Assembly: GCA_947259275.1 (NCBI GenBank)
Contig: CAMYMH010000001.1
Location: forward strand, 37,397-101,396
Reading direction: 5' to 3'
Source: an uncultured Acidimicrobiaceae bacterium
GTDB taxonomy: Bacteria > Actinomycetota > Acidimicrobiia > Spongiisociales > SHLN01
Length of the DNA stretch: 64,000 nucleotides
A program made the position numbers and the translations under genes. Position 1 is the stretch's first letter. Each line of letters opens with the position of its first letter. Positions 1 to 64,000 of the stretch are shown here, one piece after another. Below the pieces are notes generated by a model. The model made no database searches and was not told where the DNA came from. It saw only the letters and a program-made list of their open reading frames with translations.

Positions 1-1288
1 CGGTGAGGCCACCGGGAAAACTCCGTTCGAGCGTTGTGAACGCCTCATACGCCCGCGAGTCCTCGGGCAGCGCAGACACTCCGCCGAAGCCAGTCTCCAG
101 GCTCAGATACCAAACAGCGATACCGCCAAGGAACAGCACCCCCACCGTGAGGAAGGCGACCGAGCGGGCCATGACCGTCCGAGTGACTCGGTCCCACATG
201 CCCCCAACCTTGTCAATGTTGTCGAGGGCATCCCGTCGCCGCACCCGCAACGCGTTGATCTTGTCGCCCAGCAGCGAGAAGACGGCAGGCAGGAGGGTTG
301 TCGAAGCCAACACGGCGAAGATCACGACGACGATCGCCCCCGCCGCCAGGCTGCGAAAGAGCGTGTTGGGCATGATGAACATGCCAAGGAGGGCGAGCAC
401 GACCGTCATCCCGGAGAAGAACACGGCACGTCCGGCGGTCGCCGCCGCTCGAGCGATGGCGTCGAGCTTCTCGTGGCCCCGCACCCGCTCCTCCCGGTAG
501 CGGGCAACGATGAACAGCGAGTAGTCGATACCCACGGCAAGCCCGATCATCGTGATCATGTTCGTAACGAAGAAGCTCAGCTCGAACACCTGACCGATCA
601 AGGCCGTCGTACCGAGCGCGAGGGCGATGGCCGCGATCGCCAGGATGAGCGGCAGGGCGGCGGCGACAGCGGCCCCGATCACGACGAGGAGAACGATGAG
701 CGCAATCCCGGCGCCAAACGTCTCGCCGGTGCGAAGCGTCTCTTCCGCGAGGGAGTTGAACTCGTTGTTGAACGTGCCCTGACCCACCAGCAGCGCCCGC
801 AACCCGTCCGGCGGAGGAACTCCGTCGACCGCGGTCATCAGCTCCTCGGCGTCGGTGGAGAGCTGGCCGATCGTGTCGGCAGCCATACTGACCGAGATCA
901 ACGTCGAGCGTCCATCCTGCGATAGAAGCGTCGGCACCTCCCGGTAGGTGACCACCCGCTCTGGGTTCAGGACCTCGCTGCCGAGGCTGAGCACGGCGCG
1001 CCGCAAGGCGTCCACGTATCCGGCGAAGCCCGGGTCCGCCACCGTGACTGTCTCGGATTCGACGACGATGATCTCCGTGAAAGCAACGGGGCGCAAGCGA
1101 TCTTCGACCAGCTGAGCTGCCCGCTTCGCCTCGGGTTGATCGGTGAAGTCGATATCGGTGGTGAGCGCGTCGCCCAAAAGTGCGGACGACAGCATCACCG
1201 CCACCCCGAGCACGACGATCCAGAGCCCGACGGTCGTCCAGGGACGGCGGCTCGACGCCCTTGCCAACGTCTCGGTGTTGAGCCTCAT
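1..1288 (-). CDS. MmpL/RND-superfamily membrane transporter, 3' end beyond the window. Start ATG at 1288; N-terminus MRLNTETLARASSRRPWTTVGLWIVVLGVAVMLSS
   Basis: Manual reverse-complement translation from the ATG at 1286-1288 gives a typical MMPL N-terminus (TM1, large periplasmic loop, multi-TM block). The provided ORF track shows only wrong-frame ORFs over this span. Confidence 0.7.
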   Translation of the reverse strand, partial: MRLNTETLARASSRRPWTTVGLWIVVLGVAVMLSSALLGDALTTDIDFTDQPEAKRAAQLVEDRLRPVAFTEIIVVESETVTVADPGFAGYVDALRRAVLSLGSEVLNPERVVTYREVPTLLSQDGRSTLISVSMAADTIGQLSTDAEELMTAVDGVPPPDGLRALLVGQGTFNNEFNSLAEETLRTGETFGAGIALIVLLVVIGAAVAAALPLILAIAAIALALGTTALIGQVFELSFFVTNMITMIGLAVGIDYSLFIVARYREERVRGHEKLDAIARAAATAGRAVFFSGMTVVLALLGMFIMPNTLFRSLAAGAIVVVIFAVLASTTLLPAVFSLLGDKINALRVRRRDALDNIDKVGGMWDRVTRTVMARSVAFLTVGVLFLGGIAVWYLSLETGFGGVSALPEDSRAYEAFTTLERSFPGGLT

Positions 1289-1346
1289 CCTCTTCTTCCT
1301 TCCACACCCTACCGACCGTCGCCAGCCAGGCGGAACGACTGCTCGG

Positions 1347-1721
1347 CTAGCGGGTGAGAGCGAGACCAAAGTAGAGGGCGGCGAGAGCAAGATTCCCGGC
1401 CGTGCCTCCCGGACTGGAGAAGAGGGCGACCACCAACGAAAACGCGCCGCCGGCCAACAACGCCTGCGTTACCAGCCCTCCCCGTGAGAAGATCGCGATC
1501 GCAATGGCGGCCTGGAACAAGATAAGCAGGACCGTGAAGACAGTTCCATTCGGGATCACGACCCTGCGGATAAACGACGCGGCGGGCCCAAACCAGGCAC
1601 CGTCGGCGAAGTCACCAAAGAACTGCCTGCTGTGGCGCAAGGTGTACACACCGTTGAAGATGGCACCGGCAGCGAAAACAACCCCCAGAGCGATTTCTGC
1701 GGCCGACCGCGGCACTGTCAA
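1347..1721 (-). CDS. small 4-TM hypothetical membrane protein
   Basis: 124-aa ORF with four hydrophobic stretches, immediately upstream of mmpL on the same strand. It is not MmpS-like, because it has four TM segments instead of one. Confidence 0.4.
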   Translation of the reverse strand: MTVPRSAAEIALGVVFAAGAIFNGVYTLRHSRQFFGDFADGAWFGPAASFIRRVVIPNGTVFTVLLILFQAAIAIAIFSRGGLVTQALLAGGAFSLVVALFSSPGGTAGNLALAALYFGLALTR

Positions 1722-1958
1722 CCCACCAATCCCGTCAGGTATGGAGCTGGATATCCAACATGGAGATTAGGTGTTTGAGGAACGTCATCGAAGGTCAGGT
1801 TCTCTCGAGTGACCTTGACGTACGGTGGTGGCTCATCCGCCACGCATGAGGCAGGCTACTCAGCGGGGGACCGAAGATGCGGGGCTCGTTCTGACTCGAG
1901 AGAGGTGTAGCAGGAGCAGTCTCACTGAGTCTCAGCCAGTCACGGGTAGCGCGCCCCG

Positions 1959-2315
1959 GTGCCGTGGTCTCGATGTTTTCCCGACGTCAACGACCTCGAC
2001 CACGGCTGGCTGTTGGCGGCCCAACCCGGCGACACGTTCTCTGTGAACCTGCCTGCCAACGCCATACACCCGGATGCTCCGTGGCAGGTCGTCGAGTTCG
2101 ACCCTGCCGTGATTGAGTTGCAGTCGGTTGTGCCTGACGCCGTGCGTACGGTCGGCGACTGGGACAACACGGACGATTCGAAGCCCGAGCGTTTCCTTCC
2201 GATCTGGAGGTTCACGTTCGAGGCTGGAGGCGTGGGTGAGTCATCATTGATGCTCGAGCTCCGAGTCGACGGCGTACAAATCAACGTGCACGAACTCACC
2301 GTTGTGGTGGACTGA
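1959..2315 (+). CDS. hypothetical protein (GTG start), possible beta-sandwich chagasin/I42-like protease inhibitor
   Basis: 118-aa ORF. The LPANA..PDAPW and RF..W.F motifs only loosely resemble inhibitor I42. No signal peptide. The in-frame stop at 1947-1949 precludes a longer N-terminus. Confidence 0.3.
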   Translation: MPWSRCFPDVNDLDHGWLLAAQPGDTFSVNLPANAIHPDAPWQVVEFDPAVIELQSVVPDAVRTVGDWDNTDDSKPERFLPIWRFTFEAGGVGESSLMLELRVDGVQINVHELTVVVD

Positions 2316-2586
2316 GCCGGGCGTTTGAGACAGAGGGTCAGCCCAGAGCGACCGAGCGTTGCAGGACGGACGGTTGCCGTGCGAAGGTCGTCGAGGCAAC
2401 ACTGTCGTCTTCGAGAGGACTCTCGGTCCGGGCGAGACCGCACACTGCCGTCCGGTTGCTGCTCGATTCGGAGGGGCTGCGACCGGAACTTAGTTCGCCT
2501 CGGCATCCTGGAGAGACCATCGACACTGGAATCATGGGGCCGGTGAGGCTCCCAAGACCGGCCTCGCGGATGCTGAGGGGGGCCGC

Positions 2587-2859
2587 TCAGGCAATGTCGC
2601 CGTGCGCCCGCTCCATTTCCCGAATCCAGGCGAGGAAGCTCTCGAGGTCTCCCGAGCCTCGAGTCGCGATGTAGGTAAGCGCCCACTCCCTGATTTCGTC
2701 GTCGGTGAAACCGAGCTCACGGAGCGAGGCGGCCGCTTCGTGGGCAAGGAGACGTCCGCCCTCGATCTGAGCAAGCTCCGGCACTAGCTCTTCGACGCCC
2801 GCTTCATGTGGGTGTTCGGGTTTGAGTTCGAATGGCAGGATCCCCTCCTTCCAATCCAT
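2587..2859 (-). CDS. small conserved hypothetical protein
   Basis: 90-aa acidic ORF sitting between the V-ATPase operon end and the upstream region. No recognisable motif. Confidence 0.3.
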   Translation of the reverse strand: MDWKEGILPFELKPEHPHEAGVEELVPELAQIEGGRLLAHEAAASLRELGFTDDEIREWALTYIATRGSGDLESFLAWIREMERAHGDIA

Positions 2860-3058
2860 GGCTTTTCATGCGCTTTGGTTCAAAGGACGTGGGAACCAGT
2901 CCTCTTTCATTCTCGGCCAGCCCGCGACGTTGGACAAGGGCCGAAGGGCCGTACTGCCTGTCGTGGCGGCACGGAAAGAGGTAGCGGCTGACGACCGGCT
3001 CGATGCGGGAACCATCAACACCCTGCCACGTGCGGGATGCGGCATTCGCGACCGGCTC

Positions 3059-3709
3059 CTACCGATCAATGAGCCGAGCACGCGCCTTCTTCGTTTGGAG
3101 CAGCCTCAGACGGACGTGTTCTTCTCGCTCACGCTCGTCGAGGGTGCGCTGGATGAAGCCGATCTCGCCCTCGAGAGATGGCGCCGTCCGTTTTTCCAGG
3201 ATGTTGACCTGACGCGAGGTACGCGCCAGCTCTTCTGCCAGCCGCCGGATCATGATTTCACGCGGCGCCGACTCGAGCAGCAGCTGGGCCATCTCCTCAA
3301 ACTCCGACGCCGCCGTAGCTGCGGACGTCCCGGTGAGATCGGGAGCGGTTCCCCGCGCTCCCAGCGTCCGTCTTGTGGGCAGCGCTGCCACGATCTCAGA
3401 GGTCGGGATTCCCCCGACCTTGTCGGGCCGGATGTCGACGCGGGGATCGCGTACCGGCCATGTCATCGCCCGCAGCCCCGCTTCCCCATGCACGGAGAAG
3501 GCCGGGACGAGGGCATCGTAGGCTGCATGGGATTGTCCGGCGATAACCGCTCGAGCTTCCGCCACCGGCCGGGCGTGGCGGAAGAACTCTGTCACCAGGG
3601 CCTCTCGTTTCCTGCGCAGGAGCTCGGCGGCTTTGCGCACCCGCTCCAAGCGGCGGACGGCCCGCAGCAGGCTGATGCGAGTCTGGGGAACACCACCGAT
3701 GCGTGTCAT
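3059..3709 (-). CDS. atpD: A/V-type ATP synthase subunit D
   Basis: 216 aa. N-terminal region is Arg-rich with a coiled coil. Last gene of the operon. Its start overlaps the atpB stop (ATGA). Confidence 0.88.
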   Translation of the reverse strand: MTRIGGVPQTRISLLRAVRRLERVRKAAELLRRKREALVTEFFRHARPVAEARAVIAGQSHAAYDALVPAFSVHGEAGLRAMTWPVRDPRVDIRPDKVGGIPTSEIVAALPTRRTLGARGTAPDLTGTSAATAASEFEEMAQLLLESAPREIMIRRLAEELARTSRQVNILEKRTAPSLEGEIGFIQRTLDEREREEHVRLRLLQTKKARARLIDR

Positions 3710-5094
3710 CGGGCCTCACCTCGTTGCGCGTCCCGCCGAGTCCACGTCTCGTCGTCGATGCGGATCAGCTCGCTCCGCGGCAGCGTTTCCAACAGCCGCC
3801 ATCCCAGCTCGATGGTCTGGTGCAGGCTGCGCCGCTCCGAGCCCTGGCCCACGAAATCCTCCTCGAATCGATCGGCGAAGGTCAACGCCACCCGATCACC
3901 TTTCCCAAGGCCACTCTCGCCCACGATGGAGGCCATCAAGCGAGCTTCTCTGCCGCGCGCATACACCGCGTAGAGCTCGTCCGCCCAGATCCGGTGCTCG
4001 GGGACCGTTCGATCCCGGCCGATTCCGGCGTTCATGAGTCGGGACAGCGAGGGGAGTAGGTCGATGGGTGGGTTGACTGCCCGGCGGGCCAGCTCACGGC
4101 TGAGGACGATCTGGCCTTCCGTGATGTAGCCGGTCAGGTCGGGAATAGGGTGGGTGATGTCGTCGTCGGGCATGGTAAGGACGGGGAGCAGGGTCACCGA
4201 CCCTTCCAGCTCCCGTAGAATCCCCGCCCGTTCGAAGATGCCGGCGAGGTCGGTGTACATGTAACCCGGGTAGCCGCGGCGACCCGGGATCTCCTCCCGG
4301 GCGGCGCCTATCTCCCGGAGCGCCTCGCAGTAGTGGGTCACGTCGGCCATGATCACAAGCACGTCAAATCCTTGCTTGAACGCCAGGAACTCGGCCTGAG
4401 CCAGAGCCATGCGTGGGACTAACAGCCGTTCGATGGTGGGATCGCGTGCCTCATTGACGTAAACCACGCTCCGTTCGAGGGCCCCACTCTCATCGAAGCG
4501 TCGGAGAAAGGAGTCCGTCTCCCGTGCGGTGATCCCCATGGCGGCGAACACCACGGCGAACCGTTCTCCACGGGGAGCGCGTGCGTGCTCGACGATCTGG
4601 GCGGCGATCTCGAGTCCGGGGAGGCCGGCCCCCGAGAAGATGGGCAGCTTCTGGCCACACACCAGAGTGTTCATACCGTCGATGGCCGACAACCCGGTTT
4701 CGATGAACTCCGCCGGTCGCGACCGGCGGGCCGGGTTCATGGGTGCCCCCCACACCGGCACCATTGCCTCACCCACCGGCGCGGGAAGATCGTCGATGGG
4801 GCGAGCGGCTCCGTCGAGGGCCCGTCCCAGGAGCTCACGGCCGACGGGAGCCGTGGCCACTCTACCGGTCAGGGAGATCTTCACCTGGGCCGGCGGCAGG
4901 CCGTAAGGTTCCTCGAACACCTGGATGACGGTGATCTCTTCCCCTGCGTCGATCACTTGTCCCCGCCAGGTCGTTTCCTTCTCTAGCTCAATGAGCACCC
5001 ACTCGCCCAGAGCGATGCGGTGGGCGCGCTCCAGAAAGATGAGGGGACCGGTGGCGGCTGAGGCCCCGCGGTAGGTTCGACCGACGGCGGTCAC
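3706..5094 (-). CDS. atpB: A/V-type ATP synthase subunit B (regulatory)
   Basis: 462 aa. Conserved B-subunit core (GRVATAPVGRELLGRALDG, GQKLPIFSGAGLPGLEIAAQI). Confidence 0.93.
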   Translation of the reverse strand: MTAVGRTYRGASAATGPLIFLERAHRIALGEWVLIELEKETTWRGQVIDAGEEITVIQVFEEPYGLPPAQVKISLTGRVATAPVGRELLGRALDGAARPIDDLPAPVGEAMVPVWGAPMNPARRSRPAEFIETGLSAIDGMNTLVCGQKLPIFSGAGLPGLEIAAQIVEHARAPRGERFAVVFAAMGITARETDSFLRRFDESGALERSVVYVNEARDPTIERLLVPRMALAQAEFLAFKQGFDVLVIMADVTHYCEALREIGAAREEIPGRRGYPGYMYTDLAGIFERAGILRELEGSVTLLPVLTMPDDDITHPIPDLTGYITEGQIVLSRELARRAVNPPIDLLPSLSRLMNAGIGRDRTVPEHRIWADELYAVYARGREARLMASIVGESGLGKGDRVALTFADRFEEDFVGQGSERRSLHQTIELGWRLLETLPRSELIRIDDETWTRRDAQRGEAR

Positions 5095-6830
5095 GAGCCA
5101 CCTCCCATCCTCTCCAGCGCTGCCTCTGCATCGGCCACCCGGGCGTCGAGGTCCTCGAAGGGAGCATCCCGCACTGAAGCCAGCATCCGGCCCACCCCCT
5201 CCAGGGCTGCCGGGTCCGGTGCCCGGCCCCTTTCGAGGGAGGCGAGGCCGGCCCGGTACGCCCGGTGTGCCAGCGTCGCCAGACGGTACGTCTTCTCAAG
5301 AGGAGAGGCGGCATCATGCTCGGAAAACGCGCTCTGGCTCAGCACGATCTCGCGTACGATGCGGCCGATCTCCAGGATGAAGCGATCGCCCTCTTGGAGC
5401 GCCTCGGGCCCAACGAGACCGGCGATCTCGCGCACGTCGCGTTCCAGCTGAAGGAGCCGGAGGCTTTCGCTCCGGACGGATGGCCAGTCGTCGTGGGTTG
5501 CGTTCGCAAACCACTCCATGAGGCCGGCGGCGTACAAGGAGTAGCTGGCTTCCAAATCGACCGCGGGAAAGTGTCGCTGATGAGCCAGTGTCGGGTCGAG
5601 TGCCCACAGCCCGCCTGCGACTCGGAGCGAGGCCTGGGTGACCGGTTCCGAGAAATCGCCTCCCGGCGGAGACACCGCCCCCACGAACGTGAGCGACCCA
5701 ACCCGTTGGGGGCGCCCGAGCGCCTCCACGCGTCCGGCCCGCTCGTAGAGCTTCCCGAGCCGGTTCCCCAAATAGGTGGGCATGCCCTCTTCGCTCGGCA
5801 TCTCTTGGAGACGGGCCGCTATCTCACGAAGCGCTTCGGCCCATCGCGAGAGACTGTCGGCCACCACCGCCACCCGCCTCCCCTGGTCCCGGTAGTACTC
5901 GGCGATGGTAATGCCCAAGTAGACCGACGCCTCGCGGGCCGCCACCGGCATGTTGGACGTGTTGACAATCAGAACGGTTCGCTCCATGAGCGATCGGCCG
6001 CTGCGGTCGTCCACGAGGTCGGGAAAGTCGGAGAGTAGCTCTGCCATCTCGTTGCCGCGCTCGCCACAGCCGATGAACACGACAACGTCGGCCTCGGCGT
6101 ACTTGGCCAGGGACTGCTCGATCACGGTCTTGCCCGTGCCAAATCCTCCCGGCACGGCGACGGTTCCACCCTCCGCCGCCGGGAAGAGGAAGTCGAACAC
6201 CCGCTGGCCGGTGAGAAAGGGACGGTCGAAGGCGAGCCGTCTTTGAAAAGGCCGAGGTCGTCGAACCGGCCAATCGTGAGCAAGTCGTAGCTTGGTCCCG
6301 TCGTCGAGACTCCCCACCATCTCGCCGACCGTGAAATTACCTGGGCGGATGCTGTCCAATGTCCCTTCGAGGCCGGGCGGCACGAGTATCGGGTGCACGA
6401 AGCCCGGCTGCTCCTCGACGTGCCCGAGGACGTCGCCGCCGGTGAGCCGTTCGCCGGTGCGGGCACCGGGCACGAACTCGAATCGTCTCTCCGGGTCGAG
6501 TGTTTCCGCCGTGATCCCGGGGTGGATGTAATCGCCGGTTCGCGCCGCGGTAGCTGCCAGCGAGCGACCGATACCGTCGAGGACGGAACCGAGCAACCCG
6601 GGTCCGAGATGAGCCGTGAGACCATGTCCGCCGAGGTCCACCGGCTCACCAAGCCGGAGCCCGGCCGTATCCTCGTACACCTGCAGCGTGGCCCGCTCCC
6701 CGGCGACTCGGATCACTTCGGCGAGCAACCGGCGTTCACCCACCCGGGCCAGCTCGAACAACGAGGCGCCTTCGAGAGGCACCGCCTCGACCAGGGCACC
6801 GGACACTCGGACAATCCGCGCCGGACTCAT
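5091..6830 (-). CDS. atpA: A/V-type ATP synthase subunit A (catalytic)
   Basis: 579 aa. Walker A GGFGTGKTV. The N-terminal beta-barrel and non-homologous-insert architecture is typical of A-subunits. ATGA overlap with atpB. Confidence 0.93.
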   Translation of the reverse strand: MSPARIVRVSGALVEAVPLEGASLFELARVGERRLLAEVIRVAGERATLQVYEDTAGLRLGEPVDLGGHGLTAHLGPGLLGSVLDGIGRSLAATAARTGDYIHPGITAETLDPERRFEFVPGARTGERLTGGDVLGHVEEQPGFVHPILVPPGLEGTLDSIRPGNFTVGEMVGSLDDGTKLRLAHDWPVRRPRPFQRRLAFDRPFLTGQRVFDFLFPAAEGGTVAVPGGFGTGKTVIEQSLAKYAEADVVVFIGCGERGNEMAELLSDFPDLVDDRSGRSLMERTVLIVNTSNMPVAAREASVYLGITIAEYYRDQGRRVAVVADSLSRWAEALREIAARLQEMPSEEGMPTYLGNRLGKLYERAGRVEALGRPQRVGSLTFVGAVSPPGGDFSEPVTQASLRVAGGLWALDPTLAHQRHFPAVDLEASYSLYAAGLMEWFANATHDDWPSVRSESLRLLQLERDVREIAGLVGPEALQEGDRFILEIGRIVREIVLSQSAFSEHDAASPLEKTYRLATLAHRAYRAGLASLERGRAPDPAALEGVGRMLASVRDAPFEDLDARVADAEAALERMGGGS

Positions 6831-7156
6831 CGCAGTCTCACCCGGTAGCCGATCGCCTGGCGGAGGATCTCCACGAGGTAGGCCTCCACCTCGGAGACTT
6901 CGCCGGCTGGCTGCGGAGGCGGAAACGGCACCACGATGGGAAGCGCAGTCCGTCCGAACGCCCGTCTTGCGGCACCCGGTAGGGCGTCGTAGAAGTCCTG
7001 CTGGATCAGAATCACGCCTACCTCGGGGTCTTGGGCTAGATCGGCGAGCAGACGCGCCGCCTCCGACGTCGAGCGCGCCTCGGCCACTACGAAGCCAGCC
7101 AGCGCGAATCCCATCCCCACCTCAGGCCGGCACACGATGCGGATGACGCGGCTCAC
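6827..7156 (-). CDS. atpF: A/V-type ATP synthase subunit F
   Basis: 109-aa ORF between C and A. MGFALAGF is an F-subunit-like N-terminus. Confidence 0.78.
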   Translation of the reverse strand: MSRVIRIVCRPEVGMGFALAGFVVAEARSTSEAARLLADLAQDPEVGVILIQQDFYDALPGAARRAFGRTALPIVVPFPPPQPAGEVSEVEAYLVEILRQAIGYRVRLR

Positions 7157-8178
7157 GGCAGACTTACCAGACCCTCGATCAGCCTCGGCCTTGGTCGCTC
7201 CAGTGCCACTCCCCAGATGATGCTTTGGAGATCAACACTCTGGGCACGGAGCCGCAGCAGGAAAGCCAGCAGCTGGTCGGGTGAGAGCGAGGCGCGGCGG
7301 GCACGGTTGAGCTGGACACGTAGTCGGGCCGCCAGGAGTGCATGTTCGACCGGGCGGTCGGGGTGCAATCCGGTGCTTACTATCTCCGCCAGGGGTGTGT
7401 TGCCCACGGCCGCCGTGAGGATTTCGATGGCGGCGGTCGCCTCTCCAGGAGCAGCGGCTGCAAGGAAAGTCTCCCGCGCTAGATGGCGGCCGTGCTCGAC
7501 GAAACATCCGGCCGGGTCGACATCCTCACCCTGGGCAGCGAGCAGCAGAGCAGTATGGACGTTGCCCAGATCGATCGTCTCGGCGACGAACCGCTTCAAT
7601 CTTCGTCCCCCGCCACGAGTCCCCTGCGCTGCTCGGGCGGCGTAGGTGCGGTCCAGCGCCACCTCCAGCATGAACAAGTCGGGAAGGTCTCCCTCGGCCT
7701 CCGCTTGGATCGCTGGGCCGTATGGATTCCCCATGGCTCTGAGCATCGACGAGATCTCAGCGGGAGTCTGAAGCCGCGCCAGTTCCGCCAGGGCCCGCTC
7801 GGGAAGGCTGGAGGTGGGTACCAGGCCGGCCAGCCGGGAGGGGCTGTCCACACCGGCGACGGCGCCCCTCACGAGTGCTCGCAGGCTCCGACGGTCCTCA
7901 TCCTCGAACGCGAAGACCAAGTGGCGGCTCCGGTTCGCGCTCCAATGGGCGAGCACGGTCAGGTGTCCCTGGGATGTCCTGCGAACCGACCGCTCGAGTG
8001 GGCCGGGTTCCCTGATAGACCGGGCGGTGTCTTCAACGTCGAATCCGGCTGCAGCCATTTGCGAAGTCAGCTCCCACAGGTCGGAAACACGGGCCAGTGC
8101 TTCGAGGTGGGAACGGGTCAGCAAGTGCAAGGCGAGCCCCCGGGCCCGTACGCTGACGTCGTCCCAGACAGGCCTCAC
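7153..8178 (-). CDS. atpC: A/V-type ATP synthase subunit C (d-like)
   Basis: The GTG start overlaps the atpE TGA as a GTGA motif at 8175-8178. The N-terminus VRPVWDDVSVRARGLALHLLTRSHLEALA matches the subunit-C 'NARVRAMRSRLL' motif. The ORF-track version (455 aa) is over-extended upstream. Confidence 0.78.
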   Translation of the reverse strand: MRPVWDDVSVRARGLALHLLTRSHLEALARVSDLWELTSQMAAAGFDVEDTARSIREPGPLERSVRRTSQGHLTVLAHWSANRSRHLVFAFEDEDRRSLRALVRGAVAGVDSPSRLAGLVPTSSLPERALAELARLQTPAEISSMLRAMGNPYGPAIQAEAEGDLPDLFMLEVALDRTYAARAAQGTRGGGRRLKRFVAETIDLGNVHTALLLAAQGEDVDPAGCFVEHGRHLARETFLAAAAPGEATAAIEILTAAVGNTPLAEIVSTGLHPDRPVEHALLAARLRVQLNRARRASLSPDQLLAFLLRLRAQSVDLQSIIWGVALERPRPRLIEGLVSLP

Positions 8179-8759
8179 TGCTGGCTCCCCGTACGCGAGG
8201 CGAGCGAGACCGAAATCAGCGGCCACAACCGTTCCAACCGGCCGGTCAGGCTGTTGTCGATTTCCACTCGATGGTCGTTGGTGACGAGCCTGAATCCGGA
8301 ACTGACATTCGGGTCGACCTTGACCTCCAATCCGCCACGTTCTCCAACGAGCTCCCGCAGTTGTGGAGCGAGCGTGGCCGCGCAACGGATGACCGCCCGC
8401 TCGTCTCCCAGGTAGCCGAGTGACTCTTCGAGGTGAGCCGGCATCGCCTTGCGGTAGGCATCGGTCTCCATCGCCTGACCAGTCAGTGGCTCCGTGGCGG
8501 CTCGAATCCGATCTAAACACCGGGCGCGAGCCAACAGCAGCTGACGTCTCGCCTGGCGGCGCCGTTCTCCCAGATCGCGTCCCAGCTGTGATCGAACCTC
8601 TCCAGCCATCCGCGTCTCTTGCTCCGCCCGCCTACGCGCGATCTCCGCTGCCGCCATGTCCCGCACCCGGGCGGCCTCGGTGTGTCCTTGGCGGCGCGCG
8701 GCATCGACCTCGAGCTTGGCCTCATCTTCGATGAGTTGACGCAACCGCTCCCAGGTCAT
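8175..8759 (-). CDS. atpE: A/V-type ATP synthase subunit E
   Basis: 194 aa, coiled-coil N-half. Its position between K and C matches the Thermus-type gene order. Confidence 0.75.
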   Translation of the reverse strand: MTWERLRQLIEDEAKLEVDAARRQGHTEAARVRDMAAAEIARRRAEQETRMAGEVRSQLGRDLGERRRQARRQLLLARARCLDRIRAATEPLTGQAMETDAYRKAMPAHLEESLGYLGDERAVIRCAATLAPQLRELVGERGGLEVKVDPNVSSGFRLVTNDHRVEIDNSLTGRLERLWPLISVSLASRTGSQQ

Positions 8760-8768
8760 CGGAGGCCG

Positions 8769-8990
8769 CTAACCGCCGGGACGCAACATGATGACGATGC
8801 CGATCACGAACCCGAGAACCACCATGGTCTCCGGGATGGCGATCATGAGCACCGCCGTCGCGCTCAACTCCGGCTTCTCAGCCAACGCTGCCGCCATCGC
8901 CGGCCCGATCCGTGACTGGGCCCATGCCGTGCCGAGGGCCGGTATGCCGACGGCGGCCGCCGCCGCGAAGCTGATCCACACATACTCCAT
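8769..8990 (-). CDS. atpK: A/V-type ATP synthase subunit K (proteolipid c)
   Basis: 73-aa two-helix hydrophobic hairpin with the conserved carboxylate (IPETMVV). Confidence 0.8.
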   Translation of the reverse strand: MEYVWISFAAAAAVGIPALGTAWAQSRIGPAMAAALAEKPELSATAVLMIAIPETMVVLGFVIGIVIMLRPGG

Positions 8991-9002
8991 GACACACTCC
9001 TC

Positions 9003-10898
9003 TCAGGTTTGAGCGCCGCCGGCGCCGGGTTGCCAGTGGCGCAGAGGTTGGTACCGGGCCCCGCCGGGGCTGTAGAACTTTCCGAAGAACTCGACGTAGT
9101 GGAGGCGTAGCGAATGGATAGTGGGGCTGAAGACACCGAGAACAAAGTTGACGAGGTGGAAAAGCAGGGCGAACAGCACGCCTACGACGGCGCTTCCCAT
9201 CTCACCGGCCATGCGGTTGGCCACGATCGCCATCATTACCGAGGCAGTTCCGAGCGCCATGACACGGGCATAGGAGAAGATGTTGCTGAGGGCGGCCAGG
9301 ATCTCGACGGGGGCGATGATCCCCTCCGCGAACACCAACACCGGGAACACCACCAGGATGACGATCACGATCGGCGTGAAGAACCTGGCCGGCAGAACCT
9401 CCGCCGCGGCGAGAATCGCCAGGAGAATGAGGACCACTACCAGCGCCGACAGTCCCCGTCCGAGGGCATGCCGGGGTTGATGGTGAAAGGCTGAGACCGC
9501 CCCCAAGACCAAACCAAGCACGACGTGCACGAAGCCGATGGCGACCGCTAAGCCGAGGAAGGGAAGGAGGGCTTCGTCTCGATGGAACCAGAGCGGCTTC
9601 AGGCCAAGCGTCCGGGTGCCGAGATCGCCGAACACCTCGCCGAACAAGACGCCGAAGATGATCGCAAACAGGCCGCACACAGCTGCGATATGGGTAACCG
9701 ACCGGAGCGTCGACTCGGGCTCGGCCCGCCGCCATAGACCCGCAGAGAGCGCAACGAGAACGATCCCATACCCAGCGTCGCCCAGGATGAGTCCGAAGAA
9801 GACCGGAAAGAAGAAGGCAACGAACGGTGTGGGGTCGATGCTGCCGTAGCGAGGCAGCGGCAGGAACCGGACGATGGTCTCGAAGGGACGAAACAGCCCT
9901 GGGTTGGATAGCACCACCGGTGCCGAGGTGTCTTCCCATTCTTCTGTCTCCAGGAACTCGACCACTATGTCATCCCCGAACCGCTCGCTCACGTGTCTTT
10001 GGAGACTGTCCCTGTCCCTGTCCGGGAGCCAGCCTTCGACGACGAAGGCGTGCGGTGTGGCGCGGGGCAGTTGCATTGCTTGCTCGGCAACGAGTCGGTC
10101 GTTGAGTGCCACCCGGGCCAGGTGCAGTTCGCCACCCTCGGCGGAGACGAGACCCTCAAGCTCGGAACGCAGCCGGCTCAACTCCCCGGGGATGAGCTCG
10201 AGTCGGTGACGCATGTCCGGAAGTGCTTGTGCTACCGACTCGCCCCGGTATGAGGGCGGCACCCGGACTTCTTCGACACGGGCCGCGGACATCATTGCTT
10301 CGATTGGCTGGGCCGATGCCACCGGCACCACCAGCAGTCCCGCCGTCTCGCCGGTGGGTAGCCCTCTGACGCGAAGGTCGAGCGGTTCGCCGGACAGCTT
10401 GGAGACCTCGGATCGCAGTTCACGCAGCGCCTGCTCGCCTCCTTCGGCGAATGTCACGCAGAAGGACACGGTGTCCGCAGGTATCTCGGCTCTGTCGAAC
10501 AGCGACTGGAAGGCCTTCAAGAGGTCCTGATACTTGGCGAGGAGTGCCAGCTCGTCCTCGAGCTCCTGGATGTGTCCGGTCAGCTGATCGGCTTGCCGCC
10601 GGAAGCGGCGGGCTTGTCGCGCCCAGGCTGCGATCTCTTGGCGGCCGGCGGGCCCGACGTCGTCGGAGATCACCGGGGCGGGCAGGTGTGGAAGCACATG
10701 CTCGATGTCGGCAAGTGCCGAGGTCGCCATCCTTACCTCTCTTTCCTGGGCAGGGGTCCGACGGACTGGGGCTACCAGGTCGGAGTCCACCTCGGATGCC
10801 ACTACCTGGATGGTCCCCAAATCCTGGAGGGCCCGGATTGCAGCCGGCAGCCTGGTGAGAGATCCCAACAGTCGCACCTTCACCATGCGCAAGATCAT
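9003..10898 (-). CDS. atpI: A/V-type ATP synthase subunit I (a-subunit)
   Basis: 631 aa. Long soluble coiled-coil N-half followed by a multi-TM C-half containing the conserved Arg region. Confidence 0.85.
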   Translation of the reverse strand: MILRMVKVRLLGSLTRLPAAIRALQDLGTIQVVASEVDSDLVAPVRRTPAQEREVRMATSALADIEHVLPHLPAPVISDDVGPAGRQEIAAWARQARRFRRQADQLTGHIQELEDELALLAKYQDLLKAFQSLFDRAEIPADTVSFCVTFAEGGEQALRELRSEVSKLSGEPLDLRVRGLPTGETAGLLVVPVASAQPIEAMMSAARVEEVRVPPSYRGESVAQALPDMRHRLELIPGELSRLRSELEGLVSAEGGELHLARVALNDRLVAEQAMQLPRATPHAFVVEGWLPDRDRDSLQRHVSERFGDDIVVEFLETEEWEDTSAPVVLSNPGLFRPFETIVRFLPLPRYGSIDPTPFVAFFFPVFFGLILGDAGYGIVLVALSAGLWRRAEPESTLRSVTHIAAVCGLFAIIFGVLFGEVFGDLGTRTLGLKPLWFHRDEALLPFLGLAVAIGFVHVVLGLVLGAVSAFHHQPRHALGRGLSALVVVLILLAILAAAEVLPARFFTPIVIVILVVFPVLVFAEGIIAPVEILAALSNIFSYARVMALGTASVMMAIVANRMAGEMGSAVVGVLFALLFHLVNFVLGVFSPTIHSLRLHYVEFFGKFYSPGGARYQPLRHWQPGAGGAQT

Positions 10899-11239
10899 GT
10901 CTGTCCTCGGCCGGGAGCTTGTCCGACGATGACTGCGAGCAGCGCATCTTCGGCAAGCTCGGCGATTTGATCGTTGGTCACCGAGTCGAATCGCTCCGCC
11001 TTACGCTCCAACTCGAGGATCTCGGCGTGCGCCTTCTGCTCGAAGCGAGCTCGCAGCGTCGCTCGCTTGGCGGAGAGTTCGCGGTCACACCGTTGGCGGG
11101 CTTGTTCGGCTTCAGCCGCGGCCTTGGCGAGTCCCAGCTGCGCTTCCTCTCGGGTCGCAGCCAGATCCTGTGCCAGCCGGGCCTCGGTGGCGAGTAGGTC
11201 GGCGAGGAATCCGGTGACTTCGGCGGGGGCGTCACTCAT
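10895..11239 (-). CDS. A/V-type ATP synthase subunit G/H (small coiled-coil stalk subunit)
   Basis: Start MSDAPAEVTGFLADLLATEARL at 11237-11239. About 114 aa of Ala/Glu-rich coiled coil. First gene of the operon, with an ATGA overlap with atpI. The ORF-track start is over-extended. Confidence 0.55.
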   Translation of the reverse strand: MSDAPAEVTGFLADLLATEARLAQDLAATREEAQLGLAKAAAEAEQARQRCDRELSAKRATLRARFEQKAHAEILELERKAERFDSVTNDQIAELAEDALLAVIVGQAPGRGQT

Positions 11240-11583
11240 TGCTCGGCTTGCCCGCATTCGCCGGGCCCGTTCACGCATGCCCGGCCAAAAGAGGCGGGCA
11301 ATCCTCCTTTCACCTAATTCTACAGGCCGGCTGGGGTTGCTTGTCAGCAGCCCCCTAGGTGTGAGGTGTCCGAGCTGCGGGAGGCGGCTACAGCTTCCGT
11401 CGATGTCTGCATGGTCCACGTCGCGTTCCCTGACGAGGGGCACCCTCGCACGCTCCTGGACGAGCTCGTGGCGGTCCACGGACGGGGGTCGCGGTGCGGG
11501 TGCTGCAGGATCGCGACCGGCCGAGCGACCCGTTCAACTCGCTGGTCATCAACACGCCCGCGAAGGAATTCCTGGAGGCGAAC

Positions 11584-11792
11584 GGCGTGCCAGTCAGCGG
11601 CGCGCAACGAGGCAACAATTAGGCAATGCGACGAAGAGAAACAAACGGAAACGACCGGAACCAACGGGAGCCAAACACCAGCTCGCGAAAGGAAAAACGC
11701 CCGAAAACCCAACAACCATGGGTGTCCTTGAAACCCGCCGCGTTGCCTTCACACGGCAGAGGCGCGGGGTTCGACACCCGGAGCGCCCACAA
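11584..11792 (+). repeat. intergenic repeat element copy A (long form, tRNA-like 3' module)
   Basis: Contains GGCAACAATTAGGCAATGCGACGAAGAGAAACA...GGAAACGACCGGAACCAAC...CGCGTTGCC-TTCACACGGCAGAGG-CGGGGTTCGACACCCGG-AGCGCCC-A. The 3' end is a T-arm plus acceptor-like module. GGCAA.GCG pairs with CGCGTTGCC. Confidence 0.6.
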
Positions 11793-11870
11793 CGCCATCC
11801 ACCGAGTCCTCACGCCGAGATCGATGGCCGCCCCCTGCTCCCAGCGATTGCCGGCACGCTTCTCAACGCG

Positions 11871-12569
11871 TCAGGACTGGCGTCTTTCTGTCGATGCTTC
11901 CACCCAACGCAGGAGTTCGACCGGCAGCGGAAAGATGAGGGTGGGATTCTTCTCAGCCGCGACGTCGGTCATGGTGGAGAGCACGCGCAGCTGCAAGGCA
12001 GCCGGATGTGTCTCCAGGATGGCGGCCGCTTCCCCCAGTTCCTGGGCTGCTTCCCGCTCCCCGCGGGCATGAATCACCTTGGCTCGCCGCTCTCGTTCTG
12101 ACTCGGCCTGGCGCGCCATAGCTCGGCGCATGGCCTCGGGCAGCTCGACATCCTTTACTTCCACCAGGGTCACCTTCACGCCCCAAGGGTCGGTGAGCTG
12201 ATCGATGATCTGCTGGAGGCGCTGGTTGATCTCGTCTCGCTTGACGAGCAGATCGTCGAGATCGGCTTGCCCAACAATGCTCCGCAGGGTCGTCTGAGCT
12301 ACTTGGCCGGTCCCGAAGAAGAAGTCCTCGATGGCTATCACAGCCTTTACCTAGTCAACCACGTTGAAATACGCCACCGCGTTCACCCGGACGGTCACGT
12401 TGTCCTTGGTGATGATGTCCTGGGGTGGGATGTCCAAGGTCCTGGTCCGGAGGCTGATCCGCACCATCCGATCGGCGTGATTCCAGTCTCGGCTCCGTTT
12501 TTGCGCAGTAGCGGTTGATCCGCGCTCGTGCCTAACGGAATCGCGGCTGCGAGCACCAGTGACCGGCAC
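11871..12569 (-). pseudogene. SPFH/band-7 (stomatin-like) gene interrupted by an in-frame TAG at 12351-12353 and lacking the N-terminal TM region
   Basis: The N-part (…[39 protein letters not shown]) and C-part (VKAVIAIEDFFFGTGQVAQTTLRSIVGQ…EREKRAKVIHARGE) are in the same frame, separated by TAG at the position of the conserved VVDP. A stop at 12576-12578 lies just upstream. Confidence 0.6.
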
Positions 12570-12598
12570 TGGTGCTCAGCCGCACGGTGGGAAAGGAG

Positions 12599-13024
12599 CT
12601 ACTTCTCTAACTGGCCCCGCAGCGCGCCGGGCGGGAACGCCGCATTGTGCACGTTCACGTAATAGTCGCCCGGGTTCTGGCGGATCGCCTTGGCCAAACC
12701 CTTGTCGACGCCGTCGACGCAGCCCGACAGCCCGTTGTTCGCAACGTCGAAGTCGACGACAACCCCACTGGCCACGCCGGCAGGCGCATCGTGGATGTGG
12801 GCCGCGAGAATCGTGTCGACGTCGGCGACGGTGATGTCAAAACACACCTCGCCTCGTCCCTGGTTGATCATCACAGCTGCGCTGCCCGAACCGTCCGGAT
12901 CACCCGGACCCGGCACCTCAGCCGCCCCGGTGAGCGTGGCCTCAAGCGGCCGTCCGCCGGCCGCAGCCGGGACCGCCAGTGCAACCACGACCAGCACGAT
13001 CACGGTTACGAATACTTTCCTCAT
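12599..13024 (-). CDS. secreted CHRD-domain protein
   Basis: Signal peptide MRKVFVTVIVLVVVALAVPAAAGG, then CHRD-like motifs (AAHIHDAPAGVASGVVV). The ORF-track start is over-extended into Arg-rich junk. Confidence 0.55.
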   Translation of the reverse strand: MRKVFVTVIVLVVVALAVPAAAGGRPLEATLTGAAEVPGPGDPDGSGSAAVMINQGRGEVCFDITVADVDTILAAHIHDAPAGVASGVVVDFDVANNGLSGCVDGVDKGLAKAIRQNPGDYYVNVHNAAFPPGALRGQLEK

Positions 13025-13411
13025 CGGACCTCCTCCGTCCTTGCCGACACCGTCGGTCACAATACGTCGCCGGCCTCCTTTTGGTTCAATCGTTCTCGGC
13101 CCGCGCTCCGCTGTCTTCATGTGACTGCAGTGATGGTTCCCGGCACAAGAGTCGCCTGTCCGAGTGACGAGGCTCCCGCGCATGCTCGTGGAAACGCCTA
13201 GTGGGATCGCGTACACCGTCTACGCCTCCTGGCTCGACGTCGCGACGGGGTGAGCAGCCAGCCCGGCGCGGTCATGAACGGTGGCCTTGCCGAGACGTGC
13301 CGCTTCGGCGACATCAGGCATTGGGCTCGATTCGCCGTCACGGCCTCGATGAGCTGTAGCGGATGGTCACTGAGGAGAACCGAGGAACAGGGTTGCTGCG
13401 TATGGTCAGAG

Positions 13412-13860
13412 ATGGCAGGCGTGAAGATGCGGCACAGCCGATTGTCTCCTCCGATTGGCTGGCGCCGATTCGGGGCGATGCCCTCGTGGGTGCTTCTCCC
13501 GCAGCTCTTTCTGGCGGCTGGCTGGCTGCGTGCAGGCATCGAGAACGCCACCACGAGTGAATGGTGGACTGGTGAGACGCTGCGTCGATTCCTGGAGGTG
13601 GACACTGACCACGCGGTCACGATCTACGAGCCTTTCTCTCCCATGTGGTTGAGCCTTATGCCGTCGTGGTCGCAGTGACGGTGTGCTTCGCCGAGCTGGC
13701 GATCGCTGCACTGCTCGCCCTCAATAGCCGGGTCCTCGGCGCCCTGCTCGTCGCCACCTTCCTCAACCAACGAGAACGAAGACGCCGGCTGGGGTTGGGG
13801 GCCTATTGCGTGCTTGCCCTATGTCTAAGCACGCGTGTCGGCTTCTGGGCAACGGATTAG
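13412..13860 (+). pseudogene. DoxX-like integral membrane protein with a frameshift near 13640
   Basis: Two overlapping ORFs (13250..13678 and 13645..13860) together give WLRAGIENATTSEWW…TIYEPFS / HVVEPYAVVVAVTVCFAELAIAALLALNSRVLGALLVATFLN. The shift occurs in a CTTTCTCTCCC run. Confidence 0.4.
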
Positions 13861-13940
13861 GCAACCCGTGGACGGAAAGAGGGGAGTCGATCCCTCGCGC
13901 CTCGAAGCCAGCCTTCCAGTCTGGCGAGAGACCGAGCGCC

Positions 13941-13968
13941 GACGTGCTCAACACCAGTAGCGCCCACC
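13941..13968 (+). repeat. fragment (copy G) of the tRNA-like 3' module of the repeat family
   Basis: GCTCAACACCAGTAGCGCCCACCC closely matches the 3' end of copy B (GGCTCAATCCCAGTAGCGCCCACCG). Confidence 0.4.
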
Positions 13969-14194
13969 CATAGATCCGTATGAGTAGAACTCTCGATAGC
14001 TACCAGCGAAGACGTTCGGTGGCCACCAGCGAGGACATCAACCTGGCTATTGACACTCTCTTGGAGGATCGCGCTGGATTACCTCAACCGGCGTGTTCGA
14101 CTCGACGGTGTCATTCCCCGGCCCACGGGCCGGGGTGAGCCGCAACGGACGAAAGACGCTCAGGGCGCGTTCTTGTATCCGAGCGCCTGCATGC

Positions 14195-15808
14195 TCAGTC
14201 ACCAAGAGAGCTCCACACGATTTCACCTCCGACCATGGTCATATCAGATCTGATCTGAGGCAGCTCCGATGCAGGCACCGAGAAGTAGTCCTCGGACAGG
14301 ACCGTGATGTCGGCAAGTCGCCCTGGTTCCAGGACGCCACGCTCGTCCTCCTCGAAGGAGAACCAGGGGGCTTCGCGCGTCATGAGCGAGAGGGCGGAGA
14401 CTCGATCCAGCGTGTTGTCTGGATTCCAAACCTGGAGGCCACTGAGTGTCGTTCCGGTAGTCAGCCATTGGAGCGTGGCAAACGGGTTGTAGGTGGCGGC
14501 CCGGAGGCCGTCGGAGCCAACGGCGACCTTGATGCCGGCTGAACGCAGTTTCTTCAGATTCGGCGCAAACGTGAACCGCTTTGGGTCCCAGATCTCGACG
14601 AACTTGTCCCCTCCCATGCGCAGCATTGCCTCGCCGATAACTCCTACGCCCATCGCGGCGAGGCGATCGTAATGCTCCTCGGTCAACGAAATACCGTGGA
14701 CGATGGTCCAGCGGAGCGAGTCGATGGGCGTGGAGGCGTGGACCCTGGACCACACGTCGATGACCAATTCGGTCGTGTCCGGGTGAATGACGTGCATCTG
14801 AACCGTCCGCCCTGAGGTGGCACACTGACGAAAGATCGCCTCGGCCCGGGAGACATTCTCCGGAGTGATGGTCGGTGGGCGCGCCACATGGTCGTGCAAA
14901 GGCCACAGCATGACCTCACCCACACCGAGAACCGACAGTTTCTTGTCCCCCACTCTGGGAGGGATAAAACGCACGTAGCCCCCGATCTCGGCTTCTTCGG
15001 CGCCCGGGCCGCTGGAGTGCATCGTGAGTCGAACCCTGGGGATCAGTTGCCCTCGTCGCCAGACTTCGAAGAGTGGACCGTATACGTCAGGGCCTGTGTT
15101 GACGCCTCCGCCATCGATCACCCCCGTTATCCCAAATCTGGCGAACTCCTGGCCGGCGGCGATGGTCGATTGGATTTGGTCTTCGAAGGATGGCACCGGA
15201 AGCTGCGCATAGAGCCACTTGAGAGAATGCTGCGATCGGACAACACCGGTTGGAGCACCCTGGTCGTCGTAGTCGATGGTGTCCGGGTCAACCCCGTCCG
15301 AAGGGGCTCTTCCCAGCGGGACGAGCTCCTTGCCCAGGGTATTGAGCATGCCGTATTCGTATAGAAACTGGACCAGCACCGGATGATCGGGAGCGACCCT
15401 GTCCAAGTCCTCGATGGTTGGGTGCTGCTTCTCGGCGAACTGGAACGGATGCCACCCGCCGATCACCGTGATCCACTCTCCAGGGGGCAATGCACGCGCC
15501 CGATCTGCGATCAGGTCCAAGCCCTCGGCAAGACTCGTCACCGTTCCCCAGCGCACCTCGTTGTTCCAAGTGAATCCGGCACGTGCGAAGTGAACATGTG
15601 AATCGATGAGGCCGGGAACCACCGTTCTTCCTTCGACGTCAATCACTCGCGTTTCCTCATCGATCATGTCGCTGATCTCAGCCGCCGAACCAACCGCGGC
15701 CACGCGATCTCCGGAGATGGTGAGAGCCTCCGCGTCGTTGACCTCGTCGGTCCTCATAGTTGTGATACGCCCACCGATGATCACGGAGTCTGCTGGTCTC
15801 TGAGTCAC
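14195..15808 (-). CDS. amidohydrolase-3 family metal-dependent hydrolase
   Basis: 537 aa. N-terminal GRITTM…VVPGLIDSHVHF metal-binding motif and a long TIM-barrel body typical of YtcJ-like amidohydrolases. Confidence 0.8.
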   Translation of the reverse strand: MTQRPADSVIIGGRITTMRTDEVNDAEALTISGDRVAAVGSAAEISDMIDEETRVIDVEGRTVVPGLIDSHVHFARAGFTWNNEVRWGTVTSLAEGLDLIADRARALPPGEWITVIGGWHPFQFAEKQHPTIEDLDRVAPDHPVLVQFLYEYGMLNTLGKELVPLGRAPSDGVDPDTIDYDDQGAPTGVVRSQHSLKWLYAQLPVPSFEDQIQSTIAAGQEFARFGITGVIDGGGVNTGPDVYGPLFEVWRRGQLIPRVRLTMHSSGPGAEEAEIGGYVRFIPPRVGDKKLSVLGVGEVMLWPLHDHVARPPTITPENVSRAEAIFRQCATSGRTVQMHVIHPDTTELVIDVWSRVHASTPIDSLRWTIVHGISLTEEHYDRLAAMGVGVIGEAMLRMGGDKFVEIWDPKRFTFAPNLKKLRSAGIKVAVGSDGLRAATYNPFATLQWLTTGTTLSGLQVWNPDNTLDRVSALSLMTREAPWFSFEEDERGVLEPGRLADITVLSEDYFSVPASELPQIRSDMTMVGGEIVWSSLGD

Positions 15809-16020
15809 TCCCTCCTCCTTCTGTTGACCACATCTGTTTGTTCTGTTTCTCCGGCGAAGATCATACGGCGCGGTGTCGTACCGATCCGAAGGGTCGGTGC
15901 CGGTGAAGAAGTGACTGGATCACGGACGACTGTGGACTCCTCGGCGACCGCTCAGCCGCCACGGGCTAGCTCGAGCACCTCGTACTCTTCCGAGTGTCGG
16001 AGGAGGTGCCAAGGGGAAGT

Positions 16021-16095
16021 GGTAACGGCGACATTGCCCGCGTTCCTTCACACGGCAGAGGTGCCGGGTTCGACACCCACCCGGAGCGCCCACGG
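16021..16095 (+). repeat. repeat element copy E (short form without the A-rich insert)
   Basis: GGTAACGGCGACATTG-CCCGCGTTCCTTCACACGGCAGAGG-TGCCGGGTTCGACACCCACCCGG-AGCGCCC-A. It has the same 5' GGCGACA and 3' module as the long copies, but about 110 nt are missing. Confidence 0.5.
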
Positions 16096-16254
16096 AAGCC
16101 CTTCGGGTTGGCGTGGGAGTTGGCGAAGCCAACTCCTTGGTCTTCTTTGGTAGAGCGCCTCCAGCACGGCACCGACCATCTGGGCCGGGGACGCAGGCGG
16201 GTCCGACGAGCTCGCGGCCGAGGCCGGCGGCTCCGGGCCGGCGCCAGTGTCCCG

Positions 16255-16422
16255 CTAGCCATCACCGCGTGGCGGGAGTACCGATCCGGCGGTGGCCGAG
16301 CATTCCGCATGTCCACACCTGCACGGCTCCGTGGTGTCACCGATGCCCATCCGACAGGTGGGCGCGCAGTAATCGTCACCCTCGAGGGGATCGCACGTGC
16401 ATGGATCAAATGCGCAGGTCAT
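16255..16422 (-). CDS. bacterial metallothionein (SmtA/BmtA-like), 55 aa. Not in the ORF track because it is under 60 aa
   Basis: Manual translation gives MTCAFDPCTCDPLEGDDYCAPTCRMGIGDTTEPCRCGHAECSATAGSVLPPRGDG*. Nine Cys plus His in a C.C..C…YC..C…C.CGH..C spacing, as in Metallothio_Pro. Confidence 0.55.
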   Translation of the reverse strand: MTCAFDPCTCDPLEGDDYCAPTCRMGIGDTTEPCRCGHAECSATAGSVLPPRGDG

Positions 16423-16836
16423 CTCGTTCACATCGTCTGCCGTCGGGGTCTACGTTGGCGGTTGGTGGCGTCGGAACACTAGTTGCGGTGGATCCTGCTG
16501 GCCGGCTTCGATGACCACCTCTTCGAGTGGCTGGATCGTCTCCGCCGCCAAGTAGAAATCAATACCGTGCTCTTCGAGTCGACGATCTCCGCTCCCCGAG
16601 TTGTCAACGTACGCCGTTCGCATGCGTGCGCCGTCTTCGCGGTCTTCGGCGAGGATCCTGATGCCGACGGTTTCGGGAATCCCTTGGTTGCGGCGACTCT
16701 CTTCGGTCAACGTCGCTGCGCTCGTCGAGAGACGGTCCATGAAGCGAGATCACCCCTTTCATTCGTATTGCGGTCCCGCCCACGACCGTAGGTGCGGCAC
16801 GCCTGTCATCAAATCGCGCCGGCCGCCGGACCGTGT

Positions 16837-18330
16837 TCAGCTCCCGGTGACCGGTGTCTGGGCGGCATAAGCCCGATCGGGAGGCGATTCCAGCGTCTCG
16901 AGGCCGAGGTCCGTGATCCGTAGCCGAGTGGATTCGACGTAGAAGCCGACCCGGCCCGAGGTGTGTCGATCGTCGGCCAGGGTGAGCGTGACGCGCCCAT
17001 ACAAGGAGAGTTCGATGTAGCTGCCGTAGCTGACCAGCGTAAAGTCAACCGGCCCCGGGCGGGGCACGAAGTTCGCAGTCTGGAGCTGGTGATAGTGGAA
17101 GGCCTCCTCGATGCTGCCCTGCGTATTGGTGGCCCAGTACCGAATCTGTGCGATGCCCTTGGCGAGGTCGAGCGATAGGTAGTAGCCGTCTCCTTCCCCC
17201 CTGAGATGCATCGCCACCCCGAACTTGCCGCTCGTTTCCAACGCCAGCGTTCCCGACAAGCGATAGTCGCGTCGTTCGCCTTTGATGAGGAACGCCTCGA
17301 ACCCACTATTGGAAACGGCAATGTAATCGTCGGTGCTCGCTTCGCAGGCGGCCGCCGGATTGCCGAACAACGCATCGAGGGGAGTGATATCGCTCCCGTC
17401 CTCGACCTTCGTCACCTTGTCGTCGAAGCCGCGATATGAGACCAGGCGGAGGGCGCCCGACTCGGTCACCTGCAGCTCCTTCGGCGGTGGCAACAGATGG
17501 TCTCCGCCGATGTCGCCCCCCACGTAGAAGAACGTCCATACCAGCGCAAGGTCCCGGCTGTCATCCTTGAAGACCCGAGCGGCATAGTTGCCCTGTGGGA
17601 GCAATACGTTGTCGGAGAAGTTCAGGTAGGGGCCGGTCAGTTCGTCGGAGTACCAGTAGTGGACCTTGACGTCCTCTCGAATGGAACCGATGAGATAGAA
17701 GCGGTTATCCATGGTGATCAAGCCGGGTACTTCGACGTCGTCATAGCGCCGGGGGTGATAGAGCGGCGGCCAGAACTCAAAGCGCTCCGGGGCTACTTCC
17801 TCGGCGAGGGCGACACATCCCCGTCGGATCACCGGTCCCTCGTTTGATCGCGCGGCTGCCAGCAGATAGCCGCGATCGCCGACCCGCAGGTAGTAGGGGT
17901 CGCGAAAACTCACCCAATGGCGTCCCTCCTCCAGAGTGTGCTCGTAGTGGCCGCCGGGGATCTCGAGGGGTAGCTCGTCGGAGGTGACCTTCTCCCAGTG
18001 GTACAAATCGCTGCTTCGCGCCAATCCGACTCGCTGAACTCGGCCGGCTTCCCGCATACACAATCCCGTGTAGAACATTCGCCACATTCCTGCCCGATGA
18101 GGATCGGGAGTGACGTGCATGGTCCAGAGCATGTCGTCGTCCCACGCGCCGGGGTCGGAGATGAACAGGGCGTTCTCAACTCGCCGCCACGCCAGGCCGT
18201 CCGCGGAGACGGCATGGGCGATGTAGTCATGGTTGGGGAGGACGAGGTGGAAGAGGTGGAAGAGCCCTTCGTGCCAAACGACGTCAATATCGCCGATCTC
18301 GGAAGACCGGAACCCGAGACCCGAGTACAT
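16837..18330 (-). CDS. GH32-family-like glycoside hydrolase (beta-fructofuranosidase superfamily) with a C-terminal beta-sandwich domain
   Basis: Motifs AHAVSADGLAW, FYTG, ARSSDLYHW, FRDPYY (RDP) and EVPGL match GH32 block spacing. The start was moved to MYSGLGF to avoid overlapping the divergent ROK gene. Confidence 0.55.
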   Translation of the reverse strand: MYSGLGFRSSEIGDIDVVWHEGLFHLFHLVLPNHDYIAHAVSADGLAWRRVENALFISDPGAWDDDMLWTMHVTPDPHRAGMWRMFYTGLCMREAGRVQRVGLARSSDLYHWEKVTSDELPLEIPGGHYEHTLEEGRHWVSFRDPYYLRVGDRGYLLAAARSNEGPVIRRGCVALAEEVAPERFEFWPPLYHPRRYDDVEVPGLITMDNRFYLIGSIREDVKVHYWYSDELTGPYLNFSDNVLLPQGNYAARVFKDDSRDLALVWTFFYVGGDIGGDHLLPPPKELQVTESGALRLVSYRGFDDKVTKVEDGSDITPLDALFGNPAAACEASTDDYIAVSNSGFEAFLIKGERRDYRLSGTLALETSGKFGVAMHLRGEGDGYYLSLDLAKGIAQIRYWATNTQGSIEEAFHYHQLQTANFVPRPGPVDFTLVSYGSYIELSLYGRVTLTLADDRHTSGRVGFYVESTRLRITDLGLETLESPPDRAYAAQTPVTGS

Positions 18331-18382
18331 CTCCCTACGGTAGACGAGGATCGGCGCCCGGACGGCGTGCCAGACTGGTCCC

Positions 18383-28318: not shown

Positions 28319-29659
28319 TCACCCGGCATCGGTCAGTTGGTCTATCAAGGCGCGAATCCCGTCACTGATATTGACCTGGTACGGAGCCTCCCCGCCTCGC
28401 AGGACCCGCAGTCGCGGTGGGAGCCTCTCCACTGCCTGCCGCCGTCGCTCCTGCGCAGCCGAAAGCGATTCAGCCGCTCGAACCCGCCGACCATTCTCCA
28501 TCGCCAGCTCGAGCAGTGGCCGGCCACCCGGCACCTCTTCGTCGACCAGGGCGATCAGGTCCTGCTCGTCGAAGCGGTGCACTTGCTTCCGCCCCGGCAG
28601 GTTGGCCTTCGCCGCCGAATGCTTCATCTTCGGCACTCCGCCTTCCTCAACCAGCTTGTAGACGACGCCCAGGTAGGGCGCGTCGGCTGACGTTCCCAAT
28701 CTGGTCCCTACCCCGAACGCATTCACCGGCGCGTCGTTGGCCAGCATCTCGGCGATCCGATACTCGTCGAGGTCCCCAGACGCGAAGATCTCGATTTCGG
28801 GGTGACCGCCGGTGTCGAGAATGGATCGCACGGACTGCGCCAGACGCTCCAGATCCCCCGAGTCGATTCGCACCCCCCGGATGGCAATCCCTTCAACCGC
28901 CAGCTCATCGGCGACTTGGACCGCCACCCGGGCGCCCCGATCGGTGTCGTAGGTGTCGATGAGTAGTACCACGTTGGCGGGGAAGCGACGGGCGAAGGCG
29001 CGAAACGCCTCTCGCTCCGATTCGAAGGTGGTCACGTAGGAATGGGCCATGGTGCCCGTCACCGGTATGCCGTACAGCTGCCCGGCCAGCGTCAACGACG
29101 TGGCGACCGCCCCTCCCACATAAGCAGCTCGCGCTCCCTTGAGGGCGGCATCTACTCCGTGGGCGCGCCGGGCTGCAAAATCCACGAACTCACGGTCCCG
29201 GCAGGCGATGGCGACCCGGGCCGCCTTCGATGCCACCATGGTTTGGTGCTGGACGATGTTGATGAGAAGCGTTTCCACCAGCTGCGCTTCTGGAAGGGGG
29301 GCAGTCACCTCCAGGATCGGCTCATTCGGGAACACGATCTCGCCCTCTCGCACCGCGCGCACCTGGCCTGTGAACGAGAGGTCGGCGAGATACTCGAGAA
29401 ACCGAGCGTTGAACACTTCCAATCCGGCCAGATAGTCGAGAGATGGCTGGGTGACCTGCAGCGAACCGAGAGCGTCCACTGCATCGTCTACTCCGGCCGC
29501 AACCAGGAATGAACGTTGGGTCGGCAGGTCCCTGACAAACAGATCGAAGGTGGCGGTTTGTTCCATGCCAGCCTGGATATATGAGGCGGCCATGGTGAGC
29601 TCGTAGAGGTCGGTGACCATCGAATAGTTACCGGGCCCAACCCACGCCGGGGGGTTCAA
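28319..29659 (-). CDS. pncB: nicotinate phosphoribosyltransferase
   Basis: TDLYELTMAASYIQAGM N-terminus. 446 aa. ATGA overlap with the upstream nicotinamidase gene. Confidence 0.85.
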   Translation of the reverse strand: MNPPAWVGPGNYSMVTDLYELTMAASYIQAGMEQTATFDLFVRDLPTQRSFLVAAGVDDAVDALGSLQVTQPSLDYLAGLEVFNARFLEYLADLSFTGQVRAVREGEIVFPNEPILEVTAPLPEAQLVETLLINIVQHQTMVASKAARVAIACRDREFVDFAARRAHGVDAALKGARAAYVGGAVATSLTLAGQLYGIPVTGTMAHSYVTTFESEREAFRAFARRFPANVVLLIDTYDTDRGARVAVQVADELAVEGIAIRGVRIDSGDLERLAQSVRSILDTGGHPEIEIFASGDLDEYRIAEMLANDAPVNAFGVGTRLGTSADAPYLGVVYKLVEEGGVPKMKHSAAKANLPGRKQVHRFDEQDLIALVDEEVPGGRPLLELAMENGRRVRAAESLSAAQERRRQAVERLPPRLRVLRGGEAPYQVNISDGIRALIDQLTDAG

Positions 29660-30249
29660 TTGGCGGGCCCGGTCAGCGCGATCCCGGCGGCCGCCAGCTC
29701 GGCCAGCGAACGCTCGTCATCGCCGGGTTGGAGGTTGACCGCCCGGGTGGCGTGGGTTAACAGGGAAGTGGTGAATTCGGCCCCAGCAGCATCAAGAGCC
29801 GTGTCTTTGACGCAGTAGTCGAGAGCGAGGCCCACGACCACCACTCGCTTGATTCCGGCGTCGCGAAGAAGCGAGCCCAGCTGGGTCGGAGTCTCTTCGC
29901 CTGAATCCGGGTCTCGAACCGTGAAGCCGGAATAGCCATCCTCGCCGCCCGTGCCCTTCCGAATCGATGGCCCAACCACGTCGAGGCCGGGATGGAACCG
30001 CGCGCCCCATGAGTCGTGTACGCAATGGACCGGCCAGATCCCACCGTCCTTCTCGAAGTGAGGGGTGGAAACCGGGTGCCAGTCCTGGGTGTAGACCACC
30101 GTGGCGCCGGAGGTCGTGGCCCGCCGGATTTCCTGGTTGATGACGGGCACGACGGTCTCTCCTTCGGGCACGTAAAGGCTCCCCTTTGGGTCGGCGAAGT
30201 CGTTCTGGACATCCACCACAATCAAGGCCGTCTGCGAGTCGTAGTCCAC
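29656..30249 (-). CDS. pncA: nicotinamidase/pyrazinamidase (isochorismatase family)
   Basis: ALIVVDVQNDF…, catalytic Cys in LALDYCVKDT. 197 aa. Confidence 0.8.
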   Translation of the reverse strand: MDYDSQTALIVVDVQNDFADPKGSLYVPEGETVVPVINQEIRRATTSGATVVYTQDWHPVSTPHFEKDGGIWPVHCVHDSWGARFHPGLDVVGPSIRKGTGGEDGYSGFTVRDPDSGEETPTQLGSLLRDAGIKRVVVVGLALDYCVKDTALDAAGAEFTTSLLTHATRAVNLQPGDDERSLAELAAAGIALTGPAN

Positions 30250-30492
30250 GGGTCGAGGCTACCGAGACTCGCCGGTGTCCGTCACGATCCCGGATCGGCT
30301 CATCGAATATCTCTCTATCCCATGAACCCCGCCTAGTTGACCACACAGTTGCGGGCGAATATCTGGAAATCGTCTGCGAATCCCGTAACGCGCGCCGGCG
30401 TGAGAGGGAAATATGCGTTTCGCCTCTACAAGTTGTGGCCGGCCAGATAGATGATTCATTGTGGAGGCACTGTCCTGTTTGGAGGAGGAGTT

Positions 30493-30948
30493 ATGCAAGC
30501 CATGACACCGCCTGATGCCACCCCTGAGAGCCCGATGGTTGACAAGCGCAATTGGGTGCCGACGGTGCTGACCGCGGTTGTCGTCTTGTTCGCGGCGGCG
30601 GTGGCGATCTGGTGGTTTGGGATTCGGGACAGCGAGACAACCGGCGTGCCGAATCCGGCAGCCGTGTTCTGCGAGGAGCAGGGCGGCACGGTTGAGATCG
30701 TGACCGACGCCCAGGGGAACCAGTCCGGTATCTGTGCGCTACCCGACGGCACCGAGATCGAGGAGTGGGAGCATTACCGCCGGTTCCACGGCGAAGGCGC
30801 CGGTGCGGGTCTCGCCAACCCGGCCGCCGTGTTCTGTGAGGGACAGGGTGGCATCGTCTCGGGAGCCGAGCCGATGTGTGAGCTGCCCGACGGCACCATG
30901 GTCGATGCTTGGGAGTACTTCCGGACATACAACCAACCCAGCCCCTAG
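30493..30948 (+). CDS. DUF333-type secreted/anchored protein with two NPAAVFCE..GG...C.LPDG..EW repeats
   Basis: N-terminal TM/signal VLTAVVVLFAAAVAIWWF. Duplicated Cys-containing DUF333 motif. Confidence 0.55.
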   Translation: MQAMTPPDATPESPMVDKRNWVPTVLTAVVVLFAAAVAIWWFGIRDSETTGVPNPAAVFCEEQGGTVEIVTDAQGNQSGICALPDGTEIEEWEHYRRFHGEGAGAGLANPAAVFCEGQGGIVSGAEPMCELPDGTMVDAWEYFRTYNQPSP

Positions 30949-31134
30949 GCCCACCTCAGTACCCGGCCAGGGTCCTTGGCCAAGGCGCTCAGTACGGGCA
31001 GCCGATCCCGCGCACCATGCACTGTGCGTTGTTATTGCGCGAGATCTGGGTGTTCGGCGACAGGATGTGAGAGTTCCCACAGGCGGGTGACCTCAGGTGT
31101 CGCCCCCTGGTTTTCCGGCATCCAGAGGTGTGCG

Positions 31135-31336
31135 TGGGTGCACGCTGAAACAAGGCGACAATTAGGCAACGCGACAACGAGAAACACTCGGAAACGACCG
31201 GAACCAACGAGAATGGACACGTCAGTCGCCACAAGTGGAAACAGCCGTTAACCCAATGACCATGAGGTCCCATGAAACCGCCCGCGTTGCCTTCACACGG
31301 CAGAGGCCACTGGCTCAATCCCAGTAGCGCCCACCG
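31135..31336 (+). repeat. repeat element copy B (long form) with a closable acceptor-like stem
   Basis: 5' GGGTGCA…AGGCGACAATTAGGCAACGCGACAACGAGAAACACTCGGAAACGACCGGAACCAAC…CCCGCGTTGCC-TTCACACGGCAGAGG-CCACTGG-CTCAATC-CCAGT-AGCGCCC-A-CCG. GGGTGCA pairs 6/7 with AGCGCCC. Confidence 0.6.
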
Positions 31337-31562
31337 CTGATCCTCATCCTTCTGTGGCTGAGATATGGGCCCGTAGCGCCGCAGCCACACCCGACCACGA
31401 AGAGGAAGCAGGACCCATGGGCTGTCCGTCGTCGGGGAAAGAGGACCGCACCGGGCTTAGCACCGAGAGCTTCTAGCCTGTCAGGCTTGCGAGTGCCTCA
31501 GCGGCGAGGTAACGACTGTGGGCCGCACAGCAGTGATCGATAACGCGGGAGGCGCGCCGGTG

Positions 31563-32495
31563 TCACCGACTTCGGTACCAGTCGGCGGTGGCGGGGATCC
31601 CCACTTCGAAGGGCGTCGGATCGTCCCAGAAGCGGGCCCCGAACTTGGAGTGGTCAGCTTGGAACGGTCGGTCCCACTGGTAGAGCATTTCCTTCGACTC
31701 ACGGACTGTCGGGTTGATGAGACCCAGCAGGCTCATGCCCCAAGGAGGCAGCGTTTGGATCTTGAGGTCGACGCCGATCTCGTCGGCAAACGCGGTCAGT
31801 AACTGGCGGACGGTGCGGTCCGGGGCGTTGGGGACGTGCCAAGCTTGGCCCAGCACTTCGTCTCCGCCGTTGGCGACCGAGACGAGCGCTCGGGCGATGT
31901 CGGGGACGTAGGTGAAGCTGTGAGGCTGGTCGGGGTCGCCGAAGGTTTGCGCAGACTTGCCCCGGCTCATGCGCCCGAAGGTGACCTCGCCGAGCGCGGC
32001 CAGGGTGACGCCCGGGCCGTAGAAGTCGCTGGCTCGTACTGCGGCTGCCCGGACGCGGCCTGCGTCGTGCGCGGCTTGCCAAGTGCGCGTGATCTTTGCC
32101 CTTACCGCCGGCTTATCCCCGTAGTTCGTGAGGGCCATGTCCTCCGTTCTGGGCCCGTCGACGGGTCCGTACATGTAGAGGTTGTCCATGAAGACGAAGG
32201 TCGCCCCGCTGCTCTCGGCGCCGCGGAGCATGCCGTTCATTAGTGGCGGCCATAGCTCCGGCCAATGCTCGTAGCCCGGCAGGCCGACGCAGCCGAACAC
32301 AACGCTGGCGCCCTCACAGGCGCGCTCCGCCGCACCAGGCTCGGCAATATCCGCAGCCGCGACCTCGACACCTGCCGGCACATCTGCGGTGCCGCGGCGG
32401 GTCACGACTCGAGTAGGCCGATTCTCGCCGGCAAGGCGCTCTACCAAAGCGCCGCCCACCGGGCCGGCTCCGATAACAACGTTGAGCTCATTCAA
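31563..32495 (-). CDS. NAD-dependent epimerase/dehydratase family (SDR extended) protein
   Basis: N-terminal VVIGAGPVGGALVERL Rossmann motif. 310 aa. Confidence 0.7.
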   Translation of the reverse strand: MNELNVVIGAGPVGGALVERLAGENRPTRVVTRRGTADVPAGVEVAAADIAEPGAAERACEGASVVFGCVGLPGYEHWPELWPPLMNGMLRGAESSGATFVFMDNLYMYGPVDGPRTEDMALTNYGDKPAVRAKITRTWQAAHDAGRVRAAAVRASDFYGPGVTLAALGEVTFGRMSRGKSAQTFGDPDQPHSFTYVPDIARALVSVANGGDEVLGQAWHVPNAPDRTVRQLLTAFADEIGVDLKIQTLPPWGMSLLGLINPTVRESKEMLYQWDRPFQADHSKFGARFWDDPTPFEVGIPATADWYRSR

Positions 32496-32767
32496 TTGCT
32501 CTCTCCTCTTCGTGTCCCCACTGAGTCAACTCGATCGCTGGTGCGGCTGTAAAGGCGGATCCCGTTGAATGGTCAGCGCGCGCGTGCAACCGAAGATCGG
32601 GAAACCGAGAGTTCAGCAAGGGCGACGACGCAGCCGAAGTAGGGAGTAGCTGCTCGGAGGAGCTGACATTTGCCTCTAGCCGCCGTGGGTCGACTGTGGT
32701 GATATGAATATGCGGTGATGAGCCCGCCGGAGGCGGTGCGCCGGCCGCTTTAGATGAGGGGGAAACC

Positions 32768-33595
32768 ATGACCATGGCTCCGGAACGTGTGACCACTGAT
32801 GAAGACGGTCCGCCACCTGGCTCCACGTACTGGCCTGCGGTGGTTCTCGCGACCGTCGTCCTCGCGTTGTTGGGGAGCGGCCTGATCTGGCTGGCGATTC
32901 GCGGAAGCGACGACGCCGCCGATTCCGGTGAGCGTATCAACGGTTCTGGCAATGTCATCACCCAGGCCCGGTCGGTGAGTGGTTTCGACGGAGTCACCCT
33001 CATGTCGGGTGGACGACTGCTCATCACCCAGGGAACCGAAGAGTCGCTCACAATCGAGACCGATGACAACTTCATGTCATATCTGAAGACAGATGTCTCG
33101 GGTGGCGAGCTCAGAATCTCGGCTGAGAAGGATGGCATCTCGTACAACCTGGACCCAAGCGACGACATCGTATTCCGAATTGGAGTGATCGAGCTGAGCG
33201 ATCTCACGGTATTCGGCGGCGGAGACATCGAGATGGGCGCCCTAACCACCGCTCGGTTGGACCTCGAGATCTTGGGAGCGGCTGATGTGGAGATCGGCGA
33301 CCTCACCGCCGACGAACTCCGGATCGATGTCCCCGGCGCCTCCAATATCAAGCTGGCCGGCGCGGTCCTGAATCAGGACGTCCGCTGGCTCGGGGCAGGT
33401 ACCTACTCCGGAGGAGATCTCCGGAGCGAAACAGCGTCTGTCTCGGTCGTCGGTGCCTCCACGGTCGAGGTATGGGCCAGTGACAGCCTCGAGATCACCG
33501 TCACCGGAGCCGGGACCGTCAGCTACTACGGAACGCCCACCGTCAACCAAAGCGTGACCGGGGTTGGGACCGTCCGAAGCCTCGGGCCGAAGTAG
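32768..33595 (+). CDS. DUF2807 (autotransporter-adhesin head GIN-like) beta-helix protein with N-terminal TM anchor
   Basis: TM VVLATVVLALLGSGLIWLAI, then repetitive beta-helical DUF2807-type rungs (GAADVEIGDLTADELRIDVPGASNIKLAG). Confidence 0.6.
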   Translation: MTMAPERVTTDEDGPPPGSTYWPAVVLATVVLALLGSGLIWLAIRGSDDAADSGERINGSGNVITQARSVSGFDGVTLMSGGRLLITQGTEESLTIETDDNFMSYLKTDVSGGELRISAEKDGISYNLDPSDDIVFRIGVIELSDLTVFGGGDIEMGALTTARLDLEILGAADVEIGDLTADELRIDVPGASNIKLAGAVLNQDVRWLGAGTYSGGDLRSETASVSVVGASTVEVWASDSLEITVTGAGTVSYYGTPTVNQSVTGVGTVRSLGPK

Positions 33596-33771
33596 GAGGC
33601 ATTCGCTCAGGCACCGGAAAGCTGAGCCGACAAGAAGCAGCACAGCATGACGGTCACGACCATGGCTGAGCGTCCCTCAACCCGTCCTGGAACAGGCAAT
33701 CTCGAGGTCAGTTGTAGGCCACAGTTGGTAGTCGGAGTCGCGTCGCTTCGGGGAGACAGCTGGGTCAGTTC

Positions 33772-33967
33772 GGGGTGCTGCCGTACGCCGTAACCAGGCA
33801 ACAATGAGGCAACGCGATGACGAGAAACACTCACGACGGGAACCAACAAGACGCCAGTTACGAACCGGGCAAACGCCGGAAAACCCAATATCCATGCGCG
33901 TCTTCGGGACCGCCCGCGTTGCCCTCACCCGGCAGAGTCACTGGTTCAATCCCGGTCGCGCCCACCA
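33772..33967 (+). repeat. repeat element copy C (long form) ending in a T-arm, acceptor and an encoded CCA
   Basis: GGGTGCT…AGGCAACAATGAGGCAACGCGATGACGAGAAACACTCACGACGGGAACCAAC…CCCGCGTTGCC-CTCACCCGGCAGAG-TCACTGG-TTCAATC-CCGGT-CGCGCCC-A-CCA. GGGTGCT pairs 6/7 with CGCGCCC. Confidence 0.6.
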
Positions 33968-33988
33968 CCTGGCGCGCCGCCGGCAACC

Positions 33989-35221
33989 TCAGCGGCGTTG
34001 AGTCGTGTTCGTTGAGGCCGTGCGATGTTCGGCCCATGCAATCCAGCCGGCGGCGATGAGGCCATAGCCGGCCATACCGACGACCAGGGGAGTGATCGTC
34101 CCTGACAGGTTGCGGTCGATGAGCGTACCGAGCAAGGCACCGCCGGCGAGTGACACCGTCCCAATGACCGCCGACGCCGTTCCGGCTATGTGGCCAAGCG
34201 GCTCGAGGGCGATCGCATTGACGTTGGGGATCATCGTGGCGTGCATCACCAGGACGGCGCTGATCCCAATGATTGCCACCCAGAACCAAGGTTTGCCTTC
34301 CGTGAGGAAGACCACCACGAGAAGGACGAGAGCTACCACCGTGTACCCGACCACCGCCAGGCGAGCCGTCTGGTGGACACCCACCCTCTGGACGATTCTG
34401 GCATTGAACAGCATGGCGCTCCCCATCCCCGCGGCAACCGCACCGAAGATGAACGGGAACATGCCCGGTCGCCCGTAGATCTCGCCGACGATGAGCTCAG
34501 AGCTGGCGAGATACGACGTGAAAGCCCCGAAGAGGAAGACCATTGCCATGGTGTATCCGAGGGTTTGGCGGGTGGTGAACACTTCCCGTGCCGCATCCAG
34601 CACCGGCCGCAGCGCCAGCTCCCGGCGGTTCTCTTCTGCCAGTGTCTCCTCCAGCCGCATCCCCCAAACACCTACCACGAGGGCATACAGGGCACAGAAC
34701 CAGAAAACGATCTGCCACGAGCCCAGGGCGGCGATGGCGGCACCCAGGCTGGGCGCCAGGATCGGGATTGTCACAAAGACGGCCATTATGAACGACATGG
34801 CTCGCGCCATCGCATCGCCCTCATAGACATCCCTGACCACAGCAACGGCCATCACCCGGGGCCCGGCGGCGCCGATACCCCAGAGGAAGCGGCTCAGCAA
34901 CATCAGCGGAAGGGTTGGCGCCGCGGCAGACCCTATGGCCGCGATGCCGTAGATGAGGAGACCGACGTACAGCACCGGCCGACGTCCGTAACGATCAGCG
35001 AACGGGCCGTAGAGGATCTGACCCGAGGCCATGCCCAGGAAGTAGACGGTGACTATCTGGGCGACGTCGGTGGCGTCCGCAGCTAGACCGAAGTGAGTGC
35101 GAATCTCGTCGAAAACGGGAAGCATCAGATCGATTCCGAGCGCGCCCAGCGCCATGATCGCCGCCAGCAGTGCGGTGAACTGTTTCTTGCCGATGGCTAG
35201 GTTGGGAGGCGATGACGTCAT
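33989..35221 (-). CDS. MFS transporter (Bcr/CflA drug-resistance subfamily-like)
   Basis: 410 aa from MTSSPPNLAIGKK. 12 TM helices. FADRYGRRPVL motif. The ORF-track ORF (683 aa) is over-extended. Confidence 0.8.
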   Translation of the reverse strand: MTSSPPNLAIGKKQFTALLAAIMALGALGIDLMLPVFDEIRTHFGLAADATDVAQIVTVYFLGMASGQILYGPFADRYGRRPVLYVGLLIYGIAAIGSAAAPTLPLMLLSRFLWGIGAAGPRVMAVAVVRDVYEGDAMARAMSFIMAVFVTIPILAPSLGAAIAALGSWQIVFWFCALYALVVGVWGMRLEETLAEENRRELALRPVLDAAREVFTTRQTLGYTMAMVFLFGAFTSYLASSELIVGEIYGRPGMFPFIFGAVAAGMGSAMLFNARIVQRVGVHQTARLAVVGYTVVALVLLVVVFLTEGKPWFWVAIIGISAVLVMHATMIPNVNAIALEPLGHIAGTASAVIGTVSLAGGALLGTLIDRNLSGTITPLVVGMAGYGLIAAGWIAWAEHRTASTNTTQRR

Positions 35222-35473
35222 GCGAGGGGCCAGCGTAGGGGGACCGAACCGCCCATGCCCCCTCGGCCCTCGGCGATCGACGAAAGGGATGCCTGAGGAC
35301 TGGTTCGTCTCTGTGATCACTTGGCGAAGTCGAGCGGTGTCAGCGGATGGTGAGCGACCGGCTGGGGGGAGCCATTTTCTTGGGACTACTGCCTCTGGAC
35401 ACGGCCCTGGAGCCGCGGTGTGGTAGCAGTGAAGCCGTTGCGTTATCGGCTGGTCTTGCGAAGGGAGACAACC

Positions 35474-35968
35474 ATGAACGCGGAGACAAACCCCACCACC
35501 ACGGTTCCCAGCTGGACCCCACCGAAATGGGTCAACTCGATGATGACGGCGATGCTCCGGACGCCCGGACTCCAGCGGCTGCTTGGTAGACGCACCGCGT
35601 TGCTGACCGTAACGGGGCGCAAGACCGGCAAGCGGTACACGACGCCGGTCACCTACTTCCGAGAGGAGGACACCGTGCTCGTCGTCACCAGGAGAGTCCG
35701 AACCTGGTGGCGCAACCTCGACACCAACCGGGAGGTCGAATTGCGCCTCGCCGGCCGACCGTACCAGGGCCGTGCCCGCCTGCGGGTCGGTGACCGCGCC
35801 GGGTTGGACGACCTGAGCGCGTTTCTCGAACATCGCCGTCGTGACGCCAAGGCCTACGGGATTGGTTTCACCACCGATGGGCACATCGACGAGGACCAGG
35901 CCCTCGCCGTTCTCCCGTACCTGGTGATCATCCGCATCACCCTGACCGCCGCCAGAGCCCGCGCGTGA
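35474..35968 (+). CDS. F420H2-dependent nitroreductase family (DUF385/Ddn-like)
   Basis: LLTVTGRKTGKRYTTPVTYFREEDTVLVV…WWRNLDTNREVELR matches the Ddn-family core. Confidence 0.65.
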   Translation: MNAETNPTTTVPSWTPPKWVNSMMTAMLRTPGLQRLLGRRTALLTVTGRKTGKRYTTPVTYFREEDTVLVVTRRVRTWWRNLDTNREVELRLAGRPYQGRARLRVGDRAGLDDLSAFLEHRRRDAKAYGIGFTTDGHIDEDQALAVLPYLVIIRITLTAARARA

Positions 35969-36080
35969 TCGACGCCGACGCCGCTCCCACACCGTCTGTG
36001 AGTCCCGGAGTGATGGCATAAACCAGACCGGTGGGGTCATCGGAGATGACGGCTGTCTCCCGGACCGGCCCCAAGCCTGG

Positions 36081-36607
36081 TCATCCAGCTATCTCGCCCG
36101 CTCGACGAACTAGCGCACGGTGGTGCAGGTCGTGATCGGAGTTGAAGATGATCCCGGTCACGCGAACCCGGCGCCCGGTCGCACGTCGCCGACGTGTCGG
36201 TGCAATCACTTCAGGCAGACCGATCAGGTAGGTGATCGTCCCACCGTACGGGCCGGCTGATACTCCCGGTGCAGTTTCAAGGCGATCTGGTTGATTCGTT
36301 TGCCGGCCAGCTCCGGGGGCAGGGGTCGACCCCGGGACAGCAGGTACCGCCACTTCGGTCCGTGCCGAACCTTGCCGACCGCAGCTCGCACGCTTCCCCA
36401 GTACCAGTCGCCGAGCGTGCGGAGCCCGAGGTATCCACCATCGCGGACGGTTTCGACCTGCCGACCGAGACGGTCCTGCAAAGTCTTGCCCAATGGGTAG
36501 GTCGCATCGAGCATGGCCAGCAGTCCGACGCTGCGCTTTCCAGCCGGGTTGGTGACCTGGCTGATTCCGCTCCGATGAACGGACCGTTGTGCTCTAGCGG
36601 CGCTCAT
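36081..36607 (-). pseudogene. frameshifted small gene, possibly 3-methyladenine DNA glycosylase I (Tag)-like
   Basis: Two overlapping frames: …AGKRINQIALKLHREYQ and …GGTITYLIGLPEVIAPT…VTGIIFNSDHDLHH. There is weak resemblance to Tag GKIQAIIGNARA / VGTTICYSFMQACGLVNDH. Confidence 0.25.
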
Positions 36608-36749
36608 ACCGGCGGGTCACAATCGAGGAAGAGGAGGATTCGATGTCTCCCATCGATCGGAACCCGGCCGGAGCGCCTTCTCGAAGCGCCGTTGGTACCG
36701 CCGACGCAACCCTTCCCGCCGGGACGCCGAACGTCGCAGACGAAAGAGA

Positions 36750-38474
36750 GTGAGCTCCATGACGTCCAATCTCCGAGGTCCCAACGCCGTCGAGACCCGC
36801 AAGCGCGGGATCTGGCTGCTGAAAAACCCCGCCACCAACAAGGGGCTGGCCTTCACCCCTGAGGAGCGAGAGCAATGCCGCCTGGATGGTCTGCTACCCG
36901 TGACCGTCCACCTCATCGAGCAGCAGGTGGAGCTCGAGCTCGAACACCTGCACGAGAAGGGCAGCGACCTGGAGCGCTACATCGGCCTCGCCGGACTCCT
37001 GAATCGCAACGAGGTCCTCTTCTACCGGGTCCTGGTGGAACATCTGGCCGAGCTGATGCCCATCGTCTACACGCCCACGGTGGGAGAAGCGTGCCAGCGC
37101 TTCAGCCACATCGTGCGCGACATGCGGGGAATCTGGCTCACCCCCGAGGACATCGACCGCATACCGGAACGGCTCCGCAACTACCCCTACCAGGACATCC
37201 GCCTCATCGTCGTTACCGACAACGAGCGCATCCTCGGTCTCGGCGATCTCGGAGCGGGCGGCATGGGCATCCCCGTCGGAAAGCTGGCGCTCTACGTCGC
37301 CGGCGCCGGAATCCACCCGTCCAAGGTATTGCCGATCAGCCTCGACGTCGGAACCAACAACTCCGCGCTCCTGGAAGATCCCCTGTACGTGGGGCACCGG
37401 GCCCGTCGGATCTCGGGGGCGGCCTACGACGCGTTCATCGAGGCCTTCGTCGAGGGCGTGGCCGACGTCTTCCCCCATGCGGTCATCCAGTGGGAGGACT
37501 TCCACAAGCGCAACGCCTTCCGGATCCTCGAGAACTACCGCCACCGCATCCGCTGCTTCAACGACGACATTCAGGGAACCGCGGGCGTGGCGGTGGCGGG
37601 CATCCTGGCCGCCTTGCGGATAACCGAGCTGCCCATCACAGAACAACGGGTGCTGTTCATCGGTGCAGGCGAAGCCTGCACGGGGATCGCCCGACTCCTG
37701 GGGGCCGCCATGCGCGAGGCCGGCTCGACCCACGGGGAAATCGAGGCGTCTCGTCTGGTCTTCGACAGCCGGGGGTTGCTCCGGGAAGGAGTCGAGGTCT
37801 TCGACGACCACAAACGCGAGCTGATGGCGAGCCGCGCGGTGCTAGCCCGCTACGGACTCGACGGCTCCGATCAGCCGACCCCGGAGGAGGTGATCCGGCA
37901 ATTCCGGCCGACCATCCTGGTCGGTGCCACCGCCACTCCCGGGACCTTCACTCGGGCGATGATCCAGGAAATGGCCAAGCACGTCGAGCGACCCATCGTG
38001 ATGCCGCTCTCCAACCCCACCTCCAAGACCGAGTGTGCGCCGCGGGAGGCCATCTCCTGGAGCGGCGGCCGGGCTCTGGTGGCGACCGGCAGCCCGTTTC
38101 CCGACGTCATCCACGAAGGCGAGCGTCACGTGATCGGTCAAGGGAACAACGTGTTCGTTTTCCCCGGTATCGGCCTGGGCGCCATCATCTCGGAGATCCA
38201 GGAGATCGACGAGGAGATCTTCCTGGTGGCGGCCCGCACGCTCGCAGATTTCGTGAGCGACGAACGCCTCAAGCAAGGCGCCCTCTATCCCGACCAATCG
38301 GAGCTCCGGAACGTGAGCGCTCGGATCGCAGCCGCCATCGTCCGCTACGCCAGCACCCGACGGCTCGGCCGCTCGGTGGCCGACGAGGACGTGAACGAGT
38401 TGGTGTCCGAGTCGACGTGGTTCCCGGATTACGTGCCCGTCATCTCGTCGGATCAAAGCCCGGAGCGACTCTGA
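36750..38474 (+). CDS. NAD(P)-dependent malic enzyme (large eukaryotic-type)
   Basis: 574 aa. VYTPTVGEACQ, GLGDLGAGGMGIPVGKLALY and FNDDIQGTAGV motifs. Confidence 0.9.
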   Translation: MSSMTSNLRGPNAVETRKRGIWLLKNPATNKGLAFTPEEREQCRLDGLLPVTVHLIEQQVELELEHLHEKGSDLERYIGLAGLLNRNEVLFYRVLVEHLAELMPIVYTPTVGEACQRFSHIVRDMRGIWLTPEDIDRIPERLRNYPYQDIRLIVVTDNERILGLGDLGAGGMGIPVGKLALYVAGAGIHPSKVLPISLDVGTNNSALLEDPLYVGHRARRISGAAYDAFIEAFVEGVADVFPHAVIQWEDFHKRNAFRILENYRHRIRCFNDDIQGTAGVAVAGILAALRITELPITEQRVLFIGAGEACTGIARLLGAAMREAGSTHGEIEASRLVFDSRGLLREGVEVFDDHKRELMASRAVLARYGLDGSDQPTPEEVIRQFRPTILVGATATPGTFTRAMIQEMAKHVERPIVMPLSNPTSKTECAPREAISWSGGRALVATGSPFPDVIHEGERHVIGQGNNVFVFPGIGLGAIISEIQEIDEEIFLVAARTLADFVSDERLKQGALYPDQSELRNVSARIAAAIVRYASTRRLGRSVADEDVNELVSESTWFPDYVPVISSDQSPERL

Positions 38475-38523
38475 CCTCGCGGCCGGGGGATGGAAGAAAC
38501 GTCGGTGGTGCGCATGGCCGGGC

Positions 38524-38640
38524 TTGGCAACTGAGCACCAAGCAGGCAACTCGACATCGAGAACTACTCGCAAACGAGAGAACCGGCAAATCTCGCCGGC
38601 AGGACCATCCTCCTCTGGCAGCCGGCGGCGCGGGTTTGCC
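38524..38640 (+). repeat. degenerate copy D of the repeat family (5' A-rich part only)
   Basis: CAGGCAACTCGACATCGAGAACTACTCGCAAACGAGAGAACCGGCAAATCTCGCCGG…GCGGGTTTGCC parallels AGGCAACGCGACAACGAGAAACACTCGGAAACGACCGG…CGCGTTGCC. It lies between convergent gene ends. Confidence 0.4.
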
Positions 38641-38665
38641 TCGCTCGCCAAGTAATTCAGATTCG

Positions 38666-39487
38666 CTAGGTGGCGCCGCCGGCGATCTCGATGTTCACTC
38701 CGGTTAGATAGGAGGCTTCGTCCGAGAGGAGGAAGACGACCACCGAGGCGACTTCGTCGACGGACCCGTAACGCCGCAATGGCACCGAGCGGAGCATCTC
38801 CTCCGCCACCTCGGCCGGGTTGTCCGGGAAGTACTGACTGCCGACCTGTGCCTGTTGTTCGGTTTGGCGCCTCCACATGCGACCCGGGCCGATGAAGCCA
38901 GGAGACACTGCATTCACCCGGATGCCGATTGGCGCCAGGTCCTTGGCTGCGGTCGCAGTCATTGCGATCACGGCGTTCTTGGATGCGCTGTAGGCGATCA
39001 TGTTGGGGGGGCCGGCGAAGGCCATCGAGGCGGTGTTGACGATTGAACCGGCAAGACCCGATTGGCGGAGAAGGGCGCCGGCAGATTTGAGCACGTTGAA
39101 CGCCCCAACGACGTTGACGTCGAGCACCGTGCGGAATTCTTCCGACGGGTAGCGGTCCACGGTGGCGAAATCGCCTTGAACACCGGCGTTGTTGAACACC
39201 AGCTGGGGAGGGCCGAGCGCGGAGGCCGCCTGTCCGACCACTTGCTCTACTGCAGCCGCGTCTTTGACGTCGACGAAGTGGAAGCCAACCAGTTCAGGTG
39301 AGCTGAGACGACCACACGCCGCCGCCACCTCTCCGAGCGGGGTGTCGGGAAGGTCGAGGAGCGACAGGGCCGCTCCCGAACCGGCCAATCTCACGGCGAC
39401 AGCGCGCCCAATGTCTCCTGCCGCCCCCGTGATGAGCGCAGTCCTTCCGCTGAAATCCCAAACGGCGATCGTACGGTCAGCCGACAT
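38666..39487 (-). CDS. short-chain dehydrogenase/reductase (SDR)
   Basis: True start MSADRTIAVWDFSGRTALITGAAGDIGRAV (TGxxxGxG). Catalytic YSASK. The ORF-track start is over-extended. Confidence 0.8.
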   Translation of the reverse strand: MSADRTIAVWDFSGRTALITGAAGDIGRAVAVRLAGSGAALSLLDLPDTPLGEVAAACGRLSSPELVGFHFVDVKDAAAVEQVVGQAASALGPPQLVFNNAGVQGDFATVDRYPSEEFRTVLDVNVVGAFNVLKSAGALLRQSGLAGSIVNTASMAFAGPPNMIAYSASKNAVIAMTATAAKDLAPIGIRVNAVSPGFIGPGRMWRRQTEQQAQVGSQYFPDNPAEVAEEMLRSVPLRRYGSVDEVASVVVFLLSDEASYLTGVNIEIAGGAT

Positions 39488-39639
39488 GATCACTCCTGGT
39501 CGGTCTCGACCAGAGTCTGCCAGAACGCAGTGACCTTCTGCTCGGTGGCGCTTCCCACGGAACACGGTGGGTGGAGCTTCACGCTGGAGCCGGTGGTGCT
39601 TGGGCTCATAGCGGCGCCGAGCGGGGTCGGCGCCGCGCT

Positions 39640-39778
39640 GGGGGCAGTTGCGCTAGTCGGATTCGTAGCGCGTACTCCCGCCGAGCTGTGTTCGTTGGCT
39701 TCCCTGAAGGCGCCCGGGTTGCCCGCACCCGGCAGAGGTCGCTGGTTCAATCCCGGTGGCGCCCACTCCTTGATACCC
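39640..39778 (+). repeat. repeat element copy F (short form) preceded by a D-arm-like GCGC…GCGC hairpin
   Basis: …AAGGCG-CCCGGGTTGCC-CGCACCCGGCAGAGG-TCGCTGG-TTCAATC-CCGGT-GGCGCCC-A. Upstream is GGGGCAGTTGCGCTAGTCGGATTCGTAGCGCG. A standard cloverleaf cannot be completed. Confidence 0.45.
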
Positions 39779-40053
39779 GTTGGCGAGCCGCCGGAGGGAT
39801 CTGCGTTCCACTCGCTGTGAGCTGGGTCACTCGGTGGCCGATCCCTCCCATCGGTCGACATGGTGGGGCTCGATGCGGGGACCGTTTACGAGCGCGGCGT
39901 CCACAAAGCCCCAGGAAACGAGCTGGTGTGCGGTGTGTCCGACCTTCGGCGGAGATCTCCGACTTCGGGTGACGGGGGTGGCTGGATTTGCGGTCGTCGG
40001 CGACCGGCGCGGAGGAGTAGTGTCGTGTGTGGCTGCTACACGGGAGGAGACAC

Positions 40054-40374
40054 ATGCCGAAGTACCTATTCAAGGCCAGCTATACGCCCGAGGGCATCAG
40101 GGGAGCGATCAAGGACGGGGGGACCGGTCGCAAGAAGGCCGCCACCCACCTCTTTGAGAGCCTGGGAGGCACCGTCGAGTCTTTCTACTTCGCGTTTGGC
40201 GAAGCCGACGCATATGTGATCGCCGACCTGCCGGACAACGAGACGGCGGCTGCCGGCGCGGCTGCCGTTGGCTCGACGGGCGCGGTCTCGGTGAGCACGA
40301 CGGTCTTGCTCACCCCGGCCCAGGTCGATGAGGCCTTCGCCAAGACGGTCGACTATCGACCACCCGGCGCCTAG
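40054..40374 (+). CDS. GYD-domain protein
   Basis: MPKYLFKASYTPEGIRGAIKDGGTGRKKAATHLFESLGGTVESFYFAFGEADAYVIADLPD is the GYD family pattern. Confidence 0.6.
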   Translation: MPKYLFKASYTPEGIRGAIKDGGTGRKKAATHLFESLGGTVESFYFAFGEADAYVIADLPDNETAAAGAAAVGSTGAVSVSTTVLLTPAQVDEAFAKTVDYRPPGA

Positions 40375-40408
40375 TCGGTCCCGTTCGTAGTCGACGACGG
40401 GCAGATCC

Positions 40409-41284
40409 TCAGGACGCTACTTCGAACAGAATGAAGCCGCCGGCCGCCCAGGTGGGAGCCGGCTGGTCGTACAGCTTGGTCGAATCCGAGTAGGCGATGT
40501 CGAGCAGGGTGCCTTTCAGTGGACCTCGCAGGAATCGATAGAGCTGGCCGACATCACGGTCGTCGCTCTTGGCTGCAACACAATGCTGGTTGTAGCCCCA
40601 ATAATCGCCGTGCTCGATCAGCTCGATGCCTCGCTGCATGCTGGCGCCCGCCGCCCGCAGCCCTTCAGGCTCCGGGTCGAGCGCTTCCTCGGCCGGGGTG
40701 CCATAGCCGATGCCGTGATGAAACTGGTCGCCGGTTGCCACGATCACGGCATCCGCGGCGATGGCTGCGGTCTCTTCGATGTTGGGCAGATCGCCGGGGG
40801 AGCCCCCGGCCAAGTAGGGATATCGCTCGATGAGCCTGCGATCGGCGATGCCCCGTCGCTCGGTCTCCGCCGCCCAGAAGTGGCGCAGGCTGCGCATGGA
40901 GTGGTCGCCGCGCCACTCGTCCCGGAATTCGAGCCCGGGCCCCTGAATGCCCCAGGTGTCGTGATCAGAGGGGGAGCCGCCGGCGGCGACGTCCCGGCGG
41001 GCCGCCTCCATCTCCTCGGTGAACGCATGCAGCACGCTGATGGCGAGCACGGTGTCCGCCCCGCTGTCGAGGCAGGCATTGACCGCGGCGGCCACATGCA
41101 GACCGCAGTCGGCGACACCGACATGGGCGAAGGTGAGCACGCCGCCGTCGGCCAGCGGTTGGCTGAGATCCCAGCGGCGCGCATCGTCGAGCATCCGATG
41201 AGTCCCGGCCACGCCGAGGTCTGCGTGATCCCCCCGATAGAGCTCGTTGACGCGCTGCTGGAGGGCGGAGCGGTCCAGATCCAT
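40409..41284 (-). CDS. class III extradiol dioxygenase (LigB/DODA-like) family protein
   Basis: FAHVGVADCG resembles LGHGSP, and VIVATGDQFHHGIGYG resembles LVASGNVVHN. Start MDLDRSALQQ at 41282-41284, 7 nt after the upstream gene stop. Confidence 0.45.
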   Translation of the reverse strand: MDLDRSALQQRVNELYRGDHADLGVAGTHRMLDDARRWDLSQPLADGGVLTFAHVGVADCGLHVAAAVNACLDSGADTVLAISVLHAFTEEMEAARRDVAAGGSPSDHDTWGIQGPGLEFRDEWRGDHSMRSLRHFWAAETERRGIADRRLIERYPYLAGGSPGDLPNIEETAAIAADAVIVATGDQFHHGIGYGTPAEEALDPEPEGLRAAGASMQRGIELIEHGDYWGYNQHCVAAKSDDRDVGQLYRFLRGPLKGTLLDIAYSDSTKLYDQPAPTWAAGGFILFEVAS

Positions 41285-41291
41285 CGGAGCT

Positions 41292-42671
41292 CTAGACCCA
41301 GAGCCGGTCGAACACGTCGAGCCACAGCTGAGTTGTGAGCTTGAGCGACTCAACGTCGATGCGCTCGTTGTGCCCGTGGAAGCGGTTGAGAAACTCGGCC
41401 ATCGGCACCTGGGGGCTGAGGAGACCGGCCCCGTATGACGGCACGCCGCGGCGCCGGAAATAGCGGGCGTCGGTGCCGCCGGTCACCATGCTCGGTAGTA
41501 CTTCAGCGCCCGGGTAGGCAACCGATATCGCATCCACCAGCGCATCCCATACCGGGGTTCCGGTCGGGGATGAACTCGGCTCGAGGGCGAGGTCGTCGAT
41601 GTTGGGGAACAGGGGCTCGACGTCGACCGAGGCCATCAGTTCCTCACCGATGGCCTCGCGCAGGTAGCGGTCGACGTCTTCATCGGTGTCGCCGTGAACC
41701 GTGCGAACGTCGAGTACCAGCTCGGCCCGGTCGGGAATGGTGTTGGCCTTGTGTCCGCTCGCCAGCACGTTGGGGCTGAAACTGGTGTGGCAGCACGAGT
41801 GCAGGTTGCGGGCCAGCCCGGCCGGCAGCTCGGCGAGTGCGCCGTAGAGCCGGGCCGGGTCCAGCAGTCGCTGCTGCATCTGTTCGGAGACGCCCATCGC
41901 CTTGACCCGGGCGGCGAACATCTCGTCGAGTTGCGGTCCCGGGTTGTACTCGGCCAGGCGACGCACGATCTCGGCCGACTTGATGAGCGCGCTGTTCGCC
42001 AGGTACGGCATCGAGCCGTGGCCGGGCTCGCCGTGCACGATGAGCCGGCGCGGGCTGCCTCCTTTCTCGGCGGTCGTGAGCAGCACGATGGTGCCATCGT
42101 TGCCGGTCATCGGCGTGCCGCCGTACTCGGTGAGCACGTAATCGCAGCGGAGCGCTTCCCACTCGTTCGCCACCAGATGTCCGGCTCCGTGCAGGCCGCC
42201 GTGCTCCTCATCGGCCACCGCCAAGTACACGATGTCGCCCGGGTAGCGAGTGCCCGACCGGACGATGTGGCGGAATGCCACCGCCATCGAGGAGGTCAGG
42301 TTCAGCATGTCGACCGCGCCCCGGCCCCAAACTTCGTCAACCCCCTCCGGGGAGGTGATTCGCTCACCCGCAAACGGATCGACGTCCCAGCCGTCGGGGC
42401 TGACCGGGACGACGTCGGTGTGGCCCATCAGACATAGCGTTGGGGCGTCTGGGTCGGTGCCCTGGTACCTCGCCACCAGCGAGGTGCGGCCCGGCGCGGT
42501 CTCGAACAGCTTGATATCGACCTCAGGGCTCGCCAATTCGGTCGCCAGCAGCCGGGCGCTGCGTACCTCGTGGCCCGACTCGTCGGTTCCTTCGTTCACG
42601 CACTGGTTCTGGATGAGCGCTCGAAGCAGCTCAACGGTTTCGCCGGTGAGTCTCTCGATGTCGGCAGTCAT
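41292..42671 (-). CDS. M20-family metallopeptidase (ArgE/DapE/CPG2-like)
   Basis: LMGHTDVVPV, GRGAVDM and EEHGG metal-ligand motifs. 459 aa. Confidence 0.8.
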   Translation of the reverse strand: MTADIERLTGETVELLRALIQNQCVNEGTDESGHEVRSARLLATELASPEVDIKLFETAPGRTSLVARYQGTDPDAPTLCLMGHTDVVPVSPDGWDVDPFAGERITSPEGVDEVWGRGAVDMLNLTSSMAVAFRHIVRSGTRYPGDIVYLAVADEEHGGLHGAGHLVANEWEALRCDYVLTEYGGTPMTGNDGTIVLLTTAEKGGSPRRLIVHGEPGHGSMPYLANSALIKSAEIVRRLAEYNPGPQLDEMFAARVKAMGVSEQMQQRLLDPARLYGALAELPAGLARNLHSCCHTSFSPNVLASGHKANTIPDRAELVLDVRTVHGDTDEDVDRYLREAIGEELMASVDVEPLFPNIDDLALEPSSSPTGTPVWDALVDAISVAYPGAEVLPSMVTGGTDARYFRRRGVPSYGAGLLSPQVPMAEFLNRFHGHNERIDVESLKLTTQLWLDVFDRLWV

Positions 42672-42780
42672 GGCACACGCTCCCGCTAGCAGCTGATCCG
42701 TGCCACGTTACGAGATCCGGCCCGGCTTCGCAGCCTCAGAGACCTCACAATGGGACACGTGTTTCTGGGGCTGGTTGGCG

Positions 42781-43785
42781 TCAGCCGGTCGTGGTCAGGG
42801 CGCCGTCGAAGACTCGGCGGATGCGGACCCATTGGTAGGTGAGGAACCGGGAGGGGGCACCGATCGGCTCGAAGGGAACGGGGTCGATGAGCCGCTTGCC
42901 GTAGTTCTTGGCCAGGGTGACCCGGCCATCGACGGTGATGCTGTTCATATCCAGCACGGTTTCACACACCCAGTCGTGTCGGATCAGGGTGGGGTCGGCG
43001 TCGGCGATGCCCTGCAGCATGTCGACGAGGTCCGAGCGATAATCGCCGACGAGGAACGATTGGGTCAGATGCCGGAACAACGGCTTGTCGACGGCGCTCT
43101 TCTTGTAGAGACGATGGATTCGCAGGTAGTCGAGGGCTTCGGCCAGTCGCCGGCGTACGGCGGGCGATCGGCGCTCCGGCGGGATGGCGGCGAAGGCTCG
43201 GAAGGCGCCGGCGACGCCGTGGTAGCAGGACACGGAGTCCCAGCAGCCGTAGTTCTGCGGCGCCTTGTAGGGCCATGGTTCCTTACCCCCCGCCCGGGTG
43301 GCTTTGTGGTCGAACCGCTGATGGTCGACGAGCCATCTGATAGCCGACTGGACGATCTCGGTGTCGAGGGCGCCCATACCGATGAGGGCGGTCGACACCA
43401 CGCCCAGATAACACGGGAGAATCCCTGAGCCGCCGGTCGTGTATGACAGAGCCCCTTTGCCGAGGTGGTGCTCGCGTAGGTAATCGATGGTGCGCCGCAC
43501 CGGCTGGTCGGTGATATCGAGTCCGCATCTGTGCATGAGCGAGAGTGCAGTGAAGGAGGGCTGAGCGGTGACGGTCTTTTGTTCGAATGGGAAACTGCCA
43601 TCCGCCAGCTGCAAGTCGAGGACTTGGCGGAGAGGCTCCCAGCCCAGGATGTCCCGGCGCAGCTGCGACAGAGTTTCGGGCGAAGGCCGCGGTTTGAGGA
43701 GGTCCCGGGCGGTGAGGTATCTGATCGGCGGGTTGTTGGGCGAAGACAACCAATCGATCAGCTCTTGGTCGGACCCGGATCGCAT
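42781..43785 (-). CDS. hypothetical protein, possibly alpha/alpha-toroid (LanC-like or terpenoid-cyclase-like) fold
   Basis: Trp/Gly/His-rich repeats, including NYGCWDSVSCYHGVAG, which resembles the LanC CHG motif. No confident family call. Confidence 0.35.
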   Translation of the reverse strand: MRSGSDQELIDWLSSPNNPPIRYLTARDLLKPRPSPETLSQLRRDILGWEPLRQVLDLQLADGSFPFEQKTVTAQPSFTALSLMHRCGLDITDQPVRRTIDYLREHHLGKGALSYTTGGSGILPCYLGVVSTALIGMGALDTEIVQSAIRWLVDHQRFDHKATRAGGKEPWPYKAPQNYGCWDSVSCYHGVAGAFRAFAAIPPERRSPAVRRRLAEALDYLRIHRLYKKSAVDKPLFRHLTQSFLVGDYRSDLVDMLQGIADADPTLIRHDWVCETVLDMNSITVDGRVTLAKNYGKRLIDPVPFEPIGAPSRFLTYQWVRIRRVFDGALTTTG

Positions 43786-43981
43786 ACCGCCATTCTCGCA
43801 TCCGCCCACCGAGGGCGATAGCCGCGCACCCGCGCTTGCTTCTTGGCCATCTCGAGCCAGGGTGCCATCGACCCCTCCTCCGGTGGGCAGGGAGGGCCGA
43901 AGCCGCTACCCGGAGCGGCTGCCATTCACGAAAGGTGGCAAATCCCTCCTTGGCGACGCATGCCGGGGTCGGGGCGGTGGA

Positions 43982-44758
43982 TCAGCGCTCAAACACCGTG
44001 CTGAGGCCGCCGATCACCGAACCTTCGTCCTGACCACTGCCGCGCGGCGTGATGCGGTCGGCCAATCGAGAGAAGGGGAGCGACTGTACCCATACCCGGC
44101 CGGTTCCTTGCAGGGTGGCGAGGAACAGCCCTTCGCCGCCGAACACCTGTGACTTGAGCTTGCCGGCCCTGGCGATGTCATAGTTCACGCTCGGTTCGAA
44201 GGCCACCAGGCAGCCGGTGTCGACTCGCAGCGAGCCGCCATCCAGCTTGCGTTCGATGACCGTTCCACCAGCATGGATGAACACGAGGCCGTCGCCCTGC
44301 AGGTCTTGCAGAATGAACCCCTCGCCGCCGAAGAAGCCGGCTCCCAGCTTCTTGTTGAAGGCGATCCCAACCTTGGTTCCCTTGGCGGCGCACAAGAATG
44401 CGTCCTTCTGGCAGATGAGCCGGCCGCCCACCGAGCTGAGATCGACCGGGATGATCTTGCCCGGGTACGGGGCGGCAAAGGACACCCGGGACTTCCCACC
44501 ACCCTGATTGGTGAAGTGGGTCATGAACAGCGATTCGCCGGTTATCACCCGCTTACCCGCCCCCTTCAGCTTCCCGAACAGGCCCTGGTCGGGCTCCGAT
44601 CCATCGCCCATCACCGCCTCGAACTCAATGCCGTCGTCCACGTACATCATGGCTCCGGCCTCGGCGATCACGGTCTCGTTCAGATCCAATTCGATCTCGA
44701 CGAACTGCATGTCGTCGCCATAGATCTGGTAGTCGACTTCGTGGCTGCTAGCCATCAT
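43982..44758 (-). CDS. AIM24/DUF124 (TIGR00266) family protein
   Basis: 258 aa. Gly-rich beta-strand repeats (GESLFMTHF…[22 protein letters not shown]) typical of the family. Confidence 0.65.
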
Positions 44759-45189
44759 TCCCCCTTCGGTTCGTTGGTGAACACTCCAACGTTAGGAATG
44801 CCAACCGGCCGCCAGATAGCATTCGGGTCAGTTTCTCCGGCTAGACCGGTACCGGTCGGTGAATCCCCCCGGCTTCGCCGAGGGAAGGGTCTCCTCGCGT
44901 CGAGTCGGCTGATCGGGCTAAACACGTTGAACTATTTGGAGCTCTAGGGTCGGCTACCCGGTGCCGCAGGAACCAGGTTTCCATCACTCCCTTGCCCGTG
45001 AGCCGGACCTCGCCCCACCGCTGGCAGATGAATGAACCGGCGATGAGCTCCTTGGTGCGCGGCTGATCTGGCTCCCACCCGGCACTCCATGCGATTCCAT
45101 GCGACCGGTTCTGGCGGACGTCGAGCAGAGAGATTGCTCCATGACTCGAATTCCTCCACCCGGCCTGTCCGGTATGCCACCCTGATGAG

Positions 45190-45795
45190 ATGTTGGAGAA
45201 GGATGGCCGTCTGTCGCCTTCGAAATGGCGGATCGTGGTCGTCGTCGTGTTCGGCGGCCTCGCCGTGGCTGCCGGAGTTTCCACGTCTGTTGGCCGAGTG
45301 GTCCTGGCGATCGGAGCAGTGGTCCTTGTCCTCGTGACGGGCGTCGGATTCGCGGCCCAGCGCCATATCAAGAGGAAGTTCCCGCCGGTGCCTTTCGATC
45401 GGAGGGATGTCTCCAGGGTGAAGCAGATGATCGATTCGGCCGGGTCACGGTTGGCGGCGGGTGATGCTGCTGCCTTCGCTATCCACACGAGTGGCGATGA
45501 CTCCGGAGACGCCGAAGGCCAGATCTGGCTGTTCGCCGCCGAAGACGGAGTACTCGAACGGGTGGCCATTGAACTCGCACTTCCTGACTCCGTCGACGCC
45601 TCTCACCTGCCTGCCGACCTGGAGTCGCTGCTCCGAGAGGGGTGGGAGGTTCAAGCGTCTCAACCGGAGTGGGTGGTTTTCACCCGGTCCGACGAGATCG
45701 ATACCGGGGAGCTGGTGGCCGTGGTGATGGACAGCCTCACGAGACTGTTCGATGTCCCGCCCGGAGCGAGGTGGAGCTGCCGGGCCTCGGCTTGA
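45190..45795 (+). CDS. hypothetical membrane-anchored protein
   Basis: Two N-terminal TM helices followed by an acidic soluble domain. No motif recognised. Confidence 0.4.
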   Translation: MLEKDGRLSPSKWRIVVVVVFGGLAVAAGVSTSVGRVVLAIGAVVLVLVTGVGFAAQRHIKRKFPPVPFDRRDVSRVKQMIDSAGSRLAAGDAAAFAIHTSGDDSGDAEGQIWLFAAEDGVLERVAIELALPDSVDASHLPADLESLLREGWEVQASQPEWVVFTRSDEIDTGELVAVVMDSLTRLFDVPPGARWSCRASA

Positions 45796-45868
45796 TCCGG
45801 TTTCCTGGTTGCGGAGCCATCCGGCCGGGCAATTAATCTGAGCGGCACTCACGCCGTAGGGGGCCTCC

Positions 45869-47704
45869 ATGAGCAAGCGTCGGCGACGGAAGCAACTCTC
45901 CCAACTTGCCCCCGATGGCCTGCCCCTGCCTCTCAGGTGGCGGCCCCGGGTGCGGATCTTCGGCCTCATTAGTGGAGCGATCGGAGGCCTGGGCGCGGTA
46001 GTCCTCGTCCAGCAGTACGGGATCGCACCGCTGGGCCGGGCGCTCACCTTGCAAGGGCTCATCGGAGGAGCTATCGCCGGCATCGTGGTTCCGTCCGTCG
46101 TGTTCGCGTTCGTGGTTCGCAGATACAACCGAAAGCTGGCCGAGGCGCGCGAACGCCTCCCGGGCGGGCCGGCCGCGTCCCCCGGCGTAGGCGCCGCAGT
46201 TCTGTTCGTCATGCTGCTCGGCACGTTCACCGCCTTCGGTGCCGGAGCTGCTTACGCGGAGGGTCAGGGGCCATGCCGGTTGACCGTCGAGGGCCGGGAC
46301 GTCGCCGGCCTGAGACTGACCGCGTCCGACGCCATCCTGGTTGAGAGCGAGTCATCGTTCATCGCGTCGATGAGCTGGCCGTCGGATTTCGCGTCCTTCG
46401 AGGTCCGGTTCTTCTATGCCGGTTTCAGCTACGGGTTCGGCGACAGCGAGGTGGACGAAGACGTGAGCGACGGCGGCGCCGACAGCGGGACCGTCGAACT
46501 TCCGGTCGACCTCTTCTTCCAATACGCCGGCGGCCTATACGAAGTGCACGTCGACGGTGTGCTGGTCAATGGCCAGAGCTGCAACTTCGCGATGCTGTTC
46601 GACGTCGACCGCAACCCGCTCGATACGGTGATAGGGAAAGTGGCGCTTGGCACCGCGGCAGTCGGAGCCATCGGAGTCCTCGGAGTCGGGACGGCGGCTG
46701 CTGTTGACGGGGCGCGCACGATCGGCGATCTCACGTCCATGCTCTCGGACATCCCGGGCAGTGTGTTCGACCCTACCGGCGTGGCCGTCGACGCCGACGG
46801 GGTCAAGGATGCGGCCGAGCCGGCGGGTCATGCTGCTCCCGATCGGGTGGAACCTGCCGGGAGAACCGCTCCCGAGCCGAGGGTGGTCACGGATGCGGCT
46901 ACGCCGGCACCTGAGCCAGCTCCTGGACCGAAGGCGACCCCGGACGCTGCTGAGCCGGCTGGTGCTGAGCCGAAGGTGACTCCGGATGCAGCTGAGCCGG
47001 CTGGTGCTGAGCCGAAGGTCGCTCCGGATGCGCCTGGGCCGGCTGGCAAGGCTGGGCCTGAGCCGAAGGTGGCTCCGGGTATTGGTGAGCCAGTGGCCGA
47101 CGCTGCTCGAGAGCCGGAAGTGGCTCCGGATGCGGCTGAGCCGGCGGCTGGCTCTGCTCCCCGGCCAACCGACGGACCGGTCGAGCCAGTCGGGGGCGAC
47201 GCTGCTCCTGACGGCGCCGTCATCGAGTCGGCCGGACCCGGTCCCTCGGAACCCGCCGTGACCGACCCACCCCCCGCCGCCGGCACCGCTGCCGTAACCG
47301 ACGTACCAGGCGGAGAATCCACAGCCGGCGAAGTGTCCCCACCTGATCTAACTTTCGTCGAGCCATCTGAGGCCGCCACCTTGGAGCCAACGGGAGGAGT
47401 CTCGGGCGGCAAGGTAGGAATGGCTGCAGCTGCGGTCCTCACCCCGGCGCTCCTGGGATCTCTGGAGAGAACCGCCAAGGGACGCTCGAGCGGGGCCGCA
47501 CCGACCGCGGCCCCATTCTGGTTCTACGTCACGCGGTCAACTCCGTTATTCGGACTCAGCGACTACGGCACCATCGTGGGTGAGCTGTCACCCGGCACCT
47601 GGTATCTAGCGCAAGGGACGTATGGCGAGTGGGTCCACGCGGTCGACCGCGCCACCAACGTCCAAGGCTGGGTGGCGGCCCAAGCAGCCCTGCCGGCGCC
47701 GTGA
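45869..47704 (+). CDS. 611-aa multi-TM surface protein with ectodomain, second TM, PDAAEPAGAEPKVT 14-aa tandem repeats and a C-terminal SH3b-like domain. Paralogue of the 23553/26600 pair
   Basis: Three N-terminal TMs. TM VALGTAAVGAIGVLGVGTAAAV. Repeats as above. C-terminus FWFYVTRSTPLFGLSDYGTIVGELSPGTWYLAQGTYGEWVHAVDRATNVQGWV. Confidence 0.6.
   Translation: MSKRRRRKQLSQLAPDGLPLPLRWRPRVRIFGLISGAIGGLGAVVLVQQYGIAPLGRALTLQGLIGGAIAGIVVPSVVFAFVVRRYNRKLAEARERLPGGPAASPGVGAAVLFVMLLGTFTAFGAGAAYAEGQGPCRLTVEGRDVAGLRLTASDAILVESESSFIASMSWPSDFASFEVRFFYAGFSYGFGDSEVDEDVSDGGADSGTVELPVDLFFQYAGGLYEVHVDGVLVNGQSCNFAMLFDVDRNPLDTVIGKVALGTAAVGAIGVLGVGTAAAVDGARTIGDLTSMLSDIPGSVFDPTGVAVDADGVKDAAEPAGHAAPDRVEPAGRTAPEPRVVTDAATPAPEPAPGPKATPDAAEPAGAEPKVTPDAAEPAGAEPKVAPDAPGPAGKAGPEPKVAPGIGEPVADAAREPEVAPDAAEPAAGSAPRPTDGPVEPVGGDAAPDGAVIESAGPGPSEPAVTDPPPAAGTAAVTDVPGGESTAGEVSPPDLTFVEPSEAATLEPTGGVSGGKVGMAAAAVLTPALLGSLERTAKGRSSGAAPTAAPFWFYVTRSTPLFGLSDYGTIVGELSPGTWYLAQGTYGEWVHAVDRATNVQGWVAAQAALPAP
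46915..47090 (+). repeat. 42-nt tandem repeat (about 3.5 units) encoding PDAAEPAGAEPKVT
   Basis: gacgctgctgagccggctggtgctgagccgaaggtgactccg is repeated with minor variants. Confidence 0.6.
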
Positions 47705-47705
47705 A

Positions 47706-47933
47706 CACTCAGAACTCTATGAGACGGGTCGTAAGCAGCCGACGCTGGCGACACTTACCAAGCTGGTTGGCGCCGCCGGGCTCGAGCTGCGGGTGCGGTT
47801 GGTGCCCCGTGACTATCACGACGAGAGCCTCGACTCGTTTCTGTCATCCCTTCCAGCGTCGGAGCGGGCCGACATCGAAGCGGCTCGGCAGCAGCGTGCC
47901 GCCGAGGCCCGGCTTCGGCGCGTCCGGAAATAG
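47706..47933 (+). pseudogene. N-terminally truncated XRE-family HTH protein (antitoxin-like remnant)
   Basis: …RRREHSELYETGRKQPTLATLTKLVGAAGLELRVRLVP is the helix-3/C-terminal part of an HTH_XRE domain. Its N-terminus is overwritten by the 3' end of the SH3b gene. Its stop abuts the NTase ATG. Confidence 0.35.
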
Positions 47934-48557
47934 ATGCCGACGCCCAACGTCGATGCCCACCGCATGCTGGCGGTGCTGCAGCATCACCGGGTCGACTATG
48001 TGGTGATCGGCGGGTTCGCCATCGAGCTGCACGATGTGGCGGTGCCTCCGACCCGGGATATCGACATCACTCCCGCATCCACCGCCGCCAACCTGCGGCG
48101 ACTCGCCGCCGCCCTCACCGAGCTGGAAGCCCGCTTCCGTGTGGCGGGCGGTGGGTCGCTTCCATACCTTCCGTCGGGCGCGGCTGCGCCCGACCCGGTA
48201 GAGGTATCCGCCGGGGTTGTCCAACTCCCGAACCCGGGGCCAATGACGCCAGGCGTAGACAAGGGCGTCCACGGTCGCTTCCCGGCCCGCGTCAGGCCCG
48301 TAGCCTGCCACCAACGCCCGCTGGAGGCCCGGTTCGGTTGCGAGCACGAAATCCGAAAAGGCCGATTCCGCGGTGTGGGGGATCTGTTTCACAATCATCT
48401 ACCCCATAGAGGGTCGGCGGATCGATCCTGTATGACAAGGAGTTTCGAGTTTCCAGGACGCCCTCGGCCTTGGGTGGAGCATCTCGTATCGGATGCCGCC
48501 ACGACTACTTGTGCTTGGTTCAACGCAAGCATGGGTTTGACGACCCTGCCTTCATAG
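47934..48557 (+). CDS. minimal nucleotidyltransferase (AbiEii/MNT-like), possibly degraded at its C-terminus
   Basis: VVIGGFAIELHDVAVPPTRDIDI has the GG…D.D NTase-fold motif. The sequence after about residue 110 is low-complexity. Confidence 0.4.
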   Translation: MPTPNVDAHRMLAVLQHHRVDYVVIGGFAIELHDVAVPPTRDIDITPASTAANLRRLAAALTELEARFRVAGGGSLPYLPSGAAAPDPVEVSAGVVQLPNPGPMTPGVDKGVHGRFPARVRPVACHQRPLEARFGCEHEIRKGRFRGVGDLFHNHLPHRGSADRSCMTRSFEFPGRPRPWVEHLVSDAATTTCAWFNASMGLTTLPS

Positions 48558-48718
48558 TCCTCGATCTTGGAGCCGGGCTCGGCGTCATACTGGGAGTCCC
48601 GTGGCAATCCCCGCTGCCAGAATGCTGCCCCTGACACCGAGGAGATGGTGCTGATCTTGGAGGCGGCCGGTGGCGATTCTGCCTGGGGTATGGTGACACG
48701 CCTACCTGTTGAGGGACC

Positions 48719-49096
48719 GTGGAGAAGGAATTCACCTCGGATCGATGTACGGCAGTACCCGAACGCGCCCACGCGGCGTGTTGTGTAGACCACGATTGGC
48801 TCTACTGGAAAGGCGGGACTCGAGGGGAGCGCGCCGAGGCCGATCGTCTGTTTCGAGAATGCCTCAGGGGTCGGCACCACGTTCTGGGTGTCTGGATGTA
48901 TTGGCTTGGCGTCCGTATCGGAGGCACCGGCCTTGTTCCCAGCTCGTGGCGGTGGGGGTACGGATGGGTCTGGCCGCGCTCGAAACCACCCCGCCCAGAC
49001 ACCTCCCCATACTCAGAAGAGAGTCAGCGGGCCAGATATACCGCTCTTCGTCACGAGGCTGTGGAGGCCGACGAGCGGGCGAGACGGCGGGACTGA
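48719..49096 (+). CDS. prokaryotic phospholipase A2-like protein (GTG start, no signal peptide)
   Basis: SDRCTAVPE…AACCVDHDWLYW…RAEADRLFRECLRG parallels Streptomyces PLA2 DLCSQAP…ACARHDFGYRNY…KSRIDSAFYEDMKRVC. Confidence 0.45.
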   Translation: MEKEFTSDRCTAVPERAHAACCVDHDWLYWKGGTRGERAEADRLFRECLRGRHHVLGVWMYWLGVRIGGTGLVPSSWRWGYGWVWPRSKPPRPDTSPYSEESQRARYTALRHEAVEADERARRRD

Positions 49097-49183
49097 AGCA
49101 ACCGATCACTCCGGCGTTCCCGCTCTCCCAGGCACGGCGTCGACGCGCCGAGTAGCCTCGAAATCTAGAGTCGTTGGGGGACG

Positions 49184-52009
49184 ATGATGGGTCACAGCGT
49201 GCCGCCGGTTGAGCCGGAACTCCTCCCGGGCGACGTCGGATGGTCCCCCGGTCCGTTCACCGAATTGCGAGTTCATGGTGTCGGCAACACGCCGCTGGTC
49301 GAGCTTCTCGATAACGCCGACGCACGGCGGGTGGCCGGGGATGAGACGGCTGGCTTCTACCGATCGCGTGACAACACGACACCGTTGGTTCTTGGCGGTG
49401 AGGCGGACGGCGTTTCGGATCCAGAGCTCAATCGGACCGACGTTGAGGCCTACGACTGGGGCGGATTCAACACCGGCGGAGGATGGCGGGCCTTCTGGCT
49501 GCTGCTGCTGCCCTTCACGTTTGTAAACGTGGCCGGCTTTCTCGTCGCCAGGCGAGACCGCTGGGCGCGGAGCTATGTCCGTCTGTTTGGTCTCGGGGTG
49601 GGGTTGGTGTTCGTGACCTGGCTCGGAGCCATGGCGGTTGAGTTGCTCGCGCTGCAGTGCGGTTGGCAGGAGGCTTGCTACCAGCGCCAATTGTTCTTCA
49701 AGCCGCTGGGATGGGATTTCATCTCCGAAGATCCGGCCCGGCGGATGGCGTTGGTACTACTGGTCCCCCTGGCGATTATCGGCGTCCTGTGGCGGTGGCC
49801 GGGCCGCAGAACGCACGACAAGTACGAGCGGGTGAGCGCCGACGTGTTTGCTTCCCGCCAAGCGGCCCCGCCCGACCCGCGTGAGGATTACGACGATCTG
49901 CCGTTGCTCGACCCGACGTTGTGGACGAGGACGCGACAGGAAGTCCCGAGCGCGGCATTGGTTCATGTTGCCGCGCTGTTGGGCGCCCTTGGCGCCGGTG
50001 TGTCGTGGGCCCATTGGAAAGTGAAGGATCACGACGTCGACTTGGTGCTCGTGGTGGCGGGGGCGGCCCTCCTTGTGGTCGCCTCCGTGCTCGTATTCGT
50101 CGATTGGACTCGGCGCGCCGGCGCCGCCACAGCATCCGGGGACAGGAGCTTGCCCTTCTCGCTATGGCTGGCGCGCATCGCGGTCGTCTTCTTCGTGGTT
50201 CTGCTCGGGGCTGCCTTCGTGGTTGACCGCGGCTACGCCTCGCTCGACTGGGGTGACCTCGAGACGACACCGATCGATCACGAGAGTGGAGAGCTGCTAA
50301 CGGACGAGTGGACCACTCAGGTCGAGGCCTTCACCCGGAAGGCGGGCCTGGTATCGAATGAAGTCGCCGACCTGGCCGACAATATGCGCGATGCCTTTAT
50401 CGGTTTGAGCGCGGTCATATCCATACCCGCCTTTTTCGGCCTCGTTTTCATGCTCTGGAAGCTCCGGGAGGATGACCCGAGGAGTCGCCGAATGTGGGGG
50501 CGGTGGGGCCCGCTCGTTGCTTCGCTGACCGGCCTGGCCGTTGCCTCGGTGTTCGTCGCAGGGGCAGGTCTGTGGCTCGAGGAATGGCTGGGTGATCGTC
50601 CCAATGAGCATTTCGATGCGCTCGGCATCGAGGTGTCCGAATGCGCCTTGCCGCTCGGGTCAGATTGCAGCGGCGTCGGGGACCTGGGCGCAGTCAGCAA
50701 CGGGCTCGATGCCCTTGTTCAGGCAGACCTGGGAACGGACGACTTGGCGGTGGTGGTGTTTCTCGGGACACAAATCTCGAGCGATCTCGAGGTTCTCGGC
50801 CAACCGGTCATCGAACTGGACGCGTTATACGATGCCCTCGCGCTCGCCTTTCTGCTGGTAGTGGTGCTCCTTTTGTTGGCATACATGGCGATCGAGCGAC
50901 AACTGCGGCACGACATCCCGGGTGGAAAGCACGCCCGCAGGTGGATAACGGCCAGCGGCGACCAGCAGGACCTCCGGATCACCTACCCCTTCATTCCGGA
51001 GCTGAAACGAACCATTGCGGATCTGATCGGCCCCCAGGCTCAGTCTCGGAGCAACGGCGAGATCGACAAATGGGCCAAGCAAGGGGTGACGACCTGCCGG
51101 AAGTCGCCGCGTCTCACACGGGTTCATCACCTGCTGTGGATTCCTGCCGTCGTCGTGTTCTTCGTGGGATCGGGATTGTTGATCAAATACTCTGTCGACT
51201 GGTCCGGGGATCTGCAGGGGTGGGTGAACGACAACGCGTCCTACCTCTTCACATCGGCTCGCTGGCTCATCACCGCCGCGGCACTCGGCGCGGCCGCACT
51301 GGTTTCGAGGTCCTACAAGCCGGAGGCCCAGGAGTCGTTCGGCGGAGCATGGGATGTGCTGACGTTTTGGCCCCGGCACTATCACCCATTCGCGGTGCCC
51401 AGCTATGGAGTGCGAGCTGTCAAGCAGCTGGCCAATCGGATCGAGACGCTGACCGAGCCCTCATCTGATGGCCTTCAGGCCCCAAGAACCTGCCTCGTGG
51501 CCGCTCACAGCGGGGGTGTCGTGATAGCCATTGCAGCCGTGGCGCTCCTCAGGGAGGAGACCAGGTCACGCATCGCCCTCCTCACCTATGGCAGCCCGAC
51601 GGGATCGCTCTATGGCCGCGCCTACCCGGAGTACTACGACCAGAAGGTCCTGCAGCGGTTGGCCGGACTGCTGGGAGTGGGAGACCCGGAGGTGGATGAT
51701 CCACTAACGGCCGGTCGATGGGCCAACCTGTGGCGCCTAACCGATTGGACGGGTGGGTACGCGTTCGGTCCCCAGGAGGACAAGTTCCGGCGACTCGTGA
51801 CCAACGGCCAGCACATCTACCACCACGTCGACGTCCTGCAGCGTGATCCGGCCATTAGCACTCTCGAGGCCGTCAACCGGGACGCCGAGCTGCCGGCGGC
51901 TACCGGCCATACGGATTACTTCCACGATCCGAAGCATCCCGGACCGGAGGATCCGCGCTATCAGGAGTGGCGGGGAACCATGTACCGCCGAATTGACAGG
52001 TCGATCTGA
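49184..52009 (+). CDS. 941-aa integral membrane protein (about 10 TM) with a C-terminal lipase/alpha-beta-hydrolase-like module. Function unknown
   Basis: Multiple TM blocks. C-terminal TCLVAAHSGGVVIAIAAVALL (nucleophile-elbow-like) and LLTYGSPTGSLYG. N-terminal LRVHGVGNT. Start is 87 nt after the PLA2-like gene. Confidence 0.55.
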   Translation: MMGHSVPPVEPELLPGDVGWSPGPFTELRVHGVGNTPLVELLDNADARRVAGDETAGFYRSRDNTTPLVLGGEADGVSDPELNRTDVEAYDWGGFNTGGGWRAFWLLLLPFTFVNVAGFLVARRDRWARSYVRLFGLGVGLVFVTWLGAMAVELLALQCGWQEACYQRQLFFKPLGWDFISEDPARRMALVLLVPLAIIGVLWRWPGRRTHDKYERVSADVFASRQAAPPDPREDYDDLPLLDPTLWTRTRQEVPSAALVHVAALLGALGAGVSWAHWKVKDHDVDLVLVVAGAALLVVASVLVFVDWTRRAGAATASGDRSLPFSLWLARIAVVFFVVLLGAAFVVDRGYASLDWGDLETTPIDHESGELLTDEWTTQVEAFTRKAGLVSNEVADLADNMRDAFIGLSAVISIPAFFGLVFMLWKLREDDPRSRRMWGRWGPLVASLTGLAVASVFVAGAGLWLEEWLGDRPNEHFDALGIEVSECALPLGSDCSGVGDLGAVSNGLDALVQADLGTDDLAVVVFLGTQISSDLEVLGQPVIELDALYDALALAFLLVVVLLLLAYMAIERQLRHDIPGGKHARRWITASGDQQDLRITYPFIPELKRTIADLIGPQAQSRSNGEIDKWAKQGVTTCRKSPRLTRVHHLLWIPAVVVFFVGSGLLIKYSVDWSGDLQGWVNDNASYLFTSARWLITAAALGAAALVSRSYKPEAQESFGGAWDVLTFWPRHYHPFAVPSYGVRAVKQLANRIETLTEPSSDGLQAPRTCLVAAHSGGVVIAIAAVALLREETRSRIALLTYGSPTGSLYGRAYPEYYDQKVLQRLAGLLGVGDPEVDDPLTAGRWANLWRLTDWTGGYAFGPQEDKFRRLVTNGQHIYHHVDVLQRDPAISTLEAVNRDAELPAATGHTDYFHDPKHPGPEDPRYQEWRGTMYRRIDRSI

Positions 52010-52155
52010 AGCAGTTTCAACCTGGCTTCACGACCCGACGGTCGAAGGCCGACCCGGTTGGTGACCGGGCCGGCTGCCCAACGTCATCATCGCCCGATGC
52101 GGGTGGCGGCACGTAAGGCGGCCGTCCTCCGGCCGGGCTCTTCAACTCCTGCCCG

Positions 52156-52959
52156 CTATAGCTCGCTTCCCACCAGGTCGACGAGGTGACCGACCCGGGT
52201 CAGGGCTGGCAGGTCTTCGGCGTCGCCCAGGTCTACACCGAACTCGTCCTCCAGGCCCATCAAGATCTCGACGAGGTCGAGCTCGTCCGCGCCGAGCGTG
52301 GTGAGCTTGGTTTCGGGGTGAACCCGAGACGGTTTGATCTCGAGGATTTCGGCCACGGTCGTCTTCACCGTGTCGAAGATCGCATCGTTCAAGGAGGCGA
52401 ACAGGTCACGCGCGAAGTCATCGTCAATGCCAACCGCCAGAGTCAGGACGCCATCAGCATCAAACAGCGTCGGTTCGATTTCCTCCCAGGCCACCAGGCG
52501 AGGATCGCCCTCCTCGTCCTCAAATTCGGGGTGAAACACCAGCACTGCGGCCGAATAGATGCCGGGCACCAGGTTGAGCTCGATCGTATCGCCCAGGGAG
52601 CAGGGAACACTCACCACGCCGATGTCTGTTTCCTCGTTGAGGTCTACGAGCAACAGCAGGCTCGGGAACGACTCGTCGAGGTTCATCTCGCACCATGGAT
52701 CGCCCGGTGCGAATACCACCCCGATTGTGATCTCAGCGAACCCGGTCGACCACAGCCCGGCGTAGGGACCACCCAGCGGTTGATCAATCAGCTGTCCCGA
52801 CATATCGAAACTAAAGCCGGCGTCGCCCGTGCTGCGGCTGGTGAGCCTGTCGGTTATCGCATCGATCAGGTTGCTCCCCGCCTTTATCCCTAGCCCGATG
52901 AGCACGCTCGCAAGTACAGTCATGGTCGCACCACCCCTCGCATGAGTCCGATCCGTCAT
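52156..52959 (-). CDS. fusion of an N-terminal TM plus unknown domain with a C-terminal acyl-carrier-protein-like domain whose phosphopantetheine Ser is replaced by Glu
   Basis: C-terminal VKTTVAEILEIKPSRVHPETKLTTLGADELDLVEILMGLEDEFGVDLGD has the ACP fold pattern, with GADELD in place of GADSLD. Confidence 0.5.
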   Translation of the reverse strand: MTDRTHARGGATMTVLASVLIGLGIKAGSNLIDAITDRLTSRSTGDAGFSFDMSGQLIDQPLGGPYAGLWSTGFAEITIGVVFAPGDPWCEMNLDESFPSLLLLVDLNEETDIGVVSVPCSLGDTIELNLVPGIYSAAVLVFHPEFEDEEGDPRLVAWEEIEPTLFDADGVLTLAVGIDDDFARDLFASLNDAIFDTVKTTVAEILEIKPSRVHPETKLTTLGADELDLVEILMGLEDEFGVDLGDAEDLPALTRVGHLVDLVGSEL

Positions 52960-53150
52960 TCAGCTGGGTATCGAATGACTCGAATGCCCCTCTTTCCTGT
53001 AGCTTCCATTTCCTAAACGAAATGCGATAGAGCCGTAGGGCCTCATCCGGGAAGGCGATCGCGTGCGGGAATGGCCAAGGGTGGCGGTGAGCCGCTGCCG
53101 ATCCTGGGGAGCGCCTCGTCCGCGACTGGCTCTTGGGTCGGGCTTCGGTT

Positions 53151-53984
53151 CTACGAGGCGATCGCCCGGGCGACGAAAGCGGCGACTTCGCCGATCATTT
53201 TCGGGCCGGACAGCAGGATGGCGTCGTTGTGGTCGGCTCCCGGGATCACGACGAGCTGTTTGGGACCCGGCGCGGTCTCAAAGATCTCCCGGCTCTGGCT
53301 GACGGGCACAATGGAGTCGGCTTCTCCGGCAATCACCAGCGTGGGAACCTGCACCAACCCGATGCGTTCGTCGGACGGATACCGGTCTTTGAGCAGGCTG
53401 CCCACCGGCAGCCATGGGTAGTGCACCCGGCCCACCTCGGCCAGCGAGGTGAAGGGCGATCGAAGGACCAGGGCCGCCGGTGGGTCGACGCTCGCCAACT
53501 CGACGGCGACTGCGGCACCGAGCGACTCGCCGAAGTAGACGAGGGGACTCTCGGCCGACCGCGCTCGCACGAAGGCCGCCGCGGCACGGGCGTCACGGGC
53601 CAGCCCATCCTCGGTCGGATGGCCCGGGTTCCCTCCGTAGCCGCGATAGTCGGTCATCAGAACCCCCAGGCCGTTGGCGGCGAGGCCGGAACCGAGCGAC
53701 TCCCGATCGGCCCGGTTGCCGGCGTTGCCGTTGAAGACCACCACCACCGGGCGAGTGAGCTCCGGCGCCCGGTACCAGGCTCGCAGCGTGAGGTCGTCGC
53801 TGGTCTGGTAAGCGACTTCCTCCCATCCGGACCCCATCACGCTCAGGGAGGGAGCGCGCCGATCAGGGAAGTAGATGAGCCGACGCTGCACTGCCCACAG
53901 GCCGACCGCCGATGCGAATACGACGGCGAGCAGTGCGAGCGCTCCCAAAGCCCTCCTCCTCGATCGCGTAGCCATGAGTCTCAT
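53151..53984 (-). CDS. alpha/beta hydrolase (BEM46/ABHD-like), membrane-anchored
   Basis: N-terminal TM. HG-type oxyanion region VVVVFNGNAGN. Nucleophile GESLGAAVA. Asp and His in ...GEADSIV…GADHND. Confidence 0.75.
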   Translation of the reverse strand: MRLMATRSRRRALGALALLAVVFASAVGLWAVQRRLIYFPDRRAPSLSVMGSGWEEVAYQTSDDLTLRAWYRAPELTRPVVVVFNGNAGNRADRESLGSGLAANGLGVLMTDYRGYGGNPGHPTEDGLARDARAAAAFVRARSAESPLVYFGESLGAAVAVELASVDPPAALVLRSPFTSLAEVGRVHYPWLPVGSLLKDRYPSDERIGLVQVPTLVIAGEADSIVPVSQSREIFETAPGPKQLVVIPGADHNDAILLSGPKMIGEVAAFVARAIAS

Positions 53985-54097
53985 TCACTATCGCAGAGGA
54001 GCAGCCGGGCGGGGGAAGCCGAGTCGGTCGAGACGTCGTTTCTCACAATGGATCGACCCCAGTGCAGGACACATCCGTAGGCTTCGGGAGAGGGACC

Positions 54098-54883
54098 ATG
54101 CGAGAGTCACACGCCGTACTCGCGGCCGCGATCCTGATTGCCGGGGCCTGCAGCGCCTCCTCCGACAGCAGCCAATCCACCGCCGCGCCCCTTACCACCA
54201 CGCCACCCGCCCCGGCAGCATCGGTCACGACCGCTCCTGTCGTCGACGACTCCTACACCGAGCGCCGCACGACGATGGTCGAACGCCAAATCGAGGGGCG
54301 CGGTATCAGGGATCCGGGGGTGCTCGATGTGATGCGAACGGTTCCCCGCCATCAGTTCGTACCGGAGCGGCTGGTCGATGCTGCCTACGGGGATCGGGCC
54401 CTTCCGATCGGCCATGGCCAGACGATTTCCCAGCCCTACATCGTCGCCCTCATGTCGGAGCTGCTGGAGGTCGAGCCCGGCCAGAAGGTGCTCGAAATCG
54501 GTACCGGCTCCGGTTACCAGGCGGCGCTGCTGGCGGAAATGGGGGTCGACATCTACTCGGTCGAGATCATTCCCGAGCTGGCCACCGAGGCTCGAAACCG
54601 GTTCGATGCGCTCGGCTACCAGGTCACCACCCTCACCGCCGACGGCTACTTCGGTTGGGAGGAGTACGCCCCGTTCGATGCGATCATCGTCACTGCCGCT
54701 CCCGACCACGTGCCCCAGCCGCTGGTCAACCAGCTGGCGCCGGGGGGGCGGATGGTGATTCCGATCGGACCGGTCGGGGCGGTGCAAACGATGTGGAGGT
54801 TCACGGTCGACGAGACCGGCGAGCTGGTGGGGGAGCGCCTCGCCGATGTGAGGTTTGTTCCCTTTACCCGCTCCGAGGAGTGA
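54098..54883 (+). CDS. pcm: protein-L-isoaspartate O-methyltransferase with lipoprotein-type signal peptide
   Basis: MRESHAVLAAAILIAGACSASS lipobox. SAM motif VLEIGTGSGYQAALLAEM. Conserved GRMVIPIG. Confidence 0.8.
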   Translation: MRESHAVLAAAILIAGACSASSDSSQSTAAPLTTTPPAPAASVTTAPVVDDSYTERRTTMVERQIEGRGIRDPGVLDVMRTVPRHQFVPERLVDAAYGDRALPIGHGQTISQPYIVALMSELLEVEPGQKVLEIGTGSGYQAALLAEMGVDIYSVEIIPELATEARNRFDALGYQVTTLTADGYFGWEEYAPFDAIIVTAAPDHVPQPLVNQLAPGGRMVIPIGPVGAVQTMWRFTVDETGELVGERLADVRFVPFTRSEE

Positions 54884-54939
54884 CCACACGCCCTTGACAG
54901 CGCGAGCCGCGCCCCGCGTCGCGGTCCACCGCCCCCTCC

Positions 54940-55025
54940 GGCGATGCCGCCGTGCCTCGCCGGGTGCAGCCAGGTCAGACACCGCTCGAGGCGATGGGAA
55001 GCCGGCCGACGGTGGGCAGGTGCGT
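54940..55025 (+). repeat. duplicated segment homologous to the 5' end and leader of the spermidine-synthase-like gene (58935..59020)
   Basis: ctccggcGATGCCGCCGTGCCtcGCCgGGTGCAGCCAgGTCAGaCACCgCTCgAGGCgATgGGAAGCCG. Upper case marks bases shared with 58935..59020. Confidence 0.55.
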
Positions 55026-55138
55026 TTGCGGCCCCGGCTGCGGTTCGGATCACTCGACATGACCTATTCCTCTGGCCAGCCAACCGGCGAAACAGTAACG
55101 CTTCTAACAAGCGGCATCGAGATGACAGGCGGGCCGGC

Positions 55139-56491
55139 ATGTCGAAACCAGCAACCGAAGACCTGAATCTCTATCACATCGCGAAAGCGCAGTTTGACGC
55201 CGCGGTGCCTTTCACCACCAAGCTGGAGGGCTGGCGGGGTCTGGCGGAATGGCTCTTCCGGCCGGAACGGATGGTCGAGGTGACGCTCCCGGTCGAAATG
55301 GACGACGGCTATGTCCACACGTTCACCGGCTACCGCGTGCTCCACGACAGCAGCCGGGGGCCGGGCAAGGGAGGCATCCGGTTTCATCCGAGCGTAACGG
55401 AAGACGAGGTCACGGCGCTCGCTACCTGGATGACCTGGAAGTGTGCCCTCGCCGACGTTCCGTTCGGCGGTGCGAAGGGAGGCGTCCGGTGCGATCCCCC
55501 CACCCTCTCGGTACGGGAGAAGCGGCGCATCACGCGACGCTACATCGCCGCCCTCGGCGACAGTATCGGCCCCCACCGCGACATCCCGGCACCCGACCTC
55601 TATACGGATGCCCAGACGATGGCCTGGGTCTACGACACCTACTCGATGATGCACCCCGGCAAGAACAATCTGGCCGCGGTCACGGGCAAGCCACTCGATC
55701 TGGGAGGGTCCGAGGGTCGCGAGGCGGCTACCGCTACCGGGCTCCTGCTGGTCATCCAACACTTGATCGCGGTCGGTGGCCTCCCCGGGTTCAACGGATT
55801 GAATGGCGTTACCGTGGCGATTCAGGGCTTCGGCAACGTCGGGAACCATTGCGCGCGGTTGTTCAGCCAGGCAGGAGCTGCCGTGGTGGCGGTCAGTGAT
55901 GTTGCGGGCGGCATCTTCGACCCGAACGGGCTCGATATCGCCCGGGTGGAGGTCCACGCCAAGGAGACGGGGTCCGTCGTGCAGTTGCCGGGGACCAAGC
56001 CGCTAGCAACCAACGAGGTGCTCGAGGTGCCGTGTGCCATCCTGATCCCCGCCGCCATCGAGACTCAGATCACAGCCGAGAACGCCCCCCGCGTCCAGGC
56101 GGCGGTGGTCGTGGAGGGAGCCAACGGGCCAACCACACCGGGGGCCGACGAGATTCTCCAGCAGCGAGGGATCACTGTTGTGCCAGACATTCTCGCCAAC
56201 CCGGGAGGGGTCGTCGTCAGCTACTTCGAGTGGGTGCAGAACCTCGCCAACACGAGCTGGGCGGATGAGGAAGTCGCCCGTCTACTGGAAGAGAAGATGC
56301 GCCGTGCCACCGACGTGGTCCTGGCAACGCGTGCCCGCCTTGTGGACGGTTTCGAACGGTACCAGGCAGCATGGGCGGCGGTTCGGCCAGATGACCCGCC
56401 CCTTCCGCGGCCCACTCTCCGGATCGCAGCGCACGTCGCCGCCCTCGAACGCTGCCGCCGCGTCGCCGAGTCCCGCGGGGTGTGGCCGTAG
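55139..56491 (+). CDS. gdhA: NAD(P)-specific glutamate dehydrogenase
   Basis: KGGIRFHP, FGGAKGG, GFGNVG Rossmann. 450 aa from MSKPATEDLNLY. The ORF-track start is over-extended. Confidence 0.9.
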   Translation: MSKPATEDLNLYHIAKAQFDAAVPFTTKLEGWRGLAEWLFRPERMVEVTLPVEMDDGYVHTFTGYRVLHDSSRGPGKGGIRFHPSVTEDEVTALATWMTWKCALADVPFGGAKGGVRCDPPTLSVREKRRITRRYIAALGDSIGPHRDIPAPDLYTDAQTMAWVYDTYSMMHPGKNNLAAVTGKPLDLGGSEGREAATATGLLLVIQHLIAVGGLPGFNGLNGVTVAIQGFGNVGNHCARLFSQAGAAVVAVSDVAGGIFDPNGLDIARVEVHAKETGSVVQLPGTKPLATNEVLEVPCAILIPAAIETQITAENAPRVQAAVVVEGANGPTTPGADEILQQRGITVVPDILANPGGVVVSYFEWVQNLANTSWADEEVARLLEEKMRRATDVVLATRARLVDGFERYQAAWAAVRPDDPPLPRPTLRIAAHVAALERCRRVAESRGVWP

Positions 56492-56549
56492 TCGATGCCG
56501 CCGCGGTTCGAGATTCGACTCGGTTCCCTTTACCCGGTCTGAGGAGTGA
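56492..56549 (+). pseudogene. 3'-terminal fragment of a pcm paralogue (encodes …VPFTRSEE*), overlapping the convergent gene end
   Basis: gattcgactcggttccctttacccggtctgaggagtga versus pcm 3' gatgtgaggtttgttccctttacccgctccgaggagtga. Confidence 0.45.

Positions 56550-64000: not shown

Follow-up and report, generated by a model that had tools for sequence, protein, structure and literature searches.

A tRNA-Val(CAC)-derived repeat family at gene junctions of an Acidimicrobiia genome: possible relics of integrative-element attachment modules

tRNA-derived repeats that mark the junctions of variable DNA are of a known kind. In Prochlorococcus, genomic islands contain scattered partial tRNAs that stem from old integrations, and the integrases are often missing (10.1101/2020.12.28.424599). 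The locus described here resembles these tycheposon islands in that same-orientation 3' repeats of one tRNA are distributed across a variable region, with cargo-like genes between them. The likeness to partial-tRNA attachment (att) repeats at large, such as those of tycheposons, actinobacterial elements and mycobacteriophage L5, lies in the core, which extends from the anticodon stem-loop to the 3' end. In addition, paired direct repeats located ~120 bp upstream of the core resemble the arm-type sites of the lambda and L5 attP. Compared to partial-tRNA att repeats, however, (i) no integrase, intact target tRNA or conserved P' arm is in view; (ii) the repeats are 75–94% identical rather than exact, and their leader is A-rich on one strand only; (iii) the upstream boxes have the sequence of a core half-site, and the three best copies carry an extra 5' copy of the acceptor strand. 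The conserved A-rich leader and the occurrence of the repeats as an array without an integrase make this family a variant worth following up across genomes.

The window, by which we mean the whole 64-kb stretch of DNA analysed, contains seven copies of the repeat, all of them on the + strand and between 11.6 and 39.8 kb, as detected by an nhmmer search with a profile derived from four sequences, namely copies A, B and C and a copy carried by an Acidimicrobiia MAG. This agrees with the preliminary description of the locus, which had claimed at least seven plus-strand copies; the profile matches no minus-strand copy in the window, and an independent repeat search recovers the same blocks. The cluster spans 28 of the 64 kb, no copy being found in the other 36 kb of the window, and comprises three long forms (A, B and C), two degenerate long forms (D and G) and two forms of ~75 nt (E and F). 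The shared ~130-base A-rich leader remains in five of the seven copies.

All the features located below lie on the + strand. Copy A (11584–11792; nhmmer match 11603–11791, E 1e-53) is a long form whose second box is mutated to AGGCAAT; its T arm is of a different type and has a G.G mismatch in the stem, and an internal GGGTGTC pairs at six of seven positions with the 3' strand. Copy B (31136–31336; nhmmer match 31136–31335, E 2e-60), also a long form, is the window copy nearest to those present in other genomes, with boxes 93–95% identical to theirs. Copy C (33773–33967; nhmmer match 33780–33966, E 1e-51), the focal long form, reads as a leader followed by a pseudo-tRNA-Val(CAC) with an A-CCA end. 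The degenerate copy D (38525–38640; nhmmer match 38527–38578, E 3e-4, profile positions 13–64) has its boxes 19 nt apart, an internal deletion and a decayed anticodon region, and is devoid of a T arm. Copy E (16021–16095; nhmmer match 16028–16093, E 9e-9) is a 75-nt form reduced to the pseudo-tRNA, with an A-type T arm that contains a 4-nt insertion; it is 94% identical to A over 34 nt. Copy F (39690–39768; nhmmer match 39690–39766, E 4e-12) likewise consists of the pseudo-tRNA alone and is of the C type. It had been thought to start at 39640, but significant homology begins at ~39690, abutting a truncated YwiC-like ORF; the start of F is the point where the Pfam YwiC match ends (residue 54 of ORF 39530–39820). 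Finally, copy G, earlier taken for a 28-nt 3' fragment, extends on direct reading of the sequence from ~13847 to 13968 as a degenerate long form with both GGCAAC boxes (13847–13865), a diverged or deleted middle, a broken T stem and an intact acceptor strand, AGCGCCCA; the profile supports only 13942–13967, and weakly (E 0.05–0.46). A further weak profile match, at 28317–28346, falls within the coding sequence of NAPRTase and is probably due to chance.

The anatomy of the family is best followed on copy C. From 5' to 3', it consists of: (i) GGGTGCT (33773–33779), which repeats, far upstream, the 5' strand of a tRNA-Val-type acceptor and pairs at six of seven positions with residues 33957–33963; (ii) two direct AGGCAAC boxes, 11 nt apart from start to start (33796–33813), which form the best conserved block of the leader and the second of which is extended to GGCAACGCG (33808–33816), the exact complement of CGCGTTGCC; (iii) the A-rich, T-poor leader body and the decayed 5' third of the pseudo-tRNA, including a conserved CCATG (33817–33914), where the identity of the middle block is 52–77%; (iv) CGCGTTGCC itself (33915–33923), the inverted partner of GGCAACGCG, which corresponds to the 3' side of the D stem, position 26 and the 5' strand of the anticodon stem; (v) an anticodon-arm remnant, TTGCC-CTCACCC-GGCAG, with CAC at the anticodon position (33919–33935), in a part of the profile that true tRNA-Val(CAC) genes match; (vi) a T arm, ACTGG-TTCAATC-CCGGT (33940–33956), read by eye and also predicted by RNAalifold; and (vii) the acceptor 3' strand CGCGCCC, the discriminator A and CCA (33957–33967), where the family homology ends, the downstream flank being unshared.

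The leader is ~130 nt long in the long forms, and opens with the AGGCAAC boxes, which are situated ~120 nt upstream of the anticodon loop and persist in D and G despite the degeneration of these copies. Its composition is strongly skewed (A 37–40%, T 7–11%, versus 17.7% and 17.4%, respectively, in the window). The 10–11.5-nt periodicity of phased A-tracts is not significant in three of the five long copies; in the other two it is weak and uncorrected, with 79 and 134 of 2000 shuffles reaching the observed power. DNA bending by phased A-tracts was discarded on these grounds. The five long copies compared here and below are A, B, C and two copies from outside the window, namely L001, from an Acidimicrobiia MAG, and L005, from a metagenome contig.

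Complementarity within the unit holds in part. The proposed match between GGCAA(C/T)GCG and CGCGTTGCC is found in A, B and C, and RNAalifold, run on the five long copies, predicts a 10-bp long-range stem in addition to the T arm. The pairing of GGGTGC(A/T) with the 3' strand at six of seven positions, reported for B and C, is confirmed and occurs in the MAG copy too, but not in A. In B, C and L001, the boxes are preceded at a distance of 9–26 nt by the hexamer GGGTGC, which is complementary to the 3' acceptor strand. Such an anchored 6-bp complement has a chance of ~0.11 per copy and is missing from A and G; an acceptor closed by a far-upstream GGGTGC is displayed by only three of the five testable copies. 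The 5-bp T stem, initially ascribed to the long forms, is perfect in B, C and F only, A having its G.G mismatch, E its insertion and G a broken stem. As for the CCA/CCG ending, CCA is encoded by C alone among the window copies. C74 is kept in all six window copies that retain the 3' end (D does not) and in L001, and CCA is found in two of these seven.

The origin of the 3' part can be specified. Two true tRNA-Val(CAC) genes, L002 and L003, which the pattern scan described below had picked up, match profile positions 149–201, i.e. the last ~53 nt, with E values of 6e-11 and 1e-7. The anticodon loop reads TTCACAC in A, B, E, L001 and L005, within an arm TTGCC-TTCACAC-GGCAG that has CAC at the anticodon position. 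One true tRNA-Val(CAC) gene reads GGGTGCC...GAGCGTTGCCTTCACACGGCAGAGGTCAC...CCCACCA, and GCGTTGCC, being present in it, is therefore native tRNA-Val sequence too. Moreover, over its 3'-terminal 70 nt, the L001 copy aligns with the Rfam tRNA model from end to end (26.7 bits, E 1.2e-3, for a gathering score of 29), the 5' strand of the acceptor beginning directly after the conserved CCATGGG. Because the model spans these 70 nt from end to end, the tRNA-derived part is a whole pseudo-tRNA, and the idea that the D arm was replaced by an insert was rejected on the strength of the same alignment. E and F are tRNA-length units that have no leader. Each unit thus reads as a tRNA-Val(CAC) pseudogene, in which the 5' third has decayed and the region from the anticodon arm to the 3' end is conserved. 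Significant similarity to tRNA-Val(CAC) and CAC at the anticodon position are both found, which bears on homology, not on function. Altogether, these data support the initial view of a diverged, non-coding, tRNA-derived repeat family, with the added precision that its 3' module is homologous specifically to tRNA-Val(CAC).

None of the known RNA classes searched accounts for the copies. ARAGORN with default settings finds no tRNA or tmRNA gene in the 64-kb window, and cmscan with Rfam 15 finds no curated family at gathering thresholds either in the window or in the copies; these two checks, which the preliminary description had called for, uphold its statements that the copies are not canonical tRNAs or tmRNAs and belong to no known Rfam family. 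RF00005 has no match in A, B and C at E<=10, and permissive Rfam scans of these three copies alone yield chance-level matches only. A permissive scan of the 11.4–40-kb region yields only a sub-threshold TPP-riboswitch-like element, situated away from the copies. Group I introns, ribozymes and Y-RNA-like families were discarded for want of any Rfam match, and a canonical tRNA was discarded given that ARAGORN is negative by default and that the 26.7 bits of the L001 copy lie below the Rfam threshold of 29. With a relaxed threshold, ARAGORN models a tRNA with a 126-nt intron for L001 alone; it is therefore not a family feature. The comparison with tmRNA (ssrA) deserves a word, as tmRNA also has a tRNA-like acceptor, a T arm and a 3' CCA that enclose a long non-tRNA insert, and is a frequent integration target. 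The copies differ from it, however, in that ARAGORN (including -m with a relaxed threshold) and the Rfam tmRNA models find nothing, the acceptor GGGTGC/GCGCCC gives G3-C70 as its third pair and not G3.U70, the identity pair for alanine, no tag frame is conserved, the copies are multiple and decaying, and the anticodon arm is kept. Neither a conserved reading frame nor a tag peptide exists across the copies, in line with the earlier conclusion that they are not a coding ORF. The family is absent from the curated libraries searched (Rfam 15), and nothing comparable was found in the literature searched.

Sequence identity is unevenly distributed along the unit. The overall figure of 75–85% given initially turns out to depend on the block considered: among the five long copies, identity is 78–95% in the boxes, 52–77% in the middle and 77–100% in the anticodon arm, and the copies as a whole are inexact duplicates, 75–94% identical. 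A and B, for example, are 94% identical up to and including the anticodon arm and 100% identical in the acceptor strand, but only 50% identical in the T arm that lies between; the T arm of A is equally distant (50%) from those of B, C and L001. The T arm of A is shared by E, whereas F has the T arm and the anticodon loop of C but not its leader. B and L001 are 100% identical in the anticodon-arm block, and the boxes of B are 93–95% identical to those of L001 and L005; A and C, which belong to B's own genome, are more distant from B than the L001 and L005 copies are. A mosaic T arm of this kind is what one would expect of exchange in the anticodon loop or close to it, although conversion by a tRNA-Val gene resident in the genome could also account for it.

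Copies outside the window are rare. Of 185,579 species genomes, a single one (L001) has, in an element context, a 22-nt pattern shared by A, B and C; a stricter two-block pattern was found in one metagenome contig (L005). No copy was found near the malic-enzyme and MFS orthologues of relatives, over ~150 kb. Four pattern scans of viral contigs gave chance matches only, BLAST searches of plasmids and phages gave nothing, bar one phage tRNA-like match, and a six-frame chimeric protein query for spurious ORF calls over copies gave nothing. A homology between copy G and a tRNA-end-like relic upstream of the L001 copy was also considered, but the alignment is unconvincing. The source chromosome is Acidimicrobiia-like: apart from an identical protein, the best match of its malic enzyme is a protein of an Acidimicrobiia MAG (88% identity). 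Sporadic occurrence, multiple copies, partial decay and a conservation that is higher between genomes than within one are the behaviour of mobile DNA rather than of a gene for a cellular RNA.

The copies are located at gene junctions within a variable stretch of 28 kb. According to Pfam or NCBIfam matches of ~70 of the larger ORFs, the window contains a V-type ATPase operon at 3–11.5 kb and ordinary metabolic genes, and the genes lying between the copies are lineage-typical, ordinary metabolic ones. No integrase, recombinase, transposase or reverse transcriptase domain was detected among these ~70 ORFs, ~20 of which matched no family and may include a diverged recombinase. Gene order around the malic enzyme and the MFS transporter differs from that of relatives of 85–89% identity. 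In particular, the MFS 3' flank aligns with the relative L026 until ~11 nt from the 3' end of C and diverges after that point; in another relative, L023, the position of C is occupied by a tRNA-Pro(GGG) gene followed by TIR and toxin-antitoxin genes, i.e. a defence island. Copy C, the one copy tested in this way, thus stands at a break in gene order. Note that the 11–40-kb region also contains a split SPFH gene, in addition to the truncated YwiC-like ORF that adjoins F and to the TPP-riboswitch-like element mentioned above, which is an orphan.

We tentatively propose, by analogy with known systems, that the copies are relic attP/attR-like modules of integrative elements that targeted tRNA-Val(CAC), a reading to which we grant somewhat less than an even chance. 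The unit would comprise a P arm and the tRNA-like core of lineage-restricted integrative elements whose recombination target is a site of the tRNA-Val(CAC) type. Their integrase, of the tyrosine type and either lost or encoded beyond the window, would bind to GTTGCC and GGCAGA, the inverted half-sites on either side of the 7-nt anticodon loop, and, by analogy with the lambda and L5 attP, the matching upstream boxes as well. Serial integration at one site would displace older insertions along the chromosome, each event leaving a P-arm-plus-core junction in the same orientation; the genes of the elements would then decay and the cargo genes persist, separated by scars.

Several observations speak for such attachment modules. 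An attachment-module origin best fits the data because it accommodates the clustering of the copies, their single orientation, the junction at C, the sporadic occurrence of the family, the decay of the 5' part together with the conservation of the 3' part, and the mosaic T arm. At the sequence level, the upstream boxes fit in that they are identical to the left core half-site, and the conservation gradient is as expected of an attP core (77–100% from the anticodon stem to the 3' end, where the T arm can still pair, versus 52–77% in the 5' third), with an identity block that spans the anticodon stem-loop to the tRNA 3' end. The region contains pseudogene-like remnants, and the internal fold shows no covariation. 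Against this reading, no integrase domain was found among the ~70 ORFs and no intact tRNA-Val exists in the window; in keeping with this, an integrase-encoding element flanked by direct repeats beside an intact target tRNA was not found in these 64 kb. There is no conserved sequence downstream of the copies, hence no P' arm, the copies are inexact (75–94%) and the intervening genes are ordinary metabolic ones. In addition, the strand-asymmetric leader looks more like a transcript than like a double-stranded binding site and displays no clear A-tract phasing, and an acceptor closure by GGGTGC has no role in an attachment site. The earlier assertion that the copies are not att-site duplicates is correct in so far as they are not fresh identical duplicates, but it was premature, since an att-module origin explains the distribution best.

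These last points lead to the main rival, which we consider unlikely, namely that the copies belong to an expressed family of tRNA-like non-coding RNAs, possibly carried by mobile DNA, with D, E, F and G as decayed paralogues. GGGTGC would close the acceptor, the T arm and A73-CCA would make the transcript a substrate of RNase P, of the CCA-adding enzyme and perhaps of ValRS, and the A-rich leader would be a single-stranded functional domain. The copies that have the anchored 6-bp closure (B, C and L001) are indeed precisely the three that are best preserved, and their T arms are perfect; the + strand displays wobble G.U pairs in the acceptor, the T arm and the long stem, versus a single A.C. 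The strong excess of A over T in the leader and the 93–95% identity of the boxes across copies of three organisms are also in its favour, as is the fact that relaxed ARAGORN models L001 in its entirety as a tRNA bearing a 126-nt insert. The minimum-free-energy z-scores are divided, with −2.0 for B and −2.4 for L001, but only −0.84 for C. Covariation argues against an expressed RNA: compensatory changes are limited to two T-arm pairs, which differ between the A/E type and the B/C/L001 type, the long-range stem is invariant apart from one C-to-U change that gives a U.G pair, and the covariation term of RNAalifold is unfavourable (+3.4). A putative internal helix between the segments that follow CCAAC and CATG, compensatory to the eye, fails the permutation test, 42 of 120 permutations being as good; its energy is −8.2 kcal/mol within copies versus −7.7 kcal/mol across copies. 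Moreover, the spacer between GGGTGC and the core is of variable length (9–26 nt), a consensus scan, weak for this phylum, detected no promoter-like site, and a conserved cellular RNA should be neither so sporadic nor clustered and co-oriented with decayed copies. The structured-RNA interpretation of the preliminary description finds no backing here, the only covariation being that of the T arm, which is inherited from the tRNA, in a comparison of five long copies that has low power. Nothing in these five sequences, at that power, supports a conserved fold beyond tRNA ancestry, and the evidence at hand does not support naming the family a new structured RNA. If the copies were transcribed, they would represent a tRNA mimic missing from current RNA family libraries, which would be of wider interest.

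Both preceding readings would be reconciled by a model in which an element-borne tRNA-like gene may also serve as an attachment site. In its explicit version, which strikes us as improbable, the long form is a tRNA-like RNA gene on mobile DNA, of a new kind in bacteria, in which a tRNA-Val shell (acceptor stem, T arm, A73-CCA and CAC loop) surrounds a ~130-nt A-rich domain; it would be transcribed and processed by tRNA enzymes, and the 3' two-thirds of the gene would serve at the same time for recombination, so that gene cassettes are strung into a one-way array. A long form of this sort would work like an integron built on a tRNA mimic. As in integron attC arrays, there is one recombination-site-like repeat per one to three genes, in a single orientation, and each site contains an imperfect AAC...GTT-type inverted repeat. 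However, AGGCAAC and GTTGCCT each deviate at two of seven positions from the RYYYAAC and GTTRRRY motifs of attC, no IntI was found, the genes are in both orientations, and the site is derived from a tRNA and ~200 bp long. A genuine integron attC was discarded, the R''/R' consensus being unmet and no neighbouring integrase being found in the window.

It is quite improbable that the copies are neutral debris of an old, disrupted tRNA-Val gene, locally duplicated by unequal recombination and functionless both as DNA and as RNA. Their clustering, the visible decay of several of them and the lack of covariation would be accounted for, but the flanking sequences are not co-duplicated, near-identical boxes occur in three organisms in unrelated contexts, and pairing in the T arm has been kept via compensatory changes.

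Very improbable is RNA-mediated copying, whereby a CCA-ended tRNA-like transcript would have been reverse-transcribed from its 3' end, in the manner of the Mauriceville retroplasmid, and inserted, some products being 5'-truncated. In agreement with such a process, the homology stops exactly at the tRNA 3' end, with C74 in six copies and in L001 and CCA in two of these seven; E and F retain the 3' end and have no leader, and F is joined straight onto a truncated coding sequence. But the window yielded no reverse transcriptase, and target-site duplications are absent; E and F each have very nearly the length of a tRNA instead of being randomly truncated, and D is truncated at its 3' end; clustering and single orientation remain unexplained. 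The family recalls tRNA-derived SINEs and the tRNA-like ends of retroplasmids in that a tRNA module is associated with an unrelated A-rich body, some members are shortened at the 5' end and the homology extends to CCA; unlike in SINEs, the tRNA part is 3' rather than 5', the copies have neither an A-tail nor target-site duplications, and no reverse transcriptase was found in the window. No bacterial example of such tRNA-derived elements is known to us.

Least probable of all is a non-autonomous DNA transposon, either a MITE or an IS200/IS605-type element that moves as a single strand by 'peel and paste' and is oriented by the direction of replication, for although the copies are short, non-coding, intergenic and co-oriented, with hairpins near both ends, and although missing target-site duplications are expected for IS200/IS605 derivatives, there is no terminal inverted repeat beyond the 6-bp acceptor, no common target motif 5' of the copies, no transposase found in the window and no copy in the 36 kb of the window outside the cluster, and the clear homology of the entire 3' module to tRNA-Val would have to be coincidental. 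The preliminary description had likewise recognised no described MITE, which is upheld here: the copies have no target-site duplications, no flanks shared on either side and no P' arm, and the 6-bp acceptor is their only terminal complementarity.

Acidimicrobiia are abundant and mostly uncultured, and their mobile elements are poorly known. If the copies are indeed attachment modules, the window records the piecewise assembly of a flexible Acidimicrobiia region at a tRNA-Val-type site, and a V-type ATPase operon and genes of central metabolism may be part of its cargo. In that case, the leader with its paired boxes would provide a handle to search for the elements and for their integrase.

The chromosomal spot following the MFS gene, whose 3' flank adjoins the long repeat copy C in the window, is an integration hotspot in another lineage, since in the corresponding locus of a relative (L023, 11309-19450) the gene for an MFS protein 85% identical to that of the window is followed next by tRNA-Pro(GGG), beyond which lies an island carrying a ThsB-like TIR gene and ParE/Phd and PIN/RHH toxin-antitoxin pairs. 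An IMG/VR viral contig (L009) carries at its end (5716-5877, minus strand) a true tRNA-Val(CAC) gene, the anticodon-arm sequence of which recurs ~70 nt upstream of the gene; this arrangement looks like an att duplication from a prophage integrated in tRNA-Val(CAC).

Within the window, genes that appear to be broken lie beside two of the repeat copies. The ORF at 39530-39820 (plus strand) matches the YwiC-like family through residues 8-54, covering only the first 48 of 126 family positions, and this homology ends at ~39691, which coincides with the start of copy F, so that the gene seems to be cut off at the repeat junction. Directly to the right of copy A, an SPFH/Band_7 gene appears to be divided between two adjoining minus-strand ORFs (11871-12341 and 12351-12569, matching profile positions 93-175 and 33-72, respectively), which points to a frameshifted pseudogene or else to an error in the assembly.

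The long copy found in a related Acidimicrobiia MAG (contig L001) is preceded, in the region 2925-3040 (minus strand), by a tRNA-3'-end-like sequence, GAGCACCCACCA, ~23 nt 5' of the GGGTGCA of the element; the GCACCC within it complements GGGTGC at every position. About 100 nt farther upstream lies a T-arm-like sequence in inverted orientation, GGACTCGAACC; more tRNA fragments may therefore be grouped in this region, although ARAGORN detects no tRNA. Short sequences are duplicated in tandem in the spacer that separates GGGTGC from the boxes, both in copy C (GCCGTAC-GCCGTAAC, window 33780-33794) and in the L001 element (GCCGA-GCCGG-GCCGAAC); the length variation of the spacer probably arises by replication slippage.

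The window contains other repeats. At least six tandem units of 42-51 nt, 67-86% identical (46784-47160, plus strand), fall within a 611-aa ORF (45869-47704) that has no match in Pfam and probably encodes a repetitive Pro/Ala/Glu-rich protein. Two direct repeats, 43 and 69 nt long (54901-55004 and 58756-59029, plus strand; 79-86% identical, spacing ~3.9-4.0 kb) are located one at the start of a glutamate dehydrogenase gene and the other in the start region of an 825-aa minus-strand ORF matching no family. A TPP-riboswitch-like element at 27885-27999 (plus strand) scores below threshold (40.8 bits versus a gathering score of 54.3; E = 6.6e-5); it may be an orphan riboswitch remaining after gene loss, as no obvious plus-strand gene lies 3' of it and the next real gene, NAPRTase, is on the minus strand.

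Finally, a V/A-type ATPase operon that looks complete (subunits I, E, C, F, A, B and D; 3059-11479, minus strand) stands directly to the left of the leftmost repeat copy in this Acidimicrobiia-like genome, and may be cargo carried by the variable region in which the copies lie.
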